From Thalia democratica (Eukaryota): 64,000 bases of DNA. Location: NCBI GenBank assembly GCA_965202585.1, contig OZ241833.1:22258001-22322000 (forward strand), given 5' to 3'. Positions 1 through 64,000 of the stretch are shown in pieces (within the stretch, counting starts at the first letter, position 1; each line of letters begins with the position of its first letter). The notes under the pieces were generated by a model. The model made no database searches. It was not told where the DNA came from and saw only the letters and a list, made by a program, of their open reading frames with translations. The position numbers and the translations under genes were made by a program.

Positions 1-3000
1 GTGACTTTAGACATTCAAACATTCATATTAAAACATTTAAGGTTTAACAAACAAAAAAAAATATATATATGAAAGACACCATTTAGTTACAGCTGAATTT
101 TTAGTTTCCGCACTTTTTGAAAATGATTATTACATTTGCAAGCTTTAAACTTTTAACTACTAAAGTATTACGCTTATTGACTGACTACATAGACCAAAAA
201 AAAAAGATAATGCAAAATATTTAAAATACTAAGAATGAAAACAAAAGCTCTGAAAATTTACATATTAAAACACTACGCATGGAAAGCAAACAACTTGAAT
301 TATTTACTAATCATATTATAAATTTATTTGCAGCAAACTTTATTAGCTCCACTCTCTGGCCACCTATGAGATTGCAAAGTGCTTAAAAAATCATGACTTT
401 TACTTAGTTTTCCAGCTTTGGCTAACTAAAAACAATTCATATAAATTAAAACTCTAAAAAAAAGGTTGGGCTTAAAAGTGTTTGGCTAAAATACACAACA
501 AATGTTTTACTTACGCTAGTAACAATGTTTAAACAAATATGTAAAGCATGCATGCAAATAAACAGTTTAAAATAAACCAAAAGTTTAAAGTGCTATGTCT
601 TTCATTTTGTTTATAATAGTTGAACAACTTTCTAAAAATAGAAAGGTTTATTATCTTGTTGTTTATTTGTTCTGATAGTGTATCTTCAAAAAACATTTTA
701 AAAAAGTATTAAAAAATTGAAATTAAAAGTGTTTTGAATGTTTGTTTGTTTTTAATTTAAAAATTGATCGTTTATTATAAATGTTTGAACAATTGATTTT
801 AACTTGATTAAGTAATTAAAAAATGTGTAAAATTGCTACTGAAGTAACAAAAAAATTTATTTGTATATTTCAAAAAATAAAGTTTCCAAAGTTTAAAGCG
901 ACTATTTTCCTTTTTTATTTTTTAGTTTTATCATTTTAGAAGAGAGATTGGCAGTTACAAAAAGTTACAAACTAATCTTTTTCCTTAAAACATACAAACA
1001 CTAGTTGTGCTAAAAGCTAGTAAACACTTTTATGTTTAAAAATTATATGTCATTAGTCAGCAGTACTATTAAACTTAGTATAAATGCATTATAAAACTAA
1101 GAAACAAAAGTCTTTATAAAAATAAAAATTGATACAAAACTTCTTTATTTGAACAAAACATGGTACTGCATATTTACAAAAACGTACTTAGCTGCTTGCC
1201 TGTAAAGCATAGTTGTTAGATTTAAGTTAGTTAAAAGCCACACACGTTGAAGCAAACCAACTTTTAACATAGCAGCATTAGCGTTCTAGTTTATAGTATA
1301 ATCATTTTTGTGACCGCTAATTAAGTTATAAAGTTTGTAGGTTTGTTTTACTAGTTAAAACAGTAAGTAAAATGACCTCTAAAAAATAAAACGATTTAAA
1401 TTTAATTTTTGTCAAAATGCTACTGAGTTGATAAACACATACAAATCATATAGCTTAGATAGTCATTACTAAAATCAAACATATAAACAAAAACATTTTC
1501 CTTGGTAAAAAAAGTTTGTTTGTGTGTTGTCCTCATCAGTTAATCATAACAACCTTTTATTCGTCAATGTAACTTTTTATATTGTTTTTATCGATACTTA
1601 TAGCTATAGCCTTAGAGTTATCACTTTTTACATTTACAAAAGCCCCTTTCCTTTTACAGAGTCCCAAATAATTTCTTAAAAGCTAGCTTAAAAGCTAAAA
1701 GTAGGGCTAAAGAAAATAAACAAACTGCCAAAAACATTATTAAAAATTAGGTTAAAGTATTTTTAAAAAAACTAAAATACTTTTGTGTTTCACTATAATT
1801 TAATGCTTTGCAATTTTAAAATGAATCAGTTTAAAAGTAAAAAAAAATATTTTGTTAACCATCACCTACTTTAATTAATCGATAAAGAGTTTAAACAATG
1901 TGTTCTTAAAAATCTAACAGTTTTAGCAGTATAATTTTTGATCAGCGGTCGGAAAATTCTTCTAACGACTAAATTGTTCTTAAAACAATTTGTACAAAAA
2001 ATCCTATTTTAACCATTTTAAACCATTTTTCTTAATCTATATTTACAAAAATTTCATTTTTGTAATTTTTTTGAACTTATATATTTTATCAGTAAGCAAT
2101 AACTTTTTTAAATTAATTTTCAATTTAATTTTGTTCTTTGAGCGTTTTTTTTTTTTGGTCGTTCAAACACTTAAATAAAAAGTTCCCGAGAGATTATGTT
2201 TATTTAAAGGTGCTGCCGACCAGAGCTCCCATTTTCAGTAAACCGCTCCCAATTTAATAAAAACTATTGAGCACTTCAAAGTTTAAACAAAAAAACGTGC
2301 TTAAAAATTCAGTGTTGAAAATTTATTATTTTTGAAAACTCTCTTTCCGAATACTTCATTACAACAATGAAAACGTTTGAAAATTTATTAAAAGTTTAAA
2401 ATCAGTATTTAAATATTTAATGTATCCAAAAGGTATTTTTAAGAGGTAGGTAAACATTTAATAAAAGATTTAATCGACTTAAGATAAATTAACTTTATAA
2501 TATAAGTTTCAATTCTATTTACCAACAAATGCGTAACAACAGTTATTAGAAAAACAAAACTTTACTAAGCTTTCAAAAAAATGAACAAACAAAACGAAGT
2601 CAAACAAGTTAAAAATATTAATCTTAGACATAGTATAAAATTATAGTACTTAAAAAATTATATTCATCTTGAACTTGCTACAAATTTAGAAACATTATTA
2701 CATATTCTTCTCCTTTTAAAAATTTCAAACAAACATCTATTAAACTTAAAACAAACTATACTAAAATTTTATTAACAATGTTGACAATTTATAATTATAA
2801 TTGTGTTATTTTAAATTGTATAGAAAAGTGTTTGTTATATATTGTTTGATTAACGTTTTGTTTGAAGAGAACGCTTGAGCTCAGACTAGCGGATGAAAAA
2901 AACTGTCGATTCAGTAAGTATTTATGCGTAAACCAATTACTAGGTGAGAAGTAGAAAATGAATTTATTTCAAACAATTTATTTGTAGTTTTAGCGTAAAT

Positions 3001-4496
3001 GAAAAAATAAGTAAGTCTTAAAATTTTAAGTTTAAAAAAATCAATTTAATGTTTTGCTATAAGAATTTTATTTATGTGAAAGTGTGCAATGTTAGGCTTT
3101 AAAATAGTTTTTGTTATATAAAAATTTTAGTAAACATTTTCAAAAAGTCTTTATTTGAAACTATAGTAAAACTAAAATAAACTTAAAAAAAAACACTAGA
3201 CTTGATTTATTTTTAGGCTAATAGTGTAAATTGATTAAGTTATGTTATTAGTCAACTTTATAATATTAAGTATACAACCTATATTTAAACATATACATAT
3301 ATGTAATTTTATAAGTTTAGGTATTTCTGTACCTCATTTTTAGTTGGTCTATTTGTCTTGTACAATATTTTTTAAATGGGATCATTGTTAGATATTTTTA
3401 GCAACTTTAAAAACTAATATTAACAAATGAAGCTTTAATATTTAAAAGTCTTTTAAGTCAAACTTATCTATAATTTTTACTTCAAATCTAAAATTATTTA
3501 TTTGTTTAGTTTAAAATAACAAACCTTATTTATCAGCCTTGTTTTAAAAACATTCTTTCCTGCCTTTTAATAATACTTTAAATATTTTTGAAAATCTATA
3601 TATCAAGGCTTGCTCAAATTGTTAATTTTAAGTTTTAAGTAAAAATACCGGAACAAATTTCAAAGAATGGTAGCTCTAAAAAGCAGTTTAAAGACTTTAT
3701 ATCAGTTTTTCTACCGTGTTGATCTGATATTTTATGACATTTTGTTTTTACTTTTGTAAATTAATTACACATTATAAGCAAGTTATCAGAGACGTTATCA
3801 TAATTTTTAGATGTTCTCAAAATCTATACATTTTCTACTAAAACAAGTTTGTTTAACTAAAAATTATAAACCTCTGATAGCAGACTACTAAGTAAGGTCG
3901 TCTCTTAATTATAAAAAACTTCAGGTAGACTCAGACTTTAAAAAATTCTTAAACTTGAAAAAGTAAAACTTGTAACTCTATTATCTGACAAAATAATCCT
4001 AACACTTTTTATAAAGCCTACAACTTCAAAACCATTGAAAAAAATATTTTGAAGGTAGCAGATTAGACTTTTTTTACCAACAATATACACTCACACGGTT
4101 GCAAGTTAAATTAATACTTCTCAATTTTATTTTTTACGTTTATGCTTAACAAGAAAATACTTAACACATCCTCATTTATATTAATTTTAACTTAACAGCA
4201 CAATTTTTATGTACAACAAATATTGAGTTTTTGATTGTTTTTTTCTTAGTTGTTTGTTTAGTAAGAAGCAACAAAACCTGAACGATCAATGAGCTGTAAA
4301 ATTTTGAAACGTTTTTTAGGGAATGTGTATATGTAATTATGCCAATGATAGCCTGCAATTATCATGGTCAAAATTTGTATTTATTGGTTTAAAGACTTAT
4401 TATTTTTTATTTCACTGTTTTTTGATAGTATTTAAAATGTTGTAATAGTGTATATGAAAATTTTCACGTATTTTTGTTTTATTTATTTCACTGAAC

Positions 4497-4570
4497 TTAT
4501 ACACCAGGTCCTTAGACCAAACTTTTTGAGCGCTTTTTTATTGTTCAATAAACAATAAACTAAATAAAAT
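4497..4570 (+). repeat. Interspersed SINE-like repeat, 3' part (copy 1)
   Basis: CACCAGGTCCTTAGACCAAACTTTTTGAGCGCTTTTTT core followed by an AATAAAC-repeat tail; homologous to four other copies. Confidence 0.75.
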
Positions 4571-6803
4571 ATATAGTCTGCGTATCTTATAATAATGCGG
4601 TCCGACAGATAGCAACGTTTAGTTTCCCTGGCTAAAAAGATGTTAAACTTACTTTGAAAGATATTAATAGAACTTACTTTCTTGTTCAACATAGTTGTTT
4701 TAAGATGATTTTTCAAAAGACTTTAAAAGCTCCCATATTAGTAAAAAAAAAACTTATAAAAGTCATTTATAAGAGAGAAACTTGTTAGACACTATTAGTT
4801 TTAATATAAAGTATATATTCAAAGCTAGTATCAAGGTTTTTTTTTTACAAAATAAAAAGTTACAAAACAGTTAGTATTATTTTAAAGTTATATTTTTTTA
4901 AGTCATGCTCATATAAAATTATATATAGTTAAAAAACCAAATAAGTTAATTAAGCTGCTTTTGTCTCAACTTATTCATATTTTTAAATACTATATCGAAA
5001 CAAGCTTTTAAGCAAAAACGAATTCACGAAAAATATGTCAATTATGTGACTTTAGTGATCTTTGTAAAAAAAAGTTACATAATCTGCAGTGAAATGGTAT
5101 GGCTTATTTATTTAGTTAATTTGGTTGAAGCTAAACTGTCTTGTTCGGTAAAGTTTGGTTTTAAAAATTAATAAAAATAGGTTTAAATAATAATAAAATA
5201 TTATGAGCAGTTATGGTTAACCTTAAAAAAACGGCGGATAAACGTAAAATTTACTTACTAATGAAGTTAATTAACATGAACTGACTACAAAACGCAGTGC
5301 AGTGAATACTAACAAGATTAATAACTTTTATCGTCGTAAAGTTTTAATAAAAATAAAAAACTTAAGTTGTTTTCTTTTGACCTAGCTATGTGATCTTTGT
5401 ATACTTGTTTTTTTTTTTTTGCCTATCTATTAGTAATATCGAATTATCTGTTAGTATAAAGCCTGTTATAGACTTACATAACTGTTCTTAACCCTAGGTA
5501 CTACTTTAAACAAAAATAAAACACATACTTTGTAGCTACTTTTTAGTTGATAAACAATATTTAAGTAAAATTTCAACCAAGTTTGCCAAAATCACGTATA
5601 AATACTTCTTGGTCAGCTGTTAAAATTCAAATCTAAGGTATAATAAAATTATTTCTAAAGGTTTTCTAATTTTTTTATAAGTTAGTTTTCCAGCTAATTT
5701 TGTAAACTTATGCGGTAAAAGTAAGTTCTTGTTACTCATGCTGTAGCCGAAACGTTTACTTTTCGTTTGTTATAAATTAAAAGATTACTTTTATAACTGA
5801 TGTAGATGTAATTATAAAACTAGTCAGGGTAGAAGCGCGCAATTTGACAGACGAAATTGGATTAGTAAATAGTATTTTTTTAAATATTATGAAACAAAAA
5901 GATTTGTATCATAATTTGTATGAGAATTAAAATAGATTTAGATTGCATAACCAAGTTTCAAAAAATACGTTTAAAAAAATAAGTTTAAAAAATTAGTTAT
6001 TTAATTTTACGTACATAAAATTACACACATTGTTTACAAAATAAAACCACTGTACATTTATTTATCGATTATTTTAAAATACTCTTTAATTTTTAAACAG
6101 AAAAAACAACAAGTAAAATTTTTGGCCACTATTTTACGTAAAAGTATAAACAATCTTAAAAATTGATATTTTAATTAAAACAACTAATAGTCTTTAAAAT
6201 GTTGCAAAAAATTCCACACTTAAATTTTTTTTATAGAATGATAGAAGAAAACGTAAAATGATATGTTGTTCAAAACTTTGTAGACGATAAAAAAAAGTTT
6301 CATGCTAAATATGCAGTATAATTAAAAGAAAAACATTTGAAAAACTTACTAAAATTTAAAAACGGAAAGTCAAACAAACAAGTACACTTAAAAATTAAAT
6401 TGTTTAAAATAAATTAAAAAATTCATAGTGTATAATGGAATAGAAAGTCTGGAATACACACAGTCGTAGAGAATGTTACAGAATTTGAGTTCAAAACTTT
6501 AGAATGCTCATAGTAAGAAACTTTAGAATGTAAAACTTTCTAATAATACAGACGAATACAATTGGTCAAAAAAATATAAAAAGGTGATGACAAAGCTGAC
6601 CATTAAATCAGCAATGCGTTTCTCAATCAAAACTAATATTTTGAGCCTTTCAACCTTTATTTTCACCCGTAAAGAATTCCAAATTAAACGATGGCCTAGC
6701 CTTGCAGCTCTTAAATTTCAGTCAAAACAACAGTTAGCTATTTACAGTCTGTAAAAATGTCTATTCAAGTAAACTACCGAAAAAAACCTTCAAAAGACCA
6801 ACT

Positions 6804-6995
6804 CTATTCTTTGGGCTGACCACTGACGTTGTCTTTCGAGTTTGTGACGTCATTGTCAAGGTTGCTGCTTCTTCTGTTCATCGATGACGTCAGCAGCGAG
6901 TTTATGCCCGAGTCGGTGGAGGAGCGCTTCTCGCCGGACGTGATGACGTAAACTGGCGAAACTGACGCGTCGGTGGCGCAATCGGGGTTGACGTT
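6804..6995 (-). CDS. GPCR terminal exon ([35 protein letters not shown]...GQPKE*)
   Basis: CpG-rich island, tttctcgcag acceptor, Ser/Thr-rich tail ending in TAG at 6806-6804; AATAAA on the minus strand at 6656-6661. Confidence 0.8.
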   Translation of the reverse strand, partial: NVNPDCATDASVSPVYVITSGEKRSSTDSGINSLLTSSMNRRSSNLDNDVTNSKDNVSGQPKE

Positions 6996-9900
6996 CTGCG
7001 AGAAAGTTTTTCGTGAAATTAAAATATTTAAGTAGTTAGCTAATCAGGACTTTATGATAACTTATTTTTGATATAGCACTTTTTGCTTGTAATTACAAAC
7101 GAGTTTTACTTAACAAAAAAAATCGATGTTTATTTATATGTTTAAAGTTTATATAAAAGATTAAGATTTTTTGACTTACGCAGTTTTTAACTTTATTTAC
7201 TATAATTTTAAGAAAAGTGAGTTTAACCTAAAGTTTTTTATCGATATGGTAACATATTTTTATTCTACAAAAAAGGTTTCTATTGCTAACGGAAGCTTTT
7301 ATTATTTTTAGAACTACGATTAAGAAAGACTAACAAAAACAAGTACGTTTGATTTTTATTATATTTTTGTTAAGTTTTTACTACTGTAAAGCTAAAAACT
7401 GTTTTTACCTAATTTTTAGAACTTAACTTTTTTTTAGATAAAAAGAAAAAAAAAATTAAATATTTCGTTAAACATAATTTTTTTATAGCTTATTAAATAT
7501 TCAATAAAATGAATAAACGAGTTTTTACAAAAATGCTAGTGTTTAAGAAAAAAATTCAACAAACCTTGTTTATAAGTGGTTCATTTTCATAAATTTGAGC
7601 ATTTTCAATGTCAAAAGTACATTTTTTGTCACTAATAACTTTTATAGAGCTTTTCTCTTTGTCAGCATCGATGTCCTGTTTATAGATTTTTTTGTTTTAA
7701 AAGTCTTAAAGTTTATTTTTGTAAAAATATCAATTTGAAATGTTATATTTTTTTTAACTGCTAGTCTTTCTGACTAATTTTAAAAATGTTTCTTAGCCAT
7801 TTAGTTCATTGCGGTGTCTATTGTTTTAAAAACAAACTTCTTTCAAAGGAGATTTTTCGACGTTCGTTTCGTCCAGCTCATCGTACTTGCTCATTCGTTT
7901 GTTCTGCGGGCTCGCCATGGAACGCAGCTAAAACGGAAACAAAGTTAAAACTAATTCGATCAAACATACTTCAGACGACTGAGCGAATTCAATTAAAGCA
8001 AAACAACAGACATCTCTGTTCGTTACACAACTGAAGTTTAACCACCGTTCGCTAGTATTTTAGACTGCAAACTTTCTTTTGAGTTCAAATATAAAAAGTA
8101 TATTTTTGAAATTTATTTGTTAAAGAAAGGTTATGTATGTTTTGCAAGCACACACCGGGAAGTTGGAGGCGGAGGTGCTCATGTTGGTCATGTAAGTGTT
8201 GGAGGGCCTTGTCGATACGCGCTGGTTTCTCTGAATCTGACACGTGGTCTTTATCAGGTGCCAACTTCTCTTCAGCTCGCCAAGCACCTGTGAAACATCA
8301 AACGTGTTTTTTTTTCTAAAGTGACAAAGCAATACTTTTTAAAATTTGTAGTAAAACTTCTACTTTAGACTTGATTAAACAAACGGGTTGAAATCAAAAC
8401 TTTGTAAGTTGATCGAACAATTGAAAAAAAGTTCTGGTTTGCAGTTGTTTTATTACATGTTTATAGTACTAGTAGCTAGTCAACGTAGAAAGGTTTTTTT
8501 ACTAGTGCAAATGTACAAAATTAATACATCACTTTTATTTCACGTTTATAGCATGTCAGATAAGTTATTTTTATTGCACAAAGTATTTAGAATGATTAAA
8601 TAAAGTATTTTAATAACCTTTACATTAAGTAAATCAGTTTATATATACACGGTTTTAATATTTTCGTTAAAACTTTCTATCATATTTAAGAATTTTTTAA
8701 AAAAACTTGCATTGTAAACAACAATAAATTTTTACAAACAAGTTACTGGAAAACTTAAAAAGATTAAAAATGTTTTTTAGTTCTGATAAAAAAATCAGAG
8801 AAGGTTAACATTGACAAGTTGTTAGTATAAAGCTTATACATACATCTTAGAAAAAAAAATTTGCAAGGTTTTTAAACAGTGACAGGCCGATAATATAAAA
8901 TATATATGTATTTATTTATTTTTTAATTAAGTCATTGTGTAAGCTCTTGGTGTTCTAAAAAACTAAATGTCATTATTTTAATTTTAGAATCATAGAAATT
9001 TTACATATCAAGTGCGTAAATTTTTAGTCAAAGTTATAAAAATAACAGTCATTGACATTTAAATATAGTAAGTAAAACATAGTTTATATCAACGATAAGT
9101 ATTCCTACAAGATTTTTTTTTGCAAATTAATTTTAGTTTGTAAAATATCATCCAAACTTGTTCTAACTATCATTGATGTAATAAAGTTATTAAAAAAAAT
9201 GTTGCTGGTCTTATATAGCTCTAAATAAAAATGGTTGAAAATTTTAAACCATCTCGTACTTTTTTAGAAGGGTTCTAATCCCACAAGAAAAGTTTAAACA
9301 CAGGAATTTTTAAAAAATTCTTGCTAAAACGTAAGTTTTTTATGCTTGATAAGAACTTAAAAGCGTAAATACAAACATTTTGAACTTTTTATTAACCTAG
9401 TAAAATATGTCAGTTATTACAGTTAATTTTTTTATTCAACTTTTACGATCATGGAAATATCAAACATATTAGATCTAGGTATTTCTACAGCAAAACTTAA
9501 GTCATATTTTACCCAATTAAAATTATAAAATTTTACATACCTCTCCATTTATAAAGCAGTAGATGATAGCAACGAAGAAACCCTGTTAACAAAAATGTTA
9601 CTCATTTTTCATCAATTTATAACAAAAAAAAAGTTAAATTTAAAATTTAATTTAAAGTTTTTGAATACACTTCAAAGTTTACTCAAACTTTGTAAACTTA
9701 AATATATAATAGACATTCTCAAATCGAATCTTATATCTTTGAAAAACAAGCGTCATTTGTTGTATATTTTAAACATAATGTATGTTACTTCTTATATCCT
9801 TAAAACTCACAGCAGTACATACTTTTAAAATTAAAATTTATTTTATCTTCCAAAACAAAATACTTTCCTTAAGTATCTGCAACAGTATGGATACTATAAA

Positions 9901-12900
9901 AATCTAACAATGCAATAATAACCTGAAAAGAGTCGAAGAACAATTCAAGGTACATTCTGATTTCCCACACGATTCCGGTCGAGCTGTCGGGTATTGCCCT
10001 AAATATGATCGCGTGAACACCGAACATCGGAATCAGAACCAGGGTTGACCTAGCCAGTTTTCTGAAAGTTTTTTTTGATGGTTTATTTTTCTTAAAATGA
10101 AAAATGCAAAACTTTTTTCACAAAATAGAATTAATGAACAATTAGTCTTAATGTACAAAACCATAGTGTACATATTTTTTTAAAGTTAAAATCTTACTTG
10201 TACTGGTTTCCAATTTCAGGGTGGTTGCATCCACCCGCATACCGCAGTTTGTACCACAGAACCCTCACGATGTTCACAAATAGCAAAAAGTTTACCTGAA
10301 ATTGTAACAGAGTTTCGAGAAAAGTTATAGTTCACGAGCCGAACATATCTGCCTATTGTTTATGTACGCAATATTTTTCAAGAAGAAAATATTTAATTAT
10401 AATTTCAGAACCAAACGTTTTCAATGTTTCAAAATTTCTAGTTTAGTTAACAATATTTCGAAACTATAAAAAGTTGATAAGCATCAAACACATTTTCAGT
10501 ATTTTTATATGTTTTATTAAGCGTTTATAACCTTAATGTATGTTATGTTAGTGCAGGTTTTACAAGCGTTTTAGAGTTTTTTGGTTGAGTTTCTTGTAAA
10601 ATAGTTTGGCTTACTATTTTTCAAACTGATTATGTTTCTTGAGTAACAGTTAACAAAAATATTTCTAAATAACAATCACTTTATTTATAACATAATTGTA
10701 TCTTAGTACTTAAAAATAAAGTGCAAATTACTTGTTTAAAAGAAAATTCTCATTTTTTTGTTTTAATTGGTTAATAGAAAACAGCAGCTGCAGCTTAAAA
10801 GCAGAAAAATCAGCAATCAGCTTCACAAGTGGGTATTAGATGGCAGCTTTCATTGTTAGCAGCACGAAATTCAAAAGCACCACTTGAAAACTTTTAGGGC
10901 AGTTTTCTAAAGAAAAACCTATTCTGCTCTTTTTAAATCTCAACCTTTACTTTTTGAGCCGAGTGCTTACTGCTAAATTGGTTTTAATTGAATAGAATCA
11001 GTAAAAATAAGATGCAGTGTGTTTAAAAGAATAAAAATTAAAATCTGTTCAAAGTTAAAGTATTTTATTTTCTTAATAAAAAAATATTTTAAAGGTTTTA
11101 GTTAGCTTAATTAAACTAATACTTGTCATCAACAAAACACAAAAAAAAAGAATAGTAAAGACTTAATGTTTTGCTAATTTAAGAATAAAAACAATGTGAA
11201 TTTCAATAGAAACTATTTTGTTCCTCAAAATAACCTCATAAACCAGCACGTCAATTGATTAACACAGAGTCACGTGGGAGAAACATTTTATTTTAAAATT
11301 AAATTCAGTCTTAACAACAAAAACTTCAATAAAATTTAAAACATTTAAAATACACAAACTTTAGCTTTTTATTTTTCTGAAACTAGTTTAATCAAATATT
11401 TTGAGCATAGTTTCAGCACTTACCAGATAAAACACAGTGTTAACTTTAACAGAATCAATAAAATTTAAATTTTTTGTTTGTTAATTTGTTTTTAAAACTT
11501 TAATACTTTTAAATCTAAGCTGCATCAAACTAAACTTGAAGTTTAAATTTAAGTATTAAAATGTTTCAACTTTGAAATGTAAAATCTAAAAAAACGTGAG
11601 TTTAATTTGTAAATCTTATTGCGCAAAGAAAACAGAAAATAAACAATGACTTACGAAATTAGCAGCTATGATTGGTCCGTTGAACAGCCAATCATGTAGT
11701 CCTGATTCTACGTTCCAGCACAGGTCTTTGCTTAAATTATAGTTATTGTTTAGAATAGTTGTTACTTTTTAAACTTAAAAAATTACAACTGTTATGACAT
11801 ACTGTTTAGAAAAGATTTCATTGACCAGAGACCAAGGTACTACAAACAGTAGAGGCAAACCTGTATTTATAAGAGATGGTTTTTAAACAGACAATAAAAA
11901 TAATTAATTAATAAAGTTCCAAGCAATATAAATTACAACTAAATTTTGCTTTAAAAACAATATATACTTTACTTGTTTAACTAAGACAAAACACTATTTT
12001 GCACAACTTATTTAAATGTGTAAAAAAAGCTCAAAGTTACATAAAAAAATCATAGTGCTCTTTGTTTCTTAAGCTAGCTAAAGTCGTGAAATACTTTTTA
12101 TTGAGAAAATTCTTAAAATTCATTTAACTCCGGTACAAAAGTACTGTTATTGGTATTTTTACATTAAACTCAAACACCACAGCATAAAAAGCAACACAAT
12201 TAAAAAGTGAGTGAACCAATTTGGTTGCATCTAATGAATACTTAAAGTTAAGCCTTCAAAGTAATCTGAGGATACGGTTTTTAACCATTTAAAATCAAAC
12301 CGCCAAACAACACGAACTGACCCCAGCCTATCAGTACGAAGCGCAGCATGTACTTTTTTTCCGCGAAGAAAGTAACGAAAATCAAACAGTGGAGGTAGAT
12401 TCCTTCAACGAGGATCCAAAAGTAGTTTGTAGCCACGAAGAAGTGGTAAAGACTCACCACAATTTTGCATGCTTTCTGTAATATTACTGTTTTTACTATT
12501 AGTATTAAGCTTAGTAATTAAAATTTTATACTTTGCAGTTATTAAGTAAAAGTGAAGTATCTATCTACCTGTTTATAAAATGCATCAAACTATATTCTTT
12601 TTTTTATATGTTGTAAACTAAAACTAAGCAAGTAGTTGTATTTGCTAATAACAATAAGTTTTTTATAAATACTAACAACTCAAAATAGTTATGGCTTTAG
12701 AACAACATAAAATTGTTTTTAGGTAAGAGCTGTACAAAAATACTTTTATAGAAACTTTTTTGCTCTTTAAATTATCCATGTTACTGGTTTAGGCAGCAAC
12801 TACTTAATAAAGGTAAAAGTATTGATCTTTTGAAAAATCAATTTTAAACTTGATGTGTCTATATATGATTTTTGGAAAACTTTTAGTTAAAGTATTTTTA

Positions 12901-15900
12901 CTTTGCAATCAGATTTAAGTAAGCATGAAAATTTCCTGCAACCACATATGTAAGTTTTACAAGATAAACACGTTCACGATCACTAAAGTAGGACTTTTGA
13001 ATGTGTAATTACAGTAATGGTAAATAAACAATGATACTAGTTAAAAAAAAACAAACATTTCCTTGTTGAATATACAAAGTTAAAAACGACAAGGTTATCA
13101 TTTTTATTCAATCTTTTACCCGGTTTTATGTTAAAAAGTTTTTTTTTCAGTAAATCATTTTTTTTAATACACTTTTCTAAATAATTATTTGTAAATACCT
13201 TTACATATTTTTATTGTAATCCAAATAAATTATAAATTATGAATAATAATAAAAAGTTAACGTTTTGCGAATAACATATATATATATATAGCTATTTCTT
13301 ACTTTAACATTTTAATTAACAACTAGATAACATCTAAATACTATTAAATTTATTTCAATAATAATAAATCCTATAGAAATTCCTTGCAAATTAGAAGAAA
13401 TTTTCATATTTCCTTTGCTTTCAGTAATAACGCCTTAAAAACACCTTGACTTTGAACTTGAATGTTATGAGCTGATGTGATGCTAATTTTTAATTGTTTT
13501 TTTGTCTTATAAGACACATCACAGGTCAGGATGGTTTGTTTAAAAAAAAATATTTGTTGTTTAAAGTTAAAAAGCAATATTCATAGTTTACTGAGATTTA
13601 AGATCATACAAGTTTATTTCAAAACTCTCCTTTCCCAGCTAGTAGAAAGTTTATAATACTTGAAAATTGAGTTCGTTTGTGGTGTCTACGAATCTTTGTT
13701 TATATAACTTATTATTGTGAATTTACGGAATAACGTTTTTATGGTTAATTAATCCGATTAAAGATCAATAAAGGATGGTTTTAAATAAATTCTTAAGCTT
13801 AAATGAAAGAAACCCTTAGTCTAAATCAAAACATTATTTTTTTTTAACTAGGTGTACTATTTGAAAATTAAAAATTTACAAAATAAACTTAAGTATTTCT
13901 ATTTCACTGATTTTCTAGTCAAACTCAACTAAGTTTGTCAAAATTAAACAATTCAAAAAACTATAAGCTAGAAAGTGTTTTGCTTTATTTTAATATCAGT
14001 TTTTTTAAATTTTCGAATTTATCTCTGACTAAAACAATCATAGTATGTTTTAAAAATTGCGATTGATAGTTTTGTAACACGATAAATTTAAACTACGTCC
14101 ATTATTTCATTCTATTAGCCTATTAAAAACAATTTAACAGAAAAAAAAACAACATAATAAGTGTTATTAGTTCTATTCTATGTATATGAATTGTAGACAA
14201 CTATTAATATAGTTAAGAAAAACTTTCTAAAAATAATGTTTTTCAATATCACTTTATAGTGTATTTCAATGAATACTCACTCTATAAAGTTTATTTGAGA
14301 ATTCAATTGCAATTTTACAACTACAACTCATCGTAATGTTTTATATACTAATTAATATCTAAGTAAACAGTATAAGGTAAAGTATAAGTACTTCTAGTAT
14401 ATAAACAGTACAAAATGTCAGTTTTGATTTTTTTATTTTTATTATCAATATCAACATTGATAAATGCTGTTTATATTTCTTATGAAAATAACTTTCAATA
14501 AAAGACACTTATATGTATGGAATGATTATTTTAGTAGTTTATTTAATACTATTTAAGTAAACTGCCCTCTTTAACTAGTTTTTAAATGTCTGTTGTAGAA
14601 CTGAGGTATGAGTTTGTTGTTTATGTTTTTAACAAATAAGTTTTTTATAAACTAAAGAAGCGATGGTAAAAATATTTATTTATAATGAAATATTTTTTAA
14701 GATAAATGCTTTCAAACAATATTTAAATTTATTGTGTATTTATTAAAAAGCTCAAGTTAAAGCCTAATTTGTGTTTATTTGTTATAAATATAGTCTACTT
14801 TAACTAATAGCAATTTTTGCCGTAAATGACTAAATTAATTGAAACAATATTGCAAGTTTACTGTGCAAAAACAAACTAGATTAAAAAACATTCATTAAAT
14901 CCAACTTTATCAAATTAGTATATTTCAGCTCAAAAAACTTGTAATCCTTTGACCTTTTGGAACGATCTGTAAAAACTTCTTACATTTTTTTACAACTCTA
15001 TATATACAGTCGTTCTCAACATCACTTCCAAAAAGAAAAATTCTAAGCAGCCTTAGCATTAAGACGTCAACAACTTTAAAAAAATGTAAACTCAAGACGG
15101 CACGGTGTGGTCTAACGATGCTAAGTTTCAAATTTCAACTATTACGTCACTAACCATGTTGCTCAAGTCGGGCGTCGTAATCCGCTCCCACAGCGCTCTC
15201 CTCGTCTCAAAGTCCAGGTTCGGGTCAGTCAACCGCTCCATGGTGGCGTAGGGATCGTACACGCCGGTGACGCTGACGATGACCGCGTCCTTCACCAGCA
15301 GCATCGCGGCGCGCAGGAAGAAGGAGGCGAACAGGTGCAGGTGGATCCTGTTCCTGGTGCAGTGCAGCCTCCTGAAAACGATGAGTTAACTTTGATAAGG
15401 ATTTCCTCAAGTATCGCATTTACTAGCACTTGTTGTTGTTATTTTCTTTTTAAAAAGTTGCGTGTAACAATCGTACTTGATACAACCTCACTGCTGATAA
15501 GGAATTAAGTAGTTAAAACAATAGAAAATATTCTAATCGTTTGTTTAACTGTATTAAAGTCGTGGCAGTTTTAGTCGCACTTGTTTTTTATTTCAATTAA
15601 TTAAAGTGAAGAGAACAGGACAAGCTAGTTGTGCGAAAATTTGAAGTTTTTTTTAGTTTTATTTTTTATCAATTTTAAAGTAAAAAATTTCAACTGCTCG
15701 TTTCTGACCTGTAGTACACGAAGACGAACATTGCGGCGAACAGGAACACGGCTGAGGTCGAGTAGCCGGTCGTCAGCAGCAGCTTCATTTTGTTGCCCGA
15801 CGCTTTAGGTGCGTCGTCGTCCTGTGGGAAGTGTTTGAAAATAACGTGATATTTTTAATTTTAAAAAATAAATAATTCACAACTAACAATCAAATGCGAG

Positions 15901-18900
15901 TATGTGTTTTAGTGCTGCTGTTGAGCACTAGCTGATTAAAATGTACGTTTGGACATTTTATTCAATACATCCAGTCTTTGACTCAAAAGCTTGTTCAAAG
16001 ACAGAATAGCATTTTACCATAATTATAAAGGAAAGTTTACCTCTGCTAAAGATAACATCTTGCTGAAGTTCAAGCACGTGTTGAAGTCCACGTGAACGCT
16101 TGTTCCATTGGCGTCCATTTTCCACGTCCCGTCATCGAGACACTCACGTGTAGCCAAATTAATCCCTTTAAAATTAATACATATGTGATGCAAATATAAA
16201 TGCAATAAAATAGTACTTTATTTTTCATTTTCATTGTTTTTTTATTGATACTTTACTTTTGTGTAAGTCTATGCAACAAAAGCTCTTGTCTTTTGAAAAT
16301 TTTTTTAAAAAGTTTTTTGGGCTTTGTATTTCTAGTCTAAGTTTAAGAATTAAGTTTCTTATAAATAAAATTCTGTTTTATTAACTTATTTGGTTTACTT
16401 TATACTGAAAACTAGATTACATGCAATATCTAGTATACAATCCTTATAGTTGTTAATTAACATACTTTAAAATAAATTAGATATAAAAAAGTTTTCAGCT
16501 TACTTAGTACTAAATTTTAATCTAAAAAAAAACGTTAAATTTGTGCAAATAGGTCGCGTGAAGTTGATGGTCGTGCGGTTCAGTGTATTGTAGAACTGAA
16601 ACTTAAGTAAAATTTCAACCGTTATCAAACACTGTGAAAATGTAAAACTAACTTCTGTTTGGAAAGTTCGGGCACTGAGTATAAACTTTCTTGCCGGCAA
16701 GAGTGGGAGGCCAACACGTTTCCGTCACATCGAATTCCCAAGGACAATGCAACTGGCCTGTAGAAACAGTATTTACACCTTGAGATAGTTTTAAACGAAA
16801 ATTAAGGTCAGGAAACGCTGAAAGCTATAATCGATTGTACGGCGTATTAAGTTTAGATTAGTAGTATTGAAACACGATGAACAGCGAAGTAAGTTTGAAG
16901 CGTAAAATAATTATTGAAATTATTTACCGTGTAGCGTTCAAATACTAATAATGATGCATCTATACGAAATTAGTTGAAACCAGGTTGATATGAAAAAGAC
17001 TTAAACAAACAGTTGTTTTAAGGATTAACAGCTAGTTTTTGCTAGGGATTATCATGAAAAATTTTCTCCATAACTTTATTCAGAAGAATAAAATTATTTT
17101 TTAATAAGTAATAAATTGCTTTTCAGGTCGTTTGATAAACAAGTATGCAATTATTTCAGCATTATAAAAAAGCTAGTCTATAACTTATAGATCTGACTTG
17201 GTTTTTTACTAGTTAACATTTAACTAAAAAGATAAACCTTCAACATCATAAACGTTGTAAACAAAGAAAAAATACAAGTTTTTAGACGCGTTGTACAAAA
17301 AGGCATCCTTTTAAAAATTCAATTCAAATCGCTTTTGTAAGTAATTTACTTTAAAACAAAACAAGAAAGTGCACAAGCAACATCTACGTCGCCAAAGCAC
17401 CTCCGCCTAAGTGCTTTCGCTGAAATTTAAAATCAGCAAAAGGGCAGCTTTTCACCATTATCTCTGGTTGTGCAGGAGAGAGCCCTCATGCACAGTGGCC
17501 GAGACGAATTGTGCGCAGCGGGTTTGTTTTATCAGTGATCAGATGACAGGCAAGTTCACGCAATCGATGCGAACGCTGATTTGCGCCTCACCTGCCCAAA
17601 TGTTTGCAAGTTTGTTCTTTCACCGAGTTCGAAGGTCGACGCGTTTGAGTTTTGAAGGAGTGCTTTGGAAGTTTGAAAGGTTGCTCGTTTGCAATTTTAG
17701 AATTTAAAAAGGTGTAATTAATCTATTTATAGGGGTTTTATATTTGCTTTTTGTACCCTAAGTATATGTGTGTTTTTTATATAAAACTTTGTTTTACTGT
17801 TTTATCTACATAAAAAACTGGCAATTTTTTTTAAATTGTGGTTAAATTATTAAACTAAAAATATAAAGTATGTTTTCCAGCTTTAGCTTGCAGCACATTA
17901 TTCACAGTTCAATGAAACCCGCTCCGGTATTCCAGTAAAAAAAAAGTTATAAATACTCGTTTCAAACCATGCAAAGGCAGGACGCGTATCGGCACACAAA
18001 TCAAAAGAGGCTCAGTGATTTTCGGCTGGCTGTAAAAACAGTGCAGATACTTGACCGCTCACATGCGCCTATGTATAAACACTGTCAACTTTGCAAGCTC
18101 ACTTGACAGCCAAGTGAATTGTAAACTTGCTTGATCAAACACAAACCACTACTTTCTCTTAATTAAACTTTAATGAACGCCTGTTGTTTTTTATGCCTGA
18201 CACAGCTAAGTTTTAATTGAAAAATGTTAGAAATGATTTTTTTTTCTTTTTGATTATCTTTATTTTGATTGTCTTGTGTTGTAAAAAAAATTGTTTCAAA
18301 AGAAAATATATATTTTGCTATTTATCATTATCATTAATGACAGATTGAATTAAATACTACTTTCATTTTAAAGCTACAACTTCCCACAAAAACTTAACAT
18401 ATTTTTTAGCTTGATCTATTTGCAGTCGTCTTTATACCAAATTCTACGTAATTACAAAACGATGAATTATTTTTAATCGTTTTTTTTAATCAGCTTAGCT
18501 TTTATTATTATCTTACGAAGCAGTTTTAAAATAAGCGAAATTCTTGTAAAAGGAACAATTGTTAAGTTTTAAACTAATAATAAATAATGTTGTTGTTCAG
18601 AAATAAATAATGTTTAAAATAAAAAACACCACTCTTAAGTACTTGTTGATAATGCTTAAAACTAGTCGAAATAACAATTTTCAGCAGAACAAAATCTTTA
18701 TGAAGTCATTACATCAACATATCGAGCAATAAGTTTGTGGTAAGTAGGCAACTCTACATAAAACACGGTAACTACCTATCATACCTAAAAAAGAGCAATT
18801 CTCCTTAAATTTCAAGCATAAACTTAATAGAAATGACTTAACTTAATAGTTTGATCAAAGTGTTATTAATTATAACTAAGATCTTTTGACTTTTGCTTGA

Positions 18901-20768
18901 AGTAATGAATCAATAAATTATTTACAACTCATTTTAGCATTTTTTTTCAAAAACTGAGTGATTGAAAATACCTTTCAGTTTTTCGCTCATAGCTTCCATG
19001 GTTTCATTGCATTTTCTTCTACTTTCTTCGGCTGCTTTCCTAAAATTAGGAAAACGTTGTTCCAGAAGACCATGAGTTTTCCTTAGATTTTCCTCAACAG
19101 ACATTTTGTTTGTTACTTATTAAAGATTATTGTTATCATAAGTACTGTCAAAAATAACACTTTTGTTAACTTCTATCTGATCTAAAACAAGTATTAAATT
19201 ACTAAAAGTTTTTAAATACTATAGCAGTCATAAAGTACACTGGCAATAAAGATTTTTAAAACAACCTTTTTAATCTATACTGTTTAAAACAGTTTTTTTC
19301 AAATTAAAAAATATTCTTTATGGTATTTTCTTCTTGCAAATGTAAAAGTATTAGTTAAAATAGTAATGAAAAGTAAATTAAGTTTACGTTCCAACCGTGT
19401 TATTTTAGATTGAAAGAGAATACACTGCTACAAGCTTATAACTGATTTAATAGCTAAAACAACATAAAAACATTGAGTTTTTATTTAAACAGCTTTTACA
19501 AAATATTTTTGTCAAAAACTACGTTAATTCAAGTTTACTACTACCTAGTTTATGAAGGTAGTGTTTTAGTACACACTGAAATTAGACAAAAAACTTATGA
19601 TTTTATAAATAATTGATAAGAAACTTCATAGCTTAGTTAGTTACGTGAAGAAAAATTTGTATCTTATTAGAAATTATAAAATACTTGTGGTTGTCCGAAA
19701 GACTTAATAAAATATTCATCATGAATAATGCCTGAAAAACATATGGTACAAGAAAAACATCTCATTTGACATACAAATATATATTAGCTGGTTTAAAACA
19801 CTCTATAGTATTTTTGTCGCATAAGCCTTGTTGAAAAAAACAAATTAAAAAGTAATTTTAGTACTTTGTTTTACAATTTCCGCAACCTTTTAGACAACAA
19901 AAAAACAGTTAGTTTATAAAAGTTTTATCCAAAACTTTTATTTACTGTTATTAAGTACTAACAACTTTTGATCCATCGTTTTTCTAGTTATATACTTTTA
20001 ATAGTTGAACTTTATACTAATGCAAAGTTCAATCCACGTCAGTGTTGTAAATAACTAATAAAACATATATTAATACGATATAGCGAAAGTACTATACTGT
20101 ATGGTTTTGACAGATAAAAAAGGTTAACACTGTGGTTATTAATAAAGTTCAAAGTAGAAAAAAAAGTATTACTGAATGTATTTTAATGCCATTGACTATA
20201 ATCACGGTAAAATAACACAAAAGTAGTTTTTAAATAAAATTTAATTAGTCAATATTATCAATTTACAAAACTTTTAACTAAAATTATGATTTATTATATT
20301 AATGATTGTTTATGTTTTTATTTAATTAAAATTGTTAACATTTATTTGAAATTTACATAGATAATGTTTTAAGCTATCTACAAACAAATATATCTCAAAA
20401 ATTTTAATTAGAACAAACTTAATATTCTAAGTTTTTAAAAAAAAGGTATTCTTTAGTACAAAAAAAAACCACACCGCTTTTAAAAGTGTTTATCTAATAG
20501 ATCAGAGAATCGAACTCCAACTTTTAAAAATTAATTAAAAAAAAATCTGTGATTAAAAACTTACAACATCTAATTGAACCAACTGTAACTGTTTAATCAC
20601 CGACATTGCTATCAAACAAAAAACAAACAAAGAAAATTGTTTTTTGCACCTCACTACAGGCGAAAAGAAAATAAAACTTTATTGTTTTAAATCTGCATTC
20701 AATGTAAAATCGATTGCACTTACAAGAAAGTTCGCAGGAGCCTTGTGTAGCGCCTCAAACTTAATGCC
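6804..20768 (-). CDS. Multi-exon class B1 (secretin family) GPCR, parathyroid hormone receptor-like (gene span; ~550 aa plus unresolved signal peptide)
   Basis: 15 exons with GT-AG boundaries join in frame (1654 nt). Six ECD cysteines, CPWEFD..TCWPP..G..V...CP hormone-binding motif, [68 protein letters not shown]3-ICL2 ([28 protein letters not shown]) closely resembles vertebrate PTH receptors as I recall them; orthology not tested. Confidence 0.93.
7838..7927 (-). CDS. GPCR C-tail exon ([30 protein letters not shown])
   Basis: GC-richer island, tttccgttttag acceptor, gtttgt donor, phase 0/0, open frame; no family motif. Confidence 0.65.
8156..8287 (-). CDS. GPCR helix 8 / proximal C-tail exon ([44 protein letters not shown])
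   Basis: V-x-x-E-x-K-x-x-W helix 8 motif; tttcacag acceptor; donor gtgtgt is weak. Confidence 0.88.
9541..9582 (-). CDS. GPCR 42-nt TM7 exon ([14 protein letters not shown])
   Basis: Short phase-0/0 exon typical of class B1 receptors; gttaacag acceptor, gtatgt donor. Confidence 0.97.
9923..10061 (-). CDS. GPCR TM6-ECL3-TM7 exon ([20 protein letters not shown]...[10 protein letters not shown])
   Basis: LAxSTLxLIPxFG motif; 139 nt. Confidence 0.97.
10198..10295 (-). CDS. GPCR TM5-ICL3 exon ([32 protein letters not shown])
   Basis: NFxxFxNIVRVLxxKLR motif; 98 nt. Confidence 0.96.
11655..11730 (-). CDS. GPCR ECL2-TM5 exon ([25 protein letters not shown])
   Basis: Conserved ECL2 CW and W-x3-GP; gtaagt donor. 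Confidence 0.93.
11803..11860 (-). CDS. GPCR TM4 exon ([18 protein letters not shown])
   Basis: Completes GWGLP; atacag acceptor, gtatgt donor; 58 nt. Confidence 0.9.
12322..12475 (-). CDS. GPCR TM3-ICL2 exon ([52 protein letters not shown])
   Basis: Class B [13 protein letters not shown] signature; 154 nt. Confidence 0.97.
15155..15371 (-). CDS. GPCR ICL1-TM2-ECL1 exon ([30 protein letters not shown]...PDLSNM)
   Basis: Hallmark LHCTRNxIH motif; 217 nt, phases fit neighbours. Confidence 0.97.
15709..15821 (-). CDS. GPCR TM1 exon ([38 protein letters not shown])
   Basis: GYS-x-S motif of class B TM1; cttcccacag acceptor, gtcaga donor. Confidence 0.95.
16041..16165 (-). CDS. GPCR ECD exon ([41 protein letters not shown])
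   Basis: Conserved R-x-C-x3-G-x-W and final ECD Cys; AG/GT boundaries, 125 nt. Confidence 0.95.
16653..16757 (-). CDS. GPCR ECD exon ([35 protein letters not shown])
   Basis: Hormone-receptor domain C-x3-FD-x4-CWP-x4-G-x6-CP; gtttctacag acceptor, gttagt donor. Confidence 0.95.
17592..17731 (-). promoter_or_regulatory. Candidate internal promoter and non-coding first exon in GPCR intron
   Basis: TATAAATA on minus strand at 17724-17731, ATG-free ~105-nt segment, strong donor CAG|GTGAGG at 17592, within a GC-richer island. Confidence 0.35.
18972..19039 (-). CDS. GPCR ECD exon with first conserved Cys ([22 protein letters not shown])
   Basis: Acceptor cctaattttag, donor gtattt; phase-1 end matches next exon; N-glycosylation sequon NET. 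Confidence 0.8.
20724..20768 (-). CDS. Probable 45-nt GPCR N-terminal exon ([14 protein letters not shown], phase 2/2)
   Basis: Near-consensus acceptor ttcttcttacag and donor gtaagt; in phase 2 it joins in frame to the 19039 exon giving ...[14 protein letters not shown], consistent with the class B ECD N-terminal helix. Confidence 0.6.
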
Positions 20769-22689
20769 CTGTAAGAAGAATTATGTTAATTGAAAAGTGT
20801 GCAATTTGGTTACAATCTGTTTTTTTTTTTGTAACCGACTTAAGCTGGCCGCATCTTTTGTTTGAATACAATTGCTTCTTTTATTTTTATTAGAGGATTT
20901 CATGCCTGTAAGTACGCCACAAAAAACTTTGTATCAGTTTCAATGCTTAAATAGCATAGTTTTAAAAGGTATTTGTAGGTCGTTTTTGTTTTTACGCAAG
21001 TTTTAATACTTTTTTAAAATGGTTTTAAACGTAACTTTAAATGTTCAAACATACTGTTGTGCTGTAAGTTGACAAGAAATGTTAACTATTTTGTTTTAAT
21101 TTATTGGTTTGTAAAAACAACTATTAACTGCCACTTTACTTTACCTGGTTTAATTCCTTACAAGATTTTAATCACTGGTGTACAACACTATATAGAAATT
21201 AGATTACTATGGAATTTAACTTACGCATGTAAATTACTAGAACTTTAAAGAAAACTGTACTTTAATTGTAAAACTGTGAAGAGTATAAACTTTAAATACT
21301 TATTTCATGTCATCAAATAATAGATTAAAGCTTTAAAAACTAAATATTTAACAGTCAAAAGTTGTATATTTTTTATAAAACAATACTTTGGTTTAATTTT
21401 AATAAAATAAAAGTTCTAGTTTGAGTTTATATTAGTTTTTTTTTCAATTATTTTAAAATTTCAAACTTAATAAAAGGTTTTGAATTTGACAGTTATATCA
21501 AAATATTTACTACTTGATGTTCATAAACCAAAGTGTGATCTTTAAATTAAATTCTTAAAAGCTCAAATTGTGTTTTTTTGTGCAGAACTACATATTTTCA
21601 TTATTAAAAAATCTTAAGTGTTCTTTATTACTTTATTTGATTTATTGCTAGTCAGTCGTGACTATATTTAAGTTTAGATTAGGTTTGGTGTATTAGTTTG
21701 AATATTTCATTCACGAAATGTTTAACATTATTCCTTTAACCTATAAAACTGTTTAAAAAATATTAAAACACAATTATAGTTTTAACATTATTCAAACTTA
21801 ACAAAATATTCGTAAAATAGTAAAAAATAAAAAAATAGAAAATAAAATTTAAATCTAGTATACAAATTGCTGCATTTGAAAATAAATTCTACGAAGTTAG
21901 ACTGACTAAATATCATTTTTGTTTTTTCTAAGTTAACCATTTAATAATATAATACATTAACCAGTAAATAATTAAACTAACCAATCTTTTTTTTTAAACA
22001 AGCTATAGTGAAGTAGCACAAAAGTGTCTAAAATATAAAATAACAACGACTCATGCCAGACCAACTTATATATACTAACTATCATAACGGTTACTTTACG
22101 TATTAACTGTAACTTGCCTTTATTATCAGTTATAATTCGCTCTAACTACCTTATTAAACTCCTCGAGGGAATCTAGATTTTACAAGGCAATTAGTTTTAT
22201 TTGCGGTCTAACTGACACACAACAGGTTTACCGTTGACAACTTATAATCTGAAATTTGAACATGTGGTAGGTATGAAACGAATTGCTACAACAAACTTTG
22301 CTTATTTGTATATCTTAATTTGAAAACAGTTATACAACGATAGCTTAAGTTGGGAAATTTCAAAATACTTAATGTAATTTAGAACTTAAAACTTTTATGA
22401 GGTACTTTTAGATTTCAAAATGAGAAGCACTTTGAAAATTAGAGACAGTAAAAAATAAACAGCAGTTCAATAAAATAAATTAAATAATCTCATTGTACCT
22501 AAAACACAAAAATGATTCATTTTACTTATAATTTAAAAACTGATATTTTAGCTCATCTCAAGTAGAAATGTTTAAAAATACCTACTTTTTCCTAATAATT
22601 TAGAACTTTCAAATACAATAACTAAAATAAAACACTTTAAACAAACAAACATTTTTAGGTAAAGCTTTCACACAGCTGTCTAGTCTCAC

Positions 22690-22740
22690 CAACAAAAAAC
22701 TAAACATGTTAAACCAACAACTAATGCAACTGAAACGCAT
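22690..22740 (-). CDS. Candidate signal-peptide exon of the GPCR (reading frame/start unresolved)
   Basis: Strong donor TG|GTGAGA at 22689. Hydrophobic in two frames: MRFSCISCWFNMFSFLL from ATG 22740, or CVSVALVVGLTCLVFCW, the frame that fits the downstream phase-2 exons but is preceded by TGA. Confidence 0.4.
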
Positions 22741-25700
22741 CAACCTATTGACCCAACTGAGATAAATATAGCTGTGGTACAGCACTCATACAGCGGCAAT
22801 ACGTTGTGAGTTTGAATGGCAACTTTCTTGCACGGCAGATGTTGCCTTCGATTCCGCCGTAACTTTGACATTAGCTTAAGTTCAATGCGCGAACGAAAAG
22901 CGAAAGAAAAAAGTTTAAGGGTAGGCTTTTTTATTTTTGCGTGGCGTTTTTATGTTAATCGCTATCGATAAGCACTTCAAATCAATGTCCTTTGTAAAAA
23001 CAAGCTTTAGACGTTATATACACTTTTTTTTAAAGTTTACCTCTAAAATAACTCGCTGTGTAATGTCTACTCAGCAACAATATACTTTACAACAATAATA
23101 ACACAATCATATAACTTTAAATTTTAGTTTTAAATAATTTGAAATTTATTGAAGTTTTTTAACTACAATTGCACACATTAAATTTTGTGTAATAGTTTCT
23201 CTCTTTACAAACCTAACTTTTTAAAACTGAAATTTCTCTGAATATTAGTAAGTAAACCGTGTAAATTCTATAGAAATATAAATGTGTTTTTAGAATTTGA
23301 GCAAAGTTTTAAGAAATTTTCTTAGTACAAACTTAACTACTACGTTTATGAAAAATAGTTTTATTTTTTTCTTTGAAAAAAAAAAAGAAAACATAAAACT
23401 ATTTAACTGTAAATTTTAGCTTTAGCTTACTTCAACTAAATCAGCAAACTGTTTATGTTTTAAAATTGACCTGAGATTTCTATTTCTTAAATCAAGGTAG
23501 TATGAGAATTCAAACAAAATCATGTTTGATATTGCATCCTAATTTTTACATTAAGCAATCGATTGTCTGTCCAAATGTAGCACTAATTCTCTAAATCCAA
23601 GCGGAAATCTTATGTTTGTGTATGTCAAGTAGTAGTACAAGTTAATTGAATTCAGATTTCAATTAGAAAAAGTTGTTTTTGTTAGACGTTTTAGACCTCT
23701 GTGTAACTTAGTTTAACTAACTATGCACTGTCTACAGTGTTTATTACATAAATATAATCCACCTACTTTTCCTTTTGGTTACTAAAATTTCGATAAACTC
23801 AAAATTAAGTGCACGTTTCCATATTAACAAAAGTACACTAATCTTTACAACACATGACGGCTTATAACAACATTGAACAACCTTGATTGATCAGCTTCTT
23901 TTCAGCGCAAGACAGTTTCAAAAGGCTAGTCAACGTTGAACGTTAGCAGAACAAGAAGCAAAGGCCGAGAAATCAAATCAAGAAATACGTCCTTTGTTGC
24001 AAGCTGAGCGATTAATTAAGCAACAGCAGTGTTGTGTCTCCGCTCAATACGCTCTTTTGTGCAATATCGATCAGACTCGGCGAAAACATATGCTTTTCCG
24101 AGCGATCGGTTTTTTTTAACATTCTACTTTCTGAGACACAGCAGCGTCTTCAATACTGCCAACCAAAGGTCGGTGTTTAAAAGTACTAAACGTTTTTTTT
24201 CTTTTTTACTTTTTTATAAAGTAACGAGTTTATAGCAAAAATAAATTGTAAGGTGGTTTACCTTTTTTTGGACTTTATTGGAAAATTGATCATCTCAAAG
24301 AGCACATACGCAAATTAGTCAAGATATATTTGGAGTATACCTTAGTCGTTTTAGCCGGATGTTGAAATTTTAAAAAGATCATTCATTTAAAACCAAAATA
24401 ATAAACTCCTAATGTTTTAGGTTAAAATTTAAATTTGTTGTTTACGGGTTATACTTGGTCAACCCTTTTACGGTTGTTTTTAACTTTGAAGTATTAAATT
24501 AAAATTTATTGATTATGGTTTACAAGTATGAAATTATTAATAAGCCATATACAATTAATTATTTTGTTGTTTAGTAAAATTGTTTTTATTCTGCTTTATG
24601 AGTTTTCGAGAAAAACAAATTTTATTTTTGTTTAGTTGTTTAAACTGCACTTTGAAATATTCAAGTAAAGTAATAAACATGTCGAAATAAAAAAATCAGG
24701 TATAACAAGTTAGGAAAAAAACTATGCAAAATATTTTTGTATGATTACCGTTCCTCAAAAAAATCTTTAGTAAACTATTTCAAAGTACTACACAAGTAAT
24801 CGAGTAAAGTAAGTCTGTGCTTGATTATAATATGCTAGTAAGTTAACAGTTCAAATTAAGATTTACGTAGTTCAAATCAAAGAAAACGTTATTTAAGTTT
24901 AAAGGGCTTTAAAAAAGCATTAGATTATAACCATGTGTTCTTTTCTAGTTTAAAAGCATTCTATAAGTTTTAATATTTTACTATAAATAAAACAAACATA
25001 ATTGAATAAGAAGATTCTTATAATAAAAAATCAGGTTGCGGTCTAGATAAAGATACATGTAAAATATTTCTTTATTTCTAAGTGTTAGCTATTTAAAACA
25101 AAATCAAAAAACTAAGCTCAGTATATACAGATAAAAATTCTAAAAGCTGTTTAACTCAGTAGGTAAAATTCAAACTCAGTTACGTACTTTTTTACAAGTT
25201 TTTAATTATTTAACGAAAACTGTGTTTTAAATTTTGCCTATCCTAGCCTCCAGTAATCAATAAAAATGAGACGTTTGTATAAAAAATTGATAAGTCAGAA
25301 GCAATTTATACATACAAGTTTTAGTTAAAAGCATTAAACTTTAAAGTACTTTCGTTTCACTAAGGCAAAAAATTTTATTTAAACAGTCTATACTTTTAAA
25401 CTTAAATCGACTAAAAACAATTTTTCACCAGTTTTTAAAAAAACTTTAAATAGATTAGGAAAGTTATACAACTCAACACAAACTAAGCTTTCAAAAAACT
25501 CTGAACGTCTGTTGCACCAGCTACCACATGCGAGCAAACCGCAAGGCTTTCATCGTCGGTTTACAACCTTCATAACTTTAAAATATTGATTTAACCCTCG
25601 CGTCAATCACTAGTAATAAACAACACAAGGTTATAGAATACCTTTTCTAATAAAAACTTCTTCCAGCAAGCACATACATGCATCTACTCGGGAGCGCGAC

Positions 25701-28132
25701 TGAAATCAATTGAAATTTTTTGGTAAGGACTTTTGCCGCACAATAGCGGCCGCCACTTGAAGTGCTCTCTCCTTTTTTGGCCATTGGAGCCTCGCAATCC
25801 CCCCTCGTTTTTCAGCTTCAAGTAGGTTTATTTTTCTGAACTATTCTAAGAATAGCCTTCAAACTGTGTATTGCTGTCTGGTGTTGATTTGGTTTAAAAT
25901 TTTACGAAAAGTAAAATTGCGATAAATTTGTTGTTAGTTTTCTAATTATAAAATTTTAAAACGACAACTTTACAAAGAAAAACTTTAAGATTACATCAAA
26001 AATGTGAAACGATTTTTTTCTTTGCCGAAATCTATAATAATTAATAGTAGTTATCCATAGTAAAGTTAATTGACAAAACTATATGTGGTTACAAATGAAA
26101 TTAAAAGGTATGTTTCATAATGATTGTGTTCCATAAGTTTCTCAATAGGTTGTTTTGTTTTTGTCAAAACTAGCCGTGCGTCATAAATTTTTATGCCATT
26201 CAATCGCTGTCTTACTTTTTTAACACTTTGGTAAATTTAGTGAATGGAAATTTTACTTGAGGCTTAATATAGTCATGTGAATTTTTTTATTAAAACAAAA
26301 AATCAAAGTTTTGAGACAACTGTTCAACAGTGAATATATTTAATTGATTTTTTACATTCAAAACAATTTTTGATCTAAAATATATTGTTTTTTTTTTGTA
26401 AATAAAAGTTAAATAATTACTTTGTTTATTTTTATTTAAGCAAGCTCTTTACATTTCAGTAAATAGAGCAATCTTTTTTAGTTAAGACAAACAACTATAA
26501 AGTTTCTTTTTAAAATAGACTATCTAAATTTGTATTTCCTTTTTATCGGAAGTCGATTTTCAAAGTAAAATTGAATGAGTACTTGATGTATATGTTTCTT
26601 TTGTCGGCAACTTAAAGTTTTTATTAGTTTTTAACATACAACTATTTTAGTTTAAGTAAGCTATTATACCTTTTTTTTAAATAACGTTTAAAATAAAAAT
26701 TACGACTATTTTTACAGCATGATTTTGTTAATGCATAGACAAATATTTATATTGTTTTAAAAGTAACATTCAATTGAAAGTTAAAAGTTATTAGTTTTAA
26801 AGCCAAATTTGGAAAAATAAACCTCAAGTTTATATTTCTTAGTATTTTAAAATTGTTGACTATATAAACTCGTAATTTTTATTTTTAACCAAATTTGTAA
26901 AATAAAACAACTTCTATACGATTCTGCATATTTACACTACAAACAATTTTATTAACTTTTAAAGATATTTCAATGATAACACAACATGCCAGCCATCAAG
27001 CTACCGGCGCCTTAATTTATGAATAATTTAGTAAGAAATTATGAAAAAAGATTATTGAAAGTTTTGAATTGATCGTAGGGTGGGGTATGGTATTGGTTGT
27101 TTCTTATACATAAAACTAACTGTTTAATTATGTTTTAAATTGTTTACTTTTACTTTAAACAACTTTATTTTTACAGAATGTATCCAATAGCTTAACACAA
27201 GTCAACCTGAGGGCCGCGAAGTATTTTCTCTTAAAAAACTTCTGCAAAACAAATAATATTGAGCTATTTATGATAAACAGTTTAAATTATACTTGTATAA
27301 GTTGTACTAGTTTTTTATTTATATATAATTTAATTTGTAAACCACTTGATTAATAAATTTTTCATTGCATTATTTGTACTTTAGAATTATACTTTTAAAA
27401 TATTAATAGATTAATATTTTGAAATACACTGCCTGCGGAAAATGTTCAGATAAGTACGGTCGAAAAATAATTATTACAAAAACCTGGACAGACGAATAAT
27501 AAAAGTTGCCCAACCGCTCACTATAACATGTTTATAGAACTACAAAGTCCTAACCATCATTACATATTCTAAAACATCTATTTCTTAAACTCATTTTTTC
27601 TGAATACTGTAACTATAAGTAATAACCTAAATGTCACATCTGCTGCGATAAAATTTTTTTAAAGTGGTTGTTTAAAACTTAAGGAGAAATATTAAACATT
27701 TTCGTCAACAAACAAATATAGTAAAAAAATTTCAAAACTCTTGAAACAGAAGGTGCTTTTATAAAAATTAAAAATACTAATTTTATTTAATTTTTAATTT
27801 TTGTAATACTTTATAAAAATTGTTTGAACTTACGTAAAGTCTTAAGGATTGAAAAAAATAACATTTTATTTACGTCTGTTATTATTATAGTTTATTCTAA
27901 GAACTTTAAATTTCAAAAATTTAAACAGTTTATTACATTTTATTGTGTTTGGTTTTTTATACAAATTTTAAAAACTTAAAAACAACGACAATTTTTAAGG
28001 TGTTGATGCTTTTATTACAACGTAACAGTGTTTTAAATTTTTTTATTTAGTTAGAAAATTATAAATTTTAGCTCTATTTATGATAATTTAGACCTATTTA
28101 AATAACAAACTAGATTATTCTCCATTTTAAGA

Positions 28133-28416
28133 CAGGGGTGAGCAGCCTTATATAAGTAACGGATAATTTTTTTAATAAAAATTTGCTTTTTGGCCGTATT
28201 TATTAAAAAAAATCCTAGTAGTTGATAAAAGAATCGTATTAAAAATAAAGATTCGAAAAAATCAATAACAAGGCTGTAGTGATAACTGATAAATGATTAA
28301 CAAACTACCTGTTCTTGTTTTATAAATGCATGTTTTTTAGGTAAAAAGTATGTCGCGAGCCGAATATTTTACTTGGGAATCGCATTTGCCACTTAGGCCG
28401 CAGTTTGCCGGTCCTA
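28133..28416 (+). mobile_element. Degenerate Charlie-type hAT MITE
   Basis: CAGGGGTGAGCAGCC left end and GGCCGCAGTTTGCCGGTCCT right end resembling the 35507 element termini; TSD not intact. A related left end occurs at ~60248 (TAGGGCTAGGCAAATTTATATAAGTA). Confidence 0.55.
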
Positions 28417-28767
28417 ACTTTGAGTCTATATTTGAAAAAAAACTTAGTTTAATTTGAGTTTATATAAATATTATAGAAAATCTTACAGATTGAATTAAAA
28501 CTGTTTACTGTAAAAATTTTATAATGTATTTGAATAACATTTAGAACTATTCGGTTTATTAAAGCTTTATGCTGCAGAACAAAAGTTCAAACTTTAGTGA
28601 TCTTTTATTTTGTGCAAAACAAAATCATAAACGTTTCAATCTCTATTGACAGATTTGTTTTACTAAACAATTTATTTAGCTTTTTAAGCTTGTCTTAACA
28701 AAAAAAATACCACATTGGCTTGTAAGAACTGACAAAAAAAGACCAATATGGGAAAACTAAAGCTCGT

Positions 28768-28885
28768 ATTTTTGTTGAACAAAAAATAGCGCTCAAAAAG
28801 TTTTTTATGAGGACCAGGTGCACAAAAAAACCTTTCGGTTGTCGAGTCATCCACGACAATGGTCATAATTTAATGTCTGTTCCAG
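28768..28885 (-). repeat. Interspersed SINE-like repeat (copy 2)
   Basis: AGCGCTCAAAAAG...GGACCAGGTG...CTTTCGGTTGTCGAGTC on + strand. Confidence 0.75.
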
Positions 28886-31800
28886 TAAAAACACCTAAAA
28901 AGCTATGTAACAAAAGTAAAAAATATTAAAAAAAGAGTAGCAATACAGATGTGTTGTCAAAAACAAATGCTCTTTTTTTTTAATACTTACGTACCTTCAA
29001 GCTTAGGTTTAAACATTGCTGTAAAAGTAGATACTTGTATATCTTGTACAAAAAATATTTTCCATATACTTTTTAAATCAAAATATTTTGATAAGAGGTA
29101 AGACTAAGTTTGTTAAATTGATTTAGATTTTAAAAGCTTATAGTATATAGAAAAAATATTTAAACTGTATCTGGAACACAAACAGAAATATATTTTTTTA
29201 AAACTTTGGCTAGTCAGTAAACTTTTATTCTTTTATATAAATACTCTTAAAAAACTACTATTTTTTTATTTGTTCTATCTAAATTTTTAATTTTAAGTGT
29301 CTTAATAATTAATATACAGTTTTTATTTTATTTTTATTTGTACACAAGATAATATATATCGATATTAACACTTATATTAGATAATTTAACATTTCTAAAT
29401 TGTTTTAATTGTAAATATCAATCTATTTTCGAGTGGTTTGTTGCAAAAACAAATTTAACATTTACAGTTTATCGCAGTACGAAGAAATTAAACAAAAAAT
29501 GCTTAAATAGTATACATATAAAAGTTTCGCACAAGTTTTATTTCTAATTTTACTCTTACGAACATAAATTTAACATGAAACAAGTTTTATATTTTTTACA
29601 TTAAAATAGTAGTGCTATTTCGTAACCGATACAGTTTAAATAATATTTATAATTAATTAAATTTTAATTTGAAACTGATCAATTGAGTTATAAGTTTATA
29701 ATTTATTATATACATAATTTAAAGTTTTAATGTAGTCCTCTTATGGTAAATTAAACCTAAGTCTTTGTTATTGAACAACAATGAAGTAGAAAAATCAATT
29801 AAGTTAAAATTTATATTTTAGTTTTAAAAAGAACCAACTTTTTCAAACAAAGTATAACTATTATTATGCAAACATAATGTTTGATCTCAAAAAAAAATAT
29901 CCTATCAAACAAAATATGGCTATAAAATTTTTTAAAACAAAACGTATAAATAAAGCATTTTATTAATATTATTGTGCAACTAATAAACAAAGTTAGAAGT
30001 TGCGATATTGCCTACAAATACAAGTTTAAAAATAATTTTATAATATTTAAATACAGCAGGAGTTTAGCTAAGTACTAAAAATATCATCTTTTCCAAAAAA
30101 TTTTCTATGATTCTATGAGCAACTGTTTATCAGAAAAAACTTCATAGTATAATATTAAAATATGTTATTAATATTTGTTGTATGTTGTACTTAAGGTTCT
30201 GAAATAAGAATGTATCTTAATAGTGTACACTTGTTTTAGTTAAGATAAAGAGTGAATAGACACAAAAACCAGCAAGTCTTTCATAGAAAATAAAAATGAT
30301 ATTAAAAAAATACAAACTAATAATTAATAATACTAAATTGAAATATTTATATATACTTTAAAACTTTAAAACACATAAAAAACCATAAAAACGTTCTTTT
30401 TTTAACATTTTAAAATCTATTTATTACCATGGGCCTTAAAAGAAGAGTATGTTTTATAAGCTTTATATTAGTATATATACTCTTAAACTAAAAATTCTCA
30501 CTTTTGGCAATAGAGTAAATATTTTTATGAATAATATTTTTTTAATTCCTTAAAATTTGGGTTTTTTTGTGATTTTTTTTAAACTATAAAAGTAAAAGAT
30601 AACAAACATTTATTAAACTGACATAAAATAGTCATTAAATTGATAAATTATCATTGAATCTAAGATGACTTTTATTTTATTATTTTCTTTGAAAAAAATC
30701 ATTATTACAAAACTTATTTTTTAAAACACTTTACTAGGTTAAATTTTATTAATTTATCATTGGTTTTGAAGGAAGTATCATTGGTAAGTGAAAAAATGTT
30801 TATAGCTTGACTTCAATGTATAATTACTATTTTATACGTTTTAAATAATATGTTTTTAAAAATTCATACTTCTAACAAAACTAAAAATATATATTTTTAC
30901 GTTGATGTTTGTATGTATTTATTTTAGTACTGAGTTTTTAAATACAAATAGATATATTATGACGAGTAGATTACTCATTTTTAGATTTTTATCTAAAACT
31001 TTATTGTATTTGAATGTAGCAATAGCTATTAAATTTATAAAATAAATATTAGCTAGAAAATTAAAATTATTAGCCAAAAAAAGTAGTTCTAAAAGAAAAA
31101 AACATTTTAGAATTACTAAACAAAAAGCTTAGGAAACTATATTTTTTTCGGATCAGCTTAAAATACTTTTGAAATTTTGTGTGTATACTACTTTAACAGT
31201 AATGTGAACTATAGCTGACAAAAATTTTTTTGTTTGTTAGTTTTGATACTACGTGGTGTGTTATCGCTTACTGCAAACCAAAAGAGTAAATTTTATAAAA
31301 ATGACAAAGCTGTAAAAGTCCTACCTATATTAAAAAGTAAAAAAAAAAAACGATTGATAATACAGTAAAATTATTTGTAAAGTTTTATAACTTTATAAAA
31401 AATAGTAAACCGAAATAACTTATACACGTTGTATTTAGTTTATATATTTGAAAATAATTTGAATTTTTTATAATACTCGTAAACAAGTTACAAAGGTTTG
31501 TCTTGCCTCTGAATTTACCAGTTAAGAAAACTATTTTGTTTATAATGATCAAAACAATTTAAAAATCGTGTTGGTTTTATTAAATTGCAAGCTCCCTTTT
31601 TTGAACTTCTTAATTAACAAAGTACCTTCGAACTTTAATATTTTTAAGTTATAAAATTTTGTCAATAAGTTTTATTAAGTATTTTTATATAAACAATAAA
31701 CGGTAATTTTTTATACTTTTTATTTATTTTTTATTCATAAAAGTCTTTATAAAACTAACACAAATTTTCATGATTTATATTTTGCTTAGTTTATGAATAC

Positions 31801-32324
31801 GTTGCTTAGTTTATAAAAATTCGTACATAAAACAATAAGTTGTGTAAAAACTAAACACTTTTACAGGGATTTAACTAAGTAAAGATGAGCTGTTTTTATC
31901 ACAATTAAATAACACCTTAAGAGTTCAAAGTTATAATTAATATAAGTAAAAGCGTATAAACAAACAAGCATTATATTATTTGTTTCTAAAAGGAGAATAT
32001 CGTACAACTTTGATGCTTATCGACGCTTTGTCGCTGTTTCAACAAAAAATAATTAGTTTAATGATAAATCACCTTCGTAATTAGATAAGATCGTATAAAA
32101 CTTAAAAAAATCATATTAATTTCTATCAAGTACCCTAATTACTGATAAAAATACTCTTATAGCGTTTCGTGTTAACTTTTTTTTTATGTTACTGACTACT
32201 AGACGTTTGTGCGCATTTAATATACGATATTTAATTTACTAACGTCTTTAATTCAAAGTAGAACAGTTTCAAACTCTCGCTGTTTAAAAACATTGAAAGC
32301 ACCTTAAAATGTATACACGAAACT

Positions 32325-32460
32325 TATTACTATTGTTTATTGAACACCAAAAAAAGCGCTCTAAACATTTTTTTTTTCTAGGGCCTGGTGCACGAAAAAA
32401 ACCTTATGGTTATCGAGTCTTTCACCACTTGGATACCTTCTAACGTCTTTTTTAGGACCA
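32325..32460 (-). repeat. Interspersed SINE-like repeat (copy 3)
   Basis: AAAAGCGCTC...GGCCTGGTG...GGTTATCGAGTC...AACGTCTT...AGGAC on + strand. Confidence 0.75.
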
Positions 32461-32974
32461 AAATACTTATGTACTTTTTAAAATTTGAAACGATTTAATA
32501 TTAAACTTTCACCTACAATTTAAAAATTGTTTAATGTAGAAAAACTAGTTTTTATCACTTGTGTATAAAATTCATTATTTTTTTAACATTTGTTTATACC
32601 ACTTAGATGGAGAATTTGTTACGACTAAATGTTTTAGAAATCATTCGAAATTGCTTAATCAAAATTAGATAATAAAATAAAAGTTCCGCTTTCTTTCGGC
32701 TTTGTTTTGCAAAGTTAGTGTGATTGTACTTTCTCACCCAGAAATTTATCTATCAGTAGTATTTGCTTTCTTAAGCTTTGCTTCAAAAATTTTGTTTAGC
32801 TTTCCTTGCAACTTACTATCAAGAAATTCTTTAAATTTTGAATATTCTTGTTTAAACTAAGCGTTAAAACAAAATTCTTTTGACAGAAAGCTCCACTTTC
32901 TTTAGACTTTGTTCTGTAAAGTTGGTAGTGCGGTTGTGCTCATAGCTTTTTTATTTTTAATATATGTTAGATGA

Positions 32975-33325
32975 TATTGATGCAAATTTGAGTGCATATT
33001 TAATAAGATCATTTTAAACTTTCAGAAATATAGATTCCGAAGCCTTTTAATACTGTGACTGAGGGTATTTAAACTTTATTTATTAGGAGATCAACAGGGT
33101 TAGGTTTGCTTTTAAGAACGTTGAGGATTTGAAACTTATTAGGGATTTAGTTTTTTTTTTGTGTTTAACCACTGTTAAAAGTTATGAAGACTTAATTGTA
33201 AGGCATCTTTTGACTAAACTGAATATTTTCGCGTCATCTGCTAACAAATTTGTTTCCGTTTTTGAATGCTTTCATGCGATGTCATTTACACAAATAATGA
33301 ATAGACGCGGTCCGATTAATCTAAC
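32975..33325 (-). mobile_element. Decayed non-LTR retrotransposon (CR1/L2-type) reverse transcriptase fragment
   Basis: Minus-strand LIGPRLFIICVNDIA*...NLLADDAKIF (ADD at 33233-33241), then after a frameshift QLSLHNF*QW...NKFQIL...VLKGFGIYISESLK*, matching LGPLLF..YIND / FADD / KDLGI motifs. Confidence 0.8.
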
Positions 33326-33856
33326 CTCTAGTACTTAAATAGAAACAGTCAAATAATTTTATAAAGTCTTTTAACAAGTACTTTTTGTGTTCTGTTAGCT
33401 AGAAAACTTAAACTAAATCAAATTAGCTTAGCTTAATAAACAAAAATTAACTAAGATTTCATGCATTTAATATCGAATTAAAGTTTTCTAAACCTTTGGT
33501 TCGAAATTGAGTCGAATGCTTTTCAGTATACACGAATTGGATAGATTCGTTTAAAAAAATAGGTATTAACCAAGAATGTATACAGGTCAACAGCTGAATG
33601 CACGATGAGCAGTGAGGAACAAATTAAAACTTCTTAGGTATAAATAGATTATAGTTAAAAACTTTGCAGTTAGTTCAACATTACAGTTTAAATAATCAAA
33701 GAGTATTTCTTAACATTTTAGATTGTTCACTTCTAAAGGCAGAGTTTATCAAACACAAAATTCTAAACATTACTAAATATAAATTATATCTAAAAGTTTT
33801 TTCAATTATAACTTTTATTCTTTAACAACGATAAACTAAAAACGCAGTATTTCAAG

Positions 33857-34517
33857 TTATACTTGGGTAAACTGAACGAAATACCTCGGTATCACGCAGC
33901 TTTCGTGGCAAACGTAGTGGTTGGAATCGTCTGAAAAAATATGCCTTGCTACTCCTGATCCTCCTACCCCGCTGTCCCTTTCGTAAGTTTCGTTCTCATC
34001 AACCCTCCCTTGCACGACGTACCTCGTGAAACTGTTTTTGGGCGCGCTTTAGCCGGGAAAAGATTCCAAGACTTTCAACCTGTCCGACCCAAGCACTTCG
34101 TTGACGATGACAGTGAACAAAGTGGTCGATTTGCCGCTTCTCTTCAAGCGGTAACAGCCCTTTTTAAGTTTTCTTTTGCCAGTTGAGTACATGACTGCCA
34201 ACTTGGAGCTCGCCGTGAGGTATACCCCCGGCCCGAACGTTCCGTTGACCTTCCCGAACGTTCAGCTGACTTTTAAATCCGTCCTTGACAATTCCGGCGC
34301 AGCACTCGTCGTTCGTGCCGTGGAAGAGCATGACGTTGTCGCTTTTTCCCGCCAAAACACTTTGCGTGCGCGTTGTTGCGCGGTAAATCTTGCGAGTGTC
34401 AACTTTTTTTCTGGTCATCGTTTCTTCGAAGCACTTCTTGATCAGCTTGAAGTCGCCGTCGGTGGAGGCGATTTCCTTCAAAACGTACATTGAGAATAAA
34501 TAGTCTTCTTTGTACAT
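33857..34517 (-). pseudogene. Intronless PARP/ADP-ribosyltransferase catalytic-domain pseudogene
   Basis: MLFHGT (34314-34322), then after a frameshift near 34271-34277 GTFGPGVYLTASSKLAVMYS, an in-frame TAA at 34049-34051, and C-terminal SNHYVCHESCVIPRYFVQF matching the last PARP-fold strands. Confidence 0.85.
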
Positions 34518-35506
34518 GGTACTGTTGATGTTCAGGTTTTTTGGTAAGTTTTATAAGGGTTTTTAAAAGTTAAATAAAATAAACTGACCGTTGTTTTATA
34601 GAAGACCAGAGTAATTTTTTTTCAAAATTAACATTATGCGTTTTGTATTGATATTTATAGTAATAAAAGTTGTATATGTTATTAACAAAAACATCATTAT
34701 TTTTATTTATATGCTTGCATTCAGGGATTATAACCTATCTTTGAATATTAACATTTGCTCTACATTCACAATTTTAAATTATAAAAAGTATCCCTTTTAA
34801 AAAGAAGAATTAATGGTTATGCAAAAACATAAGTAAAATGTATAAAAGTTTGTAACAATTTAAAAAACTTTTGGAAAGTTTAATATCAAACAAAATACTC
34901 AAGTCTTACTAAGAGAATTCTAAATAACTGCTTAACTACTTTACTGCAACTTTTAAATAAACATCGCGGCAGTTTTTGTTATTTGTACGAGGTCTTAACA
35001 CTACCTCATTTAAAAGACAACCAAAGGTAGATATTATCAAACTTTTCCTGTAGCTTTGAATACAAGCTGAGAAAGATGTTAAGCATTCAAACATTTAATT
35101 TCAATTTTTAACAATGTTTTCTAGCTCTCTTGCTTGATTTTGTTTAAGGAATGCATGCAATTAGAAAATATAAAATTGTACGCTCTTTTTGTTTTAAACT
35201 AAAAAATTCTAAACAAAGTTATATTCTTATAACTTTTAATATACATTTGTAGACCTTTTAAAAACATTTTTCTAGTCAGTCTAACGTTTTTTATTTTATT
35301 TTTCAAATGCCTTTTCCAAGCTATCTACTAAATATTAAGAAAAAAAAACGATAAAATAAATATTTAAAACAAATAATTTAAAAATGTTTCATTAGAACAT
35401 AAAAAGTAGGAATAATTTAAAAATATTTTTAGGATAAAATTACTGAGCTGTTGTATTAAAGTCAATTTTTTAGAATTAATGCGCAAGAATATGCATCTGT
35501 CTAGAT

Positions 35507-38500
35507 CAGGGGTCGGCAAACTGCGGCCCGCGAGCACATTATTTTTTTGAATGGAATGCGGCCCGCAAAAGAAAATTTTGCGGCCCGCGAGCATATAAAT
35601 GTGTCCCGCTGAGCAAAAATATATTATAAGTTAAATTTCTTTGACTAATTTACTTTTTAGTCTCTGTATAACATTTTAAAACAATTAAAAGACTTTACTG
35701 ATTTAGCTTAAAAATGTGAAAAAGACAGGTTAGCATTCCACTAAACTTTTTTTCTCAATTTCATAATAACTTTCTTCTTACAACAGCAAAACATTTTCTG
35801 AAAAAAGATTGCAAAAAGTGCTATGAATTACTAAAATAGTTATATTATACCTATTTAGTAAATAAACTAAATGCAAATGTTTTCCGTTTTGTACAAAAGT
35901 AATGCACAGTAATTAAATAAAATGTCATTTCTTTAACGTTTAGTTTTTTTACACGTTTTTGATACCTAAGTTTCTATTACAGATGTTTTATTAATAAATG
36001 TTATGTTTTAGTGTGCACAAAAATGTTTAAGACAACAGAATAATAAAAAAATAGGGTTAATTTTATTTTGATTTTGGCACCTTTATTTTTTTAGAAGTTT
36101 TCTTTGCATTTAAAATTAATTCCTATGCACACCAATGAACAAAGATGCTCATATTTTAAACCACTTTTTATTTAATACTTAACGAGATAAAATTTAATTT
36201 ATGCATAAATTTACAACATTATTGTTTCTACATGTAATATCTAAGTGCGTACAGACACATTTAAAACAAAATATATGACATAAATTAAAAAGTTTTTGTT
36301 AGGTATACACTTTTATTTTTCAAACAATGTTTTTTGGCAAAATAAGTTAATTTTTATGCGTTGCACACTAATATAAATAGTTGCTGTTTTTTTAACAACC
36401 TATTTAATACAATTTAGATTGAGAAATGGTTATTTACTAAGTTTGTACATTTTTAATCAAAATTAGATCAAATAAACAAATTAAAATTGCCACACACTCA
36501 GACTATGACTATTTGAAGATTTTAGATCTCAGGCAAAGTTTAGTCATTTTTAAGTTTTTGGCTTGATTGCTTTTTGTATGCTAAAATATCAGTCTAGTTT
36601 TTTTCACTCGGACTGACTTTTTTGCTTTAAAAAGTGGTAAAAAAATTATGATGTATGTTTTGTTCAATGCACAGTATTGTTTTGAATTAAAGTTTATTTC
36701 AAATTTTAAGTCTTGTAGCTGATATAATCTGAATTATTATTTATGTTAATTGTATACATTTAAGTGTGATCAACTAGTGTTGTAAAAAAGTCCCAGGAAA
36801 GCTTGGAATTTGACATTTTTCGCTAAAAAAAAATCAGAAAAAGCCTTGAATTTAAGAATTATCGAAAAAACCTGGAATTTTAAACAATTTTTACATGTTA
36901 AGTAATAAAATTTCGATTTGACACAATATTTTTACCATATATATAATTTTTATTAATGAACACATCAAAGTAGCTTAACAGTACCTTTTAATTTTTTCTA
37001 TATTATTCAAGACATTTTTTTACCTTTAACTTAATTATGTACTAAAAATAGAATCAAAAAGTTGTACTTTTAAAAACTTTATATTGGTGCATTGTACCTT
37101 TACTTTTAAAATCTCTTTACCTATTGTCGTGCTTTGTATTCGAACTAAACCTAAAAATTCTTCTAAAATTTCAAAATTAGTGAAACCACCTGAAATAAAA
37201 GTTCTAAAATGAGCAACATCTGTTGTATCAGTATTCTCATCTTAACAGATTGATTCAAGTCCTAACTTGAATTATGCGGCTTAATAATCTTCAGACGTTT
37301 CCTAGAAACGACTTCTTGTTGAAATTGAAGAAATAAACAAAAATATTTTATTAGTGCCAACACAAATTATTTAAATAAGTTTTCAACTCTAAACGGTATC
37401 TTTTTTTAGTAATTGCTTTTCCTACTTTATAACGTTTCTCAACAGTTTTTTCTGATCAGTCTGTAGTTACTGAAATTAATCATGTGCGTTGTTGAAACTG
37501 ACTTATACGATTTTTTTTTTTCGCTTCTTGCAATAACTCCAAACTAACGTATTATAGTTCTTATAGCTAATCTTATAATCCATGTTTGCTCTTTTTAAAT
37601 GCAATATTTTTATTGCAGATAAAGAATTGCTATAATGCTCAATAAAATCATTAAATCATTTTTCTAAATCATTAATAGCTTAATAAATTTTTATACAATT
37701 GTTAGAAATGTTTAAAAACTTAATTGTCTATTCAAGCTAGCTGAATTATAATATTTTTTTTAGTTATATAATTAATTCTCTGTTAAGAAACTTCGATATT
37801 TCTTTGTTTTGTGAACTTTATTTTAAACAGGGTTGCCAATCAAACAGTTTAGTTTAAAAAAATTTAAAGTCAGACTATGTTAAGCTGTTTAAGAAATTGT
37901 TATAAAACTCAGGTGTACCTGAAACTTTTATTTAAAACACTTTGAATGAATCTTCAAATTCTCAGAATAGTTTTTATGACTGTAGTGTAGTTTACTAATT
38001 GTAATTTTTTTGTATATTTACATATTGTGCTTTTTTATAATAATGATATTTTAGTTATGTATTTAAGCTTGATTTAGAGAATGTTTTAGCTTTTTTAACT
38101 TTAAGTAAACTTTTAATATAATTCAGACATTATTTCTTTTAAAGTGGCTACCGTGTAAAAGACTAATAAATTACTAATAAGGTATTTTATTAAAGTATTC
38201 GAGCATAAATTGTGTTAAAAAACTTGGTTTAGCTTATCTACAGTACAAATAGGTATAATTTTATTTAGTTTACTAATTACTAAGTTTTCTAAAGAGTGGT
38301 GCAAACTATTTAAGACGCAAAAACTACTTTTAAAAGTAAACATTTTTTTAAATATGAAAAGGTGGTTCATAATAAAAAAAATGTACAAAAGTGACCCGTA
38401 CATGTTTTTCAAGCTCGGTTTTTATAGAGAGTTAGATTGTAAATAAAAAAAAACTTATTAAGTTTAACTCATTAAGTGTTTAAGAAAATACATATTTCAT

Positions 38501-38744
38501 TAAGACTTAAGCATATTAAGCAATGTAAATTCTATCCCAATAGATATTTATTTATTAAGTAGGCATTCTATGTGCAGCTAAAAGTCATTTGAAGTAATAA
38601 AGTGAATAAAATAAAACTATCTCTGGTGTGACCAAAACTAAAGCCAAAAGTTTATTCAAATATCACTAAAACTAAAACTGTGGCCGCAAAGATTTTGAAA
38701 ACTTGAAATTTGGCCCGCGAGCACCAACTGCCTGTCGACCCCTG
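35507..38744 (-). mobile_element. hAT (Charlie/Buster group) DNA transposon relic, 3238 bp
   Basis: Termini CAGGGGTCGG / CGACCCCTG, perfect 8-bp TSD GTCTAGAT (35499-35506, 38745-38752), GCGGCCCGCG subterminal motifs, decayed transposase at 37101-37241 (-): DENTDTTDVAHFRTFISGGFTNFEILEEFLGLVRIQSTTIGKEILKV. Confidence 0.93.
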
Positions 38745-40940
38745 GTCTAGATGTTAATAATGTTTAGAGAATGTATTTAGATTAATTAAATCTAAACGTA
38801 TGAATTTGTAGATAAAACATTTTAATAAAAGCTTCTAAGACAGTTTAAAGTTGTCTACGTTAAAGTCAATATACTTAGTTCAATTCAGCTAACTAGTTTT
38901 AAATATTGTAATAAATCAAATATTTATTTGTTAACAAAGGCTTAGTAGCCTTTTATACGTAAAGAATCAGACTTATTTAGGAAAAGCACACGGGTCAAAA
39001 AATATTTTCAGTCCATTTGAACATTGAAAACTATATTGAAAACACTGTATAACTCATAAAAAAATTGTGAAAATTAACTGTAAAATATTTTTTTTTGGAA
39101 AGTTGTTATTAGCCTAAATAAAACGTAACAAACTGTAGGCTTGAGGGGCCGGATCCATTGGCCGTACTTTGATCTTCTTCCTTTATTTCAATCATTTTTT
39201 TTATAAACTAACTCAGGAGCACAACCATCTGTTAAAAAAATAATATGTATTTTTTAGTCAGTGAAACATATGTACACAATCACTTACTTTAACTACTTAA
39301 CTTTTTTTCTAAACTTTATAATTGTAATTACTTAAAGTTATAAAAACATATCAAAATATCAAAATGGTTTACAACATTTGAATATTCAATTAAAGTGAAT
39401 TAAATTAAAACATCTAAAATATTTCGTTATCTATAAACTGGTGTTTTTTAATTTAATTTTTTTTTTCGCATAACAACATCTACAAACAAGAGGTTTCAAA
39501 GTTTAGATAAGGATTGTAAACAAAACTTTTGAAATGTTGTTTTCATTAAATATCTTAAGAGTAAAAAGTAGTAATCCTAAATAAGAGTGAGGTCGAACAA
39601 AATTCATAAAATCCATAAAAATACTATACATAAAACAGGGTGGAACGCTGGAGGTGTTGTTCCACGTAGTCAAAACTAAAAGAAGAAAAATAAAATTTAC
39701 GAATAAATTCAGATTTTTGCTTATTCATTGAATTTATTTGATATATTTGTTTTTTTTTCAAATTAATACCTTTGACCTTCAAACATTTGATAAGTCGGAG
39801 CTGAAAGCTCAATATGTGTCAGCTGCATCTTAAACATATACAAATTTTCAAACATAACTTTATTGAGTAGCTTGATTCTGGAGCTGATTAAACTTCAGCA
39901 CCATGTGAGTTAGAAGTAGTAATCTTACGTTATTGAAAATTAACTACAACGCTAAAACAATAAGACAGATAGTGACAACTTAAACTTGAGCAGGAGCATC
40001 TCGAGCAGTGACAACTCGAACAGGAACTATTCGAGTAGGATTAGCATAGTTTTTATGTGATAAAAAGTAATTATAAATATAAAGAAATTGTAATTTATTT
40101 GACTAAATATTTTTTATAATTACTTTGACTTTATTAAAAAAAAAAAATTTTCTACGCTAACAAATGTGTAGTTGTAATATCAAAAATTCTTAAATTAGTT
40201 CAAAATTAACAAGGCGTTCAGTCACGTTTATTAGTATGTTTTAAGTCTCACTATCTAAGAGTAGATCTTTAGATACAATAATCAAATTATTCAAAATTTA
40301 AGTTTGAAGTTTCAAGATTTTTTTTATTCGCCGCAACCCCTAACAAAAATACCACGCGACATCACTAATCACTAATACAGAATAACTGACCATCGAAAAT
40401 AGAAAATATACTAAAAAGATGTATCTGGCCGGATCCGGACTTGAAATGAGGTTTGAAACTTACACTATATATTATAGAAAACTTTTAATTTTATACTAGA
40501 TATTATGGCATAAATTCGAAAGTTATACTATATTTAGATCCTACCGGATCATAATTTGTGAATAAGATCCGGATCCTAATTATAGATCCGGTAGTTCACT
40601 AGTGAAAACAATAGTAAAATTATCTAAAAACTTCAAAGTAAATTTTACAGTAATTAAGTAAGGACTTTATCAATTTGCGACCTTTTTAAGTGAAAGCTTC
40701 ACGTAGTCTTTGAATAAAAATACCTTTATAGTACATTTCACAACATTAAATTCTTACTAACACTTTTATGCGAAGAACCCAAAAAAAGCTTGGAGAAGAA
40801 ATGTTCGTTTTAAGTTTTACAAAATTAGCACAAAATACATTTTAAAGAAACAATTTATAGTTCTTAGATTTTAAGAAAGAGTACTATTATATTAGAAAGT
40901 TTTATTGATGAAGTAATGTATTCAATGCAGTAAACGAGAG

Positions 40941-41263
40941 CCGATCATTTCTAACCCGCTATCATTTCTAACCCGGTCACTTCTAACCCGATCACTTCTA
41001 ACCCGATCACTTCTAACCCGATCATTTCTAACCCGATCATTTCTAACCCGATCATTTCTAACCCGATCACTTTTAACCCGATCACTTCTAACCCGATTAC
41101 TTCTAACCCAATCACTTCTAACCCGATCACTTTTAACCCGATCACTTCTAACCCGATCACTTCTAACCCGATCACTTCTAACCCGATCATTTCTAACCCG
41201 ATCACTTCTAACCCGATCACTTCTAACCCGATCACTTCTAAACCGATCATTTCTAACCCGATC
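40941..41263 (-). repeat. Tandem array of 15-bp GTGATCGGGTTAGAA (~21 units), left arm
   Basis: Directly visible as (ttctaacccgatcac)n on the + strand. Confidence 0.98.
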
Positions 41264-41419
41264 TGTATGAGGTTTCGTGTTTTTTTTTTTGAGATGATTT
41301 GGAGTACTTTAACGGATAGGTTTATTTAAATTCTAAAAGCTATTCAATAAATATTACCAGAAAAAAAAACAACTAAAAAAAAAGATCTGAAGAGGTTGTT
41401 AATTGAAATTGAAAAGTAA

Positions 41420-41497
41420 GACATAAAAGCGCTCAAAAAGTTTGGTCTAAAGACCTGGTGTACAAAAGGACGTTTCGGTTATTGAGTCGTATACCAC
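41420..41497 (-). repeat. Interspersed SINE-like repeat (copy 4, inside the foldback-like element)
   Basis: AAAAGCGCTCAAAAAGTTTGGTCTAAAGACCTGGTG...TTTCGGTTATTGAGTCG on + strand. Confidence 0.75.
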
Positions 41498-44360
41498 ATG
41501 CTTATAAAGTTTTTTACGAGCTTTTACACATAGTTTAAAAAAATGTTATCTATAATTTTTTAACAAAAGGATTTGTTTTTCAAAAGAAACTATTCTCAAC
41601 AAAGTTTTCATTTATTAAAGTTTTGTTTATTTTGTCTAAAATAAAACATAATGTTCAGATAGTTTTTAAGTTAAAATTTAAATATTGACGTTCATTTCTA
41701 TTGGAAGTTTGTTGTCCTACGCTAGACCAAGGCATCAAAATCTGGGTCATTTATACTGAATGACACAAAGCAAAGAGACGAAAATTTATATACTTAAAAT
41801 TCAAAATCTACAGTTTTAACTAACTTTTAAAAGATTTATAGTAAATTAAATCAACACTTTAATATAATACTAATTAACTTATTTATGATTTGGAGTAGAG
41901 GATTGTTAAAAAGATTGGTTTTAACTTTATAATAAGCAAATTTAACATCAACTCTTTCAACGATCAGTGACTTCAAATAAAACCAAACACAGCTACACAA
42001 TCTTTCATTTTAGATTCAACTTCCAATTTATTATTAACAAAAAAACCTTCTCAGCGAAATTCAACAACTTAAATTGAGACGATTTAATAAATTATTTTTA
42101 AGATTTTAGTGCAACAATCAGTAAAATAGTCTGAATCACGCAATTCTACATAATAATAAGATTCAGGGTTAATTTTATTAAACTCATTAAGAACATAGCA
42201 GAATCTCATTATTCAAACAAACTACAAAAATTCATAAATGAATTTTCTTCTTGTTAAACATCAACCGTATATACACATCTTGACTTTTAGAGTTAGGTTT
42301 TGCACTTTTGTGCAATCTTTCTGTATTTCATTTATTTTTTATAATTTGACTTTGTAGCCTTGATAAAGCATAATCAATACCATCAAAACAAACATTATTG
42401 AAGTCAGTGTACAGACAATTGTAAAAAAAATCAAAAATTTGAGTGCATTGAATTGTTAAACTACTTATAGTTTCAAATATTAAGTATTTTATCTTAATAA
42501 AGTAAACTTACATCAAAGTTGTTCTTTTTTTTTTGCAAAAATTACTTTTGTTTAAAAGCTTAGTCCAAATTTAAATTGAAAAAAAACCATGACTGCATGA
42601 ATTTATCGTTTTATTTTTGTGTTAGTTAACTATTTTAATCTGGTTCAAAAATGGATTATAAATTAACTGTAGTTAACTAGTTTTAAAAGCACTAGGAAAA
42701 GTATAAAAGTTCTGTGATCTTAAGATTATGATAGTTGTCAATGATAGAAAAATAATAAGTAATGATGCGGTAAAAGACTGTTTTGTATCTTTTCTTTGAA
42801 GAAAACTCTATATGTTTAGTATATATTTTTGTGGATGCAAGATTAGCAAGTTGTATATAAATTTAGGGCTAGTTTTTATGATATATTTTTTTTAAGAACA
42901 TTAATATCAGTATACATTAAACATTTAATAAAACATTTCATAAAATTCAATTATCGTAATTTGTAAGTGGTTTCATTTAAAATCATTATCATTAAATTCT
43001 GAGTTCTTAAAACGAAACTGTATACTGCTTAATACTAAGTCAAAGTAGACGTTGACGTTTTTTTTATACTTAGAACCTGTCATTTATAAGAACTTAAATT
43101 TTTTTTTTTTCTTTAGCCAATGGTAAATTTTTTCTAAACAATTTTTTTAAACTAAATAAGAATGGCAAAATATTTGTTTTGTCTGCAAAGAGATTAATTT
43201 TGCTACCAACATTAACTTCATTTTTTATCATATCATTTGCAAAGTTATAAATAAGAGTTGACCAATAACCTTTTCTTGAGGCACTCTACTACAATAGGTA
43301 AAAAGTTCTAATAGTGTAATACCAACTACTTCTTTTTAATTTTTATCATTTATTTATTATTTATTTTAAAATATTTGTCAACTAAAATACTAATTTAAGT
43401 CGTAATAGAAACATTTCGTTTATTATATAAATTAAGTAAACGTTTTGAAAAATAATATTTAGGCGAAAATTAATTACCGTCGGACTTGTTATAGAAAATA
43501 AACATGTTTATTTATTTATTAGTGGATTTTTTTGTTCTAGGACTTACACTAAGTAGCAATTTATTAATGGTGTGAAATCAAGACGGTCAATCGATTACTT
43601 TTGCGATTTTTTATATGACATAACTGTTTTAATACCTAGGTTATACCTAAAAGTCATGCTTTTTCACTTAATATAACAAATGTATTTTATTTCTCCTAGT
43701 GTTTGTTTGAATTCCATTATCTTACTAAGCCTATACAAGTTGTTAAACAATTTGTATAAGTAATTAAGATGAAACTTGAAACGAACCTACTATAAAATAT
43801 TAATAAATTAGTGAGCAATAATACAACATTTACGTCAGACTTACAGTATACTTTTATACCGAAATATAAAAGTTTTTGTATCTGAATATTACAATTATAA
43901 AAGTTTACAAATTTTTAATATTTGCTTAAACTAAAATTATTAAAGTCACGTGAATTATAAGGAGCTCCAATTTAATTAAAGTTTTAACTGCTTAATTTAA
44001 AATCCTACAAATAAGAGTTTAAATTATTGTAAAATTAATGATTTAGTAAATTAAATACGATTAACGAAAAAAGTCTGTTTTATTAGATTGAAAAAACAAA
44101 AAGTAATAAATAACGAAAAAAGAAAGTATGTGAAGCATGAAAAATATAAAAATGAGGTAATAAAAATCAATTTAACTTAAATTTTTTTAGTACAAAATTA
44201 AAATTTATACTAAAATAAGGTTTTACGTAACACATTAAAATCATTATTTTTTAATGTAAATAAATATTTGAGAAAATTTTATTATTTTGAAAACTTTATT
44301 AAGACTAGTTTGTTTTTGCATGAAATCTAGATAACAAAAAAATAATAAAAACAAATAAAA

Positions 44361-45288
44361 TGGGTTAGAAACGATCAGGCTAGAAGTGATCGGATTAGAA
44401 ATTATCTAGTCAGAAGTGATCGGTTTAGAAGTGATCGGGTTAGAAGTGATCGGGTTAGAAATGATCTAGTTAGAAGTGGTTGGGTTAGAAGTGATCGGGT
44501 TAGAATTGATCGGGTTAGAAGTGATCGGGTTAGAAGTGATCGGGTTAGAAGTGATCAGGTTAGAAGTGATCGGGTTAGAAGTGATCGGGTTAGAAGTGAT
44601 CGGGTTAGAAGTGATCGGGTTAAATCGGGTTAGAAGTGATCGGGTTAGAAATGATCTAGTTAGAAGTGGTTGGGTTAAAAGTGATCGGGTTAGAATTGAT
44701 CGGGTTAGAAGTGATCGGGTTAGAAGTGATCGGGTTAGAAGTGATCAGGTTAGAAGTGATCGGGTTAGAAGTGATCGGGTTAAAAGTGATCAGGTTAGAA
44801 GTGATCGGGTTAGAAGTGATTGGGTTAAAAGTGGTCGGGTTAGAAATGATCGGGTTAGAAGTGATCGGGTTAGAAGTGATCGGGTTAGAAGTGATCGGGT
44901 TAGAAGTGATCGGGTTAGAAGTGATTGGGTTAGAAGTGATCGGGTTAGAAGTGATCGGGTTAGAAGTGATCGGGTTAGAAATGATCGGGTTAGAAGTGAT
45001 CGGGTTAGAAGTGATCGGGTTAGAAGTGATCAGGTTAGAAGTGATCGGGTTAGAAGTGATCGGGTTAGAAGTGATCGGGTTATAAATGATCGGGTTAGAA
45101 GTGATCGGGTTAAAAGTGATCGGGTTAGAAGTGATCGGGTTAGAAGTGATCGGGTTAGAAATGATCGGGTTAGAAATGATCGGGTTAGAATAAATCGGGT
45201 TAGAAATGATCGGGTTAGAAATGATCGGGTTAGAAATGATTGGGTTAGAAGTGATCGGGTTAGAAATGATAGCGGGTTAGAAATGATA
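44361..45288 (+). repeat. Tandem array of 15-bp GTGATCGGGTTAGAA (~60 units), right arm
   Basis: Directly visible; inner units more degenerate than outer ones. Confidence 0.98.
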
Positions 45289-48200
45289 GTAAACCGCAGT
45301 AAACAATTGATTAAATCGATTGACTAAGTACTTAGAATTTTTGGAGTGTTTTTTTTTAGTTTTTTACATAGATGTTAATTTTATTCTTTCAGATTACTTT
45401 TAATTACTTTTGTAAGGTTTCAATTCTCATTTTAAAGTTAAATTTTATAGTCTATATATATTTTACTTAAATTTTTAGTTTTTAAAGTAGTTAAATATAC
45501 TTTTAAATTTTATAAGTTTCGGCTAAGTATGGGCTGATGAAGTTTGAAACCCACAAAAAACTAAGTAAACGTAAAAAATAATATAAATACTTTTTTATTT
45601 TAAACGTCAAACAATTTTTACCAACCATAAAGTCATATACTTAATTGAACATGTCTTCAACTCTTATCAAAGTTAGTAAGGAGCTCTCTTCTTGGTAGAA
45701 ACATTAAAACTCTACTGAATTCCAAAAATGTGTTTGTAGACAGTACTTATAAACCCAATTGTTTTGTTTGATAAATTGTTAAGTACAACTAAAAAATCTT
45801 TAATTTATACGACTTAGATTGAAATAGTATCAAATACGACATGATAAGATAACAACAGTCCAAATTGAACAGCTATTTAAATAATTTAGTTTAACAAATA
45901 TTTGATGTTGTTATTTTATCTTAACTTTAAAAAAATTTTATCTCCTAAAGTTATATATTAATTTATTAAAATAAATTAAACAATAGAAAAATAATGGAAC
46001 TTAGTAAAAAAGTAATACAAATAAGTTAAATTTCATATACTAACAAATAATTGTTTTTTAGCTAGTGTTTTACTAGATCAAAAAAAGAGGGTTTTCAAAT
46101 AGGTTCCGGATGTTTTTCTTTAAGTAGAATATGGTCGGATCTCGATCTCAGCAAAAAAATTCATGATCTAGCAGTTTTTGGATCAAGGTACTTGATCAGG
46201 TAGATTTTGATTTTAAACACTAAATCGAACATTGACAAAAGTATATATTTGTTATGTAGCGTAAAAAAAGTGCTTTACACATGTCAAAAATTAAATAAAC
46301 AATATTAAAAAACACAGTGAAATGTTTCTTTAATAACTTTATATTAAAAACCATAAGGTTTTCTTTACCAATGTAAAAGCAATTTAATAAAGTTACGGTG
46401 TATAATATTTTTTTTTGGAAATTATATTTGTTACAATTGACGATGTCATTATTAGTGTTATTTTAGAGAAACATTGTTTTAAATATAAACTAGTGAACCA
46501 AAAAAATATTGTAAACAAGTATTTTAAAAGCTAAAAAGTAAAACGTTAAACTAAAATTTAAATTTATTAAAACTAAAACTGTTGTAGAATCAAACTTTTC
46601 TCTATTGAAGACACTAGTTATACTCTGACCCCAACAGACAAAACAAGAATTTAAAAGTTTTGAAATATTCTCATCGCATAAAACATTTGAGCAGATATAA
46701 TTTGAACCAATGCTTTTTTTATTGTGGAGATACATTGCTGTGAAAAAAAAATCATACATATAACAACTATTTGACGTAAAATTAAACTTTACAATATTTC
46801 AATTTAAGTTACTTTTGAATCTTAAACAATTTGATTGTTTTTGTTATATAAATCAATAGTACACTAATTATTGGTTTTTAATTAAATAAATTAAATGTGT
46901 TCATTAAGAAAATATTTTGAAATGTAAAACTCAAATAAGCAACAATTAGAGCACTTTGGTAATGCGTAAAACATAGTATATGTTTCGCGTGTTTTAACAA
47001 AACTAAAGTTCAAACTTCTATTCGTTTTACAAGCGTCCATGTTTTAAACATTTAAGTGGTTTGGTTGTTAACTATATAGAAATTTAAGTTATCAACAACT
47101 TTTTTGTTCACTATTTAATGTTTTTTTTATTTTTGAATGCTTCATCTAAAACTTCTGCAAAAGATTTTGTTGAAAAATGGGGACCAACTTTTTGCTTGCA
47201 GTAGTTTTCAGAGAAATAATCGTGAAAAGGATTCAAGTCGGCAGTTGCTTCATCACGAGCTTTTCGAGGCGCTTAAAATGTTATGGAGTAAAAAAAAATT
47301 TTTAAGAAAATGTAGAAAAAATCACAAAGTAGTTTTAGTTTTCTAAACGTTCAAACTTTATGCAAAAGTAAAAAACAAAGTAAAGTATTTAGCAAAATGA
47401 AACCTTGACATGAGTAAATTAGAGACTTACCAAGATCTTTGTTTTTTTGTCTTATTTCATATAATAAAGAAGCTTTAGAGAGGTTTAAATTGTCACCATA
47501 GTATTGAATCCGATATTATCACTAAGTTTTATTGGTAAGTAATAATATTAGTTAGTTCTGAGAAGCAGGTAATCAAGAGTAGTTTAATTTTCGGGTTTTT
47601 TATATGCATTTTTAGTAATTGTCAATTTTATAAACCACTTGTTTAATTTTTTTGCATTAATTAAAAAGTTTTTTTTTACAACAGTTTGGTAAGGAACAGC
47701 TAAAACAAGTTAAGAAAGATACACTAAAGACAGTTTAAGAAAAATTATAACTAATTTAAACGTTATTAGGATTCTCTCTAAGTTTTGTAACAAGGTGTAT
47801 TCCATATAAAACAAGTTTTATAGTGTACTGTAATCACTTCATGACATTTGTTTAATATAAAATCGTTTTATTAAAAATTTAAATTAATTTTTGTTTTATA
47901 GGCTAATGATAACCACACTGTTTTTATGCTTATTCCAAATTTTTTTAAGTAATGAACCAGACAAGTAAAAAAAATAAGCAAGGTAAAAATAAACATCACG
48001 TAAATAGTCATAAATAAAGTTTTTATTACTGTAGGTATTGCGTTTTTATTATGATTGAAAAACATTTTTTTATGAACATTGATACTTTTAGTTTTTTAAT
48101 TAAACAAAATCAAATAAATTTTTGAATTATTTAAGTTTTAGAAATCGTAGCTTTTAAAATTTCAACTTCTATAAAAGTATAGATGCTGTAACTTATGATA

Positions 48201-49476
48201 TAAAGTTTTAAATATCAAACAAAAAATCATTACTATTACATCGCAAACTTACTAATAGATATCCACAAAAAAATACTACAGCAACTAAGTCATTATTCTT
48301 TTAGAAATAAATTCAGTTAATCTAGACTCCACATATCTTTTTTTAAACACGTACTTTTACAGAAACTTAAAACATTTTTTATTAACCAATAACCAAACTA
48401 AAATTAAGACTATCGAGACTACAAACTAATATTCTGCACTGAAAATGTAAACATAGTTTCATTTATGTGCTACTAAAGTAAGGGTTAATATCAATTTTGT
48501 ATAAAAAGCCAGTATGTAATATTTAGTTTTCAAATACTTGTACTTATTAAACGTAAACTAGGAAGCTAATAAACTACATTAAATATTTTTTTAATATGAG
48601 GTTGTCTAAAAAAACATACTACATTTCAAAAAATAACTTAAACAGAAAAATATTATTGCAAAAACTCAATTATTCACAATATTTATCAAGTATCAAGGGT
48701 GGTTTTAGGAATTTTATGTTGGGTAGCACAAACTTTACATTTTAGTATTAGAATATTTTTTTCCCAAATTATGTTCTGGCCGGAATCGGATCTGTTTTTT
48801 GCAACTTTAAACGAACAATAAAGTTAGCTAGCATTTACTATGCTTTGTTTTTGACCTTGTTTTATTGTAAATATTGTAAGAATTGGATAACAAATATATG
48901 AAATTACTAAACATAATTGTTTTAGCTACAAATCTTCATTGTTTAGAGTAAAACCTTTTAAATTCACCAATAGTTTTTTTCAACTTCAAGTTCTTATTCT
49001 TAAAACTTATTATAAACTAATCTTTTCATATTTACAGGGTTGTCATAAATTCAACCTGAATTTATAAAATGAATCTGCGATAGAAAAAACTGAAACTGTT
49101 AATGTTATTTTTAATGATAAACGAATTCTTTTCAATTGAAATCTAATACCTGGTATAAGAAAAAATTCTTCAGTTATCAAAACTATAGTGAATTTATTGG
49201 GAAAGTGCAAACAAGCCAGGAAATTAGAAAAAAATAAATTTTTAAGCTTATTTAAAAAAACTCGTAAAGAAATTTTATTAAACAAACACATCAAAACTAA
49301 CTTTTATATTTGAAATTTTTTAAACTACATAGACGAAAAAAATCCGCTAGTAAATATAATACATTATAAATAATGATGTCAATAAATGTTTATACCTTTA
49401 CCTCTAAAACTAATTATTTTATTTTAAAAGTTTAGGAAGGTATAAAAGTATATTAAAACAGAATAGAGATATAATA

Positions 49477-49547
49477 CAGGGTGGCCTTTCGTTTTTTCAA
49501 AAATTTTTCCAAGTTTTTCCAGATTTCCAGGTAAAGTCGCAACCCTG
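49477..49547. mobile_element. 71-bp MITE-like insertion
   Basis: CAGGGTGGCC ... GCAACCCTG inverted ends flanked by TATAATA on both sides. Confidence 0.5.
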
Positions 49548-50539
49548 TATAATAGTACTAATAGAAATTTAGCAATTAAAAGTGGTCAAAGCTCATCTTG
49601 ACATTCTCAAAAACTCAAAAAATTAGTATTTTAAAATCAAGTATACTTTATTTTTATAAAAACTCTTTAGTTTTAAATGCGTTCATCTTAGCTCTTTTAG
49701 ATACCACTAATTTATTTCTATGTTTTCTGCTATGATAAAGTTTTATTTGCAAAATATTTCTGAATAAAGATCCAAACTAGTTCCAATTTATAAATTCTTG
49801 AAACAATTGCAAATTTATTTTTAGCGTTTTTTATCACATTTCATAAAAGATGTGTCTTTTAAAAACTAAAAAGCAGGTTTTTTATTACCATTGTTAATAA
49901 AGTATGTGCTAAAAACTAATAATATACTGGTATTTATTCTTTATTACTCAATATAAAAACATCTAAATATAAAAAAAGAACTCAGTTTTAAGAAAAAACT
50001 AACATACAAATATATAACATAACCTTAAATCACCACTAAAATTCAGACAACCTTGGTTAAAAAATAAGTAGACAAGAGTTCACCCGTTGATATTCAAATA
50101 GTGTCCATTTTTTCTGTGTTCTATTTTGTTTTAAAAATTTTTAAAGTTTATAGTTTAAAAGGATTAAAACATGAATAACAAAAACTCAAAATAAAAATGT
50201 GTTATTTTAATTTAAGCAAAGTTATTCAAAACCATAACATATACATAATTAACAGCGACTTTTAAACATGGTATTTACTTTTCTTTTTATTTTTAACTTG
50301 TGTTGTAAGTTGCCTTTTTATCTATAGTACATATATAAAATATCCAAAGTGTGTTTCTTCACTAGGTTATAACATTCCTTTTATTTTAGTACTTCATTTA
50401 TCTTGCTGTAAAGTAGCATGTTAGAAGTGATATGATGTTATATAATTAAATTTGTTTAATACAATGGAATTAAGTATAAGTGAACAGATACAATTTTATT
50501 ACTGATATATAATTTTTGATTAACTAAAATACAAATAAC

Positions 50540-52545
50540 GGGTAGCTGTCTAAATTGCGCGAGCTTACAAAATTGCACGAGTGGACAAAATTGCACGAAA
50601 ACACAAAATTGCACGAAGATACTTTTGCACGAAGACTAATTTGCACGAGAGCACAAAATTGCACGAAAATAAAATTGAACGTAGACAAAATTGCACGAGT
50701 GACAATTTTGCACGAAAAAGATTTATACAGTACTTGAAAAAATAAAAAACTCAGAATTAAAAATCTAATAAAGAAAGTAAACAAAAAAATTAAGTAAAAA
50801 AAAACAAATCGAATAATGAATAAAAAAATAATAATAATAACTGAATAAAAAGTGAATTAAAAAAAAAAAACAAATTTAAGTAAAAAATTATAAATTAAAT
50901 GTTAAATAGATTAAAACAAAATAAATAAAAAGTCAGAATTAAAAAAATCAAGTAACTAAATAATAAGTTTTTAAAAAATCAAAAAACAAATAATACTTAT
51001 ATAAATTAAAAATTAATAAACTAAATAATAAATACATTAAATTAAAGTCTAAAATAAAAATTAATAGAAAAAGCGAAATTAAATGAATGAATAAATTAAA
51101 TAATTAAACAAAAACTTAGAAAAATAATTATATAAATAAAAATAAATACTAGATTGTAAAATTGTATTCTAACCGTTATTAAAACATAATTACCAAAAAA
51201 AGTTTTGTTTATGTTAACGAAGACTTTTTTTTGTTAAAAATAGAAATTAACTTATTGTAGCTGTTGTATTATTTTGTTGGTTTCATTTTATTCAAAAGCT
51301 TGTATCTCCTTTTTCTTCTAAAAAATTAAGAAGAAAATAGCTTCTGACAGAGCTTTTTCACGAGTCTGGATTAGATAAGAAGAAAAAAATAGCAGGAGAA
51401 TTTTTAGAGCTAATTAGAGTAAAACGCGTGCAAATAGTGATGCAACTAAGATAAAGTTTAACAAATAGAAAATAACGATATATAAATTATGTTTGTATTT
51501 TTAAAACTCTTAGGTTTTGTAGATATAAAAATAAATCACAGAAAATTGGCATACCTTGCCAGATTTTCAATTAAAAGATCTCAAAATTTCAGTATTTTTC
51601 ACCCTATATAGCCTAAATCTTAAATTAACGTTAAATATTTGTAATAAAAAGAATTCTTTTTTTACTTTAAGAACTTGTATTTAGTATCTACTAAACAAGC
51701 TATTAAAAATCGAAATAGATTAAAACATGAGTTTAATTTGCCTTATTTTAGTTTAAAAACAAAGATATTTATACATATGAACTACACAGCCATAACAGAA
51801 CTTTCTATACAGTGCACAATAAAAATTTCATCAGACGGATTTTCTCCTTTTTAAATTTATCTAATTGTCTCACTATTTCGAATGCTCGTTATCTTTCTGT
51901 GCAAAAGTATCTTTGTGAAATTTTGTCCCTCGTGCAATTTTGTACGCTTGTGCAATTTTAAGACCTACCCATGTAAATATAATTTAATTTGTTTTTTTAA
52001 TCTTTTTTTATTTCATATTGAAGTTCAGTACAAATTTAATTTAATTTAAGTTTACATCAATTCATTTCTATTCTTTAATAAGGGTTACTTTTATTAAAAT
52101 AAAATTCTAGTTTTATCTTTATTAAAATTTTTTTTTAAATTCATATTAGTTTTTAAACACAATAATTTAGTTTCAATTAAAAAACAGTTATATAAAAAAA
52201 AAGTAAAATAAAGTTGATTTAAAGCTAATTAAGTCAAAATGAATTACACCAATACATGCTTATTATTTTTTTATATAAAATATAAAGGGTTTTTTAAATT
52301 CTAAATTTAGTTATTTCAAGTTAGTATTTATTTGCGCCAAATTGACCCTCCGTGCAAAACTGCCACTCGTGCAAAATTGACCTTCCGTGCAAAATTTTGT
52401 GCCCGCGTGCAAACTAGTCTTCGTGCAAAATTATCTTCGTGCAGTTTTGTACACTCGTGTAATTTTGTTCTCGTGCAATTTAGTTCCCACATGCAATTTA
52501 GTAACCTCGTGCAATTTTGTCTTCGCGCAGTTTAGACCCGTTCCC
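50540..52545. mobile_element. Foldback-like element(s) with ~18-19-bp AAAATTGCACGA repeat arms
   Basis: Arm 50540-50717 (+) and arms 51891-51970 and 52331-52545 (-) all start GGG(T/A)A...(C)T(T)AAA(T/C)TGC and share the same repeat order (GAAGATAxTTTTGCACGAAGACTA); spacer extremely A-rich; no TSD found. Confidence 0.7.
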
Positions 52546-53681
52546 AATAAAACTATAGCTACATAAAGAACTTGTTAGATTTTAAGATCATCATTTACCG
52601 ATTGTGTATGCTAGGAAAAATTGATGCTTTTTTTGTTAATAGATATGCTTTCTTTTAGTAAAGTTTATAACTAATAGGAAAAAATTAAGTATAAAATAAT
52701 TAGAAATCATAAAACGTCGCTAAAAGACTAAGCTTGTTTGTATGTCTTATAAGAATGATACTAAGAATTTCAACTCAGTCAGATGAAAAATGTTTAATAC
52801 TGTGAATAAATTAATCACAGATTACTAATGTTCAACTTTAGATAACGTAAACAAAATAGTATTTAGGTGAAGCAATGTTACTGTCAAGCGTAGTTAAATT
52901 TAAAATAATAAGTTAATATATATTAATTTTTATGTTGTCGTTTAAAAAAAGACGACAGCTTTTATGAACGAAAATTTTTCTATTTCTAAAACCTGCAAAA
53001 GTATAAAAGGTAACTATTTATAAAACACTATGCCTTTAAATCAACAGTTCTGACTATTTTTGTGAATAACGAAAAAAAAAACTAGTGATAATTTGAAGTT
53101 TAGAAGTAGTAATAATAACAAGACAGTTATACACTAAGTTCTATTAGTAAAACTTGATTTATTGTCAGTATAAATAGTACTTACTTATTTCAAGTTGAAA
53201 CTAGCAATAGTAGAATATAATGTTTAAGTCTTACAAACTTGTTTAAATTTTTATTTGTTACAACAACTTTTGTAGGCTTAACTTAACAAGTGTTTGAACT
53301 GTATTAAAGGAATTTAAAACATAACTTAACATTTATTTTTTGATAATAATAACAATAAAAAAAATCATCAAGTTAATTTACATAGTATTATAATATATTT
53401 CTAACTATATACAAACCACTTAAACACTGTTATGTTTTACTAGAAATTTTTGATAGAAAAACAACTATTGTTGTTTAAACTGTGAATAGTGAAAAAACGC
53501 ATTAAATTTAGTTTGGCTAGTTGCTAATACTCGACTTTTTACTATTATTAATATATACTTTTATTATTTCTTTTTTTTCACTAACGGTTTTTAATTTATT
53601 TTTACCTACAATTATAAAATTATTGATTGACTCAAGCAATTATTTTGACAGCATTTTTGATTTGTAAAACTGAACATAAAA

Positions 53682-54950
53682 ATGGAAAAAAAGTTTCAAA
53701 AATTCAGCAATGCCAGGTTGCCAGGCGACTCAGCAGCTGACGGGGGTGTTGAAGAAAGTCTCGATGACGGTGCTCCCCCGTACACCCGTGCCTCCCAGAG
53801 CTCCTTAACCGAACCCCGCAAGAAAAAAGCGAAGCTGGAAAGTGAATCGCGAAGCAGCGGGTCTCGCGGCAACAGTGATAGTGAAGCCTCAAGCGGACTT
53901 TCTGATTCAAGCGCTTCAACCGTGTATGAAGATTCAAGTGGTTCGAGTGACAGTTCAATAGTATCGTGCGACGGTTCTAACTCCGACGACAAAATATCGT
54001 GTGGTATAGACGAAAAAAGTTGGAAGAAAGGGGCGAGTAGTACTGAAAAAAATTTTAACGAAAGTTACTTCGATTACCAGCAAAATGACAAAGTTCTCAT
54101 GCACAATAATCGTAGTTTTGTGTATGTTGGAAAAAAACGAACTACCAGTTTAGCGGTCGCTATCAAAAAGTTTTACTGTGGCAAAAACATAGACGACTTC
54201 CTAAATGATAACAGTGTACCATATGAGTTTCTATTGCAAGATACAGCAAAGGATATCTGTGTATCAAACGGAAAAGGAAGTGTTTTAAAAGTAGAAGATT
54301 GGTACGTCTTTGACAACTTCTATGTCATAGTTACCGAGTACGACGAAAGCTTCAAATCGCTGCGCGAAATTCTTTACGATGACCTTCGCGATAACATGAG
54401 CAAAATGGAATGCAAGATTATCTTCAAAGTATTGTTGAGTTTGATCTCCGAACTCCATCAGCGCTCAATTTTCCATCTTGATCTGAAGCCTAGTAACATT
54501 CTATACTGCCCACAGGAGCAGCGGATAAAGCTGCTTGACTTCGGCCACGCTGTTGACAAGAGAGATCATCTGTCAGTGACGTCTAGTGGCACAGACAACT
54601 TCCGCACCCCCCAACAAGTCAATAATGAAAAGAATTGCAACGGTGTAGATGTGGACTTGTGGGGGGTAGCACAAATAGTATTTTACTGCGCTCACGGCAG
54701 AGCAGCTTTCGAGACGGAAAGTGCCGTTACGGATAAAGAACCTGCATTTGGAGGACATGTCGGCGATGATGTGAGAGACTTGCTAGGTAGGATGATGTCA
54801 AAAAAGATCGCGGACAGGTTTTCTTCGGAAGAAATACTTGGGCATCCGTGGCTGACTGAAACGAGCGAAACAGAATGGCGGGCTGTGAGCTCTCCTGATT
54901 GGGCGAATGAAAGCTTTCCAGATTGGAAGAATGAAAGCATCGCAGAGTGA
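53682..54950 (+). CDS. Intronless PIM-like Ser/Thr protein kinase with Ser/Asp-rich N-terminal extension (422 aa)
   Basis: VAIK, VPYEFLL, VLKVEDWY, HLDLKPSNIL, IKLLDFG, GTDNFRTPQ, DLWG, DRFSSEEILGHPWL; subdomain spacing matches PIM kinases as recalled. Confidence 0.92.
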   Translation: MEKKFQKFSNARLPGDSAADGGVEESLDDGAPPYTRASQSSLTEPRKKKAKLESESRSSGSRGNSDSEASSGLSDSSASTVYEDSSGSSDSSIVSCDGSNSDDKISCGIDEKSWKKGASSTEKNFNESYFDYQQNDKVLMHNNRSFVYVGKKRTTSLAVAIKKFYCGKNIDDFLNDNSVPYEFLLQDTAKDICVSNGKGSVLKVEDWYVFDNFYVIVTEYDESFKSLREILYDDLRDNMSKMECKIIFKVLLSLISELHQRSIFHLDLKPSNILYCPQEQRIKLLDFGHAVDKRDHLSVTSSGTDNFRTPQQVNNEKNCNGVDVDLWGVAQIVFYCAHGRAAFETESAVTDKEPAFGGHVGDDVRDLLGRMMSKKIADRFSSEEILGHPWLTETSETEWRAVSSPDWANESFPDWKNESIAE

Positions 54951-56192
54951 CTTCTGCATTTATTTTGATTTGTGTTGTTGTTTATTGATGCATTTATTTT
55001 GTTTTTACAATTTATAAGTTATTCCAATGTGTTCTTTTTTTATAATATATTAATATGTTTTTTTTTATTTAACGTTTATTTTCATCCTAATGCAAAACCA
55101 TTTACGTAATATCACTACAAAATTTTTGCTCGAAGTTACGATGTTTTCTATATAACTTAAGAACTGTATTAAATAAAATGAACACTTTCAAATACAACAT
55201 TTGTTTAATATTTAAATAGTTTACATAATATTCTTTTGTATTAATTTTTTTCATATTCATTTTTAAGTCGCTTCAGTTCTTTGTACTTAAGCTCGCTTGG
55301 TTAGATCTCAACAGCGGTTTCACGCGACTATGCTAACCTGATGAGTCCGGTCGTAGGTTGTATCGGATGCTGTTGTTGATCTTGCAGTAAATTTAATTAA
55401 TTGTTAAATATAACAATAAAGCCTTATCTCCAGAAAAAGTGCCTCAAAAATACTCTGAGCAGATTACTGCGGAAATTAAAAAAAGTTAAACAGTCTTACC
55501 AACGTATATAAAAATAGTGTCCTTTTTGAAAACTTAAGGATAATTAAAAACAACTTTTGTGTTTCTCAAGATATATTTTGAAATATATTTAGCTGATTGG
55601 CTAAAGTTTTTGTGAAAAAGATTTGCAACTTACTGTATTTATTTCGACTAAAAGTTCTGTTATTGAAGTTTAAGTACAATTTTAAACACCTTTCTGTCTC
55701 AGTTGAATATATATAATCAAAGCATTGTTTAAAGTATACTTAATTAAAGCAAAATCAATTTAAGAAATGTTGTAATTTTTTAAAACAGCATTAGAAGAAT
55801 TATTTATTCAGTGATTAAGTAATTTAATATCATCAAAAACTAATTACTACTGTTTGCGAGTAAATGTAAGTACATACTTAAGTTTAATACAGTTTTCTTC
55901 TTACAAAAATGTTATTTTTAACTTTAATAACTTTTAAAATATTACGGAATATACTCAAATATAACTTATTCTATTTATTAAGAAAAAATAATCAACGACA
56001 ACCATTAGTATAATGCGTAATCTAAACCAGTTTATTTTAAAATTAAGAAAGAAAAAACAATTTTTAGTGTTAACAGGAAAACGTTTTAGAACAAAAGTTT
56101 TAACTTATCACAAAAGTCATAAAAACCAAATTGAAAACTCAAAAACTTGCATTCAGTATTTATAAAACGTTTCATATTTTCTTTTGCTTCTG

Positions 56193-57595
56193 CTAATGCT
56201 CCGTCAGCTTGGCGCAAGCGCACCAATTCAGTTTCTTTCCCGCGCAACCGCGCCAAGACTTTGCCGACCAACTGGAGTTGACGACGTCGTAGACCAGAAC
56301 CTCGCGCTCGTTGAGAAGCACCAACAGCTCGCTTCCGATCGAAACGACTCCGAGGAGTGGAAGACGCCACCTGGTGGAATGTCGAGGTGGCTGAGGCTTG
56401 AGTAGGACGAACCTGCCGCAAGTCGAGTCGAGCACCTCGCTAGATCGCCCCCCGATCGCGTACAGCTTGTTCCGCACTGCCGCGCACCGGTGGCCCCATC
56501 TGCTCTCGACCATGCTCGCCACGCGTCGCCACCTTCCGGCCGTGACGTCATACGCCTCGGCGGTGCTTGATATCGCGCCGTCCACGTATCCGCCGCACAC
56601 GACCACTCGTCCTTCGAACACCGCGCTGGCGGCCGATTTCCTGGCCTCGTTCAAAACGCCCATCTCCTTCCACTCGTGATTTTCCGTGCAAAACTCAACG
56701 CAAGAGTCGACGCCACGTCCCTGCCATTCCATGCACCCTCCCACTACGCAAATGCCGCTCATGAAAGAGGAAAGGCAGAACAAAATTCGCTTGTCGCACA
56801 TCAACGCCACTTGCTGCCAAGCGCCGGTCGCGGGCGAGTACTTTTCAACTGACCCCACTTTTTGCATTGAGCCGTCGTAACCGCCGAAAACGTACACTTG
56901 GCCTTTCACGCAAGCTGCTTCGGCATACTTTCGCCCGTTAATCATCCGTGGCAGCTTTCTCGACTTGGGAACGTTGTTGAAATTGACGCAGCGCACTCTC
57001 TTACTGACAGTAAAAACCAAACGTCTGTCTCTTATGTCACTTTTGCCTCCACAAAAAACAACTTCAAAGTTACTTTGTTCGCAATACCTGCTGGTAACAT
57101 CGAAGTTTTCCGAGCGAACGTGCTGCTTTTTGAGTAAAGCAGCCTCGATTAAGCCGCGGCACTCTTCGCTCGTGCTGAACGACGGCCTTTCGTCCAAAAC
57201 GTGATGCAAAGCGGGAACTGTCAAGAGCGCGAGCCTGACCTTGGACAGGAGACGCGCCGCGTGTTTGCTCCGCTTGCCAGCTCCGTGCTTCAGCCAGTCG
57301 TCCGCGGCGTTCAAGACTTGCAGCTCCGAGTCGACGTTCAACTGGCTGCTGGAAAGTATTTTCAGCACCGAGAAAAAGTCCAGCTGCGAAAAGTCTTTGG
57401 AGTCGGCGAGGGCGGGGAAGCACCGTTCCGCGTACTTTACGCAAGCTTCCCGCGCAATCCCGAAGAGCGATGACGTCACGATGAGGAGCGCGCAGTTTTT
57501 AATTGTGACGTCGACTTTAAACACGTTGCTTTCCAGCAAGATCTTCTTGGCTTTCAAGGACGCGACAAGCTCGGAGTCGTGCGTGATCGGGTTTC
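56193..57595 (-). CDS. Kelch-like protein exon 2: BACK domain plus 5-6 Kelch repeats
   Basis: BACK motif F..LDF..V.KILSSSQLNVDSELQVLNAADDWLKH; Kelch GG motifs (VFCGG, VYVFGGYDG, ICVVGG, VVVCGGY, LYAIGG). ORF extends upstream of the TTG call to acceptor tttttacag at 57596 (phase 1). Confidence 0.93.
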
Positions 57596-59008
57596 CTGTA
57601 AAAATTACTTGAGATTCTTAAAAGTCAAAACAATAAAACACCAGACCAGTAAAAAAAAAATTCTAGTTGGTTTCAGCTTAGTTCTTTACTTTTTGTTAAA
57701 ACAGCAATTAAAAGGTAATGGTTCTCTAAGCAGATAATCTTTGACCTAAATTTTTTATCGTTAAGGTTTAATCATATTTCCTTTTAAAGTTAAACAATAG
57801 TTTTATAATAATAATATTAAACGCCAAACCTGAAATCTTTTTTGCTTTCGAATTTAATCTACGATCAAACCATTATCATAAAATTCATATTTATTGCAAA
57901 CATTTTACATAGTATATACAAGTTTATAATATTTTAATATCACTACCAAGTTTATTACCTCTCCTTACACCTAGGTGTTACCTTTTGACCTTTTTCCCCA
58001 CTTAATTTTATAAGTTTAAACAATGAACATAAGATAAGTAGTGTCGAAAGATTACATAATTCTGTAATTTTTTTTGTACCAAAGTCACTCCAGCGCAAAT
58101 ACTTTTTTTTTTTTGAATTTAACTTTCAATAGCTATAATGCTAAAAAAGTATTAATTTCGATGAACTAACTGTCTGTGACTTGCTTCACAGCTATTTTTC
58201 AATTTTTTGAAGCGATATGACTAAATTAAAATTTTGTAGAGCTTCGTCAATAAGACATACATAGTTCGTTTTCTTTATGTTCTGCCCTAAAAGGTATCAG
58301 TTTTTTTCTAAACAAAGCTGTAGAAACTTTAGCGGCAAAATGTGCGCGAATTGTACTTTTTCAAAAAATAGTAACTTTCACAAATACTCCCAGTCTCAAT
58401 TAGAGCTTTCTGCTAATGTACATACCCGGTATTTAAAATTAAGACCAATCTAGTTTCTACAAATACTTTTAAGGGACTTTGAAAATTAAATGTAAAAAAA
58501 AGTGTAATAAATTTTGATGTAATAAAAGTTCCAGTTCTCGAAAACATGGTGATAAAAGACTTGAAAAAATATGTATCAATATTATTTACTTGTAATTAGC
58601 AAAAAGTTCTCTACTTAAAAAAAAAATCTAAAATCTTTCCTCAAAAATTGTTTTAAGTTAGAAAAATAATGTACCAAAAAACTTATTTTAAATGATTATG
58701 ATAGCAGAAATAACAAAATGATAGTCATAAAAATATTTACTAAAAAACATGATTAAAAATAATTCAGTATTATAAGAATCTGAATTTATAAACTTTAGTT
58801 GCCAAAATTTGAGTCGCCGTGCACCCTTGCAAGCCCACTCTAACTTTAACCTTAATGTTTTTTTATCTAAAAGATCATAATCTCAAAATTTATTTGTAAA
58901 TACTATTTACTCTACAAATAATTTAAAGTTAAAGTTTTGGAATAAAACTTTTTTTTAATTTTCCTTCATTAACAGTGTGTTAGAACTTTGGTAAAATTCA
59001 AACTTTAC

Positions 59009-59150
59009 CTAAGTCTGAAAGATCTCTTGACCGGACTACTTCTTCGCGACACGCCTTCACAAAACCACAATCTTGTATTTTTGTCACAACCTTTTTGGGT
59101 TGACTTTCATCATTAGGAACTTGATTGTTATTTGAATTAAGTCTTTTCAT
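59009..59150 (-). CDS. Kelch-like protein exon 1 (MKRLNSNNNQVPNDESQPKKVVTKIQDCGFVKACREEVVRSRDLSDLG)
   Basis: ATG at 59150, open 142 nt, donor G|gtaaag in phase 1 matching exon 2; total 514 aa. Confidence 0.7.
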
Positions 59151-59560
59151 TTTAATATTAATGCTCTTAAAAAGGTTTTAATTGCACAAGTTTTAGTTAT
59201 ATGCATAATGGAACATTAGTTAAACTAAATAAAATAATTATTTTTAGCATTTCTTAGAAAATTTGTCACAAGTTTCTAACAAGTTTACATCTAGATTTAA
59301 ACAAACACGAATGTCAGTAAAATATTTAGTGCAATAAAACTTTGTTTTAGATTATGTTACGAAAGATAATAAATGAAGAAAAGTATAAATTTTCTAAAAA
59401 AAACAATTATCAACTTTATAAATTCAAAAAGTTTTACATTTTTATCAAGTAACATTTATTTTTAATTTAAAGTTTTATAGATTAAGGTAAACTTTGCTGA
59501 ATTTATAAATATATTTATTAAATAATTGTACTAATTTTATTATTTTTATCATACAAAAAT

Positions 59561-59690
59561 ATTGCTTATTGAACCATAAAAAAAGCGCTCAAAATTAACG
59601 GTCTAAGGACCTGGTACTTGAAAAAAACTTTCGGTTATTAAGTCGCACACCACTCTCTGTTACCTTTTAACGTCTTGTCCAGGACAATTA
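59561..59690 (-). repeat. Interspersed SINE-like repeat (copy 5, ~400 bp upstream of the Kelch ATG)
   Basis: AAAAGCGCTCAAAA...GGTCTAAGGACCTGGT...TTTCGGTTATTAAGTCG...AACGTCTTGTCCAGGAC on + strand. Confidence 0.75.
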
Positions 59691-60456
59691 TATATTTAAT
59701 TTAAACCTTCAATGACAGCACAAAAACTTGTTATTGAAAAAAAATAATAATTTGTTATATTAGTTTCAACAATTTAAAAAAATCCCAGAGTATACTACGA
59801 TAGCTACTATAGTTTTTAAAATTTCTTAAAATATTTAATCGGATGTTTTTGCGGGCTACAATTGTAGTGATAGTTAGTATGTGATAATTTTTTACTTTTC
59901 AATAAAAAACCCAAAAATATCTAGTCTCAGTTTCATACATCTCGTCAATTATACTGAAAAAACCTTTTTTTCTCTTTTACAAAATATTATATATCTAACT
60001 AAAGCTTCAAAAATTTCTGGTATAACGAGCCAGATTTAAAAGCCTGTTGTAGGCAGTTTGTCGAGACCTACTCTAGAGTCTAGTTATATGTTGCTGAAAA
60101 TTTATGAATTTTATACAAATCATTTACCTTTAAACAATGATAGAAAGAAAATCTTAATTAGCATTACTTCTAACCAAATAGTAAATATCTCGCTTAGTGC
60201 GTGGTTTTTAAATGTTATATGGCTTAAAACAAAACAATTAACTAGTCTAGGGCTAGGCAAATTTATATAAGTAGTAGGCCAGATTAGATATACGACATAT
60301 TTCGCGGGTTGTAGTGACATTTTAACTTTACTAACACATTAAATGAAAAAAAAAAATTGTTTTACAAGAGAACTAAACTAAAAAATCTACTCAATTAAAA
60401 CCATTGTATGCTAAAGCTAATTAAAAGTATATGTAAAATAAGACTCTTATACATAT

Positions 60457-63084
60457 CAGGGGCGTAGCGTGAAAGGGACGCTGGCGAATAAGTGCCACCC
60501 AAAAAAAATTAGTAAAAAAAAATGCAATATCTTTATCCTTTATTGTTTTTTTTTTCTTAATTTGCCTTTTTTCAACTATGTTTTTCTACTATTCGAAAAG
60601 TAAAACGAAATTTCGAATACCAATTAGTGACAAGTTAGGGAAATTACCCAGTATACTGATTCGGTGCGTAATTGCAAATGCGCACCGATGTTGATGAAAA
60701 ACTCCATAAGGAAATTTTTATAACTTTATTAACTTCATAAGAATTTAAACTCAAACAGTACGCAACTAGTTAGTGCACCGCAGTAGTATAACCTTATGAC
60801 AGATTTTTTAAATAGACAAATGCTAACATTTTGTTAACAAACCATAAAGCTAAACCTGTTTTATAGTGACAATGATTCAAGAAAAAAAAAACTGTAGTAA
60901 AAATAGCAATAAACAATTGCTAATAAAATAAAAATAAATTGATAATAAAAATAAAAAATACTAACAACATAATTTAAAAGAAAAACAAAAAAATAACAGA
61001 AAAAAAAATTAAACAAATAATAAACAAACAGTTCATACTGTGATTACAGTTTTAATCTCACCACACAAAAAGTATTGTTTAGATTAACTAAACATAAAAA
61101 ATTTTTTGAAGTAGTTTTTTTTTTTTTATTAAGATAAAAAACAAATCAAAATTTGTTATTTTATCAGCCATAAAGTTAAAAATTAATCAATTTTTGTAGC
61201 AAGTTATTTTAAAATTTCTTTAGTTACATCATGAATAAATTTGTAGCAACTTGTATAACAAAATTTTTTACAATCAATTTTTAGTCTAAAAGACATAATT
61301 GATTAATTTTAAATTTAAGTTTATTTTGTTTTAAATCAAGTTTTAAATGATATTAAAAAAAAAATCTTTCTACCAACTGTTTGTAGTATTTAAAAAATGC
61401 TGTTCCCTAAAGATCTTAGAAAAACTGACTTTAAGATAAAGCAAAAGTTATATTTCTTGTGAACTTTTAAAAGCATTGAAAAAGTTGACCTTATAAAATT
61501 TATCTTTCAAACATTTTGTTTTGTATCAGAAACATTAAGTAAAATCTTTCCACACACTCAGGATAACTCAGGATTTTATAAAGTTTTATAAAACTTTAGT
61601 ATGACTCAGTAAAAATCATGATAACTCTGAATGTTTTAAGTATTTTTAAGCTCAGGCTGACTAAGGATAGACTTGTTTTTTTTTTAACTCAAGGTAGATT
61701 TAGTGGTTTTAAAAGCTTTGTTATAAAGCTTAGTTTCCATTAGTTTAAAAACAGTAAAAAAAATCTGTAAAAGAATTTGAAATGCTTATGATGACACATG
61801 ACATTTTTAAACTAACTCAGGACAGTTATTTTGACTCAAAGAGTTGCAAGGCAATCCTGATATCTTCAAAGTTATTTGTTTTTTGTTTTTTTTCGTAAAA
61901 TATGTTTTATAATACTAAAGAAAAAGAAAACATTTGTTTTCATTAATTTTTAGATTATTATTTAAAATAATATGCCAAGTAATGTTGTATGGAATGATGC
62001 AAGTATAAAAATATGTCAGGTAGGAAAATTATCTGACGTTCAAAAGCTTGAATTTAAAAATAGCACACCAACACCAGATATTACTATTACTCAAGACTGC
62101 ATATCAAGTGGTATCAAATTTTTATTTTTAATTTTGTTTATACTTCAGATTTTCTTCATTTATTAAGATTTATTTTTACAGTTTTATATTATAATATAGG
62201 TAAAATGTAGAAGTTAAAAAAAACTAGCTCTTTAGATTTCTCCTACAAAAAACTTAAAATTTTCAATTTTAATACTAAAGATTTAACATTTTTATATAAA
62301 TGATAAAGATAATATATTAAAAGCTGCAATAAATTAAAAGTATGAGTTTTTTTGGGTTTAATACAATTCATTTTTGTTGATGTAAAATAGATATTGAACA
62401 TTATTTAGAAATTACACAGAGAAAAATGCTTTGAGGTATTAATTGTTATACTTAGTTGACTATTTATTTGTATTTAAAGGCCATAGGAAGGTTAAGCAAT
62501 GTTTTTTAGAAGTTATTTTATTTGAAATGTTTTTTTAAAGCTTTAAGACGCTTTTTATTGTTTAAAAAAATTCGAATTATTTTTTGAGATATGACCAGTC
62601 AAAGTCGGGCCGCATAATAGGTTACCTATTGGAAGGAAAAACTAAAACAGCGAAAAAAGGCTAGTTTGTTTAAAATCTATCTCCTCCTACATTTTTCAAG
62701 CAATCTTCTTCAAATTTTAACAGTTTAATCTTTATACAATAACAGAAAAACCTTGCTTGTGAATTTAAAAATTTATAGTAAAAATGTATTTTTTTTGAAA
62801 GAAAAAGACTATTTTTTTAATTTTTGTGATAAAATTTTTATTTATTTTTTTTAATTCCTATTTAATTATCTAAATTCTTAAGTAACATTTTTTTCTTGTA
62901 ATTTAAGAAGTATTTTCTAAAGTTTTAAGAAGATTGCTTGAAAAATGAAGTAGGAGATAGATTTTTAGTAATTTTTTAAATTTCCTAGAAAAAAGACCCC
63001 GAAAAATTTGCGGCCCAAAAGTTTTAATTAAGGAATTTTTTTTTTTTAATTTTCGCACCACCTGACCAAAATACCACGCCACTG
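60457..63084 (+). mobile_element. hAT DNA transposon relic (possibly Tip100-like), 2628 bp
   Basis: Termini CAGGGGCGTAG / CCACGCCACTG with perfect 8-bp TSD ATACATAT (60449-60456, 63085-63092). ORF 61972-62166 (KLSDVQKLEFKNSTPTPDITITQ) resembles the N-terminus of Tip100-type transposases from memory only. Confidence 0.88.
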
Positions 63085-64000
63085 ATACATATGATATTTA
63101 CGCAAATATTTAAAGTATAAACTACACTCCTGAGCTAAAAACTTAAATTATACAAAGTATATATCCACTTATAAAAATATGCAATTGTTTTTTGAGCTTA
63201 ATTTTTAGCTGACAGAATGAATTTTATGAAAAACTCTTAATTTCTTTCAAAAATCAACAAAAAACTTTCTTTTTCTCAAGCTTTTTTATACACTTATATT
63301 TTAGGTTTTGAATTGAACAAAAATAGTTCTTATTTTATTTAAAAATTAAGGAGACAAATATACAAGATTAATTGTTCAACATTTTTATTTGCAAAACAAA
63401 GTTTCATCCTTTAAGGGATCTTCAGTTACAATTTAAATATGAAAAATAAAAGTTAAACAAAAGATGGAAGATACTATAAAGCAAAACAAAATAAGTATAT
63501 TAGAAATTGTACATAAATCTAGCTAGAAAAATAATCAAGAATTTAAATACAGTACTAAATAAACACTATGGGTTTAGGGCCCTTAAAAACAGAATATGAA
63601 ACTGTTATATTAAAAATAAAACATTTTTCGCTCAAAAATTTTAAAACTAATCTTTAAAGATTTCATCTTAAACAGTAAACAAACTGCCACAGAGTAAGCT
63701 AGGTCAATTAAATAAAATTTTGTCTAAAAAAATATCTGCAGTATGAACTTTGTGCCATGTTTTTGACAGGAACTTTGTGTAATTTCTGACAAGAGTTTTG
63801 CGTAAACTCTTTGACAGGAGTTTTTCTTGGCACTTATAAAGATTCAAAATATCAATTTTTTTCTATCTATTTACGAAAAACATAGAGTAGTACAAATATC
63901 GATGCTAAGTTTTTATTTGGTAGTTACGATTAACAATTAATTATCTTTCCTAGTCTTTTTTTTTATTTAGCTCAAAAATGATATAAACTATACTAGGCCT

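Follow-up and report, generated by a model that had tools for sequence, protein, structure and literature searches.

Foldback elements combine tandem-repeat arms with a variable, non-coding middle and 8–10-bp duplications, and most of them belong to Mutator (PMC4079207); MULE duplications measure 8–11 bp (PMC6446971). A particularly close counterpart of the locus described here is Tm1 of the root-knot nematodes Meloidogyne (Mutator/Foldback, Phantom subclass), in which arm units of 13–15 bp occur in unequal numbers, the duplications are 9 bp long and asymmetric 7-bp tip motifs (A1/A2) lie outside the inverted repeat and inside the duplications; Tm1 has a known transposase-bearing member, dozens of copies and many non-coding derivatives (PMC3169594). 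Inverted arrays of such a kind can favour hairpins and inversions as well as the emergence of new satellites, and Tetris, a Foldback-type element, is documented as the source of a satellite (PMC4079207). We analysed a 64-kb stretch of DNA (the window) in which the interval 40936–45295, 4,360 bp without its flanking repeats, is probably a single non-autonomous Foldback-type cut-and-paste DNA transposon, with duplication length and arm build pointing to a Mutator/MULE-like affiliation. The original prediction had proposed one non-autonomous transposon, and the locus does behave like a single insertion flanked by a 9-bp target-site duplication; strictly defined mobility did not follow, the contig collections searched having yielded no second complete copy with another duplication, no empty site and no transposase bearing these arms.

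Both arms are arrays of the 15-bp unit GGGTTAGAAGTGATC, and they are inverted as predicted: the left array (41263 back to 40941; 21.4 copies, 92% matches) carries the unit on the minus strand and the right (44362–45287; 61.9 copies, 89% matches) on the plus strand. The window contains 80 good matches to the unit, every one of them inside these two arrays, against a chance expectation of 0.7. The left arm proper (40944–41263, minus strand) comprises 21 units of GGGTTAGAAGTGATC reading toward the tip, and it pairs with the right arm across 320 nt at 94%. The outer 32 nt are identical (40944–40975 against the reverse complement of 45256–45287), in agreement with the earlier claim of matching outer ends that include a 2-bp-insertion unit. 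That 17-bp unit occurs exactly once per arm and stands second from the tip in both; a GGTTTAG variant likewise has its sole occurrence per arm near the inner edge. Aligned unit by unit in mirror order, the arms reach a collinear score of 24.5, compared with 10.5 for reversed order and 13.4 ± 3.5 when the units are shuffled; the observed score was reached in 3 of 2000 shuffles. The mirror-order collinearity and the unique landmarks common to both arms support homologous arms, apparently related by descent and grown independently, over two unrelated arrays. Independent expansion, foreseen from rough counts of 21 and 60 units, fits both the copy numbers and a 190-bp block present twice in tandem within the right arm (44434–44813, plus strand; 149 of 150 positions identical at lag 190), each block made of 12 units plus one 10-bp unit, so that part of the right arm's extra length is due to this duplication. 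Of the 62 units of the right arm, the innermost eight are degenerate.

Tandem arrays are hard to assemble, and the inverted arrangement could in principle be a mis-join. We regard such an artefact as very improbable: the window is gap-free (no N in 64 kb), the arrays span just 0.3 and 0.9 kb, neither the symmetric duplication nor the mirrored landmarks would be expected from a mis-join, and a large part of the stretch is contained in several sequencing runs (shares of 0.55, 0.51 and 0.42).

Exactly 8 nt beyond each identical 32-mer lies the 9-bp direct repeat GCAGTAAAC (40927–40935 and 45296–45304, both on the plus strand), which is found nowhere else in the window; here too the prediction was accurate. 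We simulated its chance occurrence on random pairs of boundaries and flanks taken from the window's own DNA: 1.3% of the pairs had some 9-mer in common no more than 30 nt from the boundary, and 0.10% had one at equal distance from both. An alternative duplication of 7 bp, AGTAAAC lying directly against the right array, was considered and set aside as less economical, since the right end would have to be truncated and the target would already have contained GCAGTAAAC-C-GCAGTAAAC in tandem.

Between the left duplication and the left arm stands the octamer GAGAGCCG (40936–40943, plus strand), the element's true tip, whose final 3 nt are at the same time part of the first repeat unit. A second copy of this end lies on an ENA metagenome assembly contig, L001, the only match (P0001/L001) to a bait made from a translated array frame (GLEVI). 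L001 holds a degenerate 13-unit array ending in ...GGGTTAGAAATGATCGGCTCCC, with the tip GGGAGCCG in the place of GAGAGCCG; 21 of 22 nt are identical up to the tip, beyond it 17 of 40 match, and the similarity ends where the window's 9-mer begins. The arm on L001 lacks the 2-bp insertion that both window arms carry, has no partner within 1.36 kb and has other sequence inside it; the rest of the element, the middle included, was not found on that contig. This tip in a different flank, an independent copy, confirms the left boundary as placed, and it rules out the candidate in which the element is the perfect inverted repeat 40944–45287 alone, as L001 shows that the octamer belongs to the element.

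The same comparison bears on the proposal that no transposon is involved, and that an error of replication or repair produced an inverted duplicate of a satellite array, with the 9-mer a coincidence or by-product. In keeping with such an accident, neither the contig collections nor the window yielded another complete copy, an empty site or a transposase, and the two tips do not mirror one another. Against it stand the low probability of an equidistant 9-mer (about 0.1%) and the left tip, which recurs on another, unrelated contig where the likeness breaks off precisely at the 9-mer; a tip that recurs with so sharp an end marks a discrete mobile boundary rather than the limit of a rearrangement at this locus. 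We judge an accident of this kind improbable.

The right end is less orderly. Its terminal octamer AGTAAACC (45288–45295, plus strand) does not mirror the left tip: reverse-complemented, it reads GGTTTACT and matches GAGAGCCG at 2 of 8 positions, the same count that the original prediction had attached as a caveat. Unmatched 8-nt tips do not refute a transposon, because Tm1 has asymmetric 7-bp tip motifs. A further peculiarity is that 7 of the 8 right-tip nucleotides (AGTAAAC) repeat the last 7 nt of the adjoining duplication, a likeness to the target whose chance we estimate ourselves at about 1 in 1000 and which the simple transposon model leaves unexplained. By analogy with Tm1, the unmatched right tip may be a family trait, that of sub-terminal inverted repeats; otherwise it would reflect later damage, in which case the copy would be frozen.

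The damage reading takes the same transposon to be dead: the right tip would once have mirrored the left (…GATCGGCTCTC) and later been replaced by copied neighbouring target when a one-ended cut was repaired by end joining. We hold this to be a serious possibility, though not the favoured one. It draws on the seven shared nucleotides, on the only other known tip (L001) being of the left type, and on the identity of the 32 nt just inside between the arms, such that point mutation cannot give six differences in eight. However, the replaced stretch is exactly as long as the left tip, an outcome not expected of a deletion with fill-in; Tm1 keeps two unlike tip motifs as a stable family trait; and no such repair product is documented for this element's family. 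The right tip might also have been templated by the target site, either through a one-ended transposase cut with copy-and-join repair or through integration guided by similarity between tip and target; paired with it is a less likely alternative, in which a telomere-type Myb protein binds the GGGTTAG core of every unit. We consider this pair of ideas unlikely. Were the first true, the locus would hold a natural scar at a Foldback end, a direct view of the cutting and immobilization of such elements; Myb-type binding of the unit core, if true, would tie the element to telomere biology.

The arrays had been described as telomere-motif satellites, but the unit shares with (TTAGGG)n only the heptamer GGGTTAG, once per 15 bp and with no 8-mer in common, and about 3% of composition-matched shuffled units do equally well. 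No tandem (TTAGGG)2 occurs anywhere in the window, even with one mismatch allowed. The tandem telomere units expected of telomeric or interstitial telomeric repeats are lacking here; neither the description nor the suggestion that the element could seed interstitial telomere-like repeats is supported, and the link to telomeres is weak.

Between the arms lies a 3.1-kb middle domain (41264–44361, unstranded) of 23% G+C, close to the 25% of the flanks and resembling ordinary intergenic DNA. It has no ORF of at least 50 aa, the longest stop-to-stop stretch being 63 aa, and its left two thirds gave no Pfam or Rfam match; these protein and RNA family searches covered 40500–43329, the arrays and the right flank. 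At 41405–41510 (plus strand) the middle contains a copy of a dispersed short repeat that elsewhere is about 130 bp long. An inner arm domain, proposed from an inverted match between 41582–41653 and 44316–44242, was rejected as too weak at 73%.

Such a middle could also be ordinary host DNA, enclosed by two arm-bearing ends or by two small opposed elements that a transposase used jointly. Foldback-flanked composite transposons of Drosophila behave in that manner. In such a case the middle would belong to no transposon family. The background composition of the middle and the lack of a detected coding or RNA signal accord with a composite origin, as does L001, which has arm and tip in common with the window and none of the middle; Foldback middles are, moreover, variable (PMC4079207). 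The inner edges of the arms, however, show neither inner tips nor inner duplications, and a composite departs from the single-transposon reading in the origin of the middle alone, on which one copy cannot discriminate. We rate it unlikely.

Other searches for further copies and empty sites added nothing to L001. Exact patterns (the 2-bp-insertion junction and a two-unit array) went unmatched in the metagenome_contigs, viral_contigs and genome_contigs (prokaryote) collections, and the translated array frames SLLTR and ITSNP gave no match as baits. Exact look-ups of four spurious ORFs from the flanks and middle, aimed at empty-site contigs, were equally negative, and no paralogue of the flanks that could act as an empty site exists within the window. 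A 283-aa ORF compared with the representatives library was uninformative, with Arg/Ser/Asp-rich low-complexity proteins swamping the results, and a literature search for the unit returned just a chance primer match.

Returning to the single non-autonomous transposon, a plausible route can be outlined. The 15-bp unit would be bound by a transposase whose gene lies elsewhere in the genome; this enzyme would pair both arms, cut at the tips and integrate with a 9-bp stagger. Unit numbers would then drift through slippage and unequal exchange, and exchange between the arms may keep their outer ends alike, with the 2-bp insertion present in both and missing from L001. The middle would be cargo or decayed sequence that plays no part in movement.

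As regards class, the locus has the tandem-repeat inverted arms of unequal unit number (21.4 and 61.9 units of 15 bp) expected of a Foldback element, together with a mismatch-free 9-bp direct repeat equidistant from the two arms. As to dispersed copies, the contig collections searched gave one further arm, on L001, with the same tip and another flank. MULE target-site duplications are typically 9 bp, and the length here falls within the Mutator/MULE range of 8–11 bp. The terminal nucleotides are not inverted between the ends in the way of Mutator/MULE elements (the 2 of 8 above), which is not disqualifying because the same is documented in Tm1 and other MULEs. Members of the hAT superfamily have an 8-bp duplication and short YARNG-type tips, which the 9-bp duplication and tips that begin GAGAG... 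and GGTTT... do not fit. Most likely, the element is genuine but ordinary, an example of the long-known Foldback/Mutator kind. It offers a cleanly delimited, apparently young Foldback-type case whose arms are built of 15-bp units, from a marine animal with an A+T-rich genome; its practical value lies chiefly in repeat annotation of the host, and it opens no new question.

Set beside individual systems, the element shares with FB of Drosophila melanogaster long inverted arms of short repeats whose unit number varies between arms (in FB also between copies), and FB likewise has a 9-bp duplication and a middle that is variable or absent; its sequence is unrelated. Galileo, of the P superfamily in Drosophila, has 7-bp duplications and a P-type transposase, and the 9 bp found here do not fit 7 bp. 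The likeness to Galileo lies in its Foldback-like long, internally repetitive inverted ends (PMC3573991). Tetris of Drosophila virilis is, like our element, non-autonomous and Foldback-type, with tandem-repeat arms, a non-coding middle and, in its case, duplications of 8–10 bp; both are assigned to Mutator on duplication length alone, but the Tetris unit is about 220 bp as opposed to 15 bp (PMC4079207). Tm1 matches closely, with arms of 13–15-bp tandem units in unequal numbers, a 9-bp duplication and short non-inverted tips (7 bp in Tm1, 8 nt here). It differs in belonging to another animal group and in having no sequence similarity in unit or tip, and our locus is known from one full copy and one solitary arm, with a right tip that repeats the target. 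So close an architectural match, unlike tips included, suggests that sub-terminal inverted repeats built of ~15-bp units arise repeatedly among Mutator-like transposons.

The element at 40936–45295 (4,360 bp) consists of two inverted arrays around a 3.1-kb middle. Tandem Repeats Finder delimits a left array at 40941–41263 (21.4 copies of the 15-bp CCGATCACTTCTAAC) and a right array at 44362–45287 (61.9 copies of the 15-bp GGGTTAGAAGTGATC); these are one 15-bp unit on opposite strands, in agreement with the original prediction of inverted arrays of about 21 and about 60 units. Matches to the unit (at most 3 mismatches, whole window) number 82, with 80 inside the two arrays (chance expectation 0.7); the remaining two carry 3 mismatches each and are chance-like. 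Pairing between the left and right arms extends over 320 nt at 94%, and their outer 32 nt are identical (40944–40975 and 45256–45287). When the arms are cut into units, each yields a single 17-bp unit, second from the tip in both, which confirms the identical outer ends with a 2-bp-insertion unit noticed earlier. The window holds no N characters, so no gaps interrupt the element.

For a unit-level alignment, the arms were set against each other in mirror order; matches between rare variants were rewarded, and surplus units of the longer arm carried no cost. The mirror-order score is 24.5 versus 13.4 ± 3.5 with the left-unit order shuffled (3 of 2,000 shuffles reach 24.5); with reversed unit order it is 10.5. 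Both arms present common landmarks from inner edge to tip: the GGTTTAG variant (a single occurrence per arm, near the inner edge in both), followed outward by the variants TTAAAAG and GATT, a stretch of AATGATC units, then the 17-bp unit and finally the terminal unit. Part of the surplus length of the right arm exists because a 190-bp block is tandemly doubled there (149 of 150 positions identical at lag 190, from 44434). Score, landmarks and block duplication therefore show that the arms descend from one another and that their lengths changed independently, as had been proposed; the two arms are one structure rather than two separate arrays. The accompanying description of telomere-motif satellites is not supported. 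The 15-bp unit and (TTAGGG)n have the heptamer GGGTTAG in common and nothing longer, a telomeric heptamer arises in ~3% of unit shuffles and 0.8% of random 15-mers, and the window contains no (TTAGGG)2 even allowing one mismatch. No evidence was found of arrays of the unit outside transposon arms, and the telomere likeness is a resemblance, not a finding.

Beyond each arm, exactly 8 nt outside the 32-mer, the predicted direct repeat GCAGTAAAC is present at 40927–40935 and 45296–45304 and nowhere else in the window. In a sample of 300,000 pairs of 30-nt stretches taken at random from the window, 1.3% have any common 9-mer and 0.10% have one equidistant from both boundaries. A search for further copies in a protein collection, with the open reading frame that runs through the array as query, matched one sequence, P0001, a spurious 85-aa ORF on L001, a 5.3-kb ENA metagenome contig. 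Its array (1366–1565) is degenerate, with 13 units and 79% matches, and ends ...GGGTTAGAAATGATCGGCTCCC before unrelated sequence; the left end of the window element, reverse-complemented, reads ...GGGTTAGAAATGATCGGCTCTC, then GTTTACTGC. Up to the tip, 21 of 22 nt are the same in both; past it, 17 of 40 are, near chance for 75% A+T DNA. Besides the array, L001 has a small dispersed repeat and another foldback family in common with the window, and nothing else. Agreement at the tip followed by loss of similarity therefore makes the octamer G(A/G)GAGCCG part of the element, whose left end falls exactly where the 9-mer starts. The contig thus supports the left boundary independently, and hence the 9-mer as a target-site duplication. 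The 2-bp insertion, common to both window arms and absent from L001, points to probable exchange between the arms of one element. What L001 carries (1366–1570) is either one end of an element or an arm on its own; it belongs to the 15-bp family, is degenerate, keeps the conserved tip and has no partner within 1.36 kb. Neither a partner arm nor a second ATATACGAT was found across the contig; the element may have been broken, or its partner may lie beyond the contig start. No further arrays came up in pattern scans of the metagenome, viral and prokaryote collections.

The outermost 8 nt of the two ends match at 2 of 8 positions, a caveat whose count was correct. This is no argument against a transposon, because Tm1, a Mutator/Foldback family of Meloidogyne, has asymmetric 7-bp motifs at its outer ends, outside the inverted repeat (PMC3169594); the authors of that study note asymmetric outer motifs likewise for Mutator-like elements, other than Tm1, whose inverted repeats are sub-terminal (PMC3169594). 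Point mutation as the source of the right tip is ruled out, since 6 of 8 tip positions differ and the 32 nt just inside are identical between arms. The final 7 nt of the adjoining duplication are found again in the right tip AGTAAACC (chance estimated at roughly 1 in 1,000). Two truly different tips may be a family trait, the likeness of right tip and target being coincidence or target preference; or the right tip may once have mirrored the left until repair, using the flank as template, overwrote it, which would have left this copy unable to move. We rate lower a reading in which the duplication is 7 bp long and abuts the right array; it requires that an end was truncated and that the target already held a tandem.

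The middle (41264–44361) has 23% G+C versus 25% in the flanks, and the ORF listing contains none of at least 50 aa there (longest stop-to-stop stretch, 63 aa). Left of 43330, the ten longest pieces between stops all stay below the Pfam cut-off, and Rfam gives no match across 40700–43329 even at E = 1; up to 43329, the extent of this coverage, the middle bears no sign of a decayed transposase gene. It does contain (~41405–41510) one copy of a dispersed repeat of ~130 bp, also found at 4497–4567 (− strand), 28771–28868, 32324–32458 and 59559–59686, and at 3209–3337 of L001. Its conserved core ...AGCGCTCAAAAAGTTTGGTCTAAGGACCTGGTGCAC... includes a small hairpin, and it has no Rfam match; this looks like a SINE or MITE. 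Parts of 40500–45700 are present in two organisms' sequencing runs and in many marine metagenomes, which assigns the genome to a marine organism. The marine metatranscriptome runs X15 and X17 hold ~6% of its sampled words; some part may be transcribed, or these runs may contain DNA carry-over.

A second, unrelated foldback-like element occupies 50541–52545, with inverted arms of 16–18-bp AAATTGCACGA-type units, tips GGGTAGCTGTC... and (reverse complement) GGGAACGGGTC..., and an extra right-end fragment at 51913–51975 ending ...GACCTACCC. No clean duplication is visible at this element, and its family also occurs in L001 (~560–1110). The window also has two long ORFs without interruption, one for a protein kinase at 53682–54950 (+ strand; Pkinase, 4e-26) and one for a BACK-Kelch protein at 56193–57557 (− strand; Kelch_1, 7e-29); the DNA in which they lie has 33–47% G+C against a genome at ~25%, and this contrast and their absence of introns are striking.

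The 4,360-bp element is Foldback-type as that class is defined: a discrete insertion flanked by a 9-bp duplication, long inverted arms of a short tandem unit whose number differs between them, a variable middle in which no coding capacity was detected, and a conserved tip. With its mirror-image arms and a tip that recurs in L001, it is best read as a non-autonomous Foldback/Mutator-type transposon, as the original prediction held, and this is probably what it is. A transposase encoded elsewhere would bind the 15-bp unit and pair the arms, cut at the tips and integrate with a 9-bp stagger; unit number would vary through slippage and unequal exchange, and arm-to-arm exchange would keep the outer ends alike. 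Foldback-type elements generate 8–10-bp duplications and are mostly Mutator (PMC4079207), and MULE duplications span 8–11 bp (PMC6446971). Tm1 has arms of 13–15-bp units whose numbers differ between ends, and 9-bp duplications (PMC3169594). With its unequal arms of ~15-bp units, duplications of the same length and unlike outer tips, Tm1 is the closest published architecture.
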